Notes: a model not told the origin generated them from the letters alone. A stretch of 64,000 nt of DNA from SAR202 cluster bacterium bin90 (GCA_002238855.1 MPND01000006.1:35943-99942), one strand, 5' to 3'; counted from the stretch's first letter, positions 1-64,000 are shown. Numbers and translations are program-made.

Positions 1-99
1 TTCGTTGTCGAACAGGCGGTCATTCACCGCTGTGCCCGCGTAGCCAATATCGTCCATATCCACATGTCCGGCGTACAGGCTGTCAAATTTCGTAATCAT
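1..99 (-). CDS. Partial CDS, N-terminal 33 codons only (gene continues past the window start); product unassigned
   Basis: Reverse complement of 1..99 reads MITKFDSLYAGHVDMDDIGYAGTAVNDRLFDNE and is open to the window edge. GGAGG (comp. 106..110) lies 6 nt upstream of the ATG. It is not in the ORF track because it is truncated. Confidence 0.45.
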   Translation of the reverse strand, partial: MITKFDSLYAGHVDMDDIGYAGTAVNDRLFDNE

Positions 100-197
100 G
101 AAGCGCCTCCAAGTTGTGTAGGATAGGCTTATTGTAGTCTGGCACAATCCAGTGTCAACAAGGCAAACAGGTTGACCGAATACTATCAGGTGATGAA

Positions 198-1022
198 GTG
201 ACTGAATTACAAGGCAAAATCGCGCTGGTCACGGGCGCGAGCCGTGGCGTAGGACGCGGCATCGCCCAAGAACTTGGCATCGCAGGCGCAACCGTGTATG
301 TGACGGGGCGCAGCGTAAGCGACGACTCAACGACCGAAGACCTCGGCGGCAGTGTGAACAGCACGGCTGAGCTTGTTACGCAGTCCGGTGGCGCTGGCAT
401 CTCCGTGCAATGCGACCATACTCGCGACGACGCCGTATTAGCGCTGTTCGAGCGCATTCGGCGCGAGCAAGGAAGACTGGACATTCTGGTGAACAATGTC
501 TGGGGCGGCTACGAGGACTTCGCCGCCGCGAACTTCGTCGCGCCATTCTGGGAGCAGCCGATGTGGCGCTGGGAGCTGATGTTCGATGCGGGAGTGCGCG
601 CCCATTTCACCGCAAGCCGTCTCGCCGCGTCCTTGATGATACCACGCAAACAGGGGCTTATCGTCAACATATCATCGGGTGACGAAGGCAAGTACCGCGG
701 ACAAGTGATGTACGACATCGCCAAGGAGGCAGTTGACCGCATGGCGTTCGGTATGGCGCTGGAACTTCGGCAGCACGGCATAGCCGCACTCGCTATCTAC
801 CCCGGTTTGACGCGCACCGAGCGTGTCCTGCGATACGCATCCGCCGAAGAACTCGGAACCTCGGAATCGCCGCGCTACGCAGGCCGCGCCATCGTCGCCC
901 TCGCCACGGACACCGAAGTCCTGCAGCGCAGCGGCGGCGCATACAAGACAGGCGAGCTGGCGTTGGAATACGGCTTCAAGGACACCGACGGCACGCAGCC
1001 ACCTCCGTTCACATTCGGATAA
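198..1022 (+). CDS. Short-chain dehydrogenase/reductase (SDR) family oxidoreductase
   Basis: N-terminal Rossmann motif ALVTGASRGVGRGIA, NNVWGG segment and a YxxxK-like YDIAK. Length is typical of SDRs. GTG start. Confidence 0.85.
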   Translation: MTELQGKIALVTGASRGVGRGIAQELGIAGATVYVTGRSVSDDSTTEDLGGSVNSTAELVTQSGGAGISVQCDHTRDDAVLALFERIRREQGRLDILVNNVWGGYEDFAAANFVAPFWEQPMWRWELMFDAGVRAHFTASRLAASLMIPRKQGLIVNISSGDEGKYRGQVMYDIAKEAVDRMAFGMALELRQHGIAALAIYPGLTRTERVLRYASAEELGTSESPRYAGRAIVALATDTEVLQRSGGAYKTGELALEYGFKDTDGTQPPPFTFG

Positions 1023-1209
1023 TGCGGATATTGAAAAGGCGAAAGACTACACGCCAAGCATCCGCAATGCAGGTTCAATCCGGCTTATTGAAACACCCCA
1101 CATGTCGCACTGAAACTTTACATATCCCCAAATCTCGTCTAAACTTTGGCAATCTGGCTGTTAAATTTAAACGACAGACAGGCCAACACCAATTAGGGAG
1201 GTTGATGTT

Positions 1210-1359
1210 ATGCCAAAGGGAAGTGTCCCTAAGCGTGAGGCAAAAAAGCCCAAAAAGAAAGCGCAGAAGCGAGACTCATACGCGGCGCCAGTCATAGCCA
1301 GCGACGCAGTAGAAGTCGTAGGCAAGCGGCGCAGGCGCAAGGAAGAAGTGGACTTCTAA
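1210..1359 (+). CDS. Small Lys/Arg-rich protein (49 aa), function unknown
   Basis: ATG at 1210 is preceded by GGGAGG (1195..1200). Translation is MPKGSVPKREAKKPKKKAQKRDSYAAPVIASDAVEVVGKRRRRKEEVDF, with stop TAA at 1357..1359. It falls below the 60-aa cutoff of the ORF track. Confidence 0.4.
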   Translation: MPKGSVPKREAKKPKKKAQKRDSYAAPVIASDAVEVVGKRRRRKEEVDF

Positions 1360-1368
1360 CCGCTACCA

Positions 1369-2151
1369 CTAATGGACCACGCGATATTCATCGCTCCCTG
1401 TCCATTCAACGTCCTTACGGGTGAGCTTCGACTCTGTATCGCTAAGGCTGGACCCGCCCAGCAGTTCCGGCAATTCCGCCAGCTCGGTTATGCGCGGCTG
1501 CGCTGTGTAGTCCGTGTGGTTGCCGTCCCGGTCCAGCAGCACGGCGTTGATGCCTGCATTCACGGCACCGGCGACATCCGATGTCAGCTGATCGCCAACA
1601 TGTACTGCGTGCTCAGGCTGCGTATTCGCACGTTCAAGTGCGCGCTCGAAAATCAGTAGGCTGGGCTTCTCTGCGCCAACTTCCTGTGAAGTAATTGAGA
1701 AGTCCAGATGCGGCTGCAGCCCCATGCTTTCGGCTAATTGATCGCCGCTCTGATTCATGTTGCTGATAAGCCCGACCGTCAGACCCATCTGCTTGCAGGC
1801 GTTCAGCGCAGGAATCGTATCGTCGTACAGAGCTAGACCATACTCAATCTTCCTGATGCGCCGCCATATCTGCCACGCCTCTTCCTGCGACACCTCCACG
1901 CCCGCGCCGCGCAGCACGCGCCTCTCGTACTCGGAGAAAAACACCCTATTCTCGTCACGACTGAGACTTCGCACCGGCTTCGTGGCGTTCTGGTGCGACA
2001 TGAATGCGTCAGCCAGGTTATAGCCGCGCAATATACCCTCCGGCGTTACGCTGATGCCAAAGTCGGCGAGCGCCTCGGACTGAATTTCATAGCGCGAGGG
2101 CTGAAAGCCGGCCAAAGTACCGTATAGGTCGAAGAAAACCGCAGTTATCAT
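1369..2151 (-). CDS. HAD-superfamily hydrolase (haloacid dehalogenase-like)
   Basis: Motif I DLYGTL directly after start MITAVFFDLYGTL, motif ISN, and C-terminal VGDxxxxDVxGAxxAG. Start moved to the ATG at 2151, which has GAGGA upstream, rather than 2184. Confidence 0.85.
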   Translation of the reverse strand: MITAVFFDLYGTLAGFQPSRYEIQSEALADFGISVTPEGILRGYNLADAFMSHQNATKPVRSLSRDENRVFFSEYERRVLRGAGVEVSQEEAWQIWRRIRKIEYGLALYDDTIPALNACKQMGLTVGLISNMNQSGDQLAESMGLQPHLDFSITSQEVGAEKPSLLIFERALERANTQPEHAVHVGDQLTSDVAGAVNAGINAVLLDRDGNHTDYTAQPRITELAELPELLGGSSLSDTESKLTRKDVEWTGSDEYRVVH

Positions 2152-2251
2152 ATTTCCTCGGCTTTTCAATTTTCCGTATCGCACAACGCGACCATGTTAC
2201 ATTATTACCCCAAGACCGACACATTAACGCTTCAGGATACCGGCAACTCTC

Positions 2252-3280
2252 ATGCTCGCTGGCAAACTTCCCATGGAACTGCTCTCGCGGCTGCTGTCCG
2301 ACATAGATGTTCGCGACCCACGCGTCGTGCTGGGCGCGCGCGCCGGTGAAGACGCCGCGCTCATCGACATGGGCGACCGCTACCTCGTTGCCAAGACCGA
2401 CCCCATAACCTTCGCCACGGACCTCATCGGATGGTATCTCGTGCAGGTCAACGCCAACGACCTCGCCTCAATGGGCGCGACTCCCCGCTGGCTTATGGCG
2501 ACCCTTCTGCTGCCGGAAGGCACCACGGAAGAGCAGACTGAGGCGATCTTCACTCAACTGCTGGAAGCGTGCAATTCGCTTGGCATCACGCTCATCGGCG
2601 GACACACCGAGATCACCTACAACCTGCCGCGTCCAATCGCAATGGGCGCAATGCTCGGCGAGGTCGCGAAGGACAGGGTGGTGCTGACATCGGGCGCTCA
2701 GGTTGGCGACAGCATCGTGCTCACGCAGGGCATCGCAATCGAAGGCACATCCATATTGGCGAGAGAAGCAGAGGACGCGCTCGCCGCTAAGGGCGTGCCG
2801 CAGCCGGCCATCGAGCGCGCGAAGTCGTTCCTGTTCACGCCGGGCATCAGCGTGGCGAAAGCCGCAACAATCGCCTGCGATACCGCAACCGTCCACGCGA
2901 TGCACGACCCCACCGAAGGCGGCGTTGCAACTGCGCTCCTAGAACTCGCCACGGCTGCGAGTGTTGGAATGACCATTGACGCAGTGCGAATACCCATATT
3001 GCCTGAGTGCCGCACCATCTGCGAAGCCCTCTCGCTAGACCCGCTCGGACTTATCGCATCCGGCGCGCTGCTCGCTACTCTGCCGCCCGCAGAAGCTGAG
3101 CAATTGGTCGCTACGCTCAATCAGGAGGGCATCCCCGCAAGCGTAATTGGCATCGTCACACCGGCATCCGAAGGCTTGCGGCTCGTATCGAACGGCACAT
3201 CGCGCCCGCTACCCACCTTCGAGCGCGATGAATTGGCCCGTTTCTTCGCCGACGATGGCACAGCTCCACAGGACGCATAG
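2252..3280 (+). CDS. AIR-synthase-related (PurM/HypE/ThiL-like) ATP-binding protein
   Basis: GEDAALID...LVAKTDPITF...VNANDLASMGATP and IGGHTE motifs are typical of the PurM-like superfamily. It has no SelD-type N-terminal Cys/Sec loop and no HypE C-terminal Cys. Confidence 0.7.
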   Translation: MLAGKLPMELLSRLLSDIDVRDPRVVLGARAGEDAALIDMGDRYLVAKTDPITFATDLIGWYLVQVNANDLASMGATPRWLMATLLLPEGTTEEQTEAIFTQLLEACNSLGITLIGGHTEITYNLPRPIAMGAMLGEVAKDRVVLTSGAQVGDSIVLTQGIAIEGTSILAREAEDALAAKGVPQPAIERAKSFLFTPGISVAKAATIACDTATVHAMHDPTEGGVATALLELATAASVGMTIDAVRIPILPECRTICEALSLDPLGLIASGALLATLPPAEAEQLVATLNQEGIPASVIGIVTPASEGLRLVSNGTSRPLPTFERDELARFFADDGTAPQDA

Positions 3281-3388
3281 TTCATTTCCCGGCACAGTCC
3301 CGCTCGGTAATTCATACCTGCCTGAGTCCCCTATGCTATCCTGTATTCAGCGATTATTACCTAGAATAAACATCGGAGTTAAACCTCA

Positions 3389-4753
3389 ATGCCCTATTCT
3401 TTCAGCCGCGTCGCGGTCGGTATAATAGCCGCCGTACTGTTCGCGGCAATGCTAACCGCCTGCTCGCAGCAGCCCGAACCGCAGCCGACCGCAGTCCCCA
3501 CAGCGGTTCCATCCGCCCCCACAGCAGCCCCTGAACCAGCGCCGACCACCGCTCCGGCGCCCGCGGCGACCACTGCGCCCGCACCCACGGCTGAGCCCGC
3601 GGCTACTGCTGCACCCACTGCCGAACCCGAACCGACGGCGATGGCTGAACCGGAAGCACCGGCGAAGAACTCATTCATCATTGGAGAGGGCACAATCGCC
3701 CGCTACAAGGTGGAGGAGGAACTTGCGCGACAAGGCTTCTTTGTAGCCACTGGCGAAACGACCGAAGTGGTCGGTCGCATCTCCTTCGACGACGACGGCG
3801 GGATCGTATCCGGCGAGAGCGGCATCGTATTGCAGGCAGCCACATTCAAGACGGACAGCGACCGCCGAGACCGCTTTGTGCGCGAGCGAACGCTTCAGAC
3901 CGCCGATTTCCCGGCGATTTCCTTCATTCCGACCTCTGCGGAAGGTCTGCCGTCACCGCTGAGCGAAGCAAGTGGCACTGTAGAGTTCACCCTCACCGGC
4001 GAACTCACCATCCGCGACCAGACGCGCCCGGTTACCTGGGATGTCGTGGCTGAATTCGGAGACGAGATCAAAGGCCTCGCCTCCCTTGAAACCACGTTTG
4101 AAGAGTTCGCGATGGAGAAGCCCAGCGTGGCGATCGTCATCAGCGTTGACGATACCATTCGCCTTGAGATCGACTTTGTGGGCACCTTCGAAGAGGCCGG
4201 CGCGATAAATGTTGACGGCGCCGATGACGAAGCCTACGCGCAGCTGCTCGGAGACGAGAGCGCGCCAGTCACCGTCATAGAGTTCTCCGACTTCCAATGA
4301 CCGTACTGCCAGAGTTTCGCCCTCGGGCCGGGGCGACAGATTATCGAGGACTTCGTTGAATCGGGCGAGGTTCGATTCGCATACCGCCATTTCATCGTAA
4401 TCGGCACGGAATCGGTGTTCGCCGCAATGGGCACCGAGTGCGCCGCGGAGCAGGATAAATTCTGGGAGTTCCACGACGCAATTTTCGACAACTGGAGCGA
4501 TGGCAGGCAGAACGGCTTTGGCTTCTTGTGGCTGCAAGGCACTGCCGAATCGCTGGCAATGGATACAACTCAATTCGAAGAGTGCATCCAAAGCGGTCGA
4601 GCATTCGAGCGCGTCAGGGCAAGCCAGATTGACGGCATGGGACGCGGCATCAACAGCACACCATCCGTATTCATCAACGGCGTTCGCGTCGGAGGCGCGG
4701 ACTACGAGGCATACCGCAGCGCAATCGAAGACGCGCTCGAGAGCAGCCCGTAG
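3389..4753 (+). CDS. Lipoprotein with Ala/Pro/Thr-rich linker, YceI-like domain and C-terminal DsbA-like thioredoxin domain; predicted selenoprotein with in-frame UGA at 4298..4300
   Basis: Lipobox LTAC near the N-terminus. YceI-like segment (ATFKTDSDRRDRFVRERTLQTADFPAISF). ORFs 3389..4300 and 4415..4753 are in the same frame with no other stop between them. Read-through gives VIEFSDFQ-[TGA]-PYCQSF...ECAAEQDKFWEFHD, the DsbA-family FQCPYC context with TGA at the first Cys. Confidence 0.6.
4317..4336 (+). promoter_or_regulatory. Candidate bacterial SECIS-like hairpin downstream of the in-frame UGA
   Basis: TCGCCC (4317..4322) pairs with GGGCGA (4331..4336) around an 8-nt G-containing loop. 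It starts 17 nt after the TGA, within the spacing expected for bacterial SECIS elements. Not folded computationally. Confidence 0.3.
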
Positions 4754-4825
4754 TCGGCGGCCAGCCCGTAGATTCCACTAGCACACCAACCAGGAAATCA
4801 TCGGCTGACCACCGGGATTTAGCTG

Positions 4826-5194
4826 CTATTCGGCATACACCGTAGTCTGGCTCTCAGGATGCGTCAGCGAGATGTGCGAAAAGTCCTCGCCATCAACAGC
4901 ACCGTGCCAGTGCTTCTCACCTGCGGGTATCAGCGCAGTGTCGCCCTCGCCAACCTCGATCTGCTCGGCTTCCGTCGCAACATACCCCTTGCCACTCAGC
5001 ACGAACAGAATCTGGTCGCTCGTGTGCGTGTGGAAATGGTTCTTCGCCCCGTTGAAGAAGCTCACCTTGTTGAAGTTGAAGTCGCCGCTCATGCCGCCGC
5101 CGACAATCCCCTCACCTTCGACCTTGCCTCCATAGAAGATCGGCGCATCGCTGCGGTCTTCCGGCTCGTTCTGGCCCTTCCTTATAATCTGCAT
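4826..5194 (-). CDS. Cupin domain protein
   Basis: Cupin motifs HTHTSDQILFVLSGKG and GDTALIPAGEKHWHG; about 120 aa. Confidence 0.75.
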   Translation of the reverse strand: MQIIRKGQNEPEDRSDAPIFYGGKVEGEGIVGGGMSGDFNFNKVSFFNGAKNHFHTHTSDQILFVLSGKGYVATEAEQIEVGEGDTALIPAGEKHWHGAVDGEDFSHISLTHPESQTTVYAE

Positions 5195-5299
5195 TTCGTA
5201 TCCCCCTTTGGAATGTTTCTCATAAATTGCTAGTGCGCGATGACACTTCGCCCATTATACGACCCATCACCCCTATCATGTCCATCCTGTTCATCGATG

Positions 5300-6628
5300 T
5301 TAGCCCCCGCTTGAACCCTCGCTCCGCCTGGGCTTGCCCGCCTGCGTAAGCGCCATCGCTCCCGTGAAGAACAGCGCCGCGATAAGCAGGAAGGCGAAGT
5401 CGTAGCTTCCGGTGCTATCGAATGACCAGCCCGCGAGAATGGGGCCAAGGAACGACGACACACCCATCGTTATGCTCATCACGCCCATGATGCTGCCGTA
5501 GAACCTGACGCCGAATGCGTCCTGAACGATGAGCGGCGTGAGCGCACCGAACGCGCCCAGGAAAAATCCGAAGCAGCCCACCACTATCCACACGAGCGGC
5601 AGCACCGCGCCGGCGGCTATCATCGGCAGCGGAATTGAAACTCCCGCAAAGTAAGTCAGCAGGACGAGGAAGCCTGACTGCCCGAACAGGTCTATCATCA
5701 GGGCGTACCGCGCCGTAATGCGGTCGGCGAGCAGACCCATAATGAACTTGCCTGTCATTCCGCAGCCGGCGAGGAGACTCAGCGCGATTGCCGCAGAGCC
5801 GGATGATACACCCTCCCCCGTCAGGTGAGCCGCGACTTGGGTGAGCACACCGGTATATGTGAGTGAGCCGAGCATCATCGCGACAGTTATCGCGTAGAAC
5901 GCCTTAGTTCGCGCGGACTCCTTAAGCGACCAGCCGGTCAGCACGACCGGAGCGCCATCAGAAGCCGCATCCCCCTCCCGCCCCCTGCTGCGCAAATTCT
6001 CCCTTGTCGGGAACTCGCGTACGACCAGGAGAGCGTACACCGTCATCAGTATGCCGATTACACCGAACAGCAGGTAAGTCCCCTGCCACGGAGACAGGTT
6101 TATGAACGCCCAGTGCCAAGACATGCCCAGCGCGAATGTAGTGAGATGGGGAAATGTCATGCCGCCGAAGTTGTTGCCCATGAGCGTGATGCCCATTACA
6201 CGGCCGCGCGAGCGCTGGAACCATATACCCACCAGCCTGCCAGCAGGCAGAATGGACGCGCCGGAAAAGCCCAGGTACTGTACGAAACTGAGCGCATACC
6301 AGTGCCAGAGCTCGGTCATCATGGGGCGCATCAGGTAGCTGATGACTATGAGAGCCATAGATGCGACAAGAATGTTCTTCGCGCCATGCCTGTCCATGAT
6401 GTAGCCGAGGTACGGCGCGATGAAGCTGCCGACAGCGGTGAAGGACAGCGAGAGGTTGATCTGAGTGCGCGTCCAGCCGAACTCCTGCTCCAGCGGCTCG
6501 ATCAGCAGCCCGAAGGCGTACTGCCCTGAGCCGACCGTGAGCATTGCGGCGAGAAACGGTGCGGAGATGACCCACCAGCCGGCATATATGGAAATCGGCC
6601 TGGGGCGCAGTGCGTTGAGCATCGGCAA
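5300..6628 (-). CDS. MFS transporter
   Basis: 442 aa with about 12 hydrophobic segments and an MFS-type loop (MDRHGAKN). Confidence 0.8.
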   Translation of the reverse strand: MPMLNALRPRPISIYAGWWVISAPFLAAMLTVGSGQYAFGLLIEPLEQEFGWTRTQINLSLSFTAVGSFIAPYLGYIMDRHGAKNILVASMALIVISYLMRPMMTELWHWYALSFVQYLGFSGASILPAGRLVGIWFQRSRGRVMGITLMGNNFGGMTFPHLTTFALGMSWHWAFINLSPWQGTYLLFGVIGILMTVYALLVVREFPTRENLRSRGREGDAASDGAPVVLTGWSLKESARTKAFYAITVAMMLGSLTYTGVLTQVAAHLTGEGVSSGSAAIALSLLAGCGMTGKFIMGLLADRITARYALMIDLFGQSGFLVLLTYFAGVSIPLPMIAAGAVLPLVWIVVGCFGFFLGAFGALTPLIVQDAFGVRFYGSIMGVMSITMGVSSFLGPILAGWSFDSTGSYDFAFLLIAALFFTGAMALTQAGKPRRSEGSSGG

Positions 6629-6740
6629 AGAGTATATCAGGTGATTAGTATTTCAGTTAGTCAGCGTATAATTTTGCTACGATATGCAGAATCTGCAAAT
6701 ATTCTGACAGTCCATTGATATGCTGTAGGAGCGCCAGTAT

Positions 6741-7598
6741 ATGAACAAATACGAAGTAGCCCTATCGTTTGCTGGAGAGCAGCGACATTACGTCGAAGAA
6801 GTGGCACGAGGACTTCAGAGCCGAGGAATCGCTGTATTCTACGATGAATTTGAGAAGGTCAGCCTGTGGGGGAAAAGCCTAACTGAGGAGTTTCATAGAA
6901 TATTCGAGAATGATGCTGGGCGAGTTGTCATGTTTATATCAAGAGACTACGTCCAGAAGGCTTGGCCAAGGCATGAACGGCGATCTGTCCTTAGCAAGGC
7001 AGTTCATGAATCAACAGAATATGTACTACCGGTGCGCTTCGACGATACCAAAGTTCCAGGACTGCCTACTGATGTCAGCTACCTGCCTGCAGAGGAATAC
7101 TCGCCCAGTGAACTCGCCGCGATGATCGGAGAGAAATTAGGTGTAACTCGGTTCGCAGCAAAAGCATCCGATGTACCTCCTCCGCGTATGACATCCCTAA
7201 CAGGTGAGGTGGTGTTTGACTACGGAAGCCATAATGGGCGTTTCGTGATAGGGCGAGATGTGCTGGAATTTGAAACAAAGTGGAGTAGGGCGAGCAACAC
7301 GAGCATTTACGTTTACAATGACCCTCCATCGATAAACGGCGTTGCGCTGGCTCCGCGTGACTGCGTGAGCATCGGGAAGGTTGTTGATGCCCAACTTCTC
7401 GATTTCACCTCGCGCAGTCGGACCCCTCAAATCGGGCAGATCGTGATGTTCCGAAACACAAAAGGCTTCTATGCAGCGGTACAGATTCTGGGCATCAAAC
7501 ACGGTGGTCGGGGTGACGACAACTATGAACTGCGCTTTCGTTACGTCATCCAATCTGATGGCTCGGACGACTTCACAAGTTTGAGCACTTCTAACTAA
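6741..7598 (+). CDS. TIR-domain protein with unassigned C-terminal domain of about 150 aa
   Basis: N-terminus YEVALSFAGEQRHYVEEVARGLQSRGIAVFYDEFE...VVMFISRDYVQKAWPRHERRSVL matches the bacterial TIR pattern (S-F-A-G start, FIS..Y...W...E with the conserved Glu). Residues about 140..285 match no family I can name. The gene and its flanks are visibly AT-richer than the neighbours. Confidence 0.75.
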   Translation: MNKYEVALSFAGEQRHYVEEVARGLQSRGIAVFYDEFEKVSLWGKSLTEEFHRIFENDAGRVVMFISRDYVQKAWPRHERRSVLSKAVHESTEYVLPVRFDDTKVPGLPTDVSYLPAEEYSPSELAAMIGEKLGVTRFAAKASDVPPPRMTSLTGEVVFDYGSHNGRFVIGRDVLEFETKWSRASNTSIYVYNDPPSINGVALAPRDCVSIGKVVDAQLLDFTSRSRTPQIGQIVMFRNTKGFYAAVQILGIKHGGRGDDNYELRFRYVIQSDGSDDFTSLSTSN

Positions 7599-7692
7599 GC
7601 TGGTTAGCTATCCCGCTTCGTTGCCGTCCAAGTCCTTAGATGATATAACTGACTCACTGAAAAACAGACCGACTTTCTGGAGGAATTTCCAC

Positions 7693-8634
7693 ATGGCTGA
7701 ATCGGACAAAACATTTCGCATCGCGATAATCGGACAGGCGGCATTCGGGGAGAGCGTGCTCAACGCACTTGTAGAGCACGGCGAGAACATCGTTGGCGTG
7801 TTCTGCCCACCCGACAGGGAAGGCAGGCCTGCCGACCCCATCAAGACCGCCGCCGAGGGACACGACATTCCCGTGCTGCAATACCGCCGCATGCGCAACC
7901 AGGACTGCATAGACGCATTCATGGCGCTGAACGCCGACCTATGCGTGATGGCATTCGTAACCGACATCGTGCCGGACGCCATCCTCGAAGCGCCCACTCA
8001 CGGCACGATCCAGTACCACCCCTCGCTTCTCCCGCTCCATCGCGGTCCGAGCTCCATCAACTGGCCCATAATCATGGGCGACGAGAAGACCGGTCTGACC
8101 ATTTTCTGGCCCGACAAGGGGCTGGACACCGGTCCCATCCTTCTCCAGAAGGAGACGCCCATAAGCCCAGACGACACGCTCGGTTCGGTCTATTTCGGCA
8201 GGCTGTTCCAAATGGGCGTTGACGCGATGGTGGAGTCCGTGGATATGGTGAAGGCCGGCACCGCGCCGCGAATCGAGCAGAACCACGACGACGCCACCTA
8301 CGAGGGCTGGTGCCGCGCCGAAGACGTCATCATCGACTGGGACAAGCCCGTCAGCGAGATATACAACATGATCCGCGGAAGCGACCCCAGCCCCGGCGCA
8401 GGCACAACCTTCGGCGAAGCAGGCATGCGCTTCTTCCGCGCGAGCAGTTCTGACGGCGAAGCAGGCGGCGCGCCCGGCGAGGTCACCGAAATCACCGACG
8501 AGGGCTTCCGCATCGCGGCAAACGGCGGCTCCATATTCGTCGGCAGGGTGCAGCAGGGCCGCGAGCGCAAGGTCAATGCCCCGGAGTGGATAGAAGCAGT
8601 CGGCCTGAAGGTAGGTGACAGGTTCGGGGGCTAG
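7693..8634 (+). CDS. Formyltransferase family protein (Fmt / 10-formyl-THF dehydrogenase N-terminal-like)
   Basis: HPSLLPLHRGPSSINWPIIMGDEKTGLTIFWPDKGLDTGPILLQKE is the formyl-transferase core motif. Start set at ATG 7693, with GGAGG at 7679..7683. Confidence 0.8.
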   Translation: MAESDKTFRIAIIGQAAFGESVLNALVEHGENIVGVFCPPDREGRPADPIKTAAEGHDIPVLQYRRMRNQDCIDAFMALNADLCVMAFVTDIVPDAILEAPTHGTIQYHPSLLPLHRGPSSINWPIIMGDEKTGLTIFWPDKGLDTGPILLQKETPISPDDTLGSVYFGRLFQMGVDAMVESVDMVKAGTAPRIEQNHDDATYEGWCRAEDVIIDWDKPVSEIYNMIRGSDPSPGAGTTFGEAGMRFFRASSSDGEAGGAPGEVTEITDEGFRIAANGGSIFVGRVQQGRERKVNAPEWIEAVGLKVGDRFGG

Positions 8635-8649
8635 CTTAACTTACACGAG

Positions 8650-8886
8650 CTATGCGGAGTGGAGTGGCTGCTTCGTTTCCTTGGGCTTAACCTCGACGTT
8701 GAGGGGAGATCCCGAGATGGACTTCAGACCGAGCACATGAAAGCTGAGGACTTTGCCTTGCGCGTCAAGGCGCACTTCAATACGGTCGTCGTCAGTGTCA
8801 TACGCGACGCCTTTGCCTTTCTCGAACACAACTTCGAGAAAATCTGCCTCCGAGTCGTACCAGAGTTTTATAGCGTCTTTTCCCAT
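8650..8886 (-). CDS. DUF2283 family small protein (often the antitoxin-like partner of DUF4258)
   Basis: KLWYDSEADFLEVVFEKGKGVAYDTDDDRIEVRLDAQGKVLSFHVLG matches the DUF2283 pattern. No partner gene is adjacent. Confidence 0.6.
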   Translation of the reverse strand: MGKDAIKLWYDSEADFLEVVFEKGKGVAYDTDDDRIEVRLDAQGKVLSFHVLGLKSISGSPLNVEVKPKETKQPLHSA

Positions 8887-8948
8887 ATGACAGTGCCTTC
8901 TCTAACGGGCTAACTCAAGCGTAACTTTACATCCACTGACTGACTAGG

Positions 8949-9794
8949 CTAACCTTCACGTCTCGCAGCCATGATGATGTGGCTGCCACTGTCGGCAAGC
9001 CCCGGTTTGCAGTTCATCAAACGTTCGAGGCTAACTGCGGTAGCCCAGGCTTGCGCGTCGTCATAGACGTCATCTAGGGCAGCCGACCCCTCAGAAGTTG
9101 TCACATTACTGCCTGCCAATTCCAGTACCGAACAGTCCGGTAACAAGTGACGCAGTTCCTCGCTGGTGAACATGTGCATAGGTGGATGTTGCATATTTAC
9201 TCTGGGTGAAGGGAATCCGGGATTGTCACCAGAATCCGCAAGCTGACGGACATGCCACTCTTCCGGTTCTTTGAGAACAGTCAGCGTTGGTCGGCGAACC
9301 AGATTGGCAATGTTGCCGTAACGACTCATAACGCTTATCAATAGCGTGCCTCCAGGTCGGACGACTCGAACAAGTTCAGATGCTGCCTGATGGCGGCATT
9401 CACATACATAAGATAACGCTCCGCCATAGCAGATAACGACATCGAAGTGACTATCGGGAAACATCGACAGGTCGGCAATGTCCGCAAGCACAAAGGCATC
9501 AACTCGTTCGAGGAGGCGCGCCTCTCCGACTTTCTCCTTCGCAAGCTGAAGCTGACGCCCCGATATGTCAAGGGCAGTGACCGTTGCGCCCATTTGGGCT
9601 GTTGCAGTGGTGAACCTACCCGGTCCGCAACCTGCATCGAGAACTCTATCCGCTCGGCTCACATAGCGTTCTATGAAGTCTGAGTGGATTATGGCTTGAA
9701 GACGTCCGTAAGGCGTGGTTTCAAGCCTATCCCATTCGAGGCTTCCATACGCGTCATAGAACTCCCCAGCATAGTCGGAATCGTACATGCTCAA
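8949..9794 (-). CDS. Class I SAM-dependent methyltransferase
   Basis: Motif I VLDAGCGPGRFT and motif II-like FDVVICYGGALSY. Confidence 0.8.
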   Translation of the reverse strand: MSMYDSDYAGEFYDAYGSLEWDRLETTPYGRLQAIIHSDFIERYVSRADRVLDAGCGPGRFTTATAQMGATVTALDISGRQLQLAKEKVGEARLLERVDAFVLADIADLSMFPDSHFDVVICYGGALSYVCECRHQAASELVRVVRPGGTLLISVMSRYGNIANLVRRPTLTVLKEPEEWHVRQLADSGDNPGFPSPRVNMQHPPMHMFTSEELRHLLPDCSVLELAGSNVTTSEGSAALDDVYDDAQAWATAVSLERLMNCKPGLADSGSHIIMAARREG

Positions 9795-9893
9795 ATGTAG
9801 GTCTCCAGGCAGCGTAGTTTTCTCAGCAGGGGAACATAAGGGTCAGAATCCCCAAAAGGATGAGCTTGAACGGGAATATGAAGGAGACTATGG

Positions 9894-10493
9894 TTACACA
9901 CCCACAGCCGAGCTATCGCCCTGCATCTCCTCCCACTCGTCCCGCAGAATCTCCATCTGGATGAACTCCAGCCCGCGGCGGCGTGTCTGCTTGACCTGCC
10001 GGAAGCCCGACTTGCCGAACGACTTCTGCGCGCGATGGTTCCAGTCGAGCGTGTGCAGGTAAACCCGCTTCATGTTCGTGTCCGTGAAGATATACTTCAC
10101 AAGCGTGTCCACCGCGTCAGTGCCGTAGCCCTTGCTCCAGTAGGCGCGGTCGCCGATCATTATGCCCAGTTCGGTCTCGCCCCGCCGCGTGTCGATGTCG
10201 TAGTACATGCAATTGCCGATGTGCTTGCCTGTAAGGTCATCGATGGCAAAACGCTTCGACCGCGAACTGGGATAGTCAATCTCCTCCTGCGAGTACCGCA
10301 GAAAGTCGTTGTACGCCATGTTCAGCGGGCGTGTAGCATCCAGCCTCGCAAGCTCCTCGTCCACGCGCCAGGTGTAGTCATCGAGAGCATCTTCAATGCG
10401 TTTCTCTCGAAGCACCACCTTCCTGCCCTCAAGCGAGATGGGATCAGCCGGCTCGGGCTTTCTTCGAGATAATGTGAAGGGCATTCTTAACAA
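9894..10493 (-). CDS. GNAT family N-acetyltransferase (RimJ/RimL-like)
   Basis: ELGIMIGDRAYWSKGYGTDAVDTLVKYIF and RAQKSFGKSGF motifs. The 5' end overlaps the upstream NUDIX gene by about 40-50 nt, so the start is uncertain. Confidence 0.75.
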   Translation of the reverse strand: MLRMPFTLSRRKPEPADPISLEGRKVVLREKRIEDALDDYTWRVDEELARLDATRPLNMAYNDFLRYSQEEIDYPSSRSKRFAIDDLTGKHIGNCMYYDIDTRRGETELGIMIGDRAYWSKGYGTDAVDTLVKYIFTDTNMKRVYLHTLDWNHRAQKSFGKSGFRQVKQTRRRGLEFIQMEILRDEWEEMQGDSSAVGV

Positions 10494-10914
10494 CTTTGAC
10501 CTCGTTATCGTAAGTCAGCGTTCTAATGGCTTCCGTCGCGGAAAGCCAGCGCACATAGTCGAACTCATGGTCATGGAGCGACAGGTCTCCGCCATTCGCG
10601 CTCATCAGGTAGAAGTACACCACCTTGTGACAGTCCGCGCCATCGCCATACCGCTCGAAGCAGTATTCAATGCTCTGGACGAACTCGTCAATGCTGACCT
10701 CCAGGCCCGTCTCTTCCGTTACCTCTCTCACGGCGGTCTGCTCTCGCGTCTCGCCGTCCTCGGGCGTGCCCTTCGGCAAACCCCAGATGACATGACCGGG
10801 TTGGGCGTCGAAACCGCAGACTACGATCTCCACATCATCCCCGCGCGCCCTTGCCACCACGCCGCCCATGGACTCCAATTCAATCAGATCAGCCAATACA
10901 CCGCTCCATCCCAT
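10444..10914 (-). CDS. NUDIX hydrolase
   Basis: Nudix box GLPKGTPEDGETREQTAVREVTEETGL. Confidence 0.8.
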   Translation of the reverse strand: MGWSGVLADLIELESMGGVVARARGDDVEIVVCGFDAQPGHVIWGLPKGTPEDGETREQTAVREVTEETGLEVSIDEFVQSIEYCFERYGDGADCHKVVYFYLMSANGGDLSLHDHEFDYVRWLSATEAIRTLTYDNEVKVVKNALHIISKKARAG

Positions 10915-11075
10915 CGCGGCACAATCGGCTCAAGCCGCGCTATGGGTGTTTCGCCGCTATTCTATTGGCTTGCGAGAAAGGGCGTCAAGGCGCGGTAGGT
11001 AGGCTTACGGGCATAATCAAGATTGACGGGACATATTCAGTGGGCACAATCTGTTCGAAATTCTGAAAGTATCGC

Positions 11076-11105
11076 TTGAAGCATCTCTGCCTTTCCCTGT
11101 ACAAT
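11076..11105 (+). promoter_or_regulatory. Putative sigma-70-type promoter of the pyr operon
   Basis: TTGAAG (11076..11081), an 18-nt spacer, then TACAAT (11100..11105), located about 25 nt upstream of the PyrR-binding leader. Confidence 0.4.
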
Positions 11106-11127
11106 AATCGCAACAATTTGATAGCTA

Positions 11128-11809
<682 letters not shown>

Positions 11810-11810
<1 letters not shown>

Positions 11811-12841
11811 TGACGACTGCCAGCCGCCGCGGACCCGTAAGGCAAGCGCCACCTGCACCCACGAACGGCGCCCGACCTTCAGCGCCCCGCCACATCCTCG
11901 ACCTCGACGACTTCTCACGCGAAGAAATCGAGATGGTCCTGCAGAACACCGAGGTGATGCGTGAAGTCCTGCAGCGCGACATCAAGAAAGTTCCCACCCT
12001 GCGCGGCAAGACGGTCATCACCGTCTTCTACGAAGCAAGCACGCGCACCCGCGTCTCATTCGAGCAGGCAGGCAAGATTCTCAGCGCGGATGTCATCAAC
12101 GTCTCCGGCAGCGGCAGTAGCGTGGAAAAGGGCGAGTCCCTCTACAACACCGCGCTAACCCTGCAAGCTATGAACGCCGACATCATAGTTGTGCGCCACC
12201 CGCACTCCGGCGCACCGCACTTCCTGTCGCGTTTCCTGGATTCCGCCGTCATCAACGCCGGCGACGGCATGCACGCGCACCCCACACAGGCGCTACTCGA
12301 CCTGTTCACCATCAAGTCACATCTCGGCAAGATCGAAGGCTTGAAGGTCGTCATAGTAGGCGACCTGCTATACAGCAGGGTGGCGCGCTCCAATCTCTGG
12401 GGCCTGACCAAAATGGGCGCCGATGTAACCCTCTGCGCACCGCCAACGCTGATTCCCCTCGACTTCCTGGGCGGCATCCGCAGCAACGGCAGCGACGCAT
12501 CCGACCATCCCTTCAGCGGCGTGAAAATTGAGACGAATGTGGAACGCGCGCTGGAGGACGCCGATGTGGTAATGGCGCTGCGCCTACAGACGGAGCGCCA
12601 GCTAGCCGGGCATCTGCCCACGCTGCGCGAGTATTCCCGGATGTACGGCATCAACCCGCGCCGCATGGAACTCGCCAAACCCAACGCGCTCGTGATGCAC
12701 CCCGGCCCCATGAACGAAGGCATCGAGATTGACCCCGAAGTGGCGCACGGCGCGCAGGCAGTCATCGAAGAGCAGGTAACAAACGGAGTCGCAGTACGAA
12801 TGGCGCTGCTCTACGCAGCCGTTACGCCCCGCGTTTCATAA
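11810..12841 (+). CDS. pyrB: Aspartate carbamoyltransferase catalytic subunit
   Basis: FYEASTRTRVSFE, HPTQALLD and ALVMHPGPMNEGIEI motifs. The ATG overlaps the pyrR stop (TGATG). Confidence 0.95.
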
Positions 12842-12846
12842 ACCAA

Positions 12847-12912
12847 TCTCCCGAGGGAGAGTGGGCTAAGGTGAGGAAGCAATCATCATTCCCGTAAAGG
12901 CGGGAATCTAGA
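12847..12912. repeat. REP-like hairpin pair (degenerate CTCCC-GA-GGGAG...GGTGAGG unit plus ATTCCCG-n6-CGGGAAT-CTAGAG unit)
   Basis: Intergenic between pyrB and the NUDIX gene. The second hairpin (12888..12907) recurs almost identically at 52238..52257. Confidence 0.6.
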
Positions 12913-12934
12913 GATACAACATCAAGGGGATAAT

Positions 12935-13318
12935 TTGAACGAAACACCACGCCAGCGAGCCACAGCAATAGTCGAGCGCGACGGTTGTATTCTGGTTGTG
13001 CGCGACAAGTTCAGGCCCGCGTTCATGCTTCCCGGCGGCGGCATCGACGAAGGCGAGTCCCCTGAAACCGCCGTGGCGCGCGAGCTGACCGAAGAGACGA
13101 CACTCACGGCAACCGCCGTTCAATACCTGTTCACACACGACGGCAAGTACAACCACCACCATGTTTTCAGCGTACAAGTAGATGGCGATGTGGACATCTC
13201 GCACGACCCGCTGGTAGTGGAATACGCCTGGTGGGACGGCGGCCCCGACGTGCCTGTACACCCGCACGTGAACGCGATCTTGGACAAGATGAAAGAGATA
13301 AGTGATGCTGCTAATTAA
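12935..13318 (+). CDS. NUDIX hydrolase (small, inserted between pyrB and pyrC)
   Basis: Nudix box LPGGGIDEGESPETAVARELTEETTL. The 3' end overlaps the pyrC start. Confidence 0.8.
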   Translation: MNETPRQRATAIVERDGCILVVRDKFRPAFMLPGGGIDEGESPETAVARELTEETTLTATAVQYLFTHDGKYNHHHVFSVQVDGDVDISHDPLVVEYAWWDGGPDVPVHPHVNAILDKMKEISDAAN

Positions 13319-14636
13319 AGGCGGACGGCTGATAGACCCATCGCAGGCCATAGACGGCATCCACGACCTGCTGATCGAGGACGGCGTGGTAAGCGGCATT
13401 GCCCAGCACATCGACCCGCCCGAGCACGCCGAGGTCATCGACGCCACCGGCATGATCGTCTCACCCGGCTTCATAGACGTACACTGCCACCTGCGCGAGC
13501 CCGGCTTCGAGGACAAGGAGACCATTGCGACCGGCACACTCGCCGCAGCGCGCGGCGGTTTCACCACCGTTTGCGCCATGCCCAACACCAACCCCACAAT
13601 GGATACAGCCGCCACGTTGGAGTACGTCCTGCGCAAGGCACGCGACGAAGCTGCAGTACGCGTCCTCCCCATCGGCTGCGTAACCAAGCAGAGCAAGGGT
13701 AAGCAGCTCGCCGAGATGGGCGAACTCGCGGAGGCGGGCGCAATCGGCTTCAGCGACGACGGCAACCCCGTCGCCGACTCCAACATCATGCGGCAGGCGC
13801 TCAGCTACAGCTCCGCGATGGGCTTGCCCATCATCAACCACTGCGAAGAGCCGGAGCTGTTTCACGGCGGCTCGATGAACGAAGGCTGGATATCCAACCG
13901 GCTCGGAGTCAAGGGCATCCCCAACTCCGCCGAGGACATCATGGTCGCCCGCGACATCGACCTCGCCCGGCTCACCGGCGGCCGCTACCATGTGGCGCAC
14001 CTCAGCACCTCCGGCGCGCTCGAACTCGTGCGCCGCGCCAAAGAGCGAGGCATGACGAATATCAGCGCCGAAGTGACACCCCACCACCTGACTCTGACCG
14101 ACGAGGCGATTCTCGGCAGAACAGCCGAAGGCATAAACGGCTCAGGAGCATACGATCCTCTGACTCCCGCAGCTTACGACACGCTAGCCAAGGTCAATCC
14201 GCCCCTGCGCGAGCAGACCGACATGGACGCGATGATCGAGGGCTTGCGAGACGGCACGATAGACCTCATCGCCACCGACCACGCGCCCCACAACCGCACC
14301 GACAAGGAATGCACCTTCCACGAAGCAGCATTCGGCATCAGCACCCTCGAAACCGCGCTCGGCCAGCTCATGTCCCTCGTCCACAGCGGCGCGATAGGAA
14401 TGCCCCTACTCATCGAGAAGCTAACCCTCGCCCCTGCCCGCTTCCTGAGCCGCAACGATCTCGGCACCCTGAAGCAGGGCGCACCCGCCGACATCACCAT
14501 CATCGACCCCAACGCCGAATGGATAGTCGACACCACCCAATTCGCCTCCAAAGGCAAGAACACCCCCCTCCAGGGCGCAACCCTGAAAGGCCGCGTCTAT
14601 GCTACGGTGGTTGCGGGAGAGGTAGTTTACCAATGA
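13302..14636 (+). CDS. pyrC: Dihydroorotase
   Basis: GFIDVHCHLREPG, MPNT, and ATDHAPH motifs of the multifunctional-type dihydroorotase. Confidence 0.95.
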   Translation: MMLLIKGGRLIDPSQAIDGIHDLLIEDGVVSGIAQHIDPPEHAEVIDATGMIVSPGFIDVHCHLREPGFEDKETIATGTLAAARGGFTTVCAMPNTNPTMDTAATLEYVLRKARDEAAVRVLPIGCVTKQSKGKQLAEMGELAEAGAIGFSDDGNPVADSNIMRQALSYSSAMGLPIINHCEEPELFHGGSMNEGWISNRLGVKGIPNSAEDIMVARDIDLARLTGGRYHVAHLSTSGALELVRRAKERGMTNISAEVTPHHLTLTDEAILGRTAEGINGSGAYDPLTPAAYDTLAKVNPPLREQTDMDAMIEGLRDGTIDLIATDHAPHNRTDKECTFHEAAFGISTLETALGQLMSLVHSGAIGMPLLIEKLTLAPARFLSRNDLGTLKQGAPADITIIDPNAEWIVDTTQFASKGKNTPLQGATLKGRVYATVVAGEVVYQ

Positions 14637-14713
14637 AGAGGCTATCAAATAAGGAAGTGCGCGAGGCTCTTGACAGGATTTATGCTAAGGAATCGTCGAA
14701 GTAAGATATAGAA

Positions 14714-15025
14714 TTGACGCAGATGCAATCGGCATCGATTCCGAAAGATGACTGGCAGTATGTTGATGAGGCCCGGTATGAATTTATAAGGAAGCAGGAA
14801 GAGATGAAGACGAATGAGTTAATAGGTAATGCCCATTTTGTTACTGACACCGACGGCAACAAGACCGCAGTACAGATAGATTATGCTGCTTGGGAAGAGT
14901 TATTGACTCTACTCGAAGACCTAGAGGACGCGGAGGAGATTAGGCGAAGCCGCGATTCAGGCGAAGAGGCGATTCCCTGGGAGCAGGCAAAGGCGGAACT
15001 GAGATCAAAGGGGATTGATGTATAG
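14714..15025 (+). CDS. Type II antitoxin (Phd/YefM- or RelB-like), partner of the RelE/ParE toxin
   Basis: C-terminal AVQIDYAAWEELLTLLEDLEDAEEIRRSRDSGEEAIPWEQAKAEL is typical of antitoxins paired with RelE/ParE toxins. It overlaps the toxin start. 23 further codons upstream (14633..14701) are in the same frame, separated by TAA 14702..14704. Confidence 0.65.
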   Translation: MTQMQSASIPKDDWQYVDEARYEFIRKQEEMKTNELIGNAHFVTDTDGNKTAVQIDYAAWEELLTLLEDLEDAEEIRRSRDSGEEAIPWEQAKAELRSKGIDV

Positions 15026-15269
15026 GGTCCTCACGATGCCTCGCGCCATCAGAGACATCGGGCGAATCCACTCACAATATACAAGACTGTTAGGCGAGCG
15101 TATCGACAGTCTCTCTGCAAATCCACGTCCACGGGGCACGAAGCGACTTCGCGGAAGAACGGACTACAGTTTGCGCGTGGGTGTCTATCGCATCCTGTAC
15201 GACATAGATGACAGAGAACGAGTTATTACCGTTCACCGTGTTCAACACCGACGAGAAGTCTATCGCTAA
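15018..15269 (+). CDS. relE: RelE/ParE family type II toxin
   Basis: ANPRPRGTKRLRGRTDYSLRVGVYRILYDIDDRERVITVHRVQHRREVY matches the RelE/ParE fold signature. AT-richer than the flanks. Confidence 0.8.
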   Translation: MYRVLTMPRAIRDIGRIHSQYTRLLGERIDSLSANPRPRGTKRLRGRTDYSLRVGVYRILYDIDDRERVITVHRVQHRREVYR

Positions 15270-15297
15270 TTTTGGAAAAATGGGAAAAGACGCTAAA

Positions 15298-16407
15298 ATG
15301 ACTAACCCCGCCCACTTAGTCCTCGAAGACGGCTCCACATACCGCGGCTACGCGTTCGGCGCGCAGGCCTCCGCATTCGGCGAGGTCGTCTTCGCCACAT
15401 CTATGACCGGCTACCAGGAAATGCTCACCGACCCGTCCTTCGCCGGGCAGATCGTCGTCCCCACATACCCGCTCATAGGCAACTACGGCATCAACTCCCG
15501 CGACATCGAATCGCGCAAGGTGCAGGTCTCCGGTTTCGTCGTGCGCGAGCACAGCCTGCGCCCCAGCCACTCATTGAGCGACATGACCCTCGACGCCTAC
15601 CTGCAATCCGAGGGCATCGCGGGCATCAGCGGCGTCGACACCCGCGCCATCACCCGCCGCCTCCGCACGCAGGGCGTCATGATGGGCGCAATCGGCGTTG
15701 ACGAGCCGCCTGAGGCCACGCTCGCCCGCCTGGAGGATATGCCCGCATACGGCGACCTAGATTTCGTACGGCAGGTCTCGACCGAGAGTGCCTATGACTG
15801 GGACAATCCCCTCTGGCAGACGCCCGCACCCGAGACAACCCGACGAGTTCTCGTCAGCGACTTCGGCCTGAAATATAACATCCTGCGCATGCTGCGCTCC
15901 CGCGGTTGCGAAGTCATCGCCATGCCAGCGACCGCAACGGCGCAGGACATCCTCGACCGCAACCCGGACGGCGTTATGCTCTCACCCGGACCCGGCGACC
16001 CTGAACTTCTCGACTATGCCGTAGAGACCACGAAAGGACTGCTAGGCAAGCTGCCCGTATTCGGCATCTGCCTCGGCAACCAGGTCGTCGGACGCGCGGT
16101 TGGCGGCAGCACCTTCAAGCTCAAGTTCGGCCATCGCGGCGCGAACCACCCGGTCAAGGACCTGCAGACCGGCCTCGTGCATATCACCTCCCAGAATCAC
16201 GGATACTCGGTCGATGCCGACACTCTGCCGCAGGAGGTCGAGGTCAGCCACATCAACCTGAACGACAACACCGTCGAGGGAATCCGCCACAAGTCACTGC
16301 CGGTAATGACCATCCAGTACCACTCAGAAGCGTCGCCCGGCCCCCTCGACAACGAGTACATGTTCGACCGCTTCATGGAGATGATCGACGATACGGAGGG
16401 CAAATAA
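15298..16407 (+). CDS. carA: Carbamoyl-phosphate synthase small (glutaminase) subunit
   Basis: LVLEDGSTYRGYAFGA, MTGYQEMLTDPSFAGQIV, GICLGNQ (catalytic Cys) and HRGANHPV. Start set at ATG 15298 (MTNPAHL). Confidence 0.95.
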   Translation: MTNPAHLVLEDGSTYRGYAFGAQASAFGEVVFATSMTGYQEMLTDPSFAGQIVVPTYPLIGNYGINSRDIESRKVQVSGFVVREHSLRPSHSLSDMTLDAYLQSEGIAGISGVDTRAITRRLRTQGVMMGAIGVDEPPEATLARLEDMPAYGDLDFVRQVSTESAYDWDNPLWQTPAPETTRRVLVSDFGLKYNILRMLRSRGCEVIAMPATATAQDILDRNPDGVMLSPGPGDPELLDYAVETTKGLLGKLPVFGICLGNQVVGRAVGGSTFKLKFGHRGANHPVKDLQTGLVHITSQNHGYSVDADTLPQEVEVSHINLNDNTVEGIRHKSLPVMTIQYHSEASPGPLDNEYMFDRFMEMIDDTEGK

Positions 16408-16410
16408 CCA

Positions 16411-17163
16411 GTGCCGAGTTTCATAACCATCGCCCATCGCGGCGCATCATCCTACGCCCCCGAGAACACCTTCGCTGCCTACGACAAGGCGCTGGCAATG
16501 GGCGTCAACCACATCGAACTCGATGTCCATCTGACCCGTGACGACCACATCGTTGTCATCCACGACGACACCGTGGACAGGACAACCGACGCTCAGGGCC
16601 GCGTGGCAGACTTCACCCTGAATGAGCTGCGCGCGCTGGACGCCGGAAGCTGGTTCAGCACTGAGTACGCGGGCGAGCGTATCCGCTCCCTCGGCGAGAC
16701 GCTGGAGCACTACAAGGGCAAGCTGCACTTCCACATCGAGATTAAGCAACGCGAAATTGCAGGCGGCCTTGCGCGCCGCACAATAGACATGGTTCGCGGA
16801 TACGGCCTGACCGACAGCGTAACCATAACCTCGTTCCAGATCGAGTGGATGAAAGAATCGGCAGCCTATGACTCAGAGCTGCCAAAGGGCTGGCTCGTAC
16901 CGATGGGCAATGTCCCCTGGGACGACTCGATCATCACGCAGTCCAAAGAACTTGGCCTCATGCAGATCTGCCCCCGCGCCGACCTGACAACTCCCGAACT
17001 GGTGGACAGACTCCACGGCGAAGGCTTCGTCGTTCGCTGCCACGGCCTGTTCAACGAAGACCTCATGCGCCACGCCGTAGATGTAGGCGCAGACGGCGCC
17101 ACCGTCAACTTCCCCGACAAGATGGCAGAGTATCTTAAAGCAAATGGTATCAGTCAACACTGA
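16411..17163 (+). CDS. Glycerophosphodiester phosphodiesterase family protein
   Basis: IAHRGASSYAPENTFAAY, ELDVHLTRDDHIVVIHDDTVDRTT and LDAGSWF motifs. GTG start. Lies between carA and carB. Confidence 0.85.
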   Translation: MPSFITIAHRGASSYAPENTFAAYDKALAMGVNHIELDVHLTRDDHIVVIHDDTVDRTTDAQGRVADFTLNELRALDAGSWFSTEYAGERIRSLGETLEHYKGKLHFHIEIKQREIAGGLARRTIDMVRGYGLTDSVTITSFQIEWMKESAAYDSELPKGWLVPMGNVPWDDSIITQSKELGLMQICPRADLTTPELVDRLHGEGFVVRCHGLFNEDLMRHAVDVGADGATVNFPDKMAEYLKANGISQH

Positions 17164-17239
17164 CGACACAACTGCAGACCTGCTACAATGATGCCAATCA
17201 TACACATCAAAATGTGATGCCGATTGAAAGTGCAGGTGA

Positions 17240-17485
17240 ATGATGCGAACCACTCTCGATATTGACAGTGCTCTCCTAGACAAGGTGGTTGACGCCACAG
17301 GAGAGAAGACGAAGAGCAAGGCAGTCAACTCTGCCCTGAAGGAATACATACGCCGGAAGCAAGTTCAAGAGTTCATCGACTCCTGGGGCAAGATAGTCGT
17401 TGATGATTACAGCAAGGAAGTTGAGGAAGCCAATAGAAAGAGGCACGAATTCCTAGACTCCATTGGAAGGGATTCTGACCGATGA
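17240..17485 (+). CDS. vapB: VapB-type antitoxin (DUF2191-like)
   Basis: MRTTLDIDSALLDKVVDATGEKTKSKAVNSALKEYIRRK is typical of the VapB/DUF2191 family. The 4-nt overlap with the PIN gene indicates an operon. Confidence 0.75.
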   Translation: MMRTTLDIDSALLDKVVDATGEKTKSKAVNSALKEYIRRKQVQEFIDSWGKIVVDDYSKEVEEANRKRHEFLDSIGRDSDR

Positions 17486-17871
17486 TTCTAGTGGAGTCTT
17501 CAGTCTTCATTCACGTACAGAAACTGCCCAACTCTAAAGAGGCCATAGAACTCGCCGCCCTGCTGACTTCAGGAGAAGTAGCAGTAACCGGTGCTGTGAT
17601 GATGGAGTGCATTCGGGTTGCCAGGTCCGCGGCAGAATTAGAATTTCTCATCGACAGCTTCTTGTCCTTTCACTACCTTGATATGGACCAGCAGACTTGG
17701 ATAATAGCTTCAAGGTTGAACAATCGTCTCCTACGCGAAGGCAATACGATGTCCGACTTTGACACTATAATCGCCGCAACCGCAATCCGGCACAATGTGC
17801 CTCTTTATACTCTCGATAAAGGATTTCAACGAGTAGCCGAACTCGCACTTTACGAACCGACACAACGCTAA
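17482..17871 (+). CDS. vapC: PIN-domain toxin VapC
   Basis: 129 aa with the spacing of conserved PIN acidic residues (N-terminal E at position 5 in place of the usual D, ...E..., DFDTIIAATA, TLD). Directly coupled to vapB. Confidence 0.75.
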   Translation: MILVESSVFIHVQKLPNSKEAIELAALLTSGEVAVTGAVMMECIRVARSAAELEFLIDSFLSFHYLDMDQQTWIIASRLNNRLLREGNTMSDFDTIIAATAIRHNVPLYTLDKGFQRVAELALYEPTQR

Positions 17872-17898
17872 GAAAAAGCAAAGAAAACAAAAGGGAAC

Positions 17899-20800
17899 AT
17901 GCAAACAGATTACGAAAAACCTTCCAAAGTCCTCGTCATAGGCTCCGGCCCCATCATCATCGGGCAGGCGGCGGAGTTTGACTACGCCGGCACGCAAGCA
18001 TGCAAGGCGCTCCGTGAAGAGGGAGTAACCACCGTGCTGGTCAACTCCAACCCCGCCACGATAATGACCGACGAGGACATCGCCGACATCGTCTATATCG
18101 AGCCTCTCACCGTCGAGGTGCTCAGGCGCATTATCGCCGCAGAGCGACCCGACGGCATCCTGCCCACGCTCGGCGGTCAGACCGGCCTGAACCTGGCCGT
18201 TGAACTCGCGGACGCCGGCATTTTGGACGAATACAACGTGCGACTGCTCGGCACACCCCTGAACACCATCCGCAACGCCGAGGACCGAGAGCTGTTCCGC
18301 CAGTTGCTATCAGACATCGGGGAACCCGTGCTCCCCAGCGCAATCGTCGAGTCAATGGAAGAAGCACACGAGGCACTGAAAGACCTGCCCCTACCCCTCG
18401 TCGTGCGCCCCGCATACACGCTCGGCGGCACCGGCGGCGGCATCTGCACCACGATGGACGAGTTCAACACCATCGTCGCAAGCGGTCTCGCCGCAAGCCC
18501 CATCAATCAGATTCTCCTCGAACGCTCCCTTATCGGCTGGAAGGAGATCGAGTACGAGGTGATGCGCGACGGCGCCGACAACTGCATCACCATCTGCAAC
18601 ATGGAGAACATCGACCCCATGGGCGTCCACACCGGCGACAGCATCGTCGTCGCGCCCAGCCAGACGCTGTCCGACAAGGAGTACCAGCTTCTGCGCTCCG
18701 TCAGCCTGAAGATCATCCGCGCGCTCGGCATCGAGGGCGGCTGCAACATCCAGATGGCGCTCGCAGCCGGCGATGTCGTCGCCGAGACGCTTCCCGGCGG
18801 TGGCGGCAAGGACAACGAGTACTACATCATCGAGGTCAACCCGCGCGTCAGCCGCAGTTCCGCCTTGGCAAGCAAGGCGACCGGCTATCCCATCGCCCGC
18901 GTTGCGGCAAAGATAGCCGTTGGCAAGCGCCTTGACGAGATCCCCAACGCCGTCACCCAACAGACGCTCGCCGCGTTCGAGCCCGCCCTAGACTACTGCG
19001 TGGTCAAGATACCCCGCTGGCCCTTCGACAAGTTCCCCGCCGGCGACCGCTCCATCAATACCCAAATGAAGGCGACCGGCGAGGTCATGGCAATCGACCG
19101 CTCCTTCGAAGCAGCATTCCAGAAGGCGGTGCGCTCCCTCGAAATCACCAACCGCGACATCCTCTGGGAAGACGCCGGCTGGGGAATGGACAAGCCGAGC
19201 AATGGCAACACGCCTGACACCCCTACCCCATCGCTCGAAGGATTGGACGAAGCCCGTCTTCCCCTGCACCCCAACGACGAGCGACTCTGGGCGCTGCTCT
19301 ACACCATGCGGCGCGGCGTCAGCCCCGAAGCCCTCTCCCGCGCAACCGGCATAGACCCCTGGTTCACCCGCGCCTTCCAGAACATCGCACTCATGGAGGA
19401 GGAACTGCTTTCCTCGCATCTCGACGAAGATGTACTCTGGCGCGCCAAGCGTCTGGGCTTCTCGGACGAAAAAATAGGCGAACTGACCGACCGCACGTCT
19501 CAAGAGGTGCGCGACCTGCGCCACCAGTGGGACCTCCGCCCCGTCTATAAGATGGTGGACACCTGCGCCGCCGAGTTCGAGGCTCTCACACCGTACTTCT
19601 ACAGCACCTACGAGGAAGAGAACGAAGCCACTCCGATGCAGACAAGCAAAGCGCTCGTCGTCGGCAGCGGCCCCATCCGCATCGGGCAGGGTATCGAGTT
19701 CGACTACTGCTCCGTGCATGCGGCGTGGGCGCTCAGTGAGGAAGGCGTCTCCAGCATCATCGCGAATTCTAACCCTGAGACCGTATCCACCGACTTCGAT
19801 ACCAGCGACCGCCTCTACTTCGAGCCACTCGATGAAGAGAGCGTGCTGGACATCCTGGAAAATGAGGCAGTCCCCGGAGACAATGCCGAGCTGAATTTCC
19901 CGCCCTCCATCGTGCAGTTCGGCGGCCAGACAGCAATCAACCTCTCGCAGACCCTCGACAGCGTTGAGATGCCCATTCTCGGGTCAACCGCCCGCTCCAT
20001 CGACATCGCCTCAGACCGCCACCTGTTCGAGGAGTTCCTAGCTAGGACAGGCATCCCGAATCCTCCCGGCGCAGCGGTCAGCAACCTCGAACAGGCGCTC
20101 AATGTCGCGCAGCGCGTCGGCTATCCCGTGCTGGTACGTCCCAGCTACGTACTCGGCGGCAGAGCAATGGAAATCGTGCAGAACGCCACCGAGCTTGTGC
20201 GCTACATGACCCACGCGTTCGAAGCGGGCATGGGCAGGCGCGTCCTGATAGACAAGTATTTCGAGGGCCGCGAGGTCGAGGTGGACGCCGTTTGCGACGG
20301 CGAGAACGTACTAATCCCCGGCATCATGGAGCATGTCGAGCGCGCGGGCGTCCACAGCGGCGACTCCATGGCGATATACCCCGGCGTCACGCTCACCGAA
20401 GCCGAAGTCGACACCATCGTGGACTACACAACGCGCATAGGCCGTGCCCTTCAGGTCAAGGGCCTCATGAATATCCAATATGTTGTCGTTGGCGGCGAGA
20501 CATATCGCAGTCCCGCGACAGGCGGCACAAATGGCAATCAGAATACGCAGGTATTCGTCATCGAGGTCAATCCCCGCGCCAGCCGCACTATCCCTTTCAT
20601 CTCGAAGGTAACGGGCGTGCCGATGATTCGCCTTGCCATTAAAGCGATGCTCGGCAAGAGCATCACTGAGGCAGGCTACGAGGGCGGCCTGTGGAAGCGC
20701 CAGAAGCTCGTCGCCGTGAAGGCACCCGTCTTCTCCATGTCCAAGCTCTCGGGCGTGGACACCTACCTAGGCCCTGAGATGAAGTCAACCGGCGAGGTCA

Positions 20801-21276
20801 TGGGCATCGACACCGACTTCTCTTCAGCAGTCGCCAAGGCACTGATCGCATCCGGCATGATGCTGCCCGAGAAAGGCTCCATCCTGCTCACCATCGCCGA
20901 CCGCGACAAGGCGGACGCCGTCCCAATGATTCGCCAGCTCGCCGAGGCAGGCTACGGCCTGTTCGCCACCGAGGGCACGGCAGGCATGATCCGCGGGCTT
21001 GGCATCGACGCCTTCGCCATCCCCAAGGCACACACCGGCGAGCACCCCAGCACGGTGGACATCGTCGCCGACGGCACCGTATCGGCAGTCGTAAACACCA
21101 TTGAAGGCGACCGCGAATCCCTCGAAGACGGCTTCGAAATCCGCCGCGCCGCAGTAGATCAGCGCATCCCCTGCTTCACATCCCTAGACACCGCCCGCGC
21201 CGCCGTCGAAAGCCTAATCGGAGGCGCCGCCAACTACAGCATCAAGCCCCTGCCGGAGTATCGGAAGCAAGAGTAG
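17899..21276 (+). CDS. carB: Carbamoyl-phosphate synthase large subunit
   Basis: 1125 aa with duplicated ATP-grasp halves (VLVIGSGPIIIGQAAEFDYAGTQ and ALVVGSGPIRIGQGIEFDYC) and a C-terminal MGS-like domain. Confidence 0.97.
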   Translation: MQTDYEKPSKVLVIGSGPIIIGQAAEFDYAGTQACKALREEGVTTVLVNSNPATIMTDEDIADIVYIEPLTVEVLRRIIAAERPDGILPTLGGQTGLNLAVELADAGILDEYNVRLLGTPLNTIRNAEDRELFRQLLSDIGEPVLPSAIVESMEEAHEALKDLPLPLVVRPAYTLGGTGGGICTTMDEFNTIVASGLAASPINQILLERSLIGWKEIEYEVMRDGADNCITICNMENIDPMGVHTGDSIVVAPSQTLSDKEYQLLRSVSLKIIRALGIEGGCNIQMALAAGDVVAETLPGGGGKDNEYYIIEVNPRVSRSSALASKATGYPIARVAAKIAVGKRLDEIPNAVTQQTLAAFEPALDYCVVKIPRWPFDKFPAGDRSINTQMKATGEVMAIDRSFEAAFQKAVRSLEITNRDILWEDAGWGMDKPSNGNTPDTPTPSLEGLDEARLPLHPNDERLWALLYTMRRGVSPEALSRATGIDPWFTRAFQNIALMEEELLSSHLDEDVLWRAKRLGFSDEKIGELTDRTSQEVRDLRHQWDLRPVYKMVDTCAAEFEALTPYFYSTYEEENEATPMQTSKALVVGSGPIRIGQGIEFDYCSVHAAWALSEEGVSSIIANSNPETVSTDFDTSDRLYFEPLDEESVLDILENEAVPGDNAELNFPPSIVQFGGQTAINLSQTLDSVEMPILGSTARSIDIASDRHLFEEFLARTGIPNPPGAAVSNLEQALNVAQRVGYPVLVRPSYVLGGRAMEIVQNATELVRYMTHAFEAGMGRRVLIDKYFEGREVEVDAVCDGENVLIPGIMEHVERAGVHSGDSMAIYPGVTLTEAEVDTIVDYTTRIGRALQVKGLMNIQYVVVGGETYRSPATGGTNGNQNTQVFVIEVNPRASRTIPFISKVTGVPMIRLAIKAMLGKSITEAGYEGGLWKRQKLVAVKAPVFSMSKLSGVDTYLGPEMKSTGEVMGIDTDFSSAVAKALIASGMMLPEKGSILLTIADRDKADAVPMIRQLAEAGYGLFATEGTAGMIRGLGIDAFAIPKAHTGEHPSTVDIVADGTVSAVVNTIEGDRESLEDGFEIRRAAVDQRIPCFTSLDTARAAVESLIGGAANYSIKPLPEYRKQE

Positions 21277-21310
21277 CGTAACTAAACCAGCTGAGTACAA
21301 GGTATAGGGA

Positions 21311-21661
21311 CTATCCTTGGTCACCTACGCGTTCTAACTCCGTAATCAACGGCGGCAGGTCCAGTTTGACAGTATCCCACACGACTTGCGGGTCTACGTC
21401 GCCGTACTGGTGAATCAGAAAATTACGCATGTCCGTCATGTCCTGCCAAGGCAGGTTGGGAAAAGACACTTTGGTCTCCTCTGTTACGCGCCCCGCTGCC
21501 TCGCCAATGATTTCAATACGGCGTACCACGGCATCTTGAAGCTGTACATTTTCTAGGAAGTCCACCATGGAACTCTCACGCAAGTAGGACACTGCAAGCT
21601 GAGCGGATTCCAGAATATCGTAGAGAAGCGCGTTATCCCGCTGTATATACGACCCTTGCAG
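21311..21661 (-). CDS. hepT: HepT-like HEPN toxin (DUF86)
   Basis: IEIIGEAAGRV...PWQDMTDMRNFLIHQYGDVDPQVVW contains the Rx4-6H HEPN motif (RNFLIH). The homologous N-terminus (RDNALLYDILESA) extends upstream of the track start at 21592. The frame is open to 21664 with only a CTG (21661) or ATA as a possible start. Confidence 0.75.
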   Translation of the reverse strand: MQGSYIQRDNALLYDILESAQLAVSYLRESSMVDFLENVQLQDAVVRRIEIIGEAAGRVTEETKVSFPNLPWQDMTDMRNFLIHQYGDVDPQVVWDTVKLDLPPLITELERVGDQG

Positions 21662-21956
21662 AACTCAGTATCGCGTCACGCCTTATTCTGTTCCCGCTGA
21701 CTTCAACCATACGCCTACTGACAATATCCACCTCTCGCCCGAAAATGCTCTCAAGTTCGTTACGCATGCGCACCAAAGCAAAGAGGCCATGCCGCGCGCT
21801 GTCCGCGTATGAGACCAGCAGATCGATATCGCTCTCGGACGTGAAGTCGTCCCTAAGCGCCGAACCGAATACCGACAGCTCGACGACGTCCCATCTCTTG
21901 CAAAATGCTTCAATTTCATTGGAGGGGACTTCTATGTCTATTTCTTCCATTGCCAT
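21633..21956 (-). CDS. mntA: MntA-like nucleotidyltransferase antitoxin
   Basis: ELSVFGSALRDDFTSESDIDLLV is the minimal nucleotidyltransferase GS...DxD motif. Overlaps hepT. Start set at ATG 21956 or 21950. Confidence 0.8.
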   Translation of the reverse strand: MAMEEIDIEVPSNEIEAFCKRWDVVELSVFGSALRDDFTSESDIDLLVSYADSARHGLFALVRMRNELESIFGREVDIVSRRMVEVSGNRIRRDAILSSARVVYTAG

Positions 21957-22107
21957 AACATCTTGCCTCGTACCAGACCTAGCATACAGAGGATACCACT
22001 TTCGTAATTCACCCGCGTACGGTACATAATTTTGTCCTGCCAAGACCCTCTTTCAATATGCTATCCTCCTACCATCACTAGTCATCATCAACAGCAACGA
22101 GGCCCCC

Positions 22108-24699
22108 TTGATCCCCCTCAGACTCACCGTCAACAACTTCATGTGCTACCGCGACGACGTGCCGCCCCTGCACTTCGAGAGCATCCACGTTGCCTGCCTC
22201 TGCGGGGACAACGGCCACGGCAAGACCGCCCTCCTCGACGCCATCACATGGGCTCTCTGGGGCATCGCGCGCGCCACACCAACCGGCACCGGCACGATCA
22301 ACGCCCTACGAATCGCCGACCTGGTGCATATGGGGCAGACCGACATGAGCGTCGAGCTGGACTTCACATCAGGCGACCAGCGATACCGCGTCATCCGCAG
22401 GCACACCGTCAGCACCGGCGGTCGTAGCAGCAGGACCACGCTCGAGCTGCAAATCGCGACCGACGACGAAAGCGAATCGTTTCGCTCCATAAGTCGAAAC
22501 TCCGTCCGCGAGACGAACGCACGCATCAGCGAAATCCTGAACATGGACTTCAAGACCTTCGTCAACACCGCGTACCTCGCGCAGGGCCAAGCAGACCTGT
22601 TCACCACCAGCACGCCCACCGAGCGCAAGCGGTGCCTCGCCGAAGTCCTGGACCTGTCCTATTACCAGCGTCTGTCTGAAGACGCCAACGCCCGAAGCCG
22701 CAGCATCCAGACCGAGATACAACAGACGCTCACCGCGATTAGCCTCCACTCGGAGGAAACTGCACGCAAGCCCGAGTACGAGAGCCGCCTGAACGACATT
22801 GACGCCTATATCGCCAGGGCTGCACCCCAAGCCGAAGCGCAGCGCAAGCAAGTCGAGACGCTTCGCGGTGAGGTGCAGCAACTCCAGGCGCTCGCATCCG
22901 AGTTCACTGCGCTCCAGCAGCGAACTCAGTCCGCCCAGGCCGACACCGTCCGCCTGCAACGGCAAGTCGGCGCAGACGAAAAGCGCATCGCCGCATATCA
23001 AGCCACAATCGCAGACGCGCCTCAAATCCTGAGCGGCTACGAATCACTTCAAACTGCACAGGCAGAGATTGAAAGACTTGACATCGCCCTATCTGAAAAG
23101 AGCCGCCTTGACGCACGGATCGCCGCCCTCTCGCAGACCATAGCGCGACAGGAAGAGCGCATCGCGTCCACGGTGAAGACATTGCGGCACCGAATATCCA
23201 CCGAGTTGGAGCCGCGCGTAAACCGCCTGCCGGAAATCAAGAAACTTCAGACTGCGATGCAGCACCGGAACACTGCTCTCACGCAGCAGGCCGCCTCAAT
23301 CGAACGACAGCGCACGGACACCGATGCAATCGCCGTTCGCATCCAGACGCTTGAGCAGAACAACGAGCGTCTGATGGAGCAGATGCAGGACACCCGACAG
23401 AAGTTCGACATGCTCGAACAAGGCGACACCACTTGCCCCCTCTGCAGCCAGCAGCTCGGTCCCGACGGGCAGCAACACTTACGCGCGGAGTACCGGCGCA
23501 TCGGCGTGGCGAGCCGGGCATCGTTCAATGACAACGACACCCAGATCGAAAACCTCACGCGCGAGCACAAAACATCAACCCAGACTCTGGCATCTATGGA
23601 ATCAAAGCAAATCACTGATAGCCGTACCCTCGCCGCTGATGAAGCAAATCTGGCGCGTGACGAACAGGACTCGCTGAAAGCCCAGCACGAATTGCAGCAG
23701 GCGTCCCAATCCCTCTCGGACGCCGAGCGCACCCTGCGAGACAAGTCTTTCGCGCAGGATGAGCGCAATGAGCTTGCAGAGTTGGGCACTTCCCTGGACG
23801 CGCTCCAATACGACGCCGAAGCGCACCAGCAAGTCCGCCGGCAAGTCGCCTCCCTGCGCAAATTCGACGCCGCGCACCACGCGCTCAACGAAGCGCATGC
23901 CAACCTGCCCGGTGTCAGTGAAGCCCTCCAAACCGGTCGCCAGATGCTCGCGAATCGGCAGGCGGAAATAGATGCCGCCGCTGAGCGAATTAGTACGCTG
24001 AAGCGGGACATCGAATCCCTGCCGGCGCTCACGACCAAGCTCAGCGAAGCAGTGCAAAGTAGCGAGAACCTGGAGACACAAATACGACAAGCAGAGATAG
24101 ACCGCGGCGTGCTGCAGAACAACATCAGTCGCTGCGAGAATCTGGAAGCTCAGATACGCGATCTGGAGAAGGAGCATCGCCGTCTCGCCCGAGACAAGAG
24201 CATCTACGACGAGTTGACCGTCGCATTCGGCAAGAATGGCATACAGGCGCTAGTCATAGAAAGCGCCATCCCACAGCTACAGGACGACGCCAACGAGATC
24301 CTTGGCCGCGTCACCGAAAACCGCATGCACCTGAAACTGGAACTAGACGAGAGCACATCCGAGCAGCTTGAGATACGCATCGCCGACGAGCTAGGCACTC
24401 GAGACTACCTCACATTCAGCGGCGGCGAGGCGTTCCGCATAAACTTCGCCCTCCGAATCGCGCTCTCCCGCCTGCTTGCCCGACGCTCAGGCGCACCGCT
24501 CCCCGTGCTGTTCATAGACGAGGGCTTCGGCTCGCAGGACAGAGCAGGCCAGGAACGCCTGACCGAAGCCATCCAGTCAATTCAGGACGAGTTCGAAAAG
24601 ATAATCGTCATCACCCACATCGACCAGATGAAAGAAGCCTTCCCCGTCCGAATAGAAGTCAGCAAGGGCGAAAGAGGCTCGACTTTCAGCATCGTGTAA
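22108..24699 (+). CDS. sbcC: SbcC/Rad50-like SMC-family ATPase
   Basis: N-terminal Walker A CGDNGHGKTALLDAITWALWG, a long Gln/Ala/Glu-rich coiled coil, central zinc hook CPLCSQQL, and C-terminal signature FSGGEAFRINFALRIAL followed by Walker B LFIDEGFGSQD. TTG start. No sbcD is adjacent. Confidence 0.85.
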   Translation: MIPLRLTVNNFMCYRDDVPPLHFESIHVACLCGDNGHGKTALLDAITWALWGIARATPTGTGTINALRIADLVHMGQTDMSVELDFTSGDQRYRVIRRHTVSTGGRSSRTTLELQIATDDESESFRSISRNSVRETNARISEILNMDFKTFVNTAYLAQGQADLFTTSTPTERKRCLAEVLDLSYYQRLSEDANARSRSIQTEIQQTLTAISLHSEETARKPEYESRLNDIDAYIARAAPQAEAQRKQVETLRGEVQQLQALASEFTALQQRTQSAQADTVRLQRQVGADEKRIAAYQATIADAPQILSGYESLQTAQAEIERLDIALSEKSRLDARIAALSQTIARQEERIASTVKTLRHRISTELEPRVNRLPEIKKLQTAMQHRNTALTQQAASIERQRTDTDAIAVRIQTLEQNNERLMEQMQDTRQKFDMLEQGDTTCPLCSQQLGPDGQQHLRAEYRRIGVASRASFNDNDTQIENLTREHKTSTQTLASMESKQITDSRTLAADEANLARDEQDSLKAQHELQQASQSLSDAERTLRDKSFAQDERNELAELGTSLDALQYDAEAHQQVRRQVASLRKFDAAHHALNEAHANLPGVSEALQTGRQMLANRQAEIDAAAERISTLKRDIESLPALTTKLSEAVQSSENLETQIRQAEIDRGVLQNNISRCENLEAQIRDLEKEHRRLARDKSIYDELTVAFGKNGIQALVIESAIPQLQDDANEILGRVTENRMHLKLELDESTSEQLEIRIADELGTRDYLTFSGGEAFRINFALRIALSRLLARRSGAPLPVLFIDEGFGSQDRAGQERLTEAIQSIQDEFEKIIVITHIDQMKEAFPVRIEVSKGERGSTFSIV

Positions 24700-24766
24700 C
24701 CGTCGCGATACCTTTCGGAAGACCGTACAATAGCAAGGGAGGGATACCGAAGTGTGCTAGAATCTG

Positions 24767-25123
24767 ATGGACATGAGCTTGTTTGAAGATAATCAGGCAT
24801 TTATTCGACAGAAAGCCGAGGAACATCAATCTGGACTTCTTGGACGGAAGATAATCTGGTCATATCATAGCGATGACAAGCTCAGCGCAGAAGGGCTTGC
24901 AGCCGCTGAAATAGAATGGTCTCTACAAAACTGCGAAGTCATAGAAATCTATCCTGATTCGCATCGTCGATTTCCTGACTGTTTGGTTATAGGCTACCTA
25001 GATTCTGGGGAACCTTTCCACGCGGTCATAGCAATGGATAACATCAGAGACAGATTGCTAATGGTAACCGTTTACATGCCGAATGAAGAGGTATGGCAAG
25101 ATGACTGGAAAACAAGAAAATAG
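24767..25123 (+). CDS. DUF4258-domain toxin-like protein
   Basis: About 118 aa with IIWSYHSDDKLSAEGLAAAEIEWSLQNCEVIE...PFHAVIA...MVTVY, matching the DUF4258 pattern. AT-richer region. An extended -10-like TGCTAGAAT lies at 24755..24763. Confidence 0.6.
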   Translation: MDMSLFEDNQAFIRQKAEEHQSGLLGRKIIWSYHSDDKLSAEGLAAAEIEWSLQNCEVIEIYPDSHRRFPDCLVIGYLDSGEPFHAVIAMDNIRDRLLMVTVYMPNEEVWQDDWKTRK

Positions 25124-25403
25124 CGGAAGATGCTACTTTTGCCAGGGTCCATTGAAGAAAGGCAAAACAACAATCCCTCGTGTCTTGCCGGACGATACTG
25201 TGGTTGTGGTAAAGCGTGTGCCCGCCGAAATCTGCATCCAGTGCCATGAACCATATTTGTACGGGGAGACTATCGACAAGATTACGGCGATGGTGGACCA
25301 AATTAAGCCATTCCGCGCTGAAGTCTTGGTTGTGTCCTATAATGAGGATCTGCCAGATAGATCAGAGGCCTCTCCAAACGTCGTTGGTATTGAACCTCGC
25401 TAG
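25083..25403 (+). CDS. YgiT/MqsA-type zinc-finger antitoxin-like protein
   Basis: CYFCQG...n...CIQCHEPY is a two-CxxC zinc ribbon typical of the MqsA N-terminal/YgiT family. Overlaps the DUF4258 gene. An alternative start is at ATG 25101. Confidence 0.65.
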   Translation: MKRYGKMTGKQENSGRCYFCQGPLKKGKTTIPRVLPDDTVVVVKRVPAEICIQCHEPYLYGETIDKITAMVDQIKPFRAEVLVVSYNEDLPDRSEASPNVVGIEPR

Positions 25404-25446
25404 TTCATGAAACCCTCAGTTAATGGGTTGTCCTATCCATTAGAAT

Positions 25447-26124
25447 CTACAGCTCGATCTCCTGCATTTCCGGCGACACCACCAACTCCGCATCGGTCTC
25501 CGCCTGCACCTCTTCAGCAGTCCAGCCCGGCGCAACCTCGCGCAGCACCAGCCCTTCCTCCGTCACCTCCATCACCGCAATGTCCGTGACAATCAGGTCA
25601 ACGCAGCCCTTCCCCGTCAGCGGGTAGCTGCACTCCTGCACCACCTTCGACTGACCGCCGCGGTCCGTATGCTCCATCGCCACAATAACGCGCCTTGCGC
25701 CCACCGCAAGGTCCATCGCGCCGCCCACATTCCCCACTCCCCGCTCTGGCAGCATCCAGTTTGCAAGGTCACCCGACGCCGACACCTGCAGCGCGCCCAG
25801 CACCGTCACATCTATATGCCCGCCCCGGATCATCGCGAACGCGTCCGCCGAGTGAAAGAACGACATCCCCGGATACCACGCCAGAAAGTGCCCGCTAGCG
25901 TTCGTCAGATCAACATCCTCATCACCCTCCTCCGCCATCGGCCCGAAGTTCAGCACCCCACTCTCGCTGTGATACAGCACATCGCGCCCCTCCGGCACGA
26001 ACTGCGAGCACAACGAAGGTATGCCGATGCCTAGATTCACCACATCGCCGTCCTGCAGCTCCTTCGCCACGCGCATAGCAATGATTTCCCTGTCCAGCCT
26101 GTATTTCTCTTCCGTCACAGCCAT
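25447..26124 (-). CDS. 3-oxoacid CoA-transferase subunit B
   Basis: REIIAMRVAKELQDGDVVNLGIGIP...SESGVL motif (catalytic Glu context) and MVGGAMDL-like GGAMDLAVGA. Start set at ATG 26124. Confidence 0.9.
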   Translation of the reverse strand: MAVTEEKYRLDREIIAMRVAKELQDGDVVNLGIGIPSLCSQFVPEGRDVLYHSESGVLNFGPMAEEGDEDVDLTNASGHFLAWYPGMSFFHSADAFAMIRGGHIDVTVLGALQVSASGDLANWMLPERGVGNVGGAMDLAVGARRVIVAMEHTDRGGQSKVVQECSYPLTGKGCVDLIVTDIAVMEVTEEGLVLREVAPGWTAEEVQAETDAELVVSPEMQEIEL

Positions 26125-26140
26125 TAAGTAAAGCTCCAAT

Positions 26141-27388
26141 TCATGATGCCACCCCGCTCTGAGCCACCTGACGTACAGGATACAACAACCCCGCAATGAC
26201 GCCAACGACTGAAAACACCGCCATCACCACCAACCCAGTCAACAGCGACCCACTCACCTCCGCAACAACTCCCACAATCATCGGACCAGCAGCAAACCCC
26301 AATCCCGCAAACATCGCCACCAGCGCGCTCACCGCAGCCACTTCGCGCGGCAGAATCCCCTCGAACTCGAACGGCAGCATCTCCATCGCGGGCACCGCTA
26401 TCCACACCAGCCCCAGCGCCGTGATTGCCACTGCCAGCAGCACAGCATCCGTAGTCAGCACGATCGCCAGCGCAAGCACCACATTCAGCACAGCAGGCAC
26501 CGCAAGCAGCACTCGCCGGTTGCTCAGCTTACGATTCACCCATCCACCCGCGAGCGCACCCGGTATCAGCCCGTAGTACAGGAAGCCCAGCAGTGGCCCA
26601 CCCAGCGTTATCTCGATGCCTCTGTCCTCCAGCAGCAGCGTCGGCAGAAAAGTAACAATCCCCGTCCACACCGACGCCAGCGAGAACATCACTATCGCCA
26701 CAAGCCAGCCCTGCCTGTATTTCCGCAGTGCAGCAAGCGGGCTAGTCGGCTGATTCGCCAGCGCGTCGCCCATATCCTGCACCGGCGCCCTGCTCTCCCG
26801 CGCCGCAAGCATGAACACCACCGCCTGCACCGCCACGAACCCCGCCTGCAGGTAGTACGCGCCGCGCCAGCTCCCCAGCGCAACTATCAGCAACGCGCCC
26901 GTGCTCACCGCAACCGCAAGAAGCAAACTGTGCTGGGAAAGTCCCACAGCATTGATTAGCGCATACTGCCGCCTGACCGCCCACTGGTGAAACAACAGCG
27001 GGCGCACCGCAATCGTCAGAGAGTGGAACAGCACAGCCAGGAACCGCGCAACGAACAGCATCGCGAATCCGTTCGCAAACCCCTGCAACAGCAGCAACGG
27101 CGCAACGATCCACATTGACAGCCGCGTAACCGCCACCGGACTAAAGCGGGAAAACCACACTCCGAACGGCAGCACAGCCACCGCCGCCGTCACCCACCAC
27201 ACACCCTGCAGCAGCCCCGCTTGCAGCGGACTCAGCGCCAGGTCCTGCGCGATAAACGGCAGGAACACCCCCAGCACAAACGACGACAACCGCAAGCTGC
27301 TAAGCTGCAGGTGCGACAGCAGCAACACCGCCCACCCCCGCAGCGATGTGCGCTCTACACCGTCAGACAATGCGGTTGGAGATTGCAT
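26141..27388 (-). CDS. MFS transporter
   Basis: 415 aa with about 12 TM segments. Stop is 17 nt upstream of the subunit B start. Confidence 0.75.
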   Translation of the reverse strand: MQSPTALSDGVERTSLRGWAVLLLSHLQLSSLRLSSFVLGVFLPFIAQDLALSPLQAGLLQGVWWVTAAVAVLPFGVWFSRFSPVAVTRLSMWIVAPLLLLQGFANGFAMLFVARFLAVLFHSLTIAVRPLLFHQWAVRRQYALINAVGLSQHSLLLAVAVSTGALLIVALGSWRGAYYLQAGFVAVQAVVFMLAARESRAPVQDMGDALANQPTSPLAALRKYRQGWLVAIVMFSLASVWTGIVTFLPTLLLEDRGIEITLGGPLLGFLYYGLIPGALAGGWVNRKLSNRRVLLAVPAVLNVVLALAIVLTTDAVLLAVAITALGLVWIAVPAMEMLPFEFEGILPREVAAVSALVAMFAGLGFAAGPMIVGVVAEVSGSLLTGLVVMAVFSVVGVIAGLLYPVRQVAQSGVAS

Positions 27389-27716
27389 TAATGGAATTGC
27401 GGACTTTCAGGATAGCGAGATTAGTGATTTCCGAAGCCATGCACGGCTTAAACACGGGAGATTAGGTGACATAAACCTATATGCAGTATAATGCTGTTGA
27501 AACGGAGTGGGGAACATACGCCCATTTCACTATAAGCGTTCTCGCAAGGGGGCGTATTTTTCGTTTCTGGGACATGTGAAATAAGGAGGTTGACTATGAC
27601 TTAGCAACCGGCAGCACACATACGGCGGGCGGCTTGCGCCCAATCTTCTGAGAACGTTCCTAAAATGCTGGAACGTTTCTTGGTTTCTGGCATCTGAAGA
27701 TTTTTTATGGAGGGAT

Positions 27717-28418
27717 ATGTTGAACACAAGAGATATAGACAATCGGGTTACCGGTGCATTTGACGAATTAGTAAATGAGGCTTCACGTTCGCGCCTTCTT
27801 GGTGAGATTGCTTTTCAACCTTACGGACGGCATGAGAAAACCATAGAGGACTTGTTCCGCACTGCATTGCGCTCTCAATTTGGCGAGCGCGTAAGAATTC
27901 CATCTAATCAGACTAAAGAGCATTACAATAAACTGCACGACATCGTCGTATTACACAATTCAGTGACACTTGCGAAGTTTGAGGTTAAGACGCCTTTTAC
28001 CGATACCCCTGGAATTCGCGGCAAGACTCGCAAGCCTGAACATTTGCCCAAAGACATGAATGCGCTTAAAGCAGCACTAGAAACTGGAGCATCGTCAGCA
28101 TACGCTTTGATCACCCCTATCGGGTGCTATCCAGTGGATCCTAATGTCACCATGACTGTTCTCAATAGTAGATCATTAAAAAAGAATGAGGAAGCCATAA
28201 AGGCAAAGTATCAAATACAGTGGCCGACTAGGCCCGATTATGAAACCAATCCGCTACACGGCAAGCAAGAAGTGGACAGAGCCATGAAGCAACTTGCGGA
28301 TGAACGGAGGCTTAAAGTGAAGCGTGTAAAGGGCTGGCAAAAAGTTGTGCTACCTAAACCCAAGCCTAACATATACACCTTCATCGACTGCGCCCTCTAC
28401 AAAGTTCAGCTAAAATAA
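27717..28418 (+). CDS. Hypothetical protein, possible PD-(D/E)xK nuclease fold
   Basis: 233 aa with GGAGGG 4 nt upstream of the ATG. Segment KLHDIVVLHNSVTLAKFEVKT fits a D-x(13)-E-x-K arrangement. Opposite strand to all neighbours and clearly AT-richer. I recognise no family. Confidence 0.5.
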   Translation: MLNTRDIDNRVTGAFDELVNEASRSRLLGEIAFQPYGRHEKTIEDLFRTALRSQFGERVRIPSNQTKEHYNKLHDIVVLHNSVTLAKFEVKTPFTDTPGIRGKTRKPEHLPKDMNALKAALETGASSAYALITPIGCYPVDPNVTMTVLNSRSLKKNEEAIKAKYQIQWPTRPDYETNPLHGKQEVDRAMKQLADERRLKVKRVKGWQKVVLPKPKPNIYTFIDCALYKVQLK

Positions 28419-28493
28419 CTCGCCTTGAACATACAGGCGGCAGACGCAATATACGCCTGCTGACTATCTTGAGAAAACAGCGCACAAACAAAG

Positions 28494-28536
28494 ACCCCGT
28501 GCGTATCAGCCTGATTCCGCACGGGGTTCTCTTTCC
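28494..28536 (+). terminator. Intrinsic terminator after the 27717..28418 gene
   Basis: ACCCCGTGCG (28494..28503) pairs with CGCACGGGGT (28518..28527), followed by TTCTCTTTCC. Confidence 0.6.
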
Positions 28537-28627
28537 ATCAAAAAGCCCTAAAGAGTGTTAACAGCGCAACCATTAACATCATCAACCCCGCGCCCTGTAT
28601 CCACAGTGCGCGGTAGATGTCGGCGCG

Positions 28628-28981
28628 CTACCGCTTCTCACCCTCGATGATACGCCTGAAGCGCGGACGGAGCTTAGCCAGTCCCGGATCATACTCGCCC
28701 AGCGGATATTCGTCTGGGTGCCCTTCCACCCATGCCAGGGTGATCTCGCGGATAAGGTCGTCATTCACGAGCCGGTTCCTTGCCCTGTCAATGACAAATG
28801 CCTTGATCTCTCGGCGCTTCTTTATCACTCCGAGTATGTAGAAGGGCAACCAGAAAGGGAGGAGAACCACGCGGACGAGAATCCTCAGAAGAGACATCTG
28901 GTCGCCAAATGCCTCGTGCGCGGCGCGGCCTTCGTGCCTGCCTATCTCCGCGCGCCAGTCACGGCGTGGCTCCCTGGACAT
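28628..28981 (-). CDS. Hypothetical membrane protein
   Basis: 117 aa with one strongly hydrophobic stretch, LLRILVRVVLLPFWLPFYILGVI. No family recognised. Confidence 0.45.
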   Translation of the reverse strand: MSREPRRDWRAEIGRHEGRAAHEAFGDQMSLLRILVRVVLLPFWLPFYILGVIKKRREIKAFVIDRARNRLVNDDLIREITLAWVEGHPDEYPLGEYDPGLAKLRPRFRRIIEGEKR

Positions 28982-29008
28982 ATTTTCCTTTCACGAAAGC
29001 AGCGTCAC

Positions 29009-29920
29009 CTACGCATACTTCCCCGTAAGCTGTGGCGTCGTGCCTTCGTTCCCCGCGGACTCCCACTCGTGGCGCGTCTCGCGGCCCCAGGTGCGCTTCA
29101 GATCGTCCTGCACGTTCAGGTGCAACTTGCCCAGGCCCTCGACTTCTATATCGATCGTGTCGCCGTCCTGGATCGCGCTCAGCCCGAAGTGGTTCGTGCC
29201 CGTCGCTATAACATCGCCAGGTCCAAGTGAATGGACGGATGTCACCCACTCAATGACGCGCGGAATCTTATGCGCCATGTCGTCCGTGTTGAAGTCCTGG
29301 CAAAGCCTGTCGTTCACCCACAGCTTCACCGGAAGGCTCTGCGGGTCGGCAATCTCATCGGCTGTAACCAGGTACGGCCCCATCGGCGCGAATGTCTCGC
29401 GAGACTTCATCTGGTAGAACGCCGGTATCCCACGCGCCGACACATCGATGAAGTTCAAGTAGCCGAAGATGTAGTCGTATGCGTCCTCCGCCTTGACCTG
29501 CCACGCGGGCTTGCTGATGACCAGCCCAAGCTCCGCCTCGTGCTCGAATATCGACGAACCCACATCCGGCAGCAATATGGTGTCGCCGTTTCCGATGACA
29601 GCGTTAGGCGACTTGTTGAACGCATTTATCGGTGCAGGCTCCGAGCGCGTGCCGTTCTCCATGTAGTTCACGGCCATGCAGATGATGTTCAGCGGCCCCG
29701 GCGCGGGAGAGCGCAACCGCACGCTCGACAGCGGCACACCGTCGCTCGCGGCAATCGCCTCCTCCAGGTGAGACTTGTGCGTATCGAAGTCCGCAATCAA
29801 CCCCGAAAGGATGTCCTGCGGAGACACATGCGGAATATGCTCCGCAGCAGCAGACAGGTCCACCACATTGTCGCCCTTGACCGCCCCCAGCTTGAAATCA
29901 TCGAAAAATACCAGCTTCAT
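29009..29920 (-). CDS. Fumarylacetoacetate hydrolase (FAH) family protein
   Basis: FEHEAELGLVI, GYLNFIDVSAR and GDVIATGT motifs of the FAH fold. Confidence 0.85.
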   Translation of the reverse strand: MKLVFFDDFKLGAVKGDNVVDLSAAAEHIPHVSPQDILSGLIADFDTHKSHLEEAIAASDGVPLSSVRLRSPAPGPLNIICMAVNYMENGTRSEPAPINAFNKSPNAVIGNGDTILLPDVGSSIFEHEAELGLVISKPAWQVKAEDAYDYIFGYLNFIDVSARGIPAFYQMKSRETFAPMGPYLVTADEIADPQSLPVKLWVNDRLCQDFNTDDMAHKIPRVIEWVTSVHSLGPGDVIATGTNHFGLSAIQDGDTIDIEVEGLGKLHLNVQDDLKRTWGRETRHEWESAGNEGTTPQLTGKYA

Positions 29921-29985
29921 GGTCTATCTCCCTTCGTTCGTTATGTCTTTCAGTGCCTCAGTGTATCAGCCATCATTCCAAGTTG

Positions 29986-30240
29986 TCAGCAACGAGGCTC
30001 CTGAGAAGTCAGATGCCACTCGCCGCAACGACCCTCGTAGTACGCTCGCAGATAGGTGCCTCTGGTCACCGCGCTTTCCGCTGCGCTATGCGCCGTCTCG
30101 CCATCGTCGTACACAATCTTCTTGCATCGCCCGCAGCGAGTTCTGCCCTTCTCATCCGTGTAGTCCGCAGGACGTGAAGTGAACCTGATTACGATCCAGG
30201 CTATTGCGACTACAATCAGAATCGTGACTATGATTTCCAT
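29986..30240 (-). CDS. Small membrane-anchored protein with Cys-rich (zinc-ribbon-like) tail
   Basis: N-terminal TM helix IIVTILIVVAIAWIVI, then CGRCKK...GRCGEWH. Function unknown. Confidence 0.4.
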   Translation of the reverse strand: MEIIVTILIVVAIAWIVIRFTSRPADYTDEKGRTRCGRCKKIVYDDGETAHSAAESAVTRGTYLRAYYEGRCGEWHLTSQEPRC

Positions 30241-30260
30241 AGCAACAGCCCTGCTAGACC

Positions 30261-30971
30261 TTAAATCTTCACAATGCGGTTCACATAGATCGCGGGCGTA
30301 TGCACGCCATGTCCGTCGATTTCACCGACCTCAACCACCTCATCGACTTCCATGATGGTCGTGCGCGCCGCCGTCGCCATCACCCCGTTGAAGTTGCGCG
30401 AAGTGCCGCGATAAACGATATTGCCAAGCGGATCGCCCTTGTGCGCCCGCAGCAGCGCGAAGTCCGCCTTCAGCGCATACTCCAGCACATGCTCTTTGCC
30501 GTCGAATACACGCGTCTCCTTGCCCTCTGCCAGCAGCGTCCCCGCGCCCGTAGGCGTATAGAACGCCGGTATGCCCGCCCCTCCGATGCGTATCCGCTCC
30601 GCAAGCGTCCCCTGCGGCACAAGCTCAAGCTCCACCTTCCCCTCACGATAGGCACGCTCATAGGAAGTAGGTCGGGACGGAGATGGCGACACCGGAAAAG
30701 ACGCCACCACCTTCTTGATCTGCTCGTTGTCCACCAGTATGCCGATGTCGATGGGACGATCCCCCGGAATCGTGCCGAAGCCGATAACGCTCGCAAGACC
30801 CGCCGTATTGCTGATGATCGTCAGATCTTTAGCGCCATGGTCACGCAGCGCCCGAATCAGGTTCTGCGGCGTGCCACCCGGCCCCGCAAACCCGTCAATC
30901 ATCAGAATAGCGCCATCCGGAATATCCGCCACCGCCTCATCGAACGACCCCACAACCTTGTTTATCGCCAT
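30261..30971 (-). CDS. 3-oxoacid CoA-transferase subunit A
   Basis: FDEAVADIPDGAILMIDGFAGPGGTPQNLIRAL and ELELVPQGTLAERIRIGGAGIPAFYTPTG motifs. Start set at ATG 30971. Confidence 0.9.
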   Translation of the reverse strand: MAINKVVGSFDEAVADIPDGAILMIDGFAGPGGTPQNLIRALRDHGAKDLTIISNTAGLASVIGFGTIPGDRPIDIGILVDNEQIKKVVASFPVSPSPSRPTSYERAYREGKVELELVPQGTLAERIRIGGAGIPAFYTPTGAGTLLAEGKETRVFDGKEHVLEYALKADFALLRAHKGDPLGNIVYRGTSRNFNGVMATAARTTIMEVDEVVEVGEIDGHGVHTPAIYVNRIVKI

Positions 30972-31059
30972 ACCCTCAAGCACCTCAAACAGAAAGCAAT
31001 TGCAACGCGCATTCTAACATGGTTGCGCCACGACTATATCCTGCACAAGAACGCGCATA

Positions 31060-31398
31060 TCACGCCCCCGCCCTCGACCGTCTCGGCGGCGCGAACACCA
31101 CCAGCACCGCCAGCGTCTCCGTAATCGAGTGGAAGCGATGCGGCACGTCCGTCTCCACGAATATGACCGCGCCCGGTCCGATCTCCCTGTCCTCGTCTCC
31201 CACCTGCATCCGCGCCGACCCGCTCACCACGTAATAGATTTCATCCTCACTGTGCGGCTGCTGCGGGTCAGTGTCGCCCGCCGGCAGCACATACAGCCCC
31301 AGGCTAAGCGTACCCGTCTCCGCTGTGAAAAACTCCAGGTAGCGCTCGCCCAGTTCCGCATGCGCCACCGCTAGGTCCTCCATCTTCCATATATCCAT
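31060..31398 (-). CDS. Cupin domain protein
   Basis: HSEDEIYYVVSGSARMQVGD and GAVIFVETDVPHRFH cupin motifs. Confidence 0.7.
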   Translation of the reverse strand: MDIWKMEDLAVAHAELGERYLEFFTAETGTLSLGLYVLPAGDTDPQQPHSEDEIYYVVSGSARMQVGDEDREIGPGAVIFVETDVPHRFHSITETLAVLVVFAPPRRSRAGA

Positions 31399-31472
31399 AA
31401 TTCGCTGAATCCCCCTTCAAAACACTCATTTTCTTTTCAATCGTCCGCGCATATCATAAACTGAAAGCCATT

Positions 31473-31937
31473 ATGAGCATAAGCATACGTAACGCAACCC
31501 CCGCAGATATAGACCGCATCGCCGAGTTCCAGCAGGCGATGGCAATGGAAACCGAAAACAGAACGCTAGACCCCTCTGTCAGCACACAGGGCATAACAGC
31601 CATATTCGACGACCCGCTCAAGGGATTCTACATTGTCGCGGTATCCAGCTCCGATGAAGTCGTCGGCAGTCTGCTCATCACCTACGAGTGGAGCGACTGG
31701 AGCAACGCCAACCACTGGTGGATCCAGAGCGTCTATGTCGATGCCGCCTGGCGACGCAAGGGTGTGTACCGCACCATGTACGAGCATATTCTTGGATTGA
31801 CCAAGGGACGCAGCGACATCTGTAGCATCCGCCTCTACGTCGAGCGCTCCAATTCCGTCGCCCAGCAGACCTACAAGAGCCTCGGCATGAGCCACTCCCA
31901 CTATGACATGTACGAAATAGACCTGACTCAGCCTTAA
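31473..31937 (+). CDS. GNAT family N-acetyltransferase
   Basis: WIQSVYVDAAWRRKGVYRTMYEHI is the acetyl-CoA binding motif A. Confidence 0.8.
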   Translation: MSISIRNATPADIDRIAEFQQAMAMETENRTLDPSVSTQGITAIFDDPLKGFYIVAVSSSDEVVGSLLITYEWSDWSNANHWWIQSVYVDAAWRRKGVYRTMYEHILGLTKGRSDICSIRLYVERSNSVAQQTYKSLGMSHSHYDMYEIDLTQP

Positions 31938-31967
31938 GGGATTACCAATTCAGAAGAATTTACTTCC

Positions 31968-32004
31968 TTGACATACAACCATATGAGCAATATGGTTAAC
32001 CATA
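31968..32004 (+). promoter_or_regulatory. Putative vapBC promoter with overlapping operator half-sites
   Basis: TTGACA (31968..31973), a 17-nt spacer, then TATGGT (31991..31996). Half-sites are AACCATA (31977..31983), TATGGTT (31991..31997) and AACCATA (31998..32004). Confidence 0.4.
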
Positions 32005-32006
32005 CA

Positions 32007-32246
32007 ATGAAGACTACCTTGAACATAGATGACACCGTGATGCAGCGGCTGCGCGAAGAAGCTACCAAGCGCGGTACAACCATGTCGGCGCTTGTAGAAG
32101 CCGGACTGCGGCTTGTCTTGGACGAAGGCGCGTCGTTTGCTAATGACATCGAGCAACTGCCCGAATTGCCTCGATGGAACAGCGGTGGACACTTGGTTGA
32201 TATTTCGAATCGCGCAGAGCTCTATCGTGTAATGGAAGAAGAGTAG
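32007..32246 (+). CDS. vapB: VapB-type antitoxin (DUF2191-like)
   Basis: MKTTLNIDDTVMQRLREEATKRGTTMSALVEAGLRLVL. Start moved to ATG 32007. Confidence 0.75.
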   Translation: MKTTLNIDDTVMQRLREEATKRGTTMSALVEAGLRLVLDEGASFANDIEQLPELPRWNSGGHLVDISNRAELYRVMEEE

Positions 32247-32247
32247 C

Positions 32248-32682
32248 TTGCTGGTCTTCGACACGAATATACTGCTGTATGCAATAGACGAGGCATCAGG
32301 CTTTCACAAACCCTGCCTGGAATCAATTGAAGAGGCTCGTAGAGACCCCTCTCCTGCATTCCTGACATGGAATGTCTGCTATGAGTTCCTACGAGTTAGT
32401 ACACATCCCCGGGTTCTGCGTTCACCTATGACATCAGCGGATGCCTGGCAATTCATTCGGACAATATTAGATTCACCTGGATTCGCTCTTCTCAGGTCCA
32501 CGGAACGCCATGCCGCCGTGCTATCTCAGACCCTTTCCGAGTTGCCATATATTTCCGGCAACATCTTCCACGATTTGCACACTGCCGTACTAATGCGTGA
32601 AAACGGCATCAGTCGAATTTGCACGCGAGATACAGATTTCCATAGATTTCCATTTCTAGACGTTGTAGACCCGCTGCGCTAA
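32248..32682 (+). CDS. vapC: PIN-domain toxin VapC
   Basis: LVFDTNILLYAIDE...E...NIFHDLHTAVLMRENGISRICTRDTDF carries the PIN acidic residues. TTG start 2 nt after the vapB stop. Confidence 0.8.
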   Translation: MLVFDTNILLYAIDEASGFHKPCLESIEEARRDPSPAFLTWNVCYEFLRVSTHPRVLRSPMTSADAWQFIRTILDSPGFALLRSTERHAAVLSQTLSELPYISGNIFHDLHTAVLMRENGISRICTRDTDFHRFPFLDVVDPLR

Positions 32683-32703
32683 CCTCGCACCAAGGAGAAT
32701 TCC

Positions 32704-33120
32704 ATGCTCCCAGACAACATCCGCGACTTCATCGCCAGCAACGACAAGGCTGTCCTGAGCACATTCCGGCGCAACGGCCAGGCTCAGCTCAGCATCGTAG
32801 TAGTCGGCGCCCACGACGACGGCGCCGCTTTCACAACCACCGAGGACCGCGCCAAGCTCCTCAACCTGCGCCGCGACCCGCGCTGCTCACTCCTCGTATC
32901 GCAGGATAGCTGGTGGGGATTCGTCGTCCTAGAAGGCACGGCGCGCATCCTGGCGCCCGACACAACCGACCCCGAAGAACTCAGGCAGGCATTCCGCGAC
33001 GTCTATCGCTCCATATCAGGCGAGCATCCCGACTGGGACGAATACGACCGCGCAATGGTCGAGGACAAGCGCGCCGTCGTCATCGTAGTTCCCGACCGCA
33101 TCTACGGGACGGCGCCATAG
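32704..33120 (+). CDS. PPOX-class (pyridoxamine 5'-phosphate oxidase-like) probable F420-dependent enzyme
   Basis: AVLSTFRRNGQAQLSIV...DRAKLLNLRRDPRCSLLV matches the split-barrel PPOX family pattern. Confidence 0.7.
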   Translation: MLPDNIRDFIASNDKAVLSTFRRNGQAQLSIVVVGAHDDGAAFTTTEDRAKLLNLRRDPRCSLLVSQDSWWGFVVLEGTARILAPDTTDPEELRQAFRDVYRSISGEHPDWDEYDRAMVEDKRAVVIVVPDRIYGTAP

Positions 33121-33126
33121 AAGACG

Positions 33127-33555
33127 ATGGACACGATCACCCGGGAGGAGTTCACCGACCGCCTCGTCCGGCTCTGCGTCAACAGCGGGCTGCGAGGCGT
33201 GCCACGCAAGGCAAGAGACCGGCACATCCTGTCGAAGGGCATCACTCTGACACTCGACCTGAAGGCAGAGTACACCGAAGAAGAGGTGAATCAAGAACTG
33301 AAAACATGGCTGACTGAGGTCGGAGGCACGCTCCGCCGCCTCAGCCATGTGCGTCTGCGTCGCCTGCTCATCGACGAGGAGTATCTCGGCAGAAGCAAAG
33401 ACGGCTCCCGCTACTGGGTGGCACTCGGATCAAGGAATCACCCCGCCTTCGAGCCTGCCGTGCAGGACATCGATGTCAGTGAACTGCTCCGAACAGGCAG
33501 GGAAGAGGCCGAGCGCCGTAAGCAGATGTACCAGCAAAAGCAGATGGAATCGTAG
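33127..33555 (+). CDS. DUF2087 domain protein
   Basis: The segment YTEEEVNQELKTWLTEVGGTLRRLSHVRLRRLLIDEEYLGRSKDGSRYW resembles the DUF2087 C-terminal pattern. Confidence 0.5.
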   Translation: MDTITREEFTDRLVRLCVNSGLRGVPRKARDRHILSKGITLTLDLKAEYTEEEVNQELKTWLTEVGGTLRRLSHVRLRRLLIDEEYLGRSKDGSRYWVALGSRNHPAFEPAVQDIDVSELLRTGREEAERRKQMYQQKQMES

Positions 33556-33598
33556 AGAAACGAAGCAATCCTAGCCCCTCTCCAGGAGCATCAAGCCG

Positions 33599-34324
33599 TC
33601 ATTCGCGCGGATTGAATATCTCGTACCCCTCGCGCGGATTCGGCCCCTGCAGGCTGAGATCATCCCCGCAAAGCCAGAACGACAGGCTCGGCGACACCGG
33701 CGGCGGCTGGTCCCTCGGCGGTATCACAATCAGGTCGCCAATGAAGTAAGCCCTGAAACACCCGTCTCGCTTCGAACTCTCAATGGGATAAACGATGCTG
33801 CCGTCGAAAGTCCACGTCTCCTCGCCCGTCTCCACCATTCTCGTACCCGAAATGTACACCGATCCGGTAGCGCCATCGAACTTGCCTGTACCCTCCACGA
33901 TCCGCAGCACCCGCTTCCATAGCCAGGTGTCGCCGCTCTCCGAAGGGCACACAAACCCAAGCGTTTGCGTCATCACCAGTCCGTCGCCCTCAGCCGTCTC
34001 CCAGGTGAAACTGGTCTGTCCCTCAGCCGGCGTGCTGCACGACCCATGCTGCCCCGTAACCCCCGACCAGTCGTCATGAGCGATGAACTTCACAGTACCC
34101 GCATCCATCTCACCCGCGTCGAACTCGCCCTCCATTTCCAGCCGGCACCGGCCAGTCTCATCGCACTCCTCGGGATTCACCACCTCCGAAGTCCCCGTAC
34201 CGCTCCCCACGAAGTCTTGCGTTCCACCGTCAGCCTCGACATCGCCGCCCATCAAAACGAAAAGTGTCAAAGCTCCCATCAGCGCAACCGCGACCGCCAG
34301 TGAAGTCAACAGAATCTTGCTCAT
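33599..34324 (-). CDS. Secreted or membrane-anchored hypothetical protein
   Basis: N-terminal signal/anchor SKILLTSLAVAVALMGALTLFVLM. No family recognised. 1-nt overlap with the upstream membrane-protein gene. Confidence 0.5.
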   Translation of the reverse strand: MSKILLTSLAVAVALMGALTLFVLMGGDVEADGGTQDFVGSGTGTSEVVNPEECDETGRCRLEMEGEFDAGEMDAGTVKFIAHDDWSGVTGQHGSCSTPAEGQTSFTWETAEGDGLVMTQTLGFVCPSESGDTWLWKRVLRIVEGTGKFDGATGSVYISGTRMVETGEETWTFDGSIVYPIESSKRDGCFRAYFIGDLIVIPPRDQPPPVSPSLSFWLCGDDLSLQGPNPREGYEIFNPRE

Positions 34325-34713
34325 CAGATGTGGCTCTCCGATGCTTCGTCTCTATCAATCTGCAAGGCAACACCATATACCAGCCCGACCAGCGGAACAA
34401 GCGCATACACCAGAGCAAGCACCGACTGCGCGGTATAGCCGCCATCCCCGACTTCCAGAAACACATGCACATCCCCGCCGATACTCGCCGCAAGCAGCAG
34501 ACCAATCACAGTACGGCTCCATCCCACTTCCAGTGTGCTGGGTTTCAGCAGCATCACCACCAGGGCCAATGCAGCAATGGGATGAAGTATAAGATGCAGG
34601 AAGACTTCCCACGCGCCCACGCCCTCATCGAGTCCGAAAGCTACTCCGCCTACCACCGCATAGATCAGGTGGACGACCGCAAGCGCAAGAATGACATATC
34701 CGACAATCCTCAT
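34324..34713 (-). CDS. Hypothetical integral membrane protein (about 4 TM)
   Basis: Four hydrophobic segments. Forms an apparent operon with 33599..34324. Confidence 0.5.
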   Translation of the reverse strand: MRIVGYVILALAVVHLIYAVVGGVAFGLDEGVGAWEVFLHLILHPIAALALVVMLLKPSTLEVGWSRTVIGLLLAASIGGDVHVFLEVGDGGYTAQSVLALVYALVPLVGLVYGVALQIDRDEASESHI

Positions 34714-34738
34714 TCTCGCGTCCTCCCGAATCTATCCG

Positions 34739-35146
34739 CTACGCTCGCCCCACCTCGTACTCCGCAAACTCCGCTGGCGAAATAATGTCCACACCCTGAA
34801 ATCTCTCAAGCACCAGCAGGTCGCTGTCCCCCGTAACGATACAGTCAGCATTCCCTGCCACCGCCGTTCCAAGAATCGCATCGTCATCCGGGTCGCGGCA
34901 GACTTGTGTCTCGAAAATCACAGGCTCCACGATTTCCAACTCCGGCATGAGCGTATCTGTCGCAGTCTCGACCTCTCCTAGTTCATATCCAAATTTGCGC
35001 TGAAGAGTGCGGGTAAATTCTTCCAGGATAAAATCTGACACGACTATCGTATGATTGCTCTGCGCGAAGTGTTCAAGGAGCCTTCTGCAGACGCCATTGC
35101 GGATGAATGCAGAAATAAGGAAGTTGGTGTCGATTACTATTCTCAC
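34739..35146 (-). CDS. PIN-family toxin (TIGR00305-like)
   Basis: MRIVIDTNFLISAFI...DDDAILGTAVAGNADCIVTGDSDLLVL. Confidence 0.8.
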   Translation of the reverse strand: MRIVIDTNFLISAFIRNGVCRRLLEHFAQSNHTIVVSDFILEEFTRTLQRKFGYELGEVETATDTLMPELEIVEPVIFETQVCRDPDDDAILGTAVAGNADCIVTGDSDLLVLERFQGVDIISPAEFAEYEVGRA

Positions 35147-35361
35147 GAGACGCGATCATACACGTCCTGTTCAGAATAAATCCCCATTTCCTCAGCTTTA
35201 GCAGTCATTTGATCGGCAACTGTACGGAACTTATGAACAAAGACATACTTCTTCGCTGCTTCGAGAAACGCCTCTTCAACGGAGATTCCTTTGTTCCGTG
35301 CCAACGCCTCCAATTCCGCCACCATATCATCTGGCACAGCAATGGTTATTTTCCTTGCCAC
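35143..35361 (-). CDS. Antitoxin of the PIN toxin (RHH-like)
   Basis: KITIAVPDDMVAELEALARNKGISVEEAFLEA. 4-nt overlap with the PIN gene. Start set at GTG 35361, which has AGGAGG 8 nt upstream. Confidence 0.65.
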   Translation of the reverse strand: MARKITIAVPDDMVAELEALARNKGISVEEAFLEAAKKYVFVHKFRTVADQMTAKAEEMGIYSEQDVYDRVS

Positions 35362-35437
35362 GAGCCAACCTCCTGATTCATCCCGATATCTACGCACAGT
35401 CTAACACGAACGGCATGACCATCCGACACCACTAATC

Positions 35438-36802
35438 CTACCCATCCATCCTCGCCACCAACTCCCCCGCAATCCCCGTATAGCCCGCCGGCGTCAGCTC
35501 CATCAGCCGCTTCTTGTCGCTCGCAGGCAAATCCAGCCCGCCCACGAACTTCCGCATATCCTCACCTGTAACGCTCCGCCCCCGCGTGAACCCCTTCAGC
35601 AGCTCGTATGCATCCTCCCCACCCTGTTTCCGCATCACCGTCTGCACCGCCTCCGCAAGCACCTCCCACGCTTCATCCAGTTCAGCGGCAAGCAGCTCCT
35701 CGTCCACCGCAACCTGCCGCAGCCCCCGCTGTGCCGACTTCAGCCCCACCAGACCATGCCCGATCGCAGGTCCCAGGTTCCGCAGCGCAGACGAGTCCGT
35801 CAGGTCCCGCTGCAGACGCGACACCGGCAGCTTCGTCGCCAGGTGCTCCAGCAGCGCATTGCTTATCCCCAGGTTCGCCTCCGAGTTCTCGAAGTTGATC
35901 GGGTTAACCTTGTGCGGCATCGTCGATGAGCCCACCTCACCTTCGACGGCCCTCTGCCTGAACACCCCCATGGATATGTACGACCACATATCACGGTCAA
36001 AGTCCAGCAATACCGTGTTGAACCGTATCAGCGCATGGAAGATCTCCGCGATGTAGTCGTGCGGCTCGATCTGAGTCGTCAGCGGATTATGCGTCAGCCC
36101 CAGCCGCTCCACGAACCCCCGCGATATGGCTTGCCAGTCCGCATCCGGGTAGGCGATCGCATGCGCATTGTAGCTTCCCACCGCGCCGTTGAACTTCCCC
36201 AGGTACTCCGCGCACTCGATCTGCCGCATCTGCCGCCGCCACCGGTACACGAATACCGCAAGCTCCTTGCCCAACGTAGTCGGCGACGCAGCCTGCCCGT
36301 GCGTCCGCGCCAGCAGCGCCGTATCAGCATTCGCCTCAGCCAGCACCGCCACCCCGTCCACCAGTGCGCGCGCCTGTGGCAGCCACTCCTCCTCCAGCGC
36401 ACCCTTGACCATCAGCGCGTGCGACAGATTGTTGATGTCCTCAGACGTGCAGCAGAAATGCACCCACTCGCCAACATCCTCCAGCGACGTCCCTGCCAGC
36501 CTCTCACGGATGTAGTACTCCACCGCCTTCACATCGTGATTCGTCGTGCGCTCGATTGCCTTTACACGGTTCGCAGCCTCGTCATCGAAGTCATCAACCA
36601 GACCTTGCAGATACTCCCGCTCCGCACCCGTCAGCGCCCGCATATCCGAGATGTCAGCGCAGCCCGCCATCTCCACCAACCACTCAACTTCAACCTGCAC
36701 GCGCCGCTTTATCAGCGCCCACTCCGAGAGATGCTCCGCAAGCCCGCTCACCTGAGTCGCATACCGTCCGTCCAAAGGCGTAATCGCCCGAATCGTACTC
36801 AC
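35438..36802 (-). CDS. purB: Adenylosuccinate lyase
   Basis: ITPLDGRYA start and the fumarate-lyase signature GSSTMPHKVNP. 454 aa. Confidence 0.95.
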   Translation of the reverse strand: MSTIRAITPLDGRYATQVSGLAEHLSEWALIKRRVQVEVEWLVEMAGCADISDMRALTGAEREYLQGLVDDFDDEAANRVKAIERTTNHDVKAVEYYIRERLAGTSLEDVGEWVHFCCTSEDINNLSHALMVKGALEEEWLPQARALVDGVAVLAEANADTALLARTHGQAASPTTLGKELAVFVYRWRRQMRQIECAEYLGKFNGAVGSYNAHAIAYPDADWQAISRGFVERLGLTHNPLTTQIEPHDYIAEIFHALIRFNTVLLDFDRDMWSYISMGVFRQRAVEGEVGSSTMPHKVNPINFENSEANLGISNALLEHLATKLPVSRLQRDLTDSSALRNLGPAIGHGLVGLKSAQRGLRQVAVDEELLAAELDEAWEVLAEAVQTVMRKQGGEDAYELLKGFTRGRSVTGEDMRKFVGGLDLPASDKKRLMELTPAGYTGIAGELVARMDG

Positions 36803-36845
36803 CGATAACTCCCTATCCTATCAATCATGTATTTCGTGTCAGCCT

Positions 36846-37778
36846 CTAGCCGACATACCTGTCATACACCAACTTCGCCGCCGCCAGGTCCCACATCGCC
36901 ATCCCCAGCGACTTGAACAGCGTAATGTCGTCATCACCACGCCTGCCCGCCTTCACGCCGCCCACCACCTGCCACAACTCGCTCACCTGCTCCCACAGCA
37001 GCAAGCCCTTTGATGTCGGCATCAGCAGTTCCCCGCACTCAATCTTCGCCTGCTCGATGCTGTCCACGGCGATGAAGTCCGACCGACCGATCGTGGCGTC
37101 ATCCAGCTCCGTAACATACTCATTCGCGCCGCCCACAGCGCAGATATGCGTACCCGGCCGAAGCCACCCACCACGGAACACAGGCTTCGGTGAGTTCGTA
37201 ATCGTAACAAGGATATCCGCCGACTCCACCACCTCAAGTGGCGTAACCGCCGCCAGCACCTCGATGCCAAGTCTCTCCGCCATTTCACGCGCAAAACCAC
37301 TGCGGTTCTCTGCGTTTCGGCTGTACACGCGCACTTGCTCAATCGGGCGCACGCTGCATATCGCCTCCAGTTGCGCCCCCGCCTGAAATCCGCTGCCCAG
37401 TATGCCCACTTCAGCGGAGTCCTCACGCGACATATACTTCGCGCTCACACCCGAAGCCGCGCCCGTCCGCCTCCGTCCGAGCTGGTTCGCCTCCAGCACG
37501 GCAAGCAGGTCCCCCGTCTCCACGCTGTAAAGTAGCACGAAAAACTGGTACTTGCCGTCAACGATGGAATAAACCTTGAACCCGAACACACCCTGCTCGT
37601 GCAGCGCAGCCGTCATGTGCGCCAGCATCAGCCCAGGCCCTGCAATCGTGTGTCCGCGCGGCATGTTGGTCGCAGCAGATATCGCCTGCTGCTTCAGCAC
37701 CGCCTCCACCACCGGCACGGCATCTTCAACCGTCAGCAGGCGTTCGACATCGGCGTCAGTTATCCACAAAGGAGTCAT
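36846..37778 (-). CDS. Ornithine cyclodeaminase / mu-crystallin family protein
   Basis: VGILGSGFQAGAQLEA Rossmann motif and overall OCD-family layout. Confidence 0.8.
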   Translation of the reverse strand: MTPLWITDADVERLLTVEDAVPVVEAVLKQQAISAATNMPRGHTIAGPGLMLAHMTAALHEQGVFGFKVYSIVDGKYQFFVLLYSVETGDLLAVLEANQLGRRRTGAASGVSAKYMSREDSAEVGILGSGFQAGAQLEAICSVRPIEQVRVYSRNAENRSGFAREMAERLGIEVLAAVTPLEVVESADILVTITNSPKPVFRGGWLRPGTHICAVGGANEYVTELDDATIGRSDFIAVDSIEQAKIECGELLMPTSKGLLLWEQVSELWQVVGGVKAGRRGDDDITLFKSLGMAMWDLAAAKLVYDRYVG

Positions 37779-37878
37779 AGGGAAATCACGCTGTATCCCT
37801 TCACTCTGAATAGGAGAAGATGTGAATCTCAGTCAACCCGAACTCGTGCCAAGCCTTACGCAATCCTAACGAAAAACA

Positions 37879-37931
37879 CCTTCCCCCTTTGATGGGGGAA
37901 GGCTGCGATGGAGGTAAAAATCCTCTCCATC
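37879..37931. repeat. REP-like composite repeat, family A
   Basis: CCTTCCCCC-TTTGAT-GGGGGAAGG (37879..37902), followed by GATGGAGGTAAAAATCCTCTCCATC. Confidence 0.7.
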
Positions 37932-37968
37932 CGTTGCATCCATGTTGGATCTTAGCTCCGCACTGCAC

Positions 37969-38787
37969 CTAGCTCCGCACTGCAATAATCCCCAGCCAGC
38001 TTCGCGGCACATGCGTAATCTCCATCTCGTCGAATGTCTGTCGCACGCCCGATTGCAGCGCTTCGCTCGCTTCCTTCAGTGGCACGCCCGGCAGCGTACC
38101 CTCGATGAAGTCCTGGAATCCGCTGATGTCCAGCCAGCCCTCGATAGGCACCTGCACAGTCTCAATGTTCTGCCGCACTATGGTCATTCCATGTGCTTCC
38201 AGAAGCTCACGGTACTGGTCCACCGTAAGCTGCTTGCGCGACTCAACCTTCTCCGCCCTGCCAGGCCTCAGGCCATACTCGCGCCGCAGCGTGCGGATCG
38301 ACTTGAACATCCACTTGCGATAGTACGCCTCGCTCTCAGGAGGATGGCTACCCTCGTAGAACGATGTATTGAAGGCAAATTTGCCGCCAGGATTCAGCGA
38401 CCTTGCGATGTCGTCGAGCAGCGCGTCCTTGTCCGGAATGTAGTGGATGGCGTTGCAGAAGACCACCGTATCCACCGACTCCTTGAGCGAATCGGACAGC
38501 CCCTCGACTTGGCTGTGGACGAACTGAATGGCGGCATCGCGCCTGTCCTTCAGGTTCTCCATCGCCTGCTTCAGGGCACCCGCCGAATGGTCAACCGCGA
38601 TGACCACGGACTCGCGGGCGTTGTTCAGGCGTCCCACAATCAGGTTGGTTACACCGCCCGTGCCGCACGCAAGGTCCACAATGCGTCTGTCCATGCTGAG
38701 GTCAGCCATATCCACGAGCTGAGCATTCAACCCTTCATAGAAGGTGTTCTGCGAAAACTTGGAGAAAGAATAATCATCGGTTGTCAT
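37969..38787 (-). CDS. Class I SAM-dependent methyltransferase
   Basis: Motif I VDLACGTGGVT and a post-I acidic residue. 272 aa. Confidence 0.8.
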   Translation of the reverse strand: MTTDDYSFSKFSQNTFYEGLNAQLVDMADLSMDRRIVDLACGTGGVTNLIVGRLNNARESVVIAVDHSAGALKQAMENLKDRRDAAIQFVHSQVEGLSDSLKESVDTVVFCNAIHYIPDKDALLDDIARSLNPGGKFAFNTSFYEGSHPPESEAYYRKWMFKSIRTLRREYGLRPGRAEKVESRKQLTVDQYRELLEAHGMTIVRQNIETVQVPIEGWLDISGFQDFIEGTLPGVPLKEASEALQSGVRQTFDEMEITHVPRSWLGIIAVRS

Positions 38788-39047
38788 GGCACGCCTCCCG
38801 GCTCTGGCGCTCTGCTAGGCAACGCAATTATAACGGATAAACGGCGCAAAAGGAATTAACAGCAGTTTAACCCCGCGCCACTTTTACCATGCCGTTAACC
38901 ATGGCAGTTACATCCCACTCCGTCCAGCCCCTCACTTGCATCCAATGATATGCTGAACGAGCATCCTATGACGCAGCTCCGCAGCACGATGCCGGATGCG
39001 AGGCAAGTCGAACTAAGCGACTCCACTCAGACAAGCGAGGTAGAACC

Positions 39048-39791
39048 ATGGGCAGACTCGATGGCAAGACGGCAATAATAACCGGCGCGGCGCGAGGACA
39101 GGGCGCAGATGAGGCGCTGCTATTCGCTCTGGAAGGCGCGAATGTAGTCTTCGGCGATGTCCTTGACGACGAGGGCATGGCGGTCGAGCGGCAGATCAGG
39201 GAGATTGGCGGCAATGCGTCCTACGTGCGCCTCGACGTTACGAGCGACGACGACTGGTCTGCAGCCGTCGAGCTTGCGGAAGAGCGCTTCGGCAGCCTCG
39301 ACATCGTAGTAAACAACGCCGCCATCAACCTGCCTTCCGATGACAGAGATGCGTGGGACAAGATGATGGACGTGAATGTGAGAGGCGTCCACCTGGGCAC
39401 CCAACATTCCATTCCCGCAATGAAGCGAGCCGGTGGCGGCTCAATCGTCAACATCTCGTCCGTTGCGGGCTTGCTCGGACGCAAGGGGACGCCCTACGCA
39501 TACACAGCATCAAAGGGCGCAGTCCGCCTGCTGACAAAGGCCGTCGCAATCGACTACGCCGCCGACAACATCCGCTGCAACTCAATCCATCCGGGCCCCA
39601 TCGACACAGAAATGCTCGCGGGTACGACGCCAACCGCTGAGGCTATGGAGGTACGCAGGCACGAAGTCCCCCTGCAGCGAATCGGAGTAGTGCGCGACAT
39701 CGCGCTCGCCGTCCTGTTCCTCGCATCCGACGAGTCCTCGTGGATTACGGGCGCGGAACTCGCCGTAGACGGCGGCATAACCGCCCAGTAG
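39048..39791 (+). CDS. SDR family oxidoreductase (FabG / hydroxysteroid dehydrogenase-like)
   Basis: TGAARGQG, NNAAI, and catalytic YTASKGAV. Confidence 0.9.
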   Translation: MGRLDGKTAIITGAARGQGADEALLFALEGANVVFGDVLDDEGMAVERQIREIGGNASYVRLDVTSDDDWSAAVELAEERFGSLDIVVNNAAINLPSDDRDAWDKMMDVNVRGVHLGTQHSIPAMKRAGGGSIVNISSVAGLLGRKGTPYAYTASKGAVRLLTKAVAIDYAADNIRCNSIHPGPIDTEMLAGTTPTAEAMEVRRHEVPLQRIGVVRDIALAVLFLASDESSWITGAELAVDGGITAQ

Positions 39792-39884
39792 TCTGGCTTC
39801 CTGTTTACAGGCCTTTTAGGTTGTTCCCGCAGACTGGGCGAGTACGCAGACTTGTCCAGTACACAATCCGTAAGCGACCGCCAA

Positions 39885-40265
39885 TCACATCCGCTGCACC
39901 AGCTCGATCCGCACATCGCCCGGAGCGCGAACAAACGCAATCTTGATGTCCGGGCGAAGCTGCATCGGCTCCAGGTCGAACTCCGCGCCCTTCTCCTTCA
40001 GCTCGGCAGCGGCCTGTTCGATGTCATCAACCTTGAACCCGAAATGGTCCAGCCCCAGGTGGGGATCAACGGGCCCCGTCGGCACGTTCTCATCGGCAGC
40101 AGCAATAAATATCGTCAGCCCGTTGACATCGAGGTCAATGCGTGGCTGCCCGTCGCTCTGCACCGACTCGATGATCTTCACGCCAAACATCGTCTCGAAG
40201 TACTTCGCAGTCTCCATCGGCGAAACACTGCGCAGGTGAATATGGTCGTAAGTATATGTCGTCAT
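39885..40265 (-). CDS. VOC (glyoxalase/bleomycin-resistance/dioxygenase) family protein
   Basis: YDHIHLRS...LDHFGFKVDDIEQA...RIELVQ is the paired beta-alpha-beta-beta-beta pattern. Confidence 0.75.
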   Translation of the reverse strand: MTTYTYDHIHLRSVSPMETAKYFETMFGVKIIESVQSDGQPRIDLDVNGLTIFIAAADENVPTGPVDPHLGLDHFGFKVDDIEQAAAELKEKGAEFDLEPMQLRPDIKIAFVRAPGDVRIELVQRM

Positions 40266-40482
40266 CGCTGCCCTCCTACAAGGCTGTCTTTCTCATCACA
40301 CTCTGCCACGGCATTATACCAGCGAGTTGAGCACACCTTCGCTGGCGAACACGGCAACGTGTTAACCCAACGTGATAACCCGTCATGATAATATGAACGA
40401 AAGCGCTCTTTCTGCAATTGCCACCAGTACATAGAAAGAGGCGTATTGGCATGCCAGTGAAAACAGGAAGGAGGTAACCAAA

Positions 40483-41613
40483 GTGGACACGAAAACGCAG
40501 GATCGCCTGGATGGCCTGCTGCAGGACTTCGACGAGCTTAGAGACCGTCAGGTCGGCTACCCCTGCAATCAGGACTTCGACTACTCTGCCCTCTTACCCT
40601 TCCTCAGCTACTGCCCCAATAACGTCGGCGACCCCTTCCACGACAGCAATTTCCTCAGCAACACACACGACATGGAGCGCGAGGTCATCAACAGATTCGC
40701 CGACATGATGCACCTCCCGCAGGACGATGCGTGGGGATATGTCACATCCGGCGGCACCGAGGGCAATATGTACGGCCTCTACATGGGACGCGAGATGTTC
40801 CCTGACGGCGTCGTGTACTTCTCGCAGGACACCCATTACAGCGTCGTGAAGATTCTGCGCGTCCTGAAAGCGCGCAACATCATGATCAAGAGCCAGGACA
40901 ACGGTGAGATTGACTACGACGACCTCTACGAGACCGTCCGCATCAACCGCGACGTACCCGCAGTGTTCATCGCCAACATCGGCACCACCATGAAAGGCGC
41001 GATTGACGATGTAAGCCGGTTCCGGGAAATAGCCGACGACCTCGCCATCACGAACTACTACATCCACGCCGACGCAGCGCTCAGCGGCATGATCCTCCCG
41101 TTCGTGGACGACCCGCAGCCATTCGGATTCGACGCCGGCTTCGACAGCGTAGCGGTCAGCGGCCATAAGATGATCGGCTCGCCCATGCCATGCGGCGTCG
41201 CTCTCACCAGGCGCGACTATGTAGGCCGCGTCGCGCGCTCCATCGAGTATGTCGGCGTGCTGGACACCACCCTCACAGGCTCGCGCAACGCCATCACACC
41301 GATGATGCTCTGGTACGCATTCCAGCAGCAGGGACCGGACGGCTTCCGCAGAATTGTTAACGACTGCATTGAGGTCGCCGAGTACGCCGTTACCCGTTTC
41401 AACGACAGCGGCATACCCGCGTGGCGTAACAAGAACTCTGTCACGGTGGTCTTCCCCAAGCCGTCACCCGAAATCATACGGAAGTGGCAGCTCGCACCCT
41501 ATGAGGACATCGCGCACCTCATAACAATGCCGCATGTCACTCGCGAAAAAATAGACTTGGTTATTGACGACTGCCTGCGCGACCTGCAGGCGAGTTCGAA
41601 GTCAGGAGAATAA
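40483..41613 (+). CDS. PLP-dependent group II decarboxylase, histidine decarboxylase-like
   Basis: SGGTEGN and SGHKMIGSPMPCGV (PLP lysine) motifs. About 376 aa. GTG start with GGAAGGAGG upstream. Confidence 0.75.
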   Translation: MDTKTQDRLDGLLQDFDELRDRQVGYPCNQDFDYSALLPFLSYCPNNVGDPFHDSNFLSNTHDMEREVINRFADMMHLPQDDAWGYVTSGGTEGNMYGLYMGREMFPDGVVYFSQDTHYSVVKILRVLKARNIMIKSQDNGEIDYDDLYETVRINRDVPAVFIANIGTTMKGAIDDVSRFREIADDLAITNYYIHADAALSGMILPFVDDPQPFGFDAGFDSVAVSGHKMIGSPMPCGVALTRRDYVGRVARSIEYVGVLDTTLTGSRNAITPMMLWYAFQQQGPDGFRRIVNDCIEVAEYAVTRFNDSGIPAWRNKNSVTVVFPKPSPEIIRKWQLAPYEDIAHLITMPHVTREKIDLVIDDCLRDLQASSKSGE

Positions 41614-41621
41614 ACGGCATA

Positions 41622-42014
41622 ATGAACAGAATCATCGTAATGGCTAAGAACGAAGTCGGCGTCATAGCCGACATCAGCCGCGCCCTCGCAGACGAGGGGA
41701 TCAACATAGAATCAATCAGCGCCGAGGGATTGGACGAGAAGGGAGTCATCACCCTGGTAGCCGACAACGACGACGGAGCCTTGCGCGTTCTAACCCACGC
41801 CGGATTCAAGACGGTCTCAGACGAATCGCTCGTTCTCAGGCTCAAGGACGAGCCCGGCGCGCTGGCAAAAGTGGCAGAGCGATTCAAGAATGCGGGCGTG
41901 AACATACAAAGCCTCCACATCGTCGACCGCAGAAACGGCCACGCAATCGTAGCCCTCTCCGCCGACGACCGCGCCAAAGCCGAAACGCTCGTGGACGGCG
42001 CATCCATCGTATAG
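41622..42014 (+). CDS. ACT-domain protein (tandem ACT)
   Basis: Two repeats of a beta-alpha-beta-beta-alpha-beta-like pattern (VMAKNEVGVIADISRALADEGINIESI and LRLKDEPGALAKVAERFKNAGVNIQSL). Confidence 0.7.
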   Translation: MNRIIVMAKNEVGVIADISRALADEGINIESISAEGLDEKGVITLVADNDDGALRVLTHAGFKTVSDESLVLRLKDEPGALAKVAERFKNAGVNIQSLHIVDRRNGHAIVALSADDRAKAETLVDGASIV

Positions 42015-42099
42015 CCTCTCTCGACAAAATCCCTTACGCCCTCCCCCGACATTGTGATATATTACACAACATGAAACTCCTTGAACTAACCGCTGTGGC

Positions 42100-42789
42100 A
42101 TGCTAGTCCGCAACGGTCTCTTGGTAACGAGCGCCGCGCTCATGCTCGTTACGCTATACATGGTCTTCCTCTGGGTGCCCACCGAGCTTAACCTCGGTGT
42201 GTCCCAGCGCATCTTCTATTTCCACGTTCCCCTCGGATGGCTCGGCATGATCTCCATCGTCGTCGTAGCCGTCGCCAGCATCGTTCACCTCATCACCGGC
42301 AGCCAGTGGTGGGACGACCTCGCCTACACTACGGCAGAGTTGGGCGTCGTCTTCGCCAGCCTCATCCTTGTAACCGGCGTCATCTGGGCGCGCGGCGATC
42401 TCGGCTGGTGGTGGACCTGGGACGCCAAGCTCACCACAACCCTCGTCCTCTGGTTCATATATGTCGGCTACCTGATGGTTCGCGCCTACTCCCCGAAGGG
42501 CTCCCAGAGCGCGCGCTTCGCATCGGTAATCGCACTGTTCGGAGCGATAGACGCACCCATCATCTACATGGCAACCGTCTGGTGGAGTTCCGCCCATCCC
42601 GAACTCAACGTAGGCCCTGTCGCCAACGACCGCGACGCCATCGGCTCCAACAAGATTTACTTGACGCTCCTCGTCGCGGTCTTAGCCTTCACGATCTTCT
42701 ACATACACCTCGTCGTCGAACGCTTCCACCTGCGCCGCGCCGAATCAGCACTCGACAGACTGCACCAGTCATTCGCGGCACGCTTCTAG
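42100..42789 (+). CDS. ccmC: Cytochrome c maturation heme exporter protein CcmC
   Basis: Trp-rich WGxxWxWD-type motif LGWWWTWDAKL, flanking His residues, and 6 TM segments. Confidence 0.85.
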   Translation: MLVRNGLLVTSAALMLVTLYMVFLWVPTELNLGVSQRIFYFHVPLGWLGMISIVVVAVASIVHLITGSQWWDDLAYTTAELGVVFASLILVTGVIWARGDLGWWWTWDAKLTTTLVLWFIYVGYLMVRAYSPKGSQSARFASVIALFGAIDAPIIYMATVWWSSAHPELNVGPVANDRDAIGSNKIYLTLLVAVLAFTIFYIHLVVERFHLRRAESALDRLHQSFAARF

Positions 42790-42803
42790 CACAATAATTT
42801 ATT

Positions 42804-42851
42804 CCTTCCCCCTCGATGGGGGAAGGTCAGGATGGGGGTGAAATCCTCATC
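42804..42851. repeat. REP-like composite repeat, family A
   Basis: CCTTCCCCC-TCGAT-GGGGGAAGG (42804..42826), then TCAGGATGGGGGTGAAATCCTCATC. Confidence 0.7.
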
Positions 42852-42881
42852 TGGAATCTAGCCCCCGTTCCGGAGACGCAA

Positions 42882-43175
42882 ATGCGAAGCATCATCATCG
42901 CAGCAGCAGCCATCATCCTTCTGGCAGCCACGCTCGCCCCCGTTGCCGTGGCAGCCGCCTACGACGGCGCACCCATAGTAAGCTCCACGGTTGAAACGCC
43001 CGCCCAGCAGCAACGCGGCGAAGCCGAACTACCCTGGCTTTTCGCCGTCTATGTCATCACCTGGGCAGCATTCTTCGCCTACGTCTTCATCATGTCCCGC
43101 AGACAGCGCGAAATGCAGCGCGAAATCGACACCCTAAAACGCGCCCTCGATGCTAAAATAGACCCGGAGCAATAG
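42882..43175 (+). CDS. ccmD: CcmD-like small heme exporter protein
   Basis: Single TM helix LFAVYVITWAAFFAYVFIM followed by basic SRRQREMQRE. Its position between ccmC and ccmE supports the call. Start set at ATG 42882. Confidence 0.6.
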   Translation: MRSIIIAAAAIILLAATLAPVAVAAAYDGAPIVSSTVETPAQQQRGEAELPWLFAVYVITWAAFFAYVFIMSRRQREMQREIDTLKRALDAKIDPEQ

Positions 43176-43176
43176 T

Positions 43177-43210
43177 CCCCTCTCCCTGAGGGAGAGGGTT
43201 AGGGCGAGGG
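43177..43210. repeat. REP-like repeat, family A-prime
   Basis: CCCTCTCCC-TGA-GGGAGAGGG-TTAGGGCGAGGGG. Confidence 0.7.
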
Positions 43211-43269
43211 GAAATGTAATTAGTGGCCTCAAGCACTGAAGTCTCACACACTTTAATGGGCGATCAGAT

Positions 43270-43773
43270 ATGACCTACGACACGGCACAACCCCAAATGG
43301 AAGAAGAATCCCCCGGCCTATTCGCCGGCAAAGGCAAGTTCATCATCGCCGCCGCGGTGCTGCTCGGTGCGCTCTTCTACCTTGGCTTCATCGCCTTCCA
43401 GAGCGCGACCGTGTACTCCTACACCGTAACCGAGCTAACCGGCCTCGGCCCCACGCCCGAAGGCAAGCTCGTGCGCGTAAGCGGCAGTCTCGTTGAGGAC
43501 ACCTTTGTCCGACCCGACGGCTCCACCATGGCGCACTTCACCCTCACAGACAAAGAAGACGGCGGTATACAGTTCGTCTCCGCCCAGCATGACGGCGTCC
43601 TACCCGACCTCTTCTTCAACCCACACTCCGAGATCATCCTCGAAGGCACATACCGCCCCGACGGCGTCTTCGACAGCCAGAACGTCCTCGTCAAGTGCCC
43701 CTCCAAGTACATCGAAGCCACCGATGACGGCTCATACGACGAGGCCGACTACCCCAAGGAACAGGTCAACTAA
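43270..43773 (+). CDS. ccmE: Cytochrome c maturation heme chaperone CcmE, CxxxY variant
   Basis: N-terminal TM anchor and OB-fold segment GKLVRVSGSLV. The heme-binding position reads VLVKCPSKY (Cys in place of the canonical His of HxxxY). Confidence 0.75.
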   Translation: MTYDTAQPQMEEESPGLFAGKGKFIIAAAVLLGALFYLGFIAFQSATVYSYTVTELTGLGPTPEGKLVRVSGSLVEDTFVRPDGSTMAHFTLTDKEDGGIQFVSAQHDGVLPDLFFNPHSEIILEGTYRPDGVFDSQNVLVKCPSKYIEATDDGSYDEADYPKEQVN

Positions 43774-43813
43774 ATCCTGTCTATCCTGTTAACCCCTGTC
43801 CCCGCGTCTAGCT

Positions 43814-45412
43814 CTAGACCGCAATCGCCCCATCCACATACAGCAACTCCAGCGCCTGCCACGCCGCCTTGGCTGCCTCCACCGCCATCCCCGGCTCCAT
43901 CCCCTCGCACAGTGACGCAATCACCTCCGAAGCCGTCCCCTGACCATCCAGCCTGTTCAACAGATGCGACACCAGCCCGCTGCACGGAATTCCTTCAGGG
44001 TGCGCGTCCGTAACCAGACCCACTCCCCACACGAACCTGTCCTCCTCCAGCACCGGCTGCCTCTGCAGCCGCACCCCATCCGCAAGACGCAGCCGCGCTC
44101 CGTCCGGCAGTCCCTCTTCACGCCTTCGTACTCGCTCCGATTCCACAGCCGTCACACTATCCCCGAACGCCGGCGGCAGCAGCCCCTTCGACAGCACCGC
44201 CCGCTCATAACCCCGCGCAGGCTGACCAGCGACCAGCTGTATGAACGACTGTCTAGGCGTCAGCAGCGGGTCGTCCTCCAGCAGCCGCCGCGCCTCCCAG
44301 AAGTACGAGTCCGCAGTGCGATTGCTCGAATAAAACAGCCGCGCCAGCTCCCGGAAATGCCCATACTCCCTGTAATACATCAGCTCGTACATCTTCCCCG
44401 CAGGTCCCGCAATCGTCGCGTCCTCCAGCGCGGACGCCACCACAACCGACGCCAGCGCAGCATACGTCAGCGCCAGATGCACCCCCGACGAAAACAGCGG
44501 ATCAACGAAGCATCCCGCATCCCCAACCAATATGTACCCCGGCCCCGACAGCGACCTGCACCGATAAGACCAGTCCCGCACCACCTCCGGCTCCGACACC
44601 ATCTTCGCGCCTTCCAGCATCCCCACAAGATACGGCGCAGCCGCAATCTGCGCTTCCAGGAAGCCCCGCGCACCCTGTTCCCGTATCCCGCGCTGTCCCG
44701 CCTCCGCGTCCACAACCGCACCCACGCTCGACCAGCCTTCCCGCAGAGGAATATTCCACAGCCACCCGTCCGCCTGAGACTCGATCAGGATGTTTCCCGC
44801 ATCCGGCTCCGGCAGCCGCTTCCCGCCCTCGTAGTACCCATACACCGCCAGGTTGCGAAAGAACTCATCCCACTCACGCAGCCCAAGTTGCCGCGCAAGC
44901 ACACCGCTCTGCCCGCTCGCATCCACCACATACCCTGCTGGCAACTCCACCTCGCCCGACGAACCGTCAACCGCCCGGCACCGTACCGCAATGGCACTCC
45001 CGCCCTCATCGAATGCCACCCTCGTAACCTGCCACCCCTCGCGCACATCCACACCCGACCGCCGCGCATTATTCAGCAGTATCGCGTCAAACTCAGGCCG
45101 CCACACCTGGTACGAGTGCGGATATGTCGCGTGCGTCTCCCTGAAGTACCAGCTCCACGGCTCCCGCTCGGTGCCCCAGATCATCGTCGCGCCCGGCTTC
45201 ACCGTGAACCCCGCCTGCCGCACCTCGTCCATCACGCCAAGGCTCTCAAGGATAGGAATGCTCCCCGGCAGCAGCGACTCCCCCACATGCGCGCGCGGAA
45301 AACGCTCCCGCTCCAGCAGCACGACATCCAGCCCCATGCGCGCAAGCAACGCGCTGACGCACGCCCCCGCAGGCCCGCCCCCGATAACTATGATTGGCTT
45401 ATCAACCGGCAT
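43814..45412 (-). CDS. Flavin-dependent halogenase-like FAD oxidoreductase (PltA/CmlS-like)
   Basis: GGGPAG FAD motif, GESLLPG, GFTVKPGATMIWG (conserved Lys context), WxWxIP motif GWLWNIP, and FVDPLFSSGVHLA. Confidence 0.7.
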   Translation of the reverse strand: MPVDKPIIVIGGGPAGACVSALLARMGLDVVLLERERFPRAHVGESLLPGSIPILESLGVMDEVRQAGFTVKPGATMIWGTEREPWSWYFRETHATYPHSYQVWRPEFDAILLNNARRSGVDVREGWQVTRVAFDEGGSAIAVRCRAVDGSSGEVELPAGYVVDASGQSGVLARQLGLREWDEFFRNLAVYGYYEGGKRLPEPDAGNILIESQADGWLWNIPLREGWSSVGAVVDAEAGQRGIREQGARGFLEAQIAAAPYLVGMLEGAKMVSEPEVVRDWSYRCRSLSGPGYILVGDAGCFVDPLFSSGVHLALTYAALASVVVASALEDATIAGPAGKMYELMYYREYGHFRELARLFYSSNRTADSYFWEARRLLEDDPLLTPRQSFIQLVAGQPARGYERAVLSKGLLPPAFGDSVTAVESERVRRREEGLPDGARLRLADGVRLQRQPVLEEDRFVWGVGLVTDAHPEGIPCSGLVSHLLNRLDGQGTASEVIASLCEGMEPGMAVEAAKAAWQALELLYVDGAIAV

Positions 45413-45434
45413 AAGAAATTACGCGTCACAAGCA

Positions 45435-45461
45435 AATGGAGAGGAAAATATCCTCTCCATT
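45435..45461. repeat. Perfect 10-bp hairpin related to the second half of family A repeats; possible terminator of the CDGSH gene
   Basis: AATGGAGAGG-AAAATAT-CCTCTCCATT. The same GATGGAG...CTCCATC module occurs at 37907..37931 and 53434..53467. Confidence 0.55.
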
Positions 45462-45487
45462 CTACAAATTATCTACAGCCGTTAAAG

Positions 45488-45688
45488 CTACGCCTCGAAC
45501 CCTGCCGGGCGGTGCGTCCCGTCACAGAACGGCTTGTTGTCCGACTTACCGCAGCGGCACAGGAACACCATTTCGCTGTCCCCGTCGATGGCAATCTCAT
45601 TGCCGTCCGCATCCATAATCTTGATGCCACCCTGCACCATCAGGGGCCCATTCTTCCGTGTCGTAACCGTCGTATCTGCCATTTTCAT
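45488..45688 (-). CDS. CDGSH iron-sulfur domain protein
   Basis: CRCGKSDNKPFCDGTH is the CDGSH 2Fe-2S motif. Start set at ATG 45688, because the longer ORF would translate a REP repeat. Confidence 0.8.
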   Translation of the reverse strand: MKMADTTVTTRKNGPLMVQGGIKIMDADGNEIAIDGDSEMVFLCRCGKSDNKPFCDGTHRPAGFEA

Positions 45689-45720
45689 TCCCCTTTCTCG
45701 TTCTTTTGCTCTCAATAGTC

Positions 45721-45756
45721 CCCTCTCCCCGCGGGAGAGGGTTAGGATGGGGGTGA
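45721..45756. repeat. REP-like repeat, family A-prime
   Basis: CCCTCTCCC-CGC-GGGAGAGGG-TTAGGATGGGGGTGA. Confidence 0.7.
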
Positions 45757-45777
45757 TGTAGTGCCCCATCAATCCTA

Positions 45778-47619
45778 TCAATCGTTACGCGCTTCCAACG
45801 CCCTGATCAGCTCCGGCACAACCTCGATATAGTCTCCCACAATCCCGAAGTCCGCCGACTGGAATATCGGCGCCCGTGCGCTGCTGTTGATCGCCACCAC
45901 AGTACCTGCCTTGCCAATTCCGACCGTATGGTTGAACACCCCGCTCAGCGCAACGGCAAAGTACAGGTTCGGCGAAACAGACTTGCCCGACAACCCTATC
46001 TGGTACTGGCGCGGCAGCCACCCCAGTTCGGTAACATCGCGCGTCGCTCCCAACGGCGCGCCTAGCGCATCGGCAAGCTCCCGAAGCAGCGGCAGGTTCT
46101 CCGGCCCGCCAATGCCCTTGCCCACGCTCACTATTGTATGCGCGCTGTCAAGTTCCGCCCCCTCCGCCGACTCATCCGCCACTCGCTCGACAATCTTCAC
46201 CCGCGACTCGCCCAGACCATCCAGCGATAAAGATCTCACATCAGCCTCAACGCCTTCGTCTGGCACGACTGGAGTCAGCAACCCCGGCCTCACAGTCGCC
46301 ATATAGGGCTTCGTATTCGAAAGTATCGGCGCAACGATATTACCCCCGAAAGCAGGCTTCAGCTGCACCAGCCGACCCTCGTCATCCACCTCCAGCCCGA
46401 TGCAGTCCCCCGTCAGTCCCAGCGACAGCCTGCCCGCCAGCCGCGCAGCAAGCTCCCTGCCCATCACCGTCGAACCTAGCAGCACCGCGTATGGGCTATG
46501 CTCACGTATCGCGTCCGCCAGAACGGCAGTGTACTGCGACACTTCGTAATCTGCCAACCGCCCGTCCTGCGCCACCCACACCGCATCAGCGCCATACGCA
46601 GTCAGCGCGTCCGCATGCTGCGCCACATCATCACCAATCAGCACCGCCTCCAAGCATGTCCCCAGCGAATCCGCCAGCTCGCACGACCGCCCAAGCAACT
46701 CCAGCGTAACCGGACGCAACTCTCCACCCAGCGTCTCCGCGAGCACCCAGATAGCACCAGCATCCCCGCCCTCACGCCGTCCTCCGCGTGCAATCGCCAC
46801 ATCGGAAGACTCGCTCCCACCACCATCGAAAGCCCCACGCCCATCGAGATACGCCATCAGCTCACCAACCGCCTCATCCGCCGCTTTGTCCCGTACAACA
46901 ATGCCCTCGCGCTCCGGCTCGATGGAGTAAATCTCGCTCACCCACGTCGGCGACCCGTCCGTACCAAACACCGACAGGTCATCGCTTAGGTCGGCAGCGG
47001 CAAGCGTCTCAACGGGCTTCTCAGCAGCCGCCTGCCGCTCCGCCCGCCTCGGATATATCTCCGGTGCCACATCCTCAGTCACCGTTATGAGCGCAGGCAG
47101 TTCGCACCGCACCACATCATGCCCTTCATCTGTGATTCGCTCCACCGTAACGGATGAACCGCCATCCGAAGCACCCACCTCAAGATGCCGCACCGCGCTC
47201 ACTTGCGGCAGGTCCAGCATCTCCGCGATCTCCGCGCCCACCTGCCCCGTCTCCGCATCCACGCTGTTGCGCCCGCATATAATCAGGTCATACTCATCCT
47301 GCTTCAGCGCCAGTGCCAGCGCCCTTGCCGTAGCCAGCGTGTCGCTCCCCGCAAACGCCCTGTCGTTCAGATGCACCGCGCTATCCGCGCCCATCGCCAG
47401 GCACTGCACCAGCGCATCCCGCGCCTGCGGCGGCCCCATCGTGAACACCACCACCTCCGCGTCATGCGCCTGCTTCAGATTGACGGCAAGCGACATCCCA
47501 AGCACATCGAAGGGATTCACCTCACTCGGCACACCATCGCGCACGACCCGCCGCGTTTCGTTGTCAAACTTCAGCAGCGAGACCACCGGAACCTGCTTGA
47601 TGCAAACTGCAATCTTCAT
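45778..47619 (-). CDS. Fused electron transfer flavoprotein beta-alpha (EtfB-EtfA) polypeptide
   Basis: The N-terminus MKIAVCIKQVPV...DLIICGRNSVDAETGQVG is EtfB-like. The C-terminal half, IVSVGKGIG...ATRDVTELGWLPRQYQIGLSGKSVSPNLYFAVALSGVFNHTVGI, is EtfA-like. It is a single 613-aa ORF. Confidence 0.85.
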   Translation of the reverse strand: MKIAVCIKQVPVVSLLKFDNETRRVVRDGVPSEVNPFDVLGMSLAVNLKQAHDAEVVVFTMGPPQARDALVQCLAMGADSAVHLNDRAFAGSDTLATARALALALKQDEYDLIICGRNSVDAETGQVGAEIAEMLDLPQVSAVRHLEVGASDGGSSVTVERITDEGHDVVRCELPALITVTEDVAPEIYPRRAERQAAAEKPVETLAAADLSDDLSVFGTDGSPTWVSEIYSIEPEREGIVVRDKAADEAVGELMAYLDGRGAFDGGGSESSDVAIARGGRREGGDAGAIWVLAETLGGELRPVTLELLGRSCELADSLGTCLEAVLIGDDVAQHADALTAYGADAVWVAQDGRLADYEVSQYTAVLADAIREHSPYAVLLGSTVMGRELAARLAGRLSLGLTGDCIGLEVDDEGRLVQLKPAFGGNIVAPILSNTKPYMATVRPGLLTPVVPDEGVEADVRSLSLDGLGESRVKIVERVADESAEGAELDSAHTIVSVGKGIGGPENLPLLRELADALGAPLGATRDVTELGWLPRQYQIGLSGKSVSPNLYFAVALSGVFNHTVGIGKAGTVVAINSSARAPIFQSADFGIVGDYIEVVPELIRALEARND

Positions 47620-47633
47620 GGCACAAATAAATC

Positions 47634-47672
47634 CCTTCCTCCTTGATGGGGAAAGGCTAGGATGGGGGTGAA
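47634..47672. repeat. REP-like composite repeat, family A (imperfect)
   Basis: CCTTCCTCC-TTGAT-GGGGAAAGG-CTAGGATGGGGGTGA. Confidence 0.65.
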
Positions 47673-47710
47673 TCTATGTAGAGAAGTTGGCGACTAGGAG
47701 GGATACTTAC

Positions 47711-47986
47711 TCAGCCTCGAATATTCTCCCGCACCCGATCCGCAAATCCGGCAGGCGCAGTCTGCGTCGGCATACCTCGCAGCGCATTAATCGTCTCGCG
47801 CAGCGTGCGGAAGAACGCCTCGCACAAATGGCAGTCGCTCAGGTGCGTGCGAATTCTCGTTTCCAGCGTCGCGTCAAGCTCCCCGTCGATGTAGTCCGAC
47901 GAGTGCGCGCGCGCCTCTTCACAGGGCTGCGGCAATGCGCTGCGCCCAATCAATCTGAGAATGCGGGACCTAAAGGACATCATCAT
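47711..47986 (-). CDS. Soluble zinc-binding (zf-HC2 / ZAS-type) anti-sigma factor
   Basis: C-x26-H-x3-C-x2-C arrangement (PCEEARAH...RTHLSDCHLCEAFF). 91 aa with no TM segment. Divergent from the ECF sigma gene. Confidence 0.65.
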   Translation of the reverse strand: MMMSFRSRILRLIGRSALPQPCEEARAHSSDYIDGELDATLETRIRTHLSDCHLCEAFFRTLRETINALRGMPTQTAPAGFADRVRENIRG

Positions 47987-48103
47987 TTTTTCGCCCAGAA
48001 CTCAACCTCTAGCCAAGTGCAAGTATATCAGCAAACCTACATGGCGCAAGCCGACAGACTTTTACTTATTGGATGCTCTCACTTACAATTGGATGCAAGA
48101 GAT

Positions 48104-48652
48104 ATGTCTAATCAACACGAAACAACAGCACAAGACTCAGCGCCGGAGACCTTCGACGAAATCGTCGAGGCGTATTCGGACTTCGTGTACAACGTCGCCT
48201 ACAAGATGATGGGCAACCCGCACGACGCCGAAGAAGTCGCGCAGGAAGCCTTTATCTCCGCATTCCGCGCCTTCGACCGCTTTCGTGGAGAGTCCCGCGT
48301 AACCACCTGGCTCTATCGCATCACCGTGAACGCCGCGCTCATGCGAATCAGACGCGAGAAGCGCGCCCGCGAACTGCGCTGGGTCGGCATAGAGAACCTT
48401 GAAGTCCCAAGCTGGGAAGAAGCGCCGGAACCCTCCGCGATCAACTCTGAGCTGGGCGACAAAATTCAGGAAGGCATCGCGATGCTGCAGCCCGAACTCC
48501 GCGCAGCCGTAGTGCTGCGAGATGTCGCAGGCCTGTCCAGCAGGGAAGCCGCCGAAGCCCTCGACATCACCGTCTCATCCCTGAAATCCCGCCTCCACCG
48601 CGCCCGCGTCCTCCTCCGCCAGCACCTCGCCGAATACGCCCCTAGGCGCTAG
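48104..48652 (+). CDS. ECF-subfamily RNA polymerase sigma-70 factor
   Basis: Region 2 DAEEVAQEAFISAFRAFDRFRGESRVTTWLYRITVNAAL and region 4 VVLRDVAGLSSREAAEALDITVSSLKSRLHRAR. Start set at ATG 48104. Confidence 0.85.
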   Translation: MSNQHETTAQDSAPETFDEIVEAYSDFVYNVAYKMMGNPHDAEEVAQEAFISAFRAFDRFRGESRVTTWLYRITVNAALMRIRREKRARELRWVGIENLEVPSWEEAPEPSAINSELGDKIQEGIAMLQPELRAAVVLRDVAGLSSREAAEALDITVSSLKSRLHRARVLLRQHLAEYAPRR

Positions 48653-48657
48653 GCGCC

Positions 48658-48710
48658 ATCGGCGTCAACCGAACCCCAATCACCTCCTCGCACCACGCCG
48701 CAACCGCAAG
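48658..48710 (-). pseudogene. Relic copy of the amidase 3' end
   Basis: By hand alignment, 49 of 53 nt are identical to 49616..49668, the true amidase C-terminal codons. It translates as ILAVAAWCEEVIGVRLTPMA, compared with LLAVAAWCEAVVGVRLTPMG. Confidence 0.7.
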
Positions 48711-48742
48711 AATGGCAATGATTTCCGCGCTGTGTGCGGCTG

Positions 48743-49528
48743 TCAGGACTGCTGTTGGCGCAGGCGAGCAATTTCTTCCAGCAACTCGCGTTCACGCGCC
48801 TCTGATTCATCGGCGCGCGCTGCAGCAGCTTGGGCACGCGCTTCGGCGATTTGGGCACGCGCTTCCTCTTCAGCTATGCGCACTTCGGCAGCTTGGGCAC
48901 GCGCTTCGGCAACGGTGATCCTGTGCAGCGTCATGCCGGTTTCAGGGTCCAGCGCATCGAATTCCTGCCCATCCCAGTGGAACACCAAGTTCAGCAGCTC
49001 GCTGTATCCCCTCAACGAACCATCTTCATCTGCCAGAATCTCATACGGCTGATACACGCCGTCAACCAGCCTCTCGCCCGCAAGCGGCTGCCCGTAATAT
49101 TCGCCGCCCTTATGGTCGAACCGCCAGTATTCCTGCACCCCAAGCCTCTCATACAACTCGCGCTTGTGGCCAAGGTCGTTCGCCGCAGTGCTCTCAGAAG
49201 CCACCTCCATCACGAAATCGGGGACCTTGCCAATCTCCCATACCAAGTAGTTAGGCATTTCGCTATCGCGAATATACACCGCATCCACGCCGAAGGCGAT
49301 GAGGAAGTCCGGAGCGACGCGCCGGTTGCCGTTGGTTTCGTCGTAGAGTATGAACCCTCCCCCGGTGGCAAACACATCCGGGCTGTCTTTGTACATCTCA
49401 AACAGGATGCCTATCACTCGGTACAGGGGTGGAAATTGCAGCACTCGGTCCTCCGGCTCCGGCTCGTCGTAGAAACTCTTGGGATACTTCTCAAGCCAAG
49501 ATTTAGTAACTGTCTTGGTAGTCGCCAT
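48743..49528 (-). CDS. Uma2-family (DUF820) putative endonuclease with C-terminal Ala/Glu/Arg coiled-coil tail
   Basis: RVAPDFLIAFGVD...YLVWEIGKVPDFVMEVASEST...K...GVQEYWRFD fits the Uma2 PD-(D/E)xK pattern. The tail is AEARAQAAEVRIAEEEARAQIAEARAQAAAARA, encoded by the repeated TTGGGCACGCGCTTCGGC. Start at ATG 49528 with GGAGG upstream. Confidence 0.75.
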   Translation of the reverse strand: MATTKTVTKSWLEKYPKSFYDEPEPEDRVLQFPPLYRVIGILFEMYKDSPDVFATGGGFILYDETNGNRRVAPDFLIAFGVDAVYIRDSEMPNYLVWEIGKVPDFVMEVASESTAANDLGHKRELYERLGVQEYWRFDHKGGEYYGQPLAGERLVDGVYQPYEILADEDGSLRGYSELLNLVFHWDGQEFDALDPETGMTLHRITVAEARAQAAEVRIAEEEARAQIAEARAQAAAARADESEARERELLEEIARLRQQQS

Positions 49529-49605
49529 GCGAAGCCTCCGACATCCGTTTATGACTTCCATACGCCTGCATTATAACGCAGCCCCGAGACGAAGTTCATC
49601 ACATA

Positions 49606-50961
49606 CTACGTCCCCATCGGCGTCAACCGCACCCCAACCACCGCCTCGCACCACGCCGCCACCGCAAGCAGCCTCGCCTCCTCGAAGTGCCCCGCCACAA
49701 GCTGCACGCCCAGCGGCATCCCGCCCTCGCTCAGCCCCGACGGCAGCGTAATCTCCGGGAATCCTCCGAACGTCCACGGCGACTGGAACTTCGGATCGCC
49801 CGTAGTCTCGCGGCTCGGCGGCGCAGCAGCAGGAGTAGTCGGCATCAGCAGCGCATCATAGCCCCCAATCGCCGATTGCACACCACGTCTGAACTCACTC
49901 TGCAAATGCTTCGCCTTCAGGTACTCCAGCGCAGGCGTCCCCAACCCCTGCTCGATCAGTCCATGCACATTAGCCGAGAATTCGTCCGCCCGCACCGCAA
50001 AGTTGCCCTCGTGCACCTGCGCCCCCTCCACCGACATCAACGCACGCTGACCCACCAGCGCCGCATCAAAGTCCACCGGCAGCGACACCTCCTCGACCGC
50101 CGCACCCGCATCGCGCAGCTTCTCAGCCATCGATTCCGTGTTCGCGCGCGTCTCATCATCGCACTGCTCCATGAAGAACTGCCGCACCAGCCCGATTCGC
50201 GGCGGCCCGATCTTCGTCTGCGCCGCCCCCAGATAGTCCTCCACAGGTCGCTCCGACGAGTCCGCATCGTTGATGTCATGGCCCGCCAGCACATTCAACA
50301 TCAGTGCCGCATCCTCCACGCTCCGCACCATCGGCCCCATCGTATCCAGCGACTCCGACACCGGATACACGCCATGCCTGCTGACCCGCCCAAACGTCGG
50401 CTTCAGCCCCACAATCCCGTTGTACGAAGATGGCCGCACGATCGATCCCCCGGTCTGCGACCCCAGCGCAGCGGGAAACATCCCCACCGCCGCGCCCACC
50501 GCAGACCCGCTGCTCGACCCGCCCGGCGTATGCACCGCATTCCACGGGCTCACCGTAGGCGAGGGATCCCCGCACGCAAACTCAGTCGTAACCGTCTTGC
50601 CCATTATCACCGCGCCCGCCTGCCTCAGCAGCGCAACCGTCGTCGCGTCATACTCCGGCACAAACTCCGCGTATATCGTCGAGCCGCTAGTCGTCAACAC
50701 TCCCCGCGTGAAGTAGATGTCCTTGATGCCCACCGGCACCCCATGCAGCGGCCCCCGCGCTCCCTCGCTCGCCAGTTCACTGTCCCGCTCCCTCGCCGCC
50801 GCCATCGCAGCATCACCGTCCAGCGTAACCCACACCTTCAGCGCACCATCCAGCGCATCACACCGCGCCAGCAGCGCCTCCATCAGTTCCGCCGCCGACA
50901 CAGCCCTGCTCCGAATCATCCCCGCCGCCTCAACCACCCCAAGCTCATGCATCTCACTCAT
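49606..50961 (-). CDS. Amidase (amidase-signature family, GatA-like)
   Basis: The GGSSSGSA motif and the KD..F context are typical of AS-family amidases. 451 aa. Confidence 0.9.
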   Translation of the reverse strand: MSEMHELGVVEAAGMIRSRAVSAAELMEALLARCDALDGALKVWVTLDGDAAMAAARERDSELASEGARGPLHGVPVGIKDIYFTRGVLTTSGSTIYAEFVPEYDATTVALLRQAGAVIMGKTVTTEFACGDPSPTVSPWNAVHTPGGSSSGSAVGAAVGMFPAALGSQTGGSIVRPSSYNGIVGLKPTFGRVSRHGVYPVSESLDTMGPMVRSVEDAALMLNVLAGHDINDADSSERPVEDYLGAAQTKIGPPRIGLVRQFFMEQCDDETRANTESMAEKLRDAGAAVEEVSLPVDFDAALVGQRALMSVEGAQVHEGNFAVRADEFSANVHGLIEQGLGTPALEYLKAKHLQSEFRRGVQSAIGGYDALLMPTTPAAAPPSRETTGDPKFQSPWTFGGFPEITLPSGLSEGGMPLGVQLVAGHFEEARLLAVAAWCEAVVGVRLTPMGT

Positions 50962-51157
50962 AGCATCTCCATATCATGGAAAGTTAGGTTATTTCGACTC
51001 GCTCCCCGCCATTCCTGCGAAGCATCTCTCTGTCCTGAACAGAGCCAGCCCCTTGCACAAACACGGGAAGCAGGAACCCACGCATCCCATCAGCAATAAG
51101 ATTACCGACTAACTGATATACTGACAATCCGACAGACCACCTCATGAGGAGTATCTT

Positions 51158-51595
51158 ATGCCCCGCCTAACCAATCAGCAACTCAACGAATTCCTGAACT
51201 CCGGCGCACACCTTATGAAACTCGCCACCCTCACGTCAGAAGGCTACCCCTACGTCGCGCCCATCTGGTACGACTACGATGGCGAGGAATTCTATGTCGC
51301 CGGCAGGCGCACGGCAAACTGGGTGTCGCACATCCGTTACGACGGGCGCGTGTCCTGTTGCATCGACACCTGTGAAGCGCCCTACACCCGCGTTATCGTC
51401 GAAGGCACTGCCAGGATTGTTGACAGCGCTTGGATGGGCGACTGGAAGCACTGGGCAGTCCGCTACCAGGGCGAGGAAGCAGGCACCCGATACTACGAAG
51501 AAACCAAGCACATGCCCCGCGCCTACATCCGCATCACCCCCCGCAAGATAACCACCTGGGCAGGACCAGGCTGGCACCCCCGCTACCAGGAATAG
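51158..51595 (+). CDS. PPOX-class (pyridoxamine 5'-phosphate oxidase-like) family protein
   Basis: LATLTSEGYPYVAPIWYDYDGEEFYVAGR matches the split-barrel family pattern. Confidence 0.7.
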   Translation: MPRLTNQQLNEFLNSGAHLMKLATLTSEGYPYVAPIWYDYDGEEFYVAGRRTANWVSHIRYDGRVSCCIDTCEAPYTRVIVEGTARIVDSAWMGDWKHWAVRYQGEEAGTRYYEETKHMPRAYIRITPRKITTWAGPGWHPRYQE

Positions 51596-51611
51596 CCCTG
51601 CGCTTCTACGT

Positions 51612-51636
51612 CCCTGCTCCCTGGGGGTGAGGGTAA
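51612..51636. repeat. Degenerate REP-like unit (CTCCCTGGGGGTGAGGG type)
   Basis: TCCCTGCTCCCTGGGGGTGAGGGTA. A similar unit occurs at 53348..53375. Confidence 0.45.
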
Positions 51637-51812
51637 AGACCTGCTCAGTCCCCATGTGGCCCCATGTGGCTAGTTGTTCGATGGCGAATTCGCCTTTTTC
51701 AGCGGCATCCACAAGCAACAATCTGTGATATAATCCACCGCAGACATTTAGTCTCATATATGTCTCAGCAGGAAAAAGCGCATTCAGGTAGACGGATGTA
51801 CAGGAGGTGGAG

Positions 51813-52226
51813 ATGGATGCACTAAGACGAGTGGTGGGAGCAGTGTTGCTTCTGACTGCCGTGCTAGTCGGCATATACTTCGTCGTCGACCAGCTTGAAA
51901 TCCTGCCCTTCCTCTGGCCGCCGCTCAACTACTTGATGGCCGTTGCTGCAGCGCTCGGCGTCATCTTCGCCTACCTGCGAAAGCACAGCCTCGAAGCAGC
52001 AGGCCTCGACCGCATCGTAACGCGTCGCTACCTCGAAGCCAACATCCTCTTCTACGGCTTCATCGCAATCGCAATGCTCTTCTTCTGGAACTGGTTCGAC
52101 CTGCTAGTCGATACCGACCCGCAAGACACCGACCGCCACATAGTCTGGATCATCGTCGACACCGTGGGCCCTCTGCTATGGGGCGCGCTCGGCATGCACC
52201 TCCTGCGCGGCGGCAACGACGACTAG
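51813..52226 (+). CDS. Small 4-TM membrane protein, paralog 1 of 3
   Basis: Shares the FFWNWF.LL and W.IVD...P.L.GA.G..LL motifs with the next two genes. AGGAGG lies 6 nt upstream of ATG 51813. Confidence 0.65.
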   Translation: MDALRRVVGAVLLLTAVLVGIYFVVDQLEILPFLWPPLNYLMAVAAALGVIFAYLRKHSLEAAGLDRIVTRRYLEANILFYGFIAIAMLFFWNWFDLLVDTDPQDTDRHIVWIIVDTVGPLLWGALGMHLLRGGNDD

Positions 52227-52237
52227 ACATGCCCGTC

Positions 52238-52257
52238 ATTCCCGCTCAGGCGGGAAT
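52238..52257. repeat. REP-like hairpin, family B
   Basis: ATTCCCG-CTCAGG-CGGGAAT followed by CCAGAG. Same unit as at 12888..12907. Confidence 0.65.
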
Positions 52258-52327
52258 CCAGAGATGGACGCCCGAAGCGGGCAATCGGTAGTGACAACGT
52301 AACCGCAGACGAAAGGAGCGGCAACGC

Positions 52328-52771
52328 ATGGACATCCTCAAGAAAATCGTAGGCATAATCCTGCTCGTGGTAGCGGTAGTAGTAGCCGTACACACCATAG
52401 TAGAACCACTCTACTTCGACAGCAGCCAGTCCGGAAGCGGCAACAGCGAAGGCGTTTGGGCGATCATCAACCCGCTCTCTGCAATAACCGTGATTCTCGG
52501 CCTCATCTTCGGCTACTTGCGCAAGCGCGACGCAGACGCCGCAGACGAAACAACGGTCACCCGCGAATTCCTCACAGCCAACACAATCTTCTTCGGCTTC
52601 CTATTCATCGGCATAATGTTCTTCTGGAACTGGTTCAACCTGCTCAGCCCCGCATTCAACGCCATCGGCCCCGACGCCGTCGCTCTCACATGGATCATCG
52701 TCGACGCAGGCCTGCCCATCCTCGCCGGCGCACTCGGCGTTCACCTCCTCCTCGCTGGCACCGAGGAATAG
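52328..52771 (+). CDS. Small 4-TM membrane protein, paralog 2 of 3
   Basis: MDILKKIVGIILLVVAVVVAVHTIVEPLY...FFWNWFNLLSPAFNAIGPDAVALTWIIVDAGLPILAGALGVHLL. Highly similar to paralog 3. Confidence 0.7.
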   Translation: MDILKKIVGIILLVVAVVVAVHTIVEPLYFDSSQSGSGNSEGVWAIINPLSAITVILGLIFGYLRKRDADAADETTVTREFLTANTIFFGFLFIGIMFFWNWFNLLSPAFNAIGPDAVALTWIIVDAGLPILAGALGVHLLLAGTEE

Positions 52772-52790
52772 GTCGTTGTAGCGCTTAATG

Positions 52791-52815
52791 CCCTTCCCTC
52801 TTTGATAGGGGAAGG
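52791..52815. repeat. REP-like repeat, family A (imperfect)
   Basis: CCCTTCCCTCTTTGATAGGGGAAGG, followed by an AGCCTGTCCC...GGCATGGG module. Confidence 0.55.
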
Positions 52816-52900
52816 TTAAAGCCTGTCCCGGCGAAGGCATGGGATTGCTGCGAAACGGAAATCGCGCTATGGAAGTAGCAGACAAAAGGAGCAACAACTA

Positions 52901-53335
52901 ATGGACATGCTCAAGAAAATCATAGGCATCTTGCTCATCGTCGTCGGTGCCGCCGTCGCCATCCACACCGTAGTCGAGCCGCTCTACCACGCATCGAGCG
53001 AATCCCAGCCATACGCCCCGCTATGGAACATCCTCGACCCCATCATGGCGGTCGCCATCGTCCTGACCATCATCTTCGGCCACATCCGCAAGCGCAACGC
53101 GTGTGCTGAGAATGAGACGGTCGTCACCCGCGAGTTCCTGTCGGCAAATGTCGTCTTCTACGGCATCGTATTCATCGGCATCATCTTCTTCTGGAACTAT
53201 TTCAACCTGCTCAGCCCCGCATACAACGCCATCGGCCCCGACGCCGTCTCCCTCGCATGGATTATCATCGACGCCGCACTCCCACTACTGCTCGGCGCAA
53301 TGGGCGTATCCATGCTCAAAACCGAAGACGCCTGA
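52901..53335 (+). CDS. Small 4-TM membrane protein, paralog 3 of 3
   Basis: MDMLKKIIGILLIVVGAAVAIHTVVEPLY...FFWNYFNLLSPAYNAIGPDAVSLAWIIIDAALPLLLGAMGVSML. Confidence 0.7.
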   Translation: MDMLKKIIGILLIVVGAAVAIHTVVEPLYHASSESQPYAPLWNILDPIMAVAIVLTIIFGHIRKRNACAENETVVTREFLSANVVFYGIVFIGIIFFWNYFNLLSPAYNAIGPDAVSLAWIIIDAALPLLLGAMGVSMLKTEDA

Positions 53336-53383
53336 TCCCTACCAGGCCTGTCCCTTCTCTCTCTGGGTGAGGGCAGCAAAAAA

Positions 53384-53467
53384 CCTTCCCCCTCGATGGG
53401 GGAAGGCTGTAGCCCGTCCTGAGCTTGTCAATGGGATGGGGAAAGGGAGAAAAATTCCTCCCCATCC
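53384..53467. repeat. REP-like composite repeat, family A (full-length)
   Basis: CCTTCCCCC-TCGAT-GGGGGAAGG (53384..53406) plus GGATGGGGA...TCCCCATCC, a 9-bp stem (53434..53467). Confidence 0.7.
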
Positions 53468-53496
53468 TCCAAATCCTGTTAGCTCCGCCCTATCAC

Positions 53497-54477
53497 CTAC
53501 TCAAACGTCAGCGACACCTTCAGCGCCCCGTCCTCGCGCGACTCCGCCAGGTCGAACGCCTCCTGCACTCGCTCCACCGGGAACTGGTGCGTCACAAACG
53601 GCGCCATATCAATCTCGCCCTTTGTGATGAAGTCAGCCGCAAGCTGGAACGCCGGCAGCCCCGGCTCGTCCTGCGCTCCGAACGTCGTATACAGGTCCAG
53701 CCGCTTGCGGAAGAAAGTATCCCAGTCGAACGGTATTCGCTCCATCGTCGGCGGAAGCCCGAACACCGCAATCGTGCCCAGCGGCTTCACCACCTTCAGC
53801 GCCTGGTTCAGCGTCTCCACGCTTCCGCACGCCTCGATCACCACATCCGCGCCCTCGCCGCCCGTCAGGTCCAGCACAGCATCAGTCGCCCGGTTGCCCG
53901 TAACATCAATCGTGTGATCAACACCCATCCTTGCGCCATGCTCTCGCCGCGCCTCCACCGGCTCCACCGCGATGATACGGTGCGCTCCCAGCCGCCGAAG
54001 CATGAAGTCATGGAACAGCCCGACCGATCCCTGCCCCAGCACCGCAACCGTCTTGCCCAGCAGCGGCGGTAGCTTGCGCGCCCCGAACACCACCGTCCCC
54101 AATTGCTGTGCCATCAGCAGGTGCGCCGGCGGCACATCCTTTGGCAGCTTCAGCAAAAACTGCTCCTCGATCATCTGGTACCCGGCAAATACCTTCGACT
54201 TCCAGATATTCGGCGCCGTCAGCACCAGGTCCCCCTCAGAGAACGAAGTGTCGCCCGGATCAACAACCTCGCCCACGCCCTCGTGCCCCGGATACCCGTG
54301 CGGCAGCGGAAACTCGTGCGCGTTCCAGCCCATATACACGATATGCAGGTCGCTCCCGCATATCGACCCCAGCATCGTCTTCACCAAGGCATGCCCCGGC
54401 TCCAACGCAGGTATGGGCACCTCATCGCAGCGCAATTCCCTCAGTCCTGTCGCCACCGCCGCAGGCATCATAGTCAT
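53497..54477 (-). CDS. Zinc-dependent medium-chain alcohol/threonine dehydrogenase family protein
   Basis: The GSICGSDLH and GHEGVGEV zinc-ligand motifs and the GQGSVG Rossmann motif. Start set at ATG 54477. Confidence 0.85.
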   Translation of the reverse strand: MTMMPAAVATGLRELRCDEVPIPALEPGHALVKTMLGSICGSDLHIVYMGWNAHEFPLPHGYPGHEGVGEVVDPGDTSFSEGDLVLTAPNIWKSKVFAGYQMIEEQFLLKLPKDVPPAHLLMAQQLGTVVFGARKLPPLLGKTVAVLGQGSVGLFHDFMLRRLGAHRIIAVEPVEARREHGARMGVDHTIDVTGNRATDAVLDLTGGEGADVVIEACGSVETLNQALKVVKPLGTIAVFGLPPTMERIPFDWDTFFRKRLDLYTTFGAQDEPGLPAFQLAADFITKGEIDMAPFVTHQFPVERVQEAFDLAESREDGALKVSLTFE

Positions 54478-54678
54478 CTCAGATTTCCTTTCCACATCGC
54501 CAATTCGCGCGTCTGCTACAATCCTCAAACACTGCCTGAAATTGTGTACCTATGGTCTGTTCCTGTCAAGAAAATGAGAAACATGTGGGGCTGCGCATCA
54601 TCACCAATAACAAATCCCTTCCCCCATGTTTGGTTGACAGGGGTATATAGAGTCTGAAACAAGAGAGTTTCATCTAAT

Positions 54679-54745
54679 CTGTCATTCTGAACGCAGCGTC
54701 TCAACCCACTGTCATTCTGAACGCAGCGCAGCGGAGTGAAGAATC
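54679..54745. repeat. Family C repeat: 20-nt unit CTGTCATTCTGAACGCAGCG duplicated with 30-nt period, then CAGCGGAGTGAAGAATC
   Basis: Copies at 54679..54698 and 54709..54728 are identical. It lies in a 540-bp noncoding stretch. Confidence 0.7.
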
Positions 54746-54870
54746 TAAAATTCCTGCTATAGGACCGGCCCATTTGTTATTAAGGATGCTAGATTCCTCA
54801 TTTCTTGCTGAATGACAAGGAAAATCCGGACGACATAGAGTACAGAAATGTCACACCTTGAATCCTGAAT

Positions 54871-54951
54871 ACCCTACCCCTATGAACCTTCAATGGGGAA
54901 AGGCTAGAGCCTGCCCCTTCGAAGGCAGGGGATGGAGGGTGAAATATCCCC
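54871..54951. repeat. Degenerate family A composite repeat
   Basis: CCTTCAATGGGGAAAGG-CTAGAGCCTGCCCCTTCGAAGGCAGGGGATGGAGGGTGAAATATCCCC. Confidence 0.55.
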
Positions 54952-54953
54952 AA

Positions 54954-55028
54954 ATCCAGCGCATGGCGAGAACGCTAGCGGCGCTCGATGACTTAGACCC
55001 ATCACCAATGAGGCAACTCAATGCCCCT
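54954..55028 (+). pseudogene. higB: Decayed HigB (plasmid-maintenance killer family) toxin remnant
   Basis: The frame reads PQIQRMARTLAALDDLDPSPMRQLNAP, resembling the central HigB segment (P-Q-D-I-Q..ARRKL..L..A..L.DL..PP.NRLE). The N-terminus is replaced by a REP repeat, and the C-terminal half is missing because higA starts at 55021. Confidence 0.35.
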
Positions 55029-55311
55029 GATCAACCCGCCTCACCCCGGCGAAATTGTCAAATATGAATGCCTTGAGCCACTGGGCTTGACGGTTACAAG
55101 AGCGGCCGAAGGCTTGGGCGTAACCCGTCAAGCGCTCTCCGAACTCGTCAACGAAAGGACTGGGGTATCGGTGGAGATGGCAATTCGCCTCTCTCGGGCG
55201 TTCGGTTCGACTCCGGAAACCTGGCTGCGAATGCAGATGGCTTATGACCTTTGGCAAGCTCGTGAAAGAGCGGCGCAAATCAAAGTCGAAAACTTCGTAT
55301 CAGCCGATTAA
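55021..55311 (+). CDS. higA: HigA-family antitoxin (XRE-type HTH)
   Basis: HPGEIVKYECLEPLGLTVTRAAEGLGVTRQALSELVNERTGVSVEMAIRLSRAFGSTPETWLRMQ matches the HigA pattern. Confidence 0.85.
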   Translation: MPLINPPHPGEIVKYECLEPLGLTVTRAAEGLGVTRQALSELVNERTGVSVEMAIRLSRAFGSTPETWLRMQMAYDLWQARERAAQIKVENFVSAD

Positions 55312-55324
55312 TGACACACCACAG

Positions 55325-56683
55325 CTAACGCCCACCCGCCACCAGCCGGTATATCCCCCCATCGAACGACAGGATAAACATCTCCCGGCTCTGGTCCTCC
55401 CCGAACGACGAGATCTCCAGCCTGCTATCCACAAGCTCCAGTTGCTCCGTCACCCGCCCGTCCTCATATCGCAGCCCCCATATCTTCCCGCTGCAAAAGT
55501 CCCCATAGATGTATGCGCCATACAGCGAAGGCAGCCTGTCCCCCCGATACACATACCCGCCCGTCACCGAACAACCCCCATCCCTGCCATACTCCGCAAC
55601 CGGCAACTCAAACCCCTGCGCATCGCACCCGCGACTCGGCTTGAAGCACGAACTGCCCTCCATGACATTCCAGCCATAGTTCAGCCCCCGCCTGACGATG
55701 TCCACCTCCTCGAACCTGTTTTGTCCCACATCCGCCATCCACAACTCCCCGCTCTCCCTGTCAAACGAAAACCGCCACGGATTCCGAATGCCATAAGCCC
55801 AGATCTCGCCCCTCGCGCCCTCCACCCCGACGAACGGGTTGTCCGCCGGTATCGCATACGACCCCGTTTCGTCCAGCGTACTCACATCTATACGAATGAT
55901 CGACCCGAGCAGCGTGGACAGGTCTTGCCCGTTCCCCTGCGGATCGCCCCTGCTCCCTCCATCCCCAAGTCCGACATACAGATACCCGTCAGGCCCAAAC
56001 GCAATCTGCCCGCCGTTGTGATTGGAATGCGGCTGCTCGACCTCCAAAATGACCCGCTCGCTGTCAGGATCAGCGACTCCGCCGCCCACCGTGAATCGCG
56101 ACAGCACCGACCTCCGCGGGTTCGCCGCCGAGTAATACACATAGAAGTAACCGTTCGCAGAGTATTCTGGATCAAACGCAAGCCCCAGCAGCCCCTCCTC
56201 ATTCCCCCTGTCGCTCACCCGCTCCTCGATGTCCAGAAAGACATCCGCCTCCTCCACACCCTGCTCGTTCGCAAAACTCACGATCACCCCGCGTTGCAGC
56301 ACGACGAACAGCCTGTCGCTCCCATCCTCCGCATAGGCCATCCCCACCATACGCTTGAACGACAGCTCCGGAAAAACCCGCTCGACCTCCATCTTCTCCA
56401 GCGCCTCCGGCCGGATTGACGGCGGAGACTCGTCCCGCAGCTTCGAGGGCACGGCAGTGGATAAGGCGACGGCGTCTCTTGCGGCAGCAGCCTCGCTCGA
56501 TTCGGAAGCCGTCGCAGGTGTCGGTGTCGTCACGGTGGGCGGTAACGCAGCCACAATGGTCGGCGAGGGCAAAACGACAGGAATCGCCGTAGATTGCCGT
56601 ACATACGCCGTACTGTTATCCACGCACCCGACCGTCACCACCAGCGATAGCAGACCCAGCACACCTATCATCAATCTCATCAC
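55325..56683 (-). CDS. PQQ-dependent sugar dehydrogenase (glucose/sorbosone dehydrogenase family), lipoprotein
   Basis: Lipobox VTVGC, HNGGQIAFGPDGYLYVGLGDGG, and GLRNPWRFSFD-like IRNPWRFSFD beta-propeller motifs. Confidence 0.85.
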   Translation of the reverse strand: MMRLMIGVLGLLSLVVTVGCVDNSTAYVRQSTAIPVVLPSPTIVAALPPTVTTPTPATASESSEAAAARDAVALSTAVPSKLRDESPPSIRPEALEKMEVERVFPELSFKRMVGMAYAEDGSDRLFVVLQRGVIVSFANEQGVEEADVFLDIEERVSDRGNEEGLLGLAFDPEYSANGYFYVYYSAANPRRSVLSRFTVGGGVADPDSERVILEVEQPHSNHNGGQIAFGPDGYLYVGLGDGGSRGDPQGNGQDLSTLLGSIIRIDVSTLDETGSYAIPADNPFVGVEGARGEIWAYGIRNPWRFSFDRESGELWMADVGQNRFEEVDIVRRGLNYGWNVMEGSSCFKPSRGCDAQGFELPVAEYGRDGGCSVTGGYVYRGDRLPSLYGAYIYGDFCSGKIWGLRYEDGRVTEQLELVDSRLEISSFGEDQSREMFILSFDGGIYRLVAGGR

Positions 56684-56823
56684 AACGAAATTATACCAAC
56701 TCGACGCCCACCCTTCCGTGCTGACGCCCTCTTACGACCCGTCATCGGCGCGGCGCGATGTTAAAATGGTCTATATGAGGATGTGCATCCCAAATATGCC
56801 GACACTCGACTAAAGGACTGACC

Positions 56824-57204
56824 TTGCAACAGACCATGCCCCGCACCACTATCGCCATCGCCGCCATCTTCGGCCTCATCTCCGTCATTGCGGGCGCAGC
56901 AGGCACGCACGCCCTCCGCGACACCCTTGAAGCAAGCTCCCTCAGCACCTTCGAGACAGCCGCCCGCTTCCAGATGTACCACGCACTAGCACTGCTAGCC
57001 GTCGGCATCCTCTCCATGCGCTGGCAGACCCGCATCCTAACCGCATCCGCCGCCCTCTTCACCCTCGGCATCCTGCTCTTCAGCGGCAGCCTCTACATGC
57101 TCGCCCTCACCGGCATCGGCATCTTCGGCGCAATCGCCCCCATCGGCGGCATCTCCCTAATGGCAGCCTGGGCATCCCTAGCCCTAGCCGCCCTCCGCCG
57201 CTGA
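56824..57204 (+). CDS. DUF423 family membrane protein
   Basis: 126 aa with 4 TM segments and the FETAARFQMYHALALL motif typical of DUF423/YgdD. Confidence 0.7.
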   Translation: MQQTMPRTTIAIAAIFGLISVIAGAAGTHALRDTLEASSLSTFETAARFQMYHALALLAVGILSMRWQTRILTASAALFTLGILLFSGSLYMLALTGIGIFGAIAPIGGISLMAAWASLALAALRR

Positions 57205-57280
57205 CATAGCACCAATTCTCCTTGTGTTATGCTTCCCTGTGTAGACGATGGAATGGGAAAGCAATTAAGAGGAAAGAGCA

Positions 57281-57487
57281 ATGCAACTCACGGTGACTCT
57301 TTACCAGGACGAGGACGAGGTCTGGGTCGTCGAATGTCCGGCTATACCCGGCTGTGTAAGCCAAGGTCAAACAAGGTCAGAGGCTCTCAACAATATTCGC
57401 GAGGCAATTACTCTATGCCTCGAAGTACGCGCCGAGCAAGGCTACCCACTGACCGTAGAGACCGAGCAGGTGGAAGTGGCGCTATAA
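57281..57487 (+). CDS. hicB: HicB-family antitoxin
   Basis: VTLYQDEDEVWVVECPAIPGCVSQGQTRSEALNNIREAITLCLE is the HicB N-terminal fold pattern. Confidence 0.8.
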   Translation: MQLTVTLYQDEDEVWVVECPAIPGCVSQGQTRSEALNNIREAITLCLEVRAEQGYPLTVETEQVEVAL

Positions 57488-57708
57488 TGCCTCCACTTCC
57501 CAACCTGAGTGGCAGGGAAGCCGTTAGGAACTTCCAGCGTTTTGGTTGGAATGTAGCTCGGCAAAGGGGCAGTCACATTATCCTGACAAAGCAGGGCGAA
57601 ATTGCAACCCTGTCTGTCCCGAACCACAGGCGTGTCTCTAAAGGGACCCTACGAACTCTGATTCGTTCAGCAAGACTCACAGTTGACGAGTTCTGCGACG
57701 CTCTTTGA
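57487..57708 (+). CDS. hicA: HicA-family toxin
   Basis: LSGREAVRNFQRFGWNVARQRGSHIILTK...VPNH...GTLRTLIRSA. The ATG overlaps the hicB stop by 1 nt. It is hidden inside the longer track ORF 57229..57708. Confidence 0.8.
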   Translation: MPPLPNLSGREAVRNFQRFGWNVARQRGSHIILTKQGEIATLSVPNHRRVSKGTLRTLIRSARLTVDEFCDAL

Positions 57709-57715
57709 GATGAAT

Positions 57716-57741
57716 CATCCCTAGTCCTCGCCGCCCTCCGC
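57716..57741 (+). pseudogene. Relic copy of the DUF423 gene 3' end
   Basis: CATCCCTAGTCCTCGCCGCCCTCCGC is identical to 57173..57198 (CATCCCTAGCCCTAGCCGCCCTCCGC) at 24 of 26 nt. Confidence 0.65.
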
Positions 57742-57834
57742 TCAAAATAATCCCGCGTCTATCCCCTCCATCCACATCCCTCCCCCGTCTGGTATCATAT
57801 CCCCCATCAAAATCACCAGACGGAGGACAGACAC

Positions 57835-58560
57835 ATGCCCAACAGCACAGACATGAAGCAACGAATACGCGACGGCGAAATTCTCATCGGTGTATCGGTG
57901 CCCATCAACGCTTCAAAGAGCCAGATGGAGGACATCATCGGCAAGGACGACTACGCCTTCATCCACACCGACAGCCAGCACGGCCCCTTCAACGAAGAGA
58001 CACTCGTACAGTTCTGCGGGTACGCCGCCGAACTCGACATCCCCGCGCAGTTCCGCATTAAGCACACCCGCCACGCATACCTCATCGGCAACATCCTCGA
58101 CCTCGGCCCCGCTGGCATCGAAGTGCCTCAGGTTGAAGACCTCTCCGTAGCGCAGGAAGCGGTGGACTACTTCTACTATCCCCAGTTCGGCAAGCGCAGC
58201 TGGGGTGGCGCAGCCCGCTGGAAGGTGCAGGGGCGCGAGGACAGGCTCGAGTACGCCGAGTGGTGGAACAGCCACGGCTGGCTCTGCCTCCAGATGGAGT
58301 CCATCAAGGCAACCAGCGACGCTCCCCAGCTCGCCATGGAAGGCGTCGATTGCCTCACCTGGGGTCCCAACGACCTTCTCGGCGACATCGAGAAGCACCC
58401 CAAGCATCCCTTCCAGACCGTTGACGACTGCGTGCAGCACGTGCTCAAGGAGCTGGAAGGCACCACAACCCGCGTATCCTTCCGCAGCTACGACCCCGCC
58501 CTTCGTACCAAATACATCGACATGGGCGTCACCATCCTCATGGAAAACGCCAAGCCATAG
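57835..58560 (+). CDS. HpcH/HpaI aldolase / citrate lyase beta family protein
   Basis: About 241 aa with a TIM-barrel aldolase pattern (FIHTDSQHGP, LQMESIKA, GPNDL). Confidence 0.7.
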   Translation: MPNSTDMKQRIRDGEILIGVSVPINASKSQMEDIIGKDDYAFIHTDSQHGPFNEETLVQFCGYAAELDIPAQFRIKHTRHAYLIGNILDLGPAGIEVPQVEDLSVAQEAVDYFYYPQFGKRSWGGAARWKVQGREDRLEYAEWWNSHGWLCLQMESIKATSDAPQLAMEGVDCLTWGPNDLLGDIEKHPKHPFQTVDDCVQHVLKELEGTTTRVSFRSYDPALRTKYIDMGVTILMENAKP

Positions 58561-58654
58561 TCCAGAACCAACTTCGATGGACAGGAAAGTCAGGTTTACT
58601 CCCTGCTATCCTGTCCATCCCTTCTATTCTTGCAAGAATCCCTGGAGGAACCCC

Positions 58655-59491
58655 ATGGCTGACCGTATCCGAGTAGGCAACGCCGAAATAGTCTTCGCAC
58701 TCGACATGATCCCACCTGCGCGCCCGCCCGACGCCTTCTTCGAGGGCGTCACCGCGGCAGACTGGGAGCCATACCAGGACATCCTCGAAGACGGCCAGAT
58801 CCAGCTCTACTACGGCCACTTCTTCGTCCGCTCCATGGGCAAGACAGTAATGGTTGACACCGGCATGGGCCCCGGCCCCCACGCCGACCGCGGCAACGTC
58901 AGGGGCGACCTCCTCAACGCAATCCGCGCTCAAGGTGCAAACCCCGAGGACATCGACATAGTCGCCCACACCCACCTGCACGGCGATCACGTCGGCTGGA
59001 ACGTCGACCACACCGGCGACGGGCCCAAGCCCTACTTCCCCAACGCCCGCTACCTCGTCCCGCGCCTCGACTGGGAGCACTTCACCCAGCCCGAGCACCT
59101 CGCATACTCGCCGCAGGTCCGCGACAGCGTCATCCCCCTCGAAGAGCTGGGACTGATGGACCTCGTCGACGGCGGTCACCACATCACCGACGAAATGACC
59201 ACCTTCGACACTCCCGGCCACACACCCGGCCACCAGATAATCCTAATCAGCTCGCAAGGCGAAAAGGCGATGATTGTTGGCGACGCCATCCACAGCAGCG
59301 TCCAGATACAGGAGCCAGACTGGTGCGCCGGCGTTGACACCAGCAAGCCCGACAGCCGCCGCAGCCGCCACGGCATCCTGCAGCGCGCCGAAGACGAAGG
59401 CTATGTCATCGCAGCCGGCCACTTCCACCCCGACCAGCACATCGGCAAGGTCATCCGCTCCAACGGCCGCCGCCTCTGGCAGGTCCTGTAA
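58655..59491 (+). CDS. MBL-fold metallo-hydrolase
   Basis: HTHLHGDHVGWN (HxHxDH) and TPGHTPGH motifs. Start at ATG 58655 with GGAGG at 58644..58648. The 428-aa track ORF extension overlaps the aldolase gene. Confidence 0.85.
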   Translation: MADRIRVGNAEIVFALDMIPPARPPDAFFEGVTAADWEPYQDILEDGQIQLYYGHFFVRSMGKTVMVDTGMGPGPHADRGNVRGDLLNAIRAQGANPEDIDIVAHTHLHGDHVGWNVDHTGDGPKPYFPNARYLVPRLDWEHFTQPEHLAYSPQVRDSVIPLEELGLMDLVDGGHHITDEMTTFDTPGHTPGHQIILISSQGEKAMIVGDAIHSSVQIQEPDWCAGVDTSKPDSRRSRHGILQRAEDEGYVIAAGHFHPDQHIGKVIRSNGRRLWQVL

Positions 59492-59515
59492 GCAAACGCA
59501 CTCGAAGGTGAAATC

Positions 59516-60442
59516 ATGTCAGTAATGGTAACCGGCGGCAACGGCTTCATCGGCAGGCGCATCGTCCGCGAGCTATCTGACCGCGGCGAGCAGGTCGTCT
59601 GCTTCGACCTCGCGCCGCCATCCGCGCAGCAGGACGGCGTATCCTACTACCGCGGCGACGTAACCCAGCTCCCGCACATCCTCGAAGCCTGCAACACCCA
59701 CGGAGTAACGCGCATCGTCCACATGGCAGCCCTCCTCCCACCCGACACCGAAGACCGCCCCCACTTCAGCATGCAGGTCAACATCGGCGGCACAAACAAC
59801 GTCTTTGAGGCAGCACGCTGGTGCGGCATCGAGCGCGTCGTATACGCCAGTTCCATAGCGGTCTACGGCGTACAGGAGACATTCGGCGACAGGCCCGTCA
59901 ACGAAGACGACCTACCCGCGCCACACAACCTCTACGGCATGACCAAGGCAGTCAACGACTTCTCCGCAGCCCGCTACCGTGAACTCTACGGCCTCGACCT
60001 GCGAGGCATCCGCATCTGCACCGTATTCGGGCATGGTCGCGTAACAGGCATGACCGGCATGATCGGCGGTCTCATGATCTCGCTCCCCGCCATAGGCAAG
60101 CCCATAGACCTGCCTTTCGATCCCACCGAGCTCTCACCAATGATTCACGCCGAGGACGCCGCCCAGATATTCGTCCGCGCCGCCCTCGCCGAAAACCTCA
60201 ACCACCCCGTCTACATCAGCGGCGGCCACCTCTGCGACATCGGCGATATGGCGGACATCGTGCGAGACATCATCCCTGACGCGCATATCACGACCGGCGA
60301 TCGCAAGGTCCCGCACATATACCTCGTTGACAACAGCCGCATGCTCGCCGACATAGGCTACGAGATAGCCCCGCTCGAATTGCGAATCCGAGACCACATC
60401 AACGACGCCCGCCAAGAGGCAGGGCTAGACCCCGTTTCATAG
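59516..60442 (+). CDS. NAD-dependent epimerase/dehydratase family protein
   Basis: The VTGGNGFIGRRIV Rossmann motif and the catalytic YGMTK (YxxxK). Confidence 0.85.
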   Translation: MSVMVTGGNGFIGRRIVRELSDRGEQVVCFDLAPPSAQQDGVSYYRGDVTQLPHILEACNTHGVTRIVHMAALLPPDTEDRPHFSMQVNIGGTNNVFEAARWCGIERVVYASSIAVYGVQETFGDRPVNEDDLPAPHNLYGMTKAVNDFSAARYRELYGLDLRGIRICTVFGHGRVTGMTGMIGGLMISLPAIGKPIDLPFDPTELSPMIHAEDAAQIFVRAALAENLNHPVYISGGHLCDIGDMADIVRDIIPDAHITTGDRKVPHIYLVDNSRMLADIGYEIAPLELRIRDHINDARQEAGLDPVS

Positions 60443-60444
60443 CC

Positions 60445-61620
60445 TTGACACGCATAGAATCCTCGCTCCCATCCCTCCTGATCTCCATCCCCGAAGGCGT
60501 CATCGACCTCGGCTGGGGCCACCCGTCCCCGCATCTGCACCCGACCGACATGCTGCGCCGCGCAACAGAAATCGCCCTTGCTGATGGTACCCCCGTCCCC
60601 CTTCAGTACGGAGCCACACAGGGCTACGGCCCCCTCCTGCACTCCCTCGCCGACTTCCTCACCGCCCAGGAGTCCTACACATCGCCCGTGTCACCCAGCG
60701 AACTCTTCCTAACCGCCGGCGCATCGCAGGCGATAGACCACACCACCACGCTCTTCACGCAGACCGGCGACACCGTGTTCGTCGAAGAGCCGACCTACTA
60801 CCTCATCCAGAGCATCTTCGAGGACCACGGCCTCAATGTCGTAGGCGTCCCCACCGACGCTAACGGCCTGCGTACGGACGCCCTCGAAGCGATGCTAAAC
60901 TCCCCCGACACACCGCGCCCCAGAATGCTATACATCATCCCCACCTACCAGAACCCTAGCGGCAGCGTCCTCCCCGCCGACCGCCGCCGCACCCTCGTCG
61001 AACTCGCACAGCATCACGACTTCCTAGTCCTAGCCGACGAGGTATACAACCTGCTCCATTACGGCACGCCACCTCCCCCACCAATCGCATCCTTCGACGA
61101 CTCCGAAGACGGCTGCGTAATCTCGCTCGGCTCATTCTCCAAGATTCTCGGCCCCGGCCTCCGCACCGGCTGGCTTCAGGCTCGCCCTCCGATAATTCAG
61201 CGCTTCGCCAACGCCGGCCTCACAATCAGCGGCGGCGGCCTCAACCACTTCACATCCACGCTAGTCCACGCCGTCCTCGAACACGGCATGCTGCAAGACA
61301 ACATCGCCCTACTTCGCCGCACCTACGCCCAGCGCGTCTCAGCAATGGCAACGGCCCTCCGCGACCACCTCGGCGACGCCGTCGAGTTCACCGCACCCGG
61401 CGGCGGATACTTCTTCTGGCTCACCTTCACCGACGGCACCAACACCGACGACCTGCTGCCAGTCGCGCAGGAACACGGCGTAAACTACCGCCCCGGCACC
61501 GCCTTCTCCGCATCCAACTCATTCACCAACGCCATCCGCCTCGCCTTCGCCCTCTACGAACCCGACACCCTCACCGAAGGCATCCACCGCATCGCAAAGT
61601 CGCATAGAGAATTGAGATAA
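60445..61620 (+). CDS. PLP-dependent aminotransferase (class I/II fold)
   Basis: YQNPSG and SFSKILGPGLRTGW (PLP lysine) motifs. TTG start. Confidence 0.85.
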   Translation: MTRIESSLPSLLISIPEGVIDLGWGHPSPHLHPTDMLRRATEIALADGTPVPLQYGATQGYGPLLHSLADFLTAQESYTSPVSPSELFLTAGASQAIDHTTTLFTQTGDTVFVEEPTYYLIQSIFEDHGLNVVGVPTDANGLRTDALEAMLNSPDTPRPRMLYIIPTYQNPSGSVLPADRRRTLVELAQHHDFLVLADEVYNLLHYGTPPPPPIASFDDSEDGCVISLGSFSKILGPGLRTGWLQARPPIIQRFANAGLTISGGGLNHFTSTLVHAVLEHGMLQDNIALLRRTYAQRVSAMATALRDHLGDAVEFTAPGGGYFFWLTFTDGTNTDDLLPVAQEHGVNYRPGTAFSASNSFTNAIRLAFALYEPDTLTEGIHRIAKSHRELR

Positions 61621-61682
61621 TATAAGCAAACGGCGAGCGTCCGGTAACAGTTCCGCACAATTCGCGTGTTACTATAGAATGT

Positions 61683-61889
61683 ATGAACGGCAGGGAGTTT
61701 GTCAGGAGAGCCCGACGTTACGCTCGCAGAAATAGATTGATCTTCGACTTTGATCCCACTCGCGGTAAGGGCAGCCATGGCAAGCTCACCATTGGCGGTC
61801 GCAGCACAATCGTACAGCACGGCGAGATTCCACGACGCACTTTCGCCGCAATGCTCAGACAACTCGAAATTCATCGTGAGGAGTTCTAG
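61683..61889 (+). CDS. hicA: HicA-family toxin
   Basis: GREFVRRARRYARRNRLIFDFDPTRGKGSHGKLTIGGRSTIVQHGEIPRRTFAAMLRQLEI. Confidence 0.75.
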   Translation: MNGREFVRRARRYARRNRLIFDFDPTRGKGSHGKLTIGGRSTIVQHGEIPRRTFAAMLRQLEIHREEF

Positions 61890-61892
61890 GCA

Positions 61893-62402
61893 ATGCGATA
61901 TGCATTCCCATGCGACATTGTTTTGGATCACGAAGAGGCAAAGGCTACGGGACGAGAAGCCTATGTGATAACTTTTCCCGATGTTCCCGAAGCGATCTCA
62001 GGCGCCTGGTCCTGGCAAGAGGCTTTGGAGATGGCAGAGGATTGCTTGGCGGTCGCCCTTAGCATTTATGTTGATAAGTGCGAAGACATCCCTACACCCA
62101 GCCCACTCGCCGATGGCCAAGTCCTCATCGCTGTTCCCATCATCGTAGCCGCAAAGCTCACCCTCTACACAGCCATGCGCGAACAGGACCTGAGCGCCCA
62201 AGACCTCAAAGCCAAGTTGGATATGTCCGATCACACTATCCAAACGCTCCTAACCCCTCATCGCTTCTCTCACATCAGCCAGATCGAGCGCGCACTCAAG
62301 GCCGTTGGCCGCTCCCTGATAGTCGAAGACATGGAAACAGGTCTGACGAAACCCTCTCATCATCCCATTATGAAAGAGCGAGATGCAGCACCGGCAGCAT
62401 AG
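61893..62402 (+). CDS. hicB: HicB-family antitoxin with C-terminal HTH
   Basis: YVITFPDVPEAISGAWSWQEALEMAEDCLAVAL (HicB fold), followed by an HTH-like segment TAMREQDLSAQDLKAKLDMSDHTIQTLL. Confidence 0.75.
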   Translation: MRYAFPCDIVLDHEEAKATGREAYVITFPDVPEAISGAWSWQEALEMAEDCLAVALSIYVDKCEDIPTPSPLADGQVLIAVPIIVAAKLTLYTAMREQDLSAQDLKAKLDMSDHTIQTLLTPHRFSHISQIERALKAVGRSLIVEDMETGLTKPSHHPIMKERDAAPAA

Positions 62403-62416
62403 CCGATTCTGAGAGT

Positions 62417-62521
62417 CCCGGCACCGTCTTCACCGCATACAGCACATTTTTCTAACACCATCTGCCCCACTTCGCCCTCTACGAACCCGAAATACTCGCC
62501 GAAGGTATCCGCCGCCGCGCA
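62417..62521 (+). pseudogene. Relic copy of the aminotransferase 3' end
   Basis: Aligns with 61492..61596 over about 105 nt (roughly three quarters identical by hand), including the perfect 20-mer TTCGCCCTCTACGAACCCGA (61546..61565 = 62471..62490). It translates PGTVFTAYSTFF*HHLPHFALYEPEILAEGIRR, compared with PGTAFSASNSFTNAIRLAFALYEPDTLTEGIHR. Confidence 0.75.
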
Positions 62522-62621
62522 CTTTTATGTAGGTCAGCGCGGCGCCTGGGCATGAAATCCTCTGCTTCCCACCCTCAACCATGCTAAAATTACTCAGCAC
62601 ATTTTCATTCGGGGTACACCT

Positions 62622-64000
62622 ATGCCAGACTTCTTGACCGGCGACGAAATACGAGAAAAGTTCCTCAGCTACTTCGAGGCGCAGGGACACACTAGGCACG
62701 CGAGCTCATCGCTGATCCCGGTCGGCGACCCCACGCTCCTACTGACTACCGCTGGCATGGTCCAGTTCAAACCCTACTTCACCGGCGAGGCGGAGCCGTC
62801 CAACAGGCGCGCCACCACCTCCCAGAAGTGCTTCCGCACCCCTGACATCGAGGAGGTCGGCGACGCCACCCACAACACCCTCTTCGAAATGCTTGGCAAC
62901 TTCAGCTTCGGCGACTACTTCAAGTCAAACGCCGTCGATTTCGCCGTCGAGCTTATGACCGAAGGCTACGGTATCCCGCTCGACAAATTCTCCGCCGCAA
63001 TCCACAACACCGACGAGGAGACCCGCGGCCTGTGGGAGGCAAAAGGCATTCCCGCCGACAAGGTGTACAGCTACGGCGACGACGAAAACTGGTGGGGACC
63101 GGCAGGCGACGAAGGCCCCTGCGGACCCTGCAGCGAGCTTCACTACGACTACGGCGCAGAATTCGGCTGCCTGCAGGACGACTGCGCCCCCAACTGCACC
63201 AACGTAATGGCGGACGGCGTCGTCTGCGACCGCTACGTCGAGTTGTGGAACCTCGTCTTCATGCAGTACTACCACCACCTCGACGGCACGCGCACACCTC
63301 TGCCCGCGCCCAGCGTGGACACCGGCATGGGCTTCGAGCGACTAGTCCGCATCCTGCAAGATGTAAACACCGCCTACGAGACCGACCTCTTCACGCCCAT
63401 CATCGCCGCCGTAGAGCGCGTCAGCGGCAAGAGCTACGACAACCCCGACGACACCTACGCCATCCGCGTGGTCGCAGAGCACGGTCGCAGCGTAACCTTC
63501 CTCATCGCAGACGGCGTAGTCCCCGGCAATGAAGGTCGCGGCTACGTCCTGCGCCGGGTCATCCGCCGAGCCATCCGCTACGCCCGCAGGCTGGGCATCG
63601 AAGGCAACTTCCTCGGCGAAATTGCCGACGCCACCATCGACAGAATGGGCAAGGTCTACCCCGAACTCGTAAACAACCGTGACTTCATTCTCACCGTGCT
63701 CCGCCTCGAAGAAGAACGCTTCCAGCAGGCATTCCAGAACGGCTACAACATGCTCACGGAAGCATTGGAAGATGTGAAAACCCTCGACGGCTCAACCATG
63801 TTCCGCCTCTGGGACACCTACGGCTTCCCACCCGAAATGACGCAGGAAATCGCTGCTGAGCAGGGCGTTTCCGTGGACACCGAAGGCTTCGAGCGCGAGA
63901 TGGAAGCGCAGCGCCAGCGCGGCAGGGCGTCCGCCCAGTTCGGCGAGGAGCTTGCCAAGATCCAGCAGTACCAGAGCCTCGGCGTAGGCGCAACCCAATT
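62622..64000 (+). CDS. alaS: Alanine--tRNA ligase, N-terminal part (continues beyond the window end)
   Basis: Translation from ATG 62622 is MPDFLTGDEIREKFLSYFEAQGHTRHASSSLIPVGDPTLLLTTAGMVQFKPYF...FEMLGNFSFGDYFK...WGP.GPCGPCSE, which are class II AlaRS motifs. It is open to position 64000, so it is absent from the ORF track. Confidence 0.95.
   Translation, partial: MPDFLTGDEIREKFLSYFEAQGHTRHASSSLIPVGDPTLLLTTAGMVQFKPYFTGEAEPSNRRATTSQKCFRTPDIEEVGDATHNTLFEMLGNFSFGDYFKSNAVDFAVELMTEGYGIPLDKFSAAIHNTDEETRGLWEAKGIPADKVYSYGDDENWWGPAGDEGPCGPCSELHYDYGAEFGCLQDDCAPNCTNVMADGVVCDRYVELWNLVFMQYYHHLDGTRTPLPAPSVDTGMGFERLVRILQDVNTAYETDLFTPIIAAVERVSGKSYDNPDDTYAIRVVAEHGRSVTFLIADGVVPGNEGRGYVLRRVIRRAIRYARRLGIEGNFLGEIADATIDRMGKVYPELVNNRDFILTVLRLEEERFQQAFQNGYNMLTEALEDVKTLDGSTMFRLWDTYGFPPEMTQEIAAEQGVSVDTEGFEREMEAQRQRGRASAQFGEELAKIQQYQSLGVGATQ

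What the first reader, a model, noticed from the sequence alone, without database searches (positions are those of the whole stretch)
61492..62521. hicAB cassette bracketed by a ~105-bp duplication of the aminotransferase 3' end (intact copy on the gene, decayed relic beyond the cargo)
**Duplication.** The last ~105 nt region of the aminotransferase CDS (61492..61596) recurs at 62417..62521, starting 15 nt after the hicB stop. The two copies share the perfect 20-mer TTCGCCCTCTACGAACCCGA (61546..61565 and 62471..62490).

**State of the copies.** The distal copy still reads as the aminotransferase C-terminus (PGTVFTAYSTFF*HHLPHFALYEPEILAEGIRR), but it carries an in-frame stop and many substitutions.

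**Cargo.** Everything between the copies (61621..62416) is an AT-richer hicA-hicB module.

**Interpretation.** This is the footprint expected when an incoming element integrates into the 3' end of a gene and brings its own replacement 3' end, as tRNA- or gene-end-targeting islands do. A Campbell-type single crossover through a short homologous segment would leave the same footprint. Here the cargo is only a TA pair and no recombinase is present. The same architecture recurs at two other loci in this window.
Basis: seen in the sequence. Interest (0 to 1): 0.7.

Follow-up and report, generated by a model that had tools for sequence, protein, structure and literature searches.

The report
Ancient hicAB insertion duplicating gene end
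A small toxin-antitoxin gene pair was inserted long ago into the last codons of an aminotransferase gene of a sponge-associated Dehalococcoidia bacterium, copying about 114 bases of the gene end in the process; this matches a recombinase-free insertion footprint already described for restriction-modification genes, so it is a clean new example, not a new kind of element.

Summary
Bases 61492-61596 recur at 62417-62521 (84/104 identical, two indels, a perfect 21-mer; self-BLAST E 5e-17). The pair brackets an intact, lower-GC hicA-hicB module.

Eleven related Dehalococcoidia loci settle the polarity:
- One species (L002) has an empty site where both copies align to a single segment.
- The distal copy runs on into the native C-terminal tail and the alaS promoter. 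It is therefore the displaced original gene end.
- The gene's present last five codons (RELR*) come from the insert.

The insertion is old. It occurs in all three sub-clades, is fixed in this species, and hicAB is under purifying selection. The two copies are kept near-identical by gene conversion in some species and have decayed here.

The window holds a second case of the same architecture: the amidase 3' end, a Uma2 nuclease gene, then a relic, again with an empty site in a relative. No recombinase gene lies within five called genes on either side of the hicAB site, nor among the genes called around the amidase site.

The closest known phenomenon is "insertion with long target duplication", described for restriction-modification systems. 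The mechanism remains inferred. I rate it a new member of a known kind, of moderate interest.

The parts
60445..61620 (+). Class I/II aminotransferase gene (391 aa). It is intact, but its last five codons and stop come from the insert.
   Evidence: Pfam PF00155, E 2e-37. Orthologues at 80-94% identity in L001-L009 and L011.
61492..61605 (+). Proximal copy of the duplicated target X (114 nt), the functional 3' end of the gene (PGTAFS...IAKSH).
   Evidence: Self-blastn E 5e-17. Homology between proximal and distal copies ends sharply after GCGCA[CT] in L003, where the copies are 113/114 identical.
61606..62416 (+). Inserted DNA E (811 nt). It holds the new tail RELR* (61606-61620), a promoter/operator region, hicA, hicB and a 14-nt right end.
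   Evidence: Absent from the empty site in L002. Present with the same left and right junctions in L003, L004 and L005. GC 0.53 against 0.62-0.64 for the neighbours.
61667..61675 (+). Extended -10-like element TGTTACTAT, 7 nt before the hicA ATG. It is the likely promoter of the cassette, giving a leaderless or near-leaderless transcript (inferred).
   Evidence: Read from the sequence. TGnTATCAT stands in the same position in L032, L033 and L035.
61683..61889 (+). hicA (68 aa), the putative toxin.
   Evidence: Pfam PF07927 E 2.6e-4, below the gathering score. PDB 1whz E 0.097, with the KGSH motif. dN/dS 0.07-0.38 across species.
61893..62402 (+). hicB (169 aa), the antitoxin. This form is a +1 frameshift read-through of the 150-aa form usual in the family.
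   Evidence: Pfam PF15919. PDB 6hpb/6u0i E 6e-17. dN/dS 0.07-0.20. Family lengths; alignment.
62417..62530 (+). Distal copy of X. It is the decayed relic of the original 3' end, with an in-frame stop, one insertion and one deletion.
   Evidence: 84/104 identical to the proximal copy. It keeps three ancestral states that the gene has since lost.
62531..62621 (+). Remnant of the ancestral C-terminal tail, plus the native aminotransferase-alaS spacer with the conserved alaS promoter (TGCTAAAAT, 62581-62589).
   Evidence: Aligns with the sequence that directly follows X in the empty site L002 and after the distal copies in L003, L006, L007 and L011.
62622..64000 (+). alaS (alanyl-tRNA synthetase), cut by the end of the window. 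It is the downstream flank of the site.
   Evidence: Pfam PF01411, E 5e-157.
49606..50961 (-). Second case: the amidase gene. Its last two codons (GT*) are new, and its 3' end is the proximal repeat.
   Evidence: Pfam PF01425. Alleles that carry Uma2 are 451 aa with the tail xP*/GT*. The empty-site allele of L030 is 453 aa with the tail xPxx* (...TPMVPTA*); other relatives of this length were not checked for an empty site.
48743..49561 (-). Second case: the cargo, a Uma2-family (PD-(D/E)XK) nuclease gene with its own TATAAT promoter.
   Evidence: Pfam PF05685 E 7e-16. PADLOC PDC-S03 E 3e-11. GC3 0.66 against 0.80.
48654..48758 (-). Second case: relic of the amidase 3' end (...AVAAWCEEVIGVRLTPMAPSA*). 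It still abuts the end of the convergent ECF sigma-factor gene (48652), as in the empty site.
   Evidence: blastn 93% over 55 nt. tblastn 35 aa, E 4e-8. The empty-site locus L030 has the same tail-to-sigma junction.

Best explanation
**What happened.** The locus is the fossil of a single, ancient 'insertion with long target duplication'. An 811-nt piece of foreign DNA entered the chromosome of an ancestor of this Dehalococcoidia clade. It carried a self-promoted hicA-hicB toxin-antitoxin module. The insertion point lay just after the His codon, about nine codons before the aminotransferase stop. The 114 nt upstream of that point ended up on both sides of the insert.

**Consequences for the gene.**
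- The upstream copy stayed joined to the gene, which now ends in five insert-encoded codons (RELR*).
- The downstream copy stayed joined to the original tail, the spacer and the alaS promoter. It lost all function.

**What has happened since (shown by comparison).**
- hicAB has been kept by purifying selection.
- The two repeats have been homogenised by gene conversion in some species and have drifted apart in this one.
- Recombination between the repeats can delete the cassette and restore an 'empty' site.
- The cassette has been exchanged between related species by homologous recombination in the flanks.

**How the insertion was made (inferred, not shown).** I favour a recombinase-independent route:
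1. Illegitimate or break-repair joining of the two ends of a linear fragment to staggered positions on two sister chromosome copies, or the equivalent template switching.
2. Selection then keeps only those events whose junction falls in a dispensable gene tail or a spacer. This is why the duplicated stretch covers a gene 3' end.
For: **Polarity**
- Both repeats align to one single-copy segment of the empty site (L002 7048-7155).
- The distal copies of the window, L003, L006, L007 and L011 continue into L002-type tail, spacer and alaS promoter. The proximal copies continue into insert sequence.
- The outgroup L010 has a tail ...AAAVKGGVA*, which resembles the displaced tail type (AEAHSKAGVRTA* / AAAHREAGGYRA*) and not RELR*.

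**Single origin**
- The left junction AGAGA[AC][TC]TG... is shared by the window, L004, L007 and L011.
- The right junction GCATAGCCGATTCTGA.AGT|CCCGGC is shared by the window, L003 and L005.

**Age**
- hicAB is present in all three sub-clades of the flank tree.
- hicAB dS is 0.5-1.2, against 0.33-0.90 for the flanks.
- The relic keeps three ancestral states that the genes of the window, L009 and L001 have replaced.
- The locus is fixed in the species: all contigs found through the exact HicB or the exact epimerase sequence are 99.8-100% identical over the parts they cover, and every epimerase-bearing contig carries hicAB.

**Selection.** dN/dS is 0.07-0.38 for hicA and 0.07-0.20 for hicB.

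**Gene conversion.** Within-genome repeat identity is 113/114 (L003), 70/70 (L006), 73/78 (L007) and 72/78 (L011), against 84/104 here. The L003 and L006 copies share host-specific substitutions.

**Exchange.** L007 and L011 share hicAB at 97.7% identity while their flanks are 91% identical.

**No mobility gene.** Pfam calls for the genes around both sites show no integrase or transposase.

**Recurrence with an unrelated target.** The amidase/Uma2 site has the same anatomy and an empty site in L030.

**Precedent.** Furuta et al. 2010 (PMC2853133) describe insertions of restriction-modification genes with direct target duplications from 46 bp to about 420 bp and no mobile-element genes. [quoted passage not shown]
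Against: - The joining mechanism is not observable in a footprint this old. Junction microhomology cannot be assessed because no donor locus is known.
- Gene conversion erases the information that would tell an originally identical target duplication from an element-borne copy of the gene end.
- The described precedent concerns restriction-modification systems, whose own nucleases were proposed to supply the DNA break. HicA is an RNase and cannot do that.
- Presence of hicAB in all three clades could also reflect spread of the whole repeat-flanked unit by homologous recombination, not one ancestral gain. The hicAB tree is not congruent with the flank tree.
- Two related hicAB cassettes elsewhere (L032, L035) have no long flanking repeats. 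The duplication is therefore a property of the event, not of the cassette.
Confidence: 0.62

Rival explanations
1. Campbell-type integration. A small circular DNA carrying hicAB plus a copy of the aminotransferase 3' end integrated by one RecA-mediated crossover within the 114-nt homology. Such a circle could be excised from a relative by recombination between its own repeats. This would leave the same repeat-cargo-repeat structure.
For: - The structure is exactly what a single crossover gives.
- Repeat-mediated excision is plausible. L002 is empty and is sister to L003, which has 113/114-identical repeats.
- The cassette clearly moves between related species (L007/L011 hicAB 97.7% against flanks 91%).
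- A 21-nt perfect match survives even in the decayed pair.
Against: - It explains propagation of an existing repeat-flanked unit, not how the first one arose. Some illegitimate event is still needed to put a gene fragment and hicAB on one circle.
- A homology of 114 nt or less is a poor RecA substrate.
- The shared left and right junctions in all species are equally explained by vertical descent.
Confidence: 0.2
2. Site-specific integration. hicAB is the last remnant of a larger integrative island whose tyrosine or serine recombinase targeted the aminotransferase 3' end. The island's attP carried a substitute gene end, and the integrase and the rest of the island were later deleted.
For: - Islands that target gene 3' ends leave direct repeats and a displaced gene end.
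- Toxin-antitoxin modules are common survivors of decayed islands (general knowledge, from memory).
- Other cargo lies in the same spacer: a DUF3800 gene in L009 and REP-like elements in L008.
Against: - No integrase lies between the aminotransferase gene and alaS in any of the nine related species loci that span the site, and none is called around the site in the same-species contigs. The inserts there are at most 1.4 kb.
- The repeat is 114 nt, with no sign of a short conserved core.
- In L003 and L006 both arms carry host-specific substitutions.
- The DUF3800 insert in L009 has no duplication, and its junction cannot be shown to be the same.
- The second case in the window has a completely different repeat sequence and would need another recombinase.
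- Related cassettes in L032 and L035 carry no aminotransferase-like segment.
- HicB has no close relative in the viral contig collection.
Confidence: 0.1
3. Reverse polarity. hicAB was native downstream of the aminotransferase gene, and a fragment [gene end - tail - alaS] from an empty-site relative was pasted in. Homology-facilitated illegitimate recombination anchored in alaS would do this, making the distal copy the newcomer.
For: - It gives the same final structure.
- Recombination between these species at this locus is evident.
Against: - It needs a pre-existing empty-site lineage as donor anyway.
- The outgroup tail resembles the displaced tail type.
- hicAB has foreign composition (GC3 0.58-0.59 against about 0.80).
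- The relic shares derived states with its own genome's gene, and the L003 and L006 repeats are host-type on both sides.
Confidence: 0.05
4. Chance similarity, or the remnant of an independent paralogous aminotransferase.
For: None beyond the low (79%) identity.
Against: - Self-blastn E 5e-17. The alignment score of 98 compares with a maximum of 31 in 2000 shuffles.
- The relic is collinear with the orthologous tail, spacer and alaS promoter of the empty site.
- Much better preserved copies stand at the same position in L003, L006, L007, L011 and L033.
Confidence: 0.01

Closest known systems
Insertion with long target duplication of restriction-modification gene complexes (Nobusato et al. 2000, Gene 259:99; Furuta, Abe & Kobayashi 2010, PMC2853133)
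   Same: - A small, self-contained 'addictive' gene module with no transposase or integrase.
- It is flanked by direct repeats tens to hundreds of bp long, and both repeats align to one copy in an empty-site genome.
- The repeats span the stop codon of the neighbouring gene, so the gene survives.
- The insert has deviant GC content.
   Different: - The cargo here is a type II toxin-antitoxin pair (and, at the second site, a lone Uma2 nuclease), not a restriction-modification system.
- The host is a Dehalococcoidia (Chloroflexota) bacterium.
- The published cases were found by comparing strains or closely related genomes; here the event is old enough to show gene conversion, decay, repeat-mediated loss and inter-species exchange.
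- A nuclease encoded by the cargo cannot be invoked for hicAB.
Integrative islands or prophages that target the 3' end of tRNA or protein genes and carry a substitute gene end in attP
   Same: - Direct repeats made of a gene 3' end bracket the cargo.
- The gene stays intact and the displaced end is left beyond the cargo.
   Different: - No recombinase gene in any of the related loci.
- The substitute end is only five codons.
- The repeat is long and host-like on both arms.
- A second site in the window has an unrelated target sequence.
Minimal mobile elements of Neisseria (Saunders & Snyder 2002; recalled from memory, not re-read because the literature search timed out)
   Same: One chromosomal slot between two conserved housekeeping genes holds different small cargo in different lineages: hicAB, DUF3800, REP-like elements or nothing. 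The cargo apparently moves by homologous recombination in the flanks, without any recombinase.
   Different: Minimal mobile elements are not defined by a target duplication. Natural transformation is unknown for these uncultured bacteria.
HicAB type II toxin-antitoxin systems (E. coli HicAB, PDB 6hpb/6u0i)
   Same: - Gene order hicA then hicB.
- HicB residues 23-142 align with E. coli HicB at E 6e-17.
- HicA is about 68 aa and has the GSH motif.
   Different: - HicA scores below the Pfam gathering cut-off.
- HicB carries a 19-residue frameshift-derived C-terminal extension.
- Activity is untested.

Membership tests
Insertion with long target duplication (criteria of Furuta et al. 2010) | The insert is flanked by direct repeats longer than 30 bp. 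| tested here: met
   The repeat unit is 114 nt (84/104 identical here; 113/114 in L003). The second site has at least 55 nt at 93%.
Insertion with long target duplication (criteria of Furuta et al. 2010) | Both repeats align to one single-copy sequence in a related genome that lacks the insert (an empty site). | tested here: met
   In L002, the segment 7048-7155 matches both copies and is followed directly by alaS. L030 is the empty site for the amidase case.
Insertion with long target duplication (criteria of Furuta et al. 2010) | The insert is short (under 20 kb), with no transposase, integrase or phage genes in it or in the five flanking genes. | tested here: met
   The insert is 811 nt. 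Neighbours are HTH_3, GSDH, DUF423, HicB-like, HpcH, Lactamase_B, epimerase, the aminotransferase, then alaS, RuvX, Asp_DH, DUF502 and Glyoxalase. At the second site they are ADH, PNPOx, ECF sigma, zf-HC2 and ETF.
Insertion with long target duplication (criteria of Furuta et al. 2010) | The repeat is not a dispersed high-copy repeat of the genome. | tested here: inconclusive
   There are only two copies in the 64-kb window and none in other fetched loci outside this site. The whole genome could not be searched.
Insertion with long target duplication (criteria of Furuta et al. 2010) | The cargo is a restriction-modification system (the class for which the phenomenon was described). | tested here: not met
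   The cargo is hicAB. At the second site it is a lone Uma2 nuclease with no methyltransferase. The structural criteria are met but the cargo class differs.
HicAB type II toxin-antitoxin | An antitoxin with a HicB fold. | tested here: met
   PF15919 scores 33.8 bits, above the cut-off of 27. PDB 6hpb/6u0i match at E 6e-17.
HicAB type II toxin-antitoxin | A HicA toxin domain passing the curated threshold. | tested here: inconclusive
   PF07927 scores 21.5 bits, below the cut-off of 27 (E 2.6e-4). PDB 1whz matches at E 0.097. There is no NCBIfam hit. Adjacency to hicB, size and the KGSH motif all fit.
HicAB type II toxin-antitoxin | Toxicity of HicA and its neutralisation by HicB. | not testable with these tools
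   Only indirect evidence: both genes are under purifying selection (dN/dS 0.07-0.38).
Integrase-mediated island targeting a gene 3' end | A tyrosine or serine recombinase gene in or beside the element. | tested here: not met
   None in the window locus or in any related locus that spans the site.
Integrase-mediated island targeting a gene 3' end | The element carries its own copy of the target (attP) wherever it occurs. | tested here: not met
   Related hicAB cassettes in L032 and L035 carry no aminotransferase-like segment. This rests on two loci only.
Minimal mobile element | Alternative cargo between the same conserved flanking genes in related genomes. | tested here: met
   Between the aminotransferase gene and alaS the related loci hold hicAB, DUF3800, REP-like elements or nothing.
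Minimal mobile element | Transfer by transformation and flanking homologous recombination. | not testable with these tools
   The only evidence is an incongruence: L007 and L011 share hicAB at 97.7% while their flanks are 91% identical.

The most novel reading that the evidence does not exclude
These sponge-associated Dehalococcoidia may have a dedicated, trans-acting insertion route not yet described. It would place promoter-bearing selfish or defence cassettes (hicAB, Uma2 nuclease, perhaps DUF3800) into the last codons of housekeeping genes, with a 55-115-nt target duplication. Two cases in 64 kb would then be the visible tip of a genome-wide class of recombinase-less mobile cassettes.
Probability: 0.08. 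Interest if true: 0.75.

Novelty: new member of a known kind. Interest (0 to 1): 0.35.

Why it matters
How chromosomal toxin-antitoxin modules get into 'ordinary' positions with no mobile element attached is still poorly documented.

**What this locus adds**
- A well-resolved example, with an empty site, a displaced gene end and shared junctions across at least seven species.
- It shows that the long-target-duplication footprint known for restriction-modification genes also applies to a type II toxin-antitoxin pair and to a lone Uma2 nuclease, in a distant phylum.
- It shows the afterlife of such an insertion:
  - gene conversion between the repeats;
  - repeat-mediated loss;
  - decay of the relic;
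  - a chimeric C-terminus on the host gene;
  - exchange of the cassette between species.

**Practical point.** Short pseudo-3'-ends downstream of small accessory genes can serve as markers for ancient insertions in metagenome-assembled genomes. Near-identical copies can also break assemblies.

It does not reveal a new mechanism or a new type of element.

Tried and rejected
- **A third gene-end duplication in the window.** I compared the C-terminal 50-60 residues of every ORF of at least 90-110 aa with the window and with its own 3.5 kb downstream. Only the aminotransferase and the amidase gave hits.
- **The repeat pair 43170-43218 / 45713-45760 and similar pairs.** These are REP-like palindromic elements, not gene ends.
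- **Metagenome scan with the amidase.** It returned only distant homologues (63% identity or less), useless for the empty-site test. I replaced it with a protein search plus contig look-ups.
- **Within-species empty sites.** Every contig carrying the exact HicB or the exact upstream epimerase has the same locus.
- **Flanking repeats or aminotransferase fragments around related hicAB cassettes elsewhere (L032, L035).** None found. Homology with the window is confined to the coding parts, so no donor locus can be defined.
- **Viral contigs with a close HicB relative.** None.
- **A structured RNA between hicB and alaS (for example a T-box leader).** No Rfam hit at E <= 1. No convincing terminator either.
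- **A junction shared exactly by hicAB, DUF3800 (L009) and the REP insert (L008).** I considered this and dropped it. The fast-evolving tail makes those junctions ambiguous, and L009's tail may simply be a diverged native tail.
- **NCBIfam.** It gave nothing for HicA, HicB, Uma2 or the DUF3800 protein, and only sub-threshold coiled-coil matches for the 241-aa ORF of L027.
- **Literature.** Several full-text searches timed out. I therefore could not check whether this footprint has already been reported for classical toxin-antitoxin loci. The comparison with Neisseria minimal mobile elements rests on memory.
Full report
**1. The observation**

The last part of the aminotransferase gene (61492-61596) recurs at 62417-62521.
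- The two stretches are 84/104 identical, with one insertion and one deletion, and share a perfect 21-mer (61545-61565 = 62470-62490).
- A self-BLAST of the window gives E = 5e-17. The local alignment score is 98, against 17.3 +/- 2.6 (maximum 31) in 2000 shuffles.
- The distal copy begins 15 nt after the hicB stop.
- Between the copies lie hicA (61683-61889) and hicB (61893-62402). HicB matches Pfam PF15919 and the E. coli HicB structures 6hpb/6u0i (E 6e-17). HicA is a weaker match: PF07927 E 2.6e-4, below the curated cut-off, and PDB 1whz E 0.097.
- The insert is 53% GC with GC3 of 0.58-0.59. Its neighbours are 62-64% GC with GC3 of about 0.80.
- Ten independent contigs from at least eight samples are 99.8-100% identical to the window over whatever part of 61300-62700 each one covers: six span all 1401 nt, and nine are 100% identical while L019 differs at 2 nt. 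The structure is therefore real and fixed in this species.

**2. Relatives and polarity**

A scan of one genome per species found eleven related loci, all Dehalococcoidia metagenome-assembled genomes. Nine of them span the site.

| State between the aminotransferase gene and alaS | Loci |
|---|---|
| Nothing: the aminotransferase gene is followed directly by alaS | L002 |
| hicAB, 74-83% identical to the window copy over the 660 nt common to all alleles (blastn pieces up to 88%) | L003, L004, L005, L006, L007, L011 (also L033, L034) |
| About 390 nt of REP-like palindromic elements | L008 |
| A DUF3800 gene on the opposite strand, with no duplication | L009 (closest relative, 94% identical in the flanks) |

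Both window repeats align to the same single-copy segment of L002 (7048-7155). A multiple alignment of all gene ends and all distal copies shows where homology stops.
- The two kinds of copy are homologous from CCCGGC to GCGCA[CT]. This is 114 nt, 61492-61605 in the window.
- After that point the proximal copies continue into insert sequence (AGAGAATTG..., encoding RELR*).
- The distal copies continue into sequence homologous to L002's own C-terminal tail (L002 ...AEAHSKAGVRTA*; L007 distal ...AAAHREAGGYRA*). They then run into the spacer and the conserved alaS promoter (CCATGCTAAAATT).

The distal copy is thus the original 3' end of the gene, displaced by the insertion. The working gene carries a five-codon tail supplied by the insert. 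The more distant aminotransferase of L010 ends ...AAAVKGGVA*, which resembles the displaced tail type. This supports that polarity.

**3. Age and later history**

*One origin.* The left junction is shared by the window, L004, L007 and L011. The right junction (GCATAGCCGATTCTGA.AGT|CCCGGC) is shared by the window, L003 and L005. The structure therefore arose once.

*Distribution.* A tree from 4.5 kb of flanking sequence gives three sub-clades, and hicAB occurs in all three.

*Divergence and selection.*

| Measure | Value |
|---|---|
| hicAB dS between species | 0.5-1.2 |
| Flank dS, window against the other species | 0.33-0.90 |
| Flank dS, window against L009 | 0.21-0.24 |
| hicA dN/dS | 0.07-0.38 |
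| hicB dN/dS | 0.07-0.20 |

The module has been kept as a working unit for a long time.

*Fate of the repeats.* Within-genome identity of the two copies varies widely.

| Locus | Identity between the two copies |
|---|---|
| L003 | 113/114 |
| L006 | 70/70 |
| L007 | 73/78 |
| L011 | 72/78 |
| L033 | 65/70 |
| Window | 84/104, plus two indels |

In L003 and L006 both copies carry that lineage's own substitutions although the junctions are inherited. This indicates gene conversion.

In the window, the relic keeps three ancestral states that the genes of the window, L009 and L001 have replaced, and it shares two derived ones. It therefore stopped being converted on the stem leading to the window/L009 pair, before those two split. 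The L009 lineage must later have lost hicAB and the relic.

*Loss and exchange.*
- L002 is sister to L003, so its empty site is most simply a deletion by recombination between near-identical repeats. It could instead be a surviving ancestral allele.
- The hicAB tree does not match the flank tree. L007 and L011 share hicAB at 97.7% while their flanks are 91% identical, and two hicB 3' alleles are distributed across clades. The cassette has therefore also been exchanged between species, presumably by homologous recombination in the flanks.

*The hicB length variants.* The 169-aa HicB of the window is a +1 frameshift read-through of the 150-aa form that is the norm in the family.

**4. A second case in the window**

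The amidase gene (49606-50961, minus strand) is followed by a Uma2-family nuclease gene (48743-49561). A relic of the amidase C-terminus comes next (48654-48758). It is 93% identical over 55 nt, and 35 residues match at tblastn E 4e-8.

- The relic keeps a different tail (...TPMAPSA*). It abuts the end of the convergent ECF sigma-factor gene.
- In L030 (same assembly as L003) the site is empty. There a 453-aa amidase ends ...TPMVPTA*, with the same overlap onto the sigma-factor gene.
- All four amidase alleles seen with a Uma2 insert or its remnant (window, L028, L029, L031) are 451 aa, with a new two-codon tail followed by the insert's left end and a TATAAT promoter.
- L028 also keeps a relic (89% over 54 nt). 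In L029 and L031 the relic is largely gone.

The repeat sequence and the cargo are unrelated to those of the first site. A systematic search found no third gene-end duplication in the window. The other repeat pairs are REP-like elements or tandem paralogues.

**5. Mechanism**

*Shown.* Foreign DNA was inserted a few codons before a stop codon. The roughly 55-114 nt upstream of the junction are duplicated in direct orientation. No integrase or transposase lies in the insert or among the neighbouring genes. Related hicAB cassettes in two other contexts have neither long flanking repeats nor an aminotransferase fragment: L032 lies between recA and a peptidase gene, and L035 between a peptidase and a phosphatidyltransferase gene. 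No close relative of HicB was found on viral contigs.

[quoted passage not shown] Selection would then keep only junctions that fall in a dispensable tail or spacer, which explains why the duplicated stretch covers a gene 3' end.

*Rivals.*
- A Campbell-type single crossover of a circle carrying repeat plus cargo gives the same product. It may well explain later spread between relatives, but not the first formation.
- A lost integrase cannot be strictly excluded. Nothing supports it, and it would need a different enzyme for the second site.

**6. Comparison with what is known**

Furuta, Abe and Kobayashi (2010, PMC2853133), following Nobusato et al. (2000), describe this anatomy for restriction-modification gene complexes.
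- The inserts are under 20 kb and lack mobility genes.
- They are flanked by direct repeats of 46 to about 420 bp, and both repeats align to one copy in an empty-site genome.
[quoted passage not shown] The mechanism is unknown; DNA breakage was suggested.
- A later review (PMC3874152) attributes this mode to restriction-modification systems and does not mention it for classical toxin-antitoxin loci.

All structural criteria are met here. Uniqueness of the repeat could be tested only within the sequence I held. The cargo class differs.

The variable content of the slot between the aminotransferase gene and alaS also resembles the 'minimal mobile elements' of Neisseria. That comparison is from memory, because the literature search timed out.

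**7. Verdict**

  - The repeat is a duplicated host target, not an element-borne gene end.
  - The event is ancient and vertically inherited.
  - There is no evidence for site-specific integration.
  - Only one other locus in the window shares the architecture.
- This is a new member of a known kind and is of moderate interest.
- The most novel reading not excluded is a dedicated insertion route for such cassettes in this clade. I give it about 8%.

Noticed in passing
window 37877-37905, 42803-42842, 43173-43213, 45716-45758, 47633-47672, 53383-53408; also L005 ~4700-4790 and L008 ~7190-7460: A family of REP-like palindromic elements (CCTTCCCCCT..GGGGGAAGG[CT]xAGGATGGGGGTGA and CCCCTCTCCC..GGGAGAGGGTTAGG) sits in intergenic spacers. 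In relatives the same family fills the spacer between the aminotransferase gene and alaS (L008) and interrupts the relic (L005).
   Followed up: partly
window 57281-57708 (+): A second hic module in reversed order: a 68-aa HicB-like antitoxin gene (57281-57487, PF15919) followed by a HicA-like ORF (~57487-57708, ...RQRGSHIILTK...). It lies between a DUF423 gene and an HpcH-like gene, with no flanking duplication.
   Followed up: partly
L003 7262-7981; L007 7265-7990: The hicA stop codon is lost in these two species. HicA and HicB are then read as one fused ORF, reaching 239 aa in L003; in L007 the same frame stays open from 7073 and gives a 305-aa ORF.
   Followed up: no
window 62336-62402: The 169-aa HicB of the window (also L003 and L005) arises from a 1-nt insertion that shifts the usual stop of the 150-aa form out of frame. 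This adds 19 residues read from formerly non-coding insert sequence.
   Followed up: partly
L009 7262-8377 (-); L027 4915-5640 and L028 5993-6718: Other small cargo occupies the same two slots in relatives. A DUF3800 gene replaces hicAB in the closest relative. A 241-aa coiled-coil ORF with no Pfam match follows the amidase gene in L027 and L028. Neither has a target duplication.
   Followed up: partly
L001 7140 (end of contig CAZWDM010000035.1): This contig ends exactly at the last base of the 114-nt repeat unit. An assembly break there is what near-identical repeat copies would cause.
   Followed up: no
L007 and L011, hicAB region: The hicAB genes of these two species are 97.7% identical although their flanks are only 91% identical. 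L006, which is closer to L011 in the flanks, has an 82% identical cassette. This points to recent exchange of the cassette between species.
   Followed up: partly
window 61667-61685, 62581-62589, ~49575-49560 (-): hicA and Uma2 each have a -10-like element (TGTTACTAT, extended, before hicA; TTATAAT before Uma2) only 7-8 nt before the start codon, which suggests leaderless transcripts. The conserved alaS promoter TGCTAAAAT lies in the retained ancestral spacer.
   Followed up: no
window 51807-53335 (+): Three tandem paralogous genes encode small membrane proteins of 139, 147 and 144 aa, 72% identical at the DNA level between the second and third. They are conserved in relatives.
   Followed up: no
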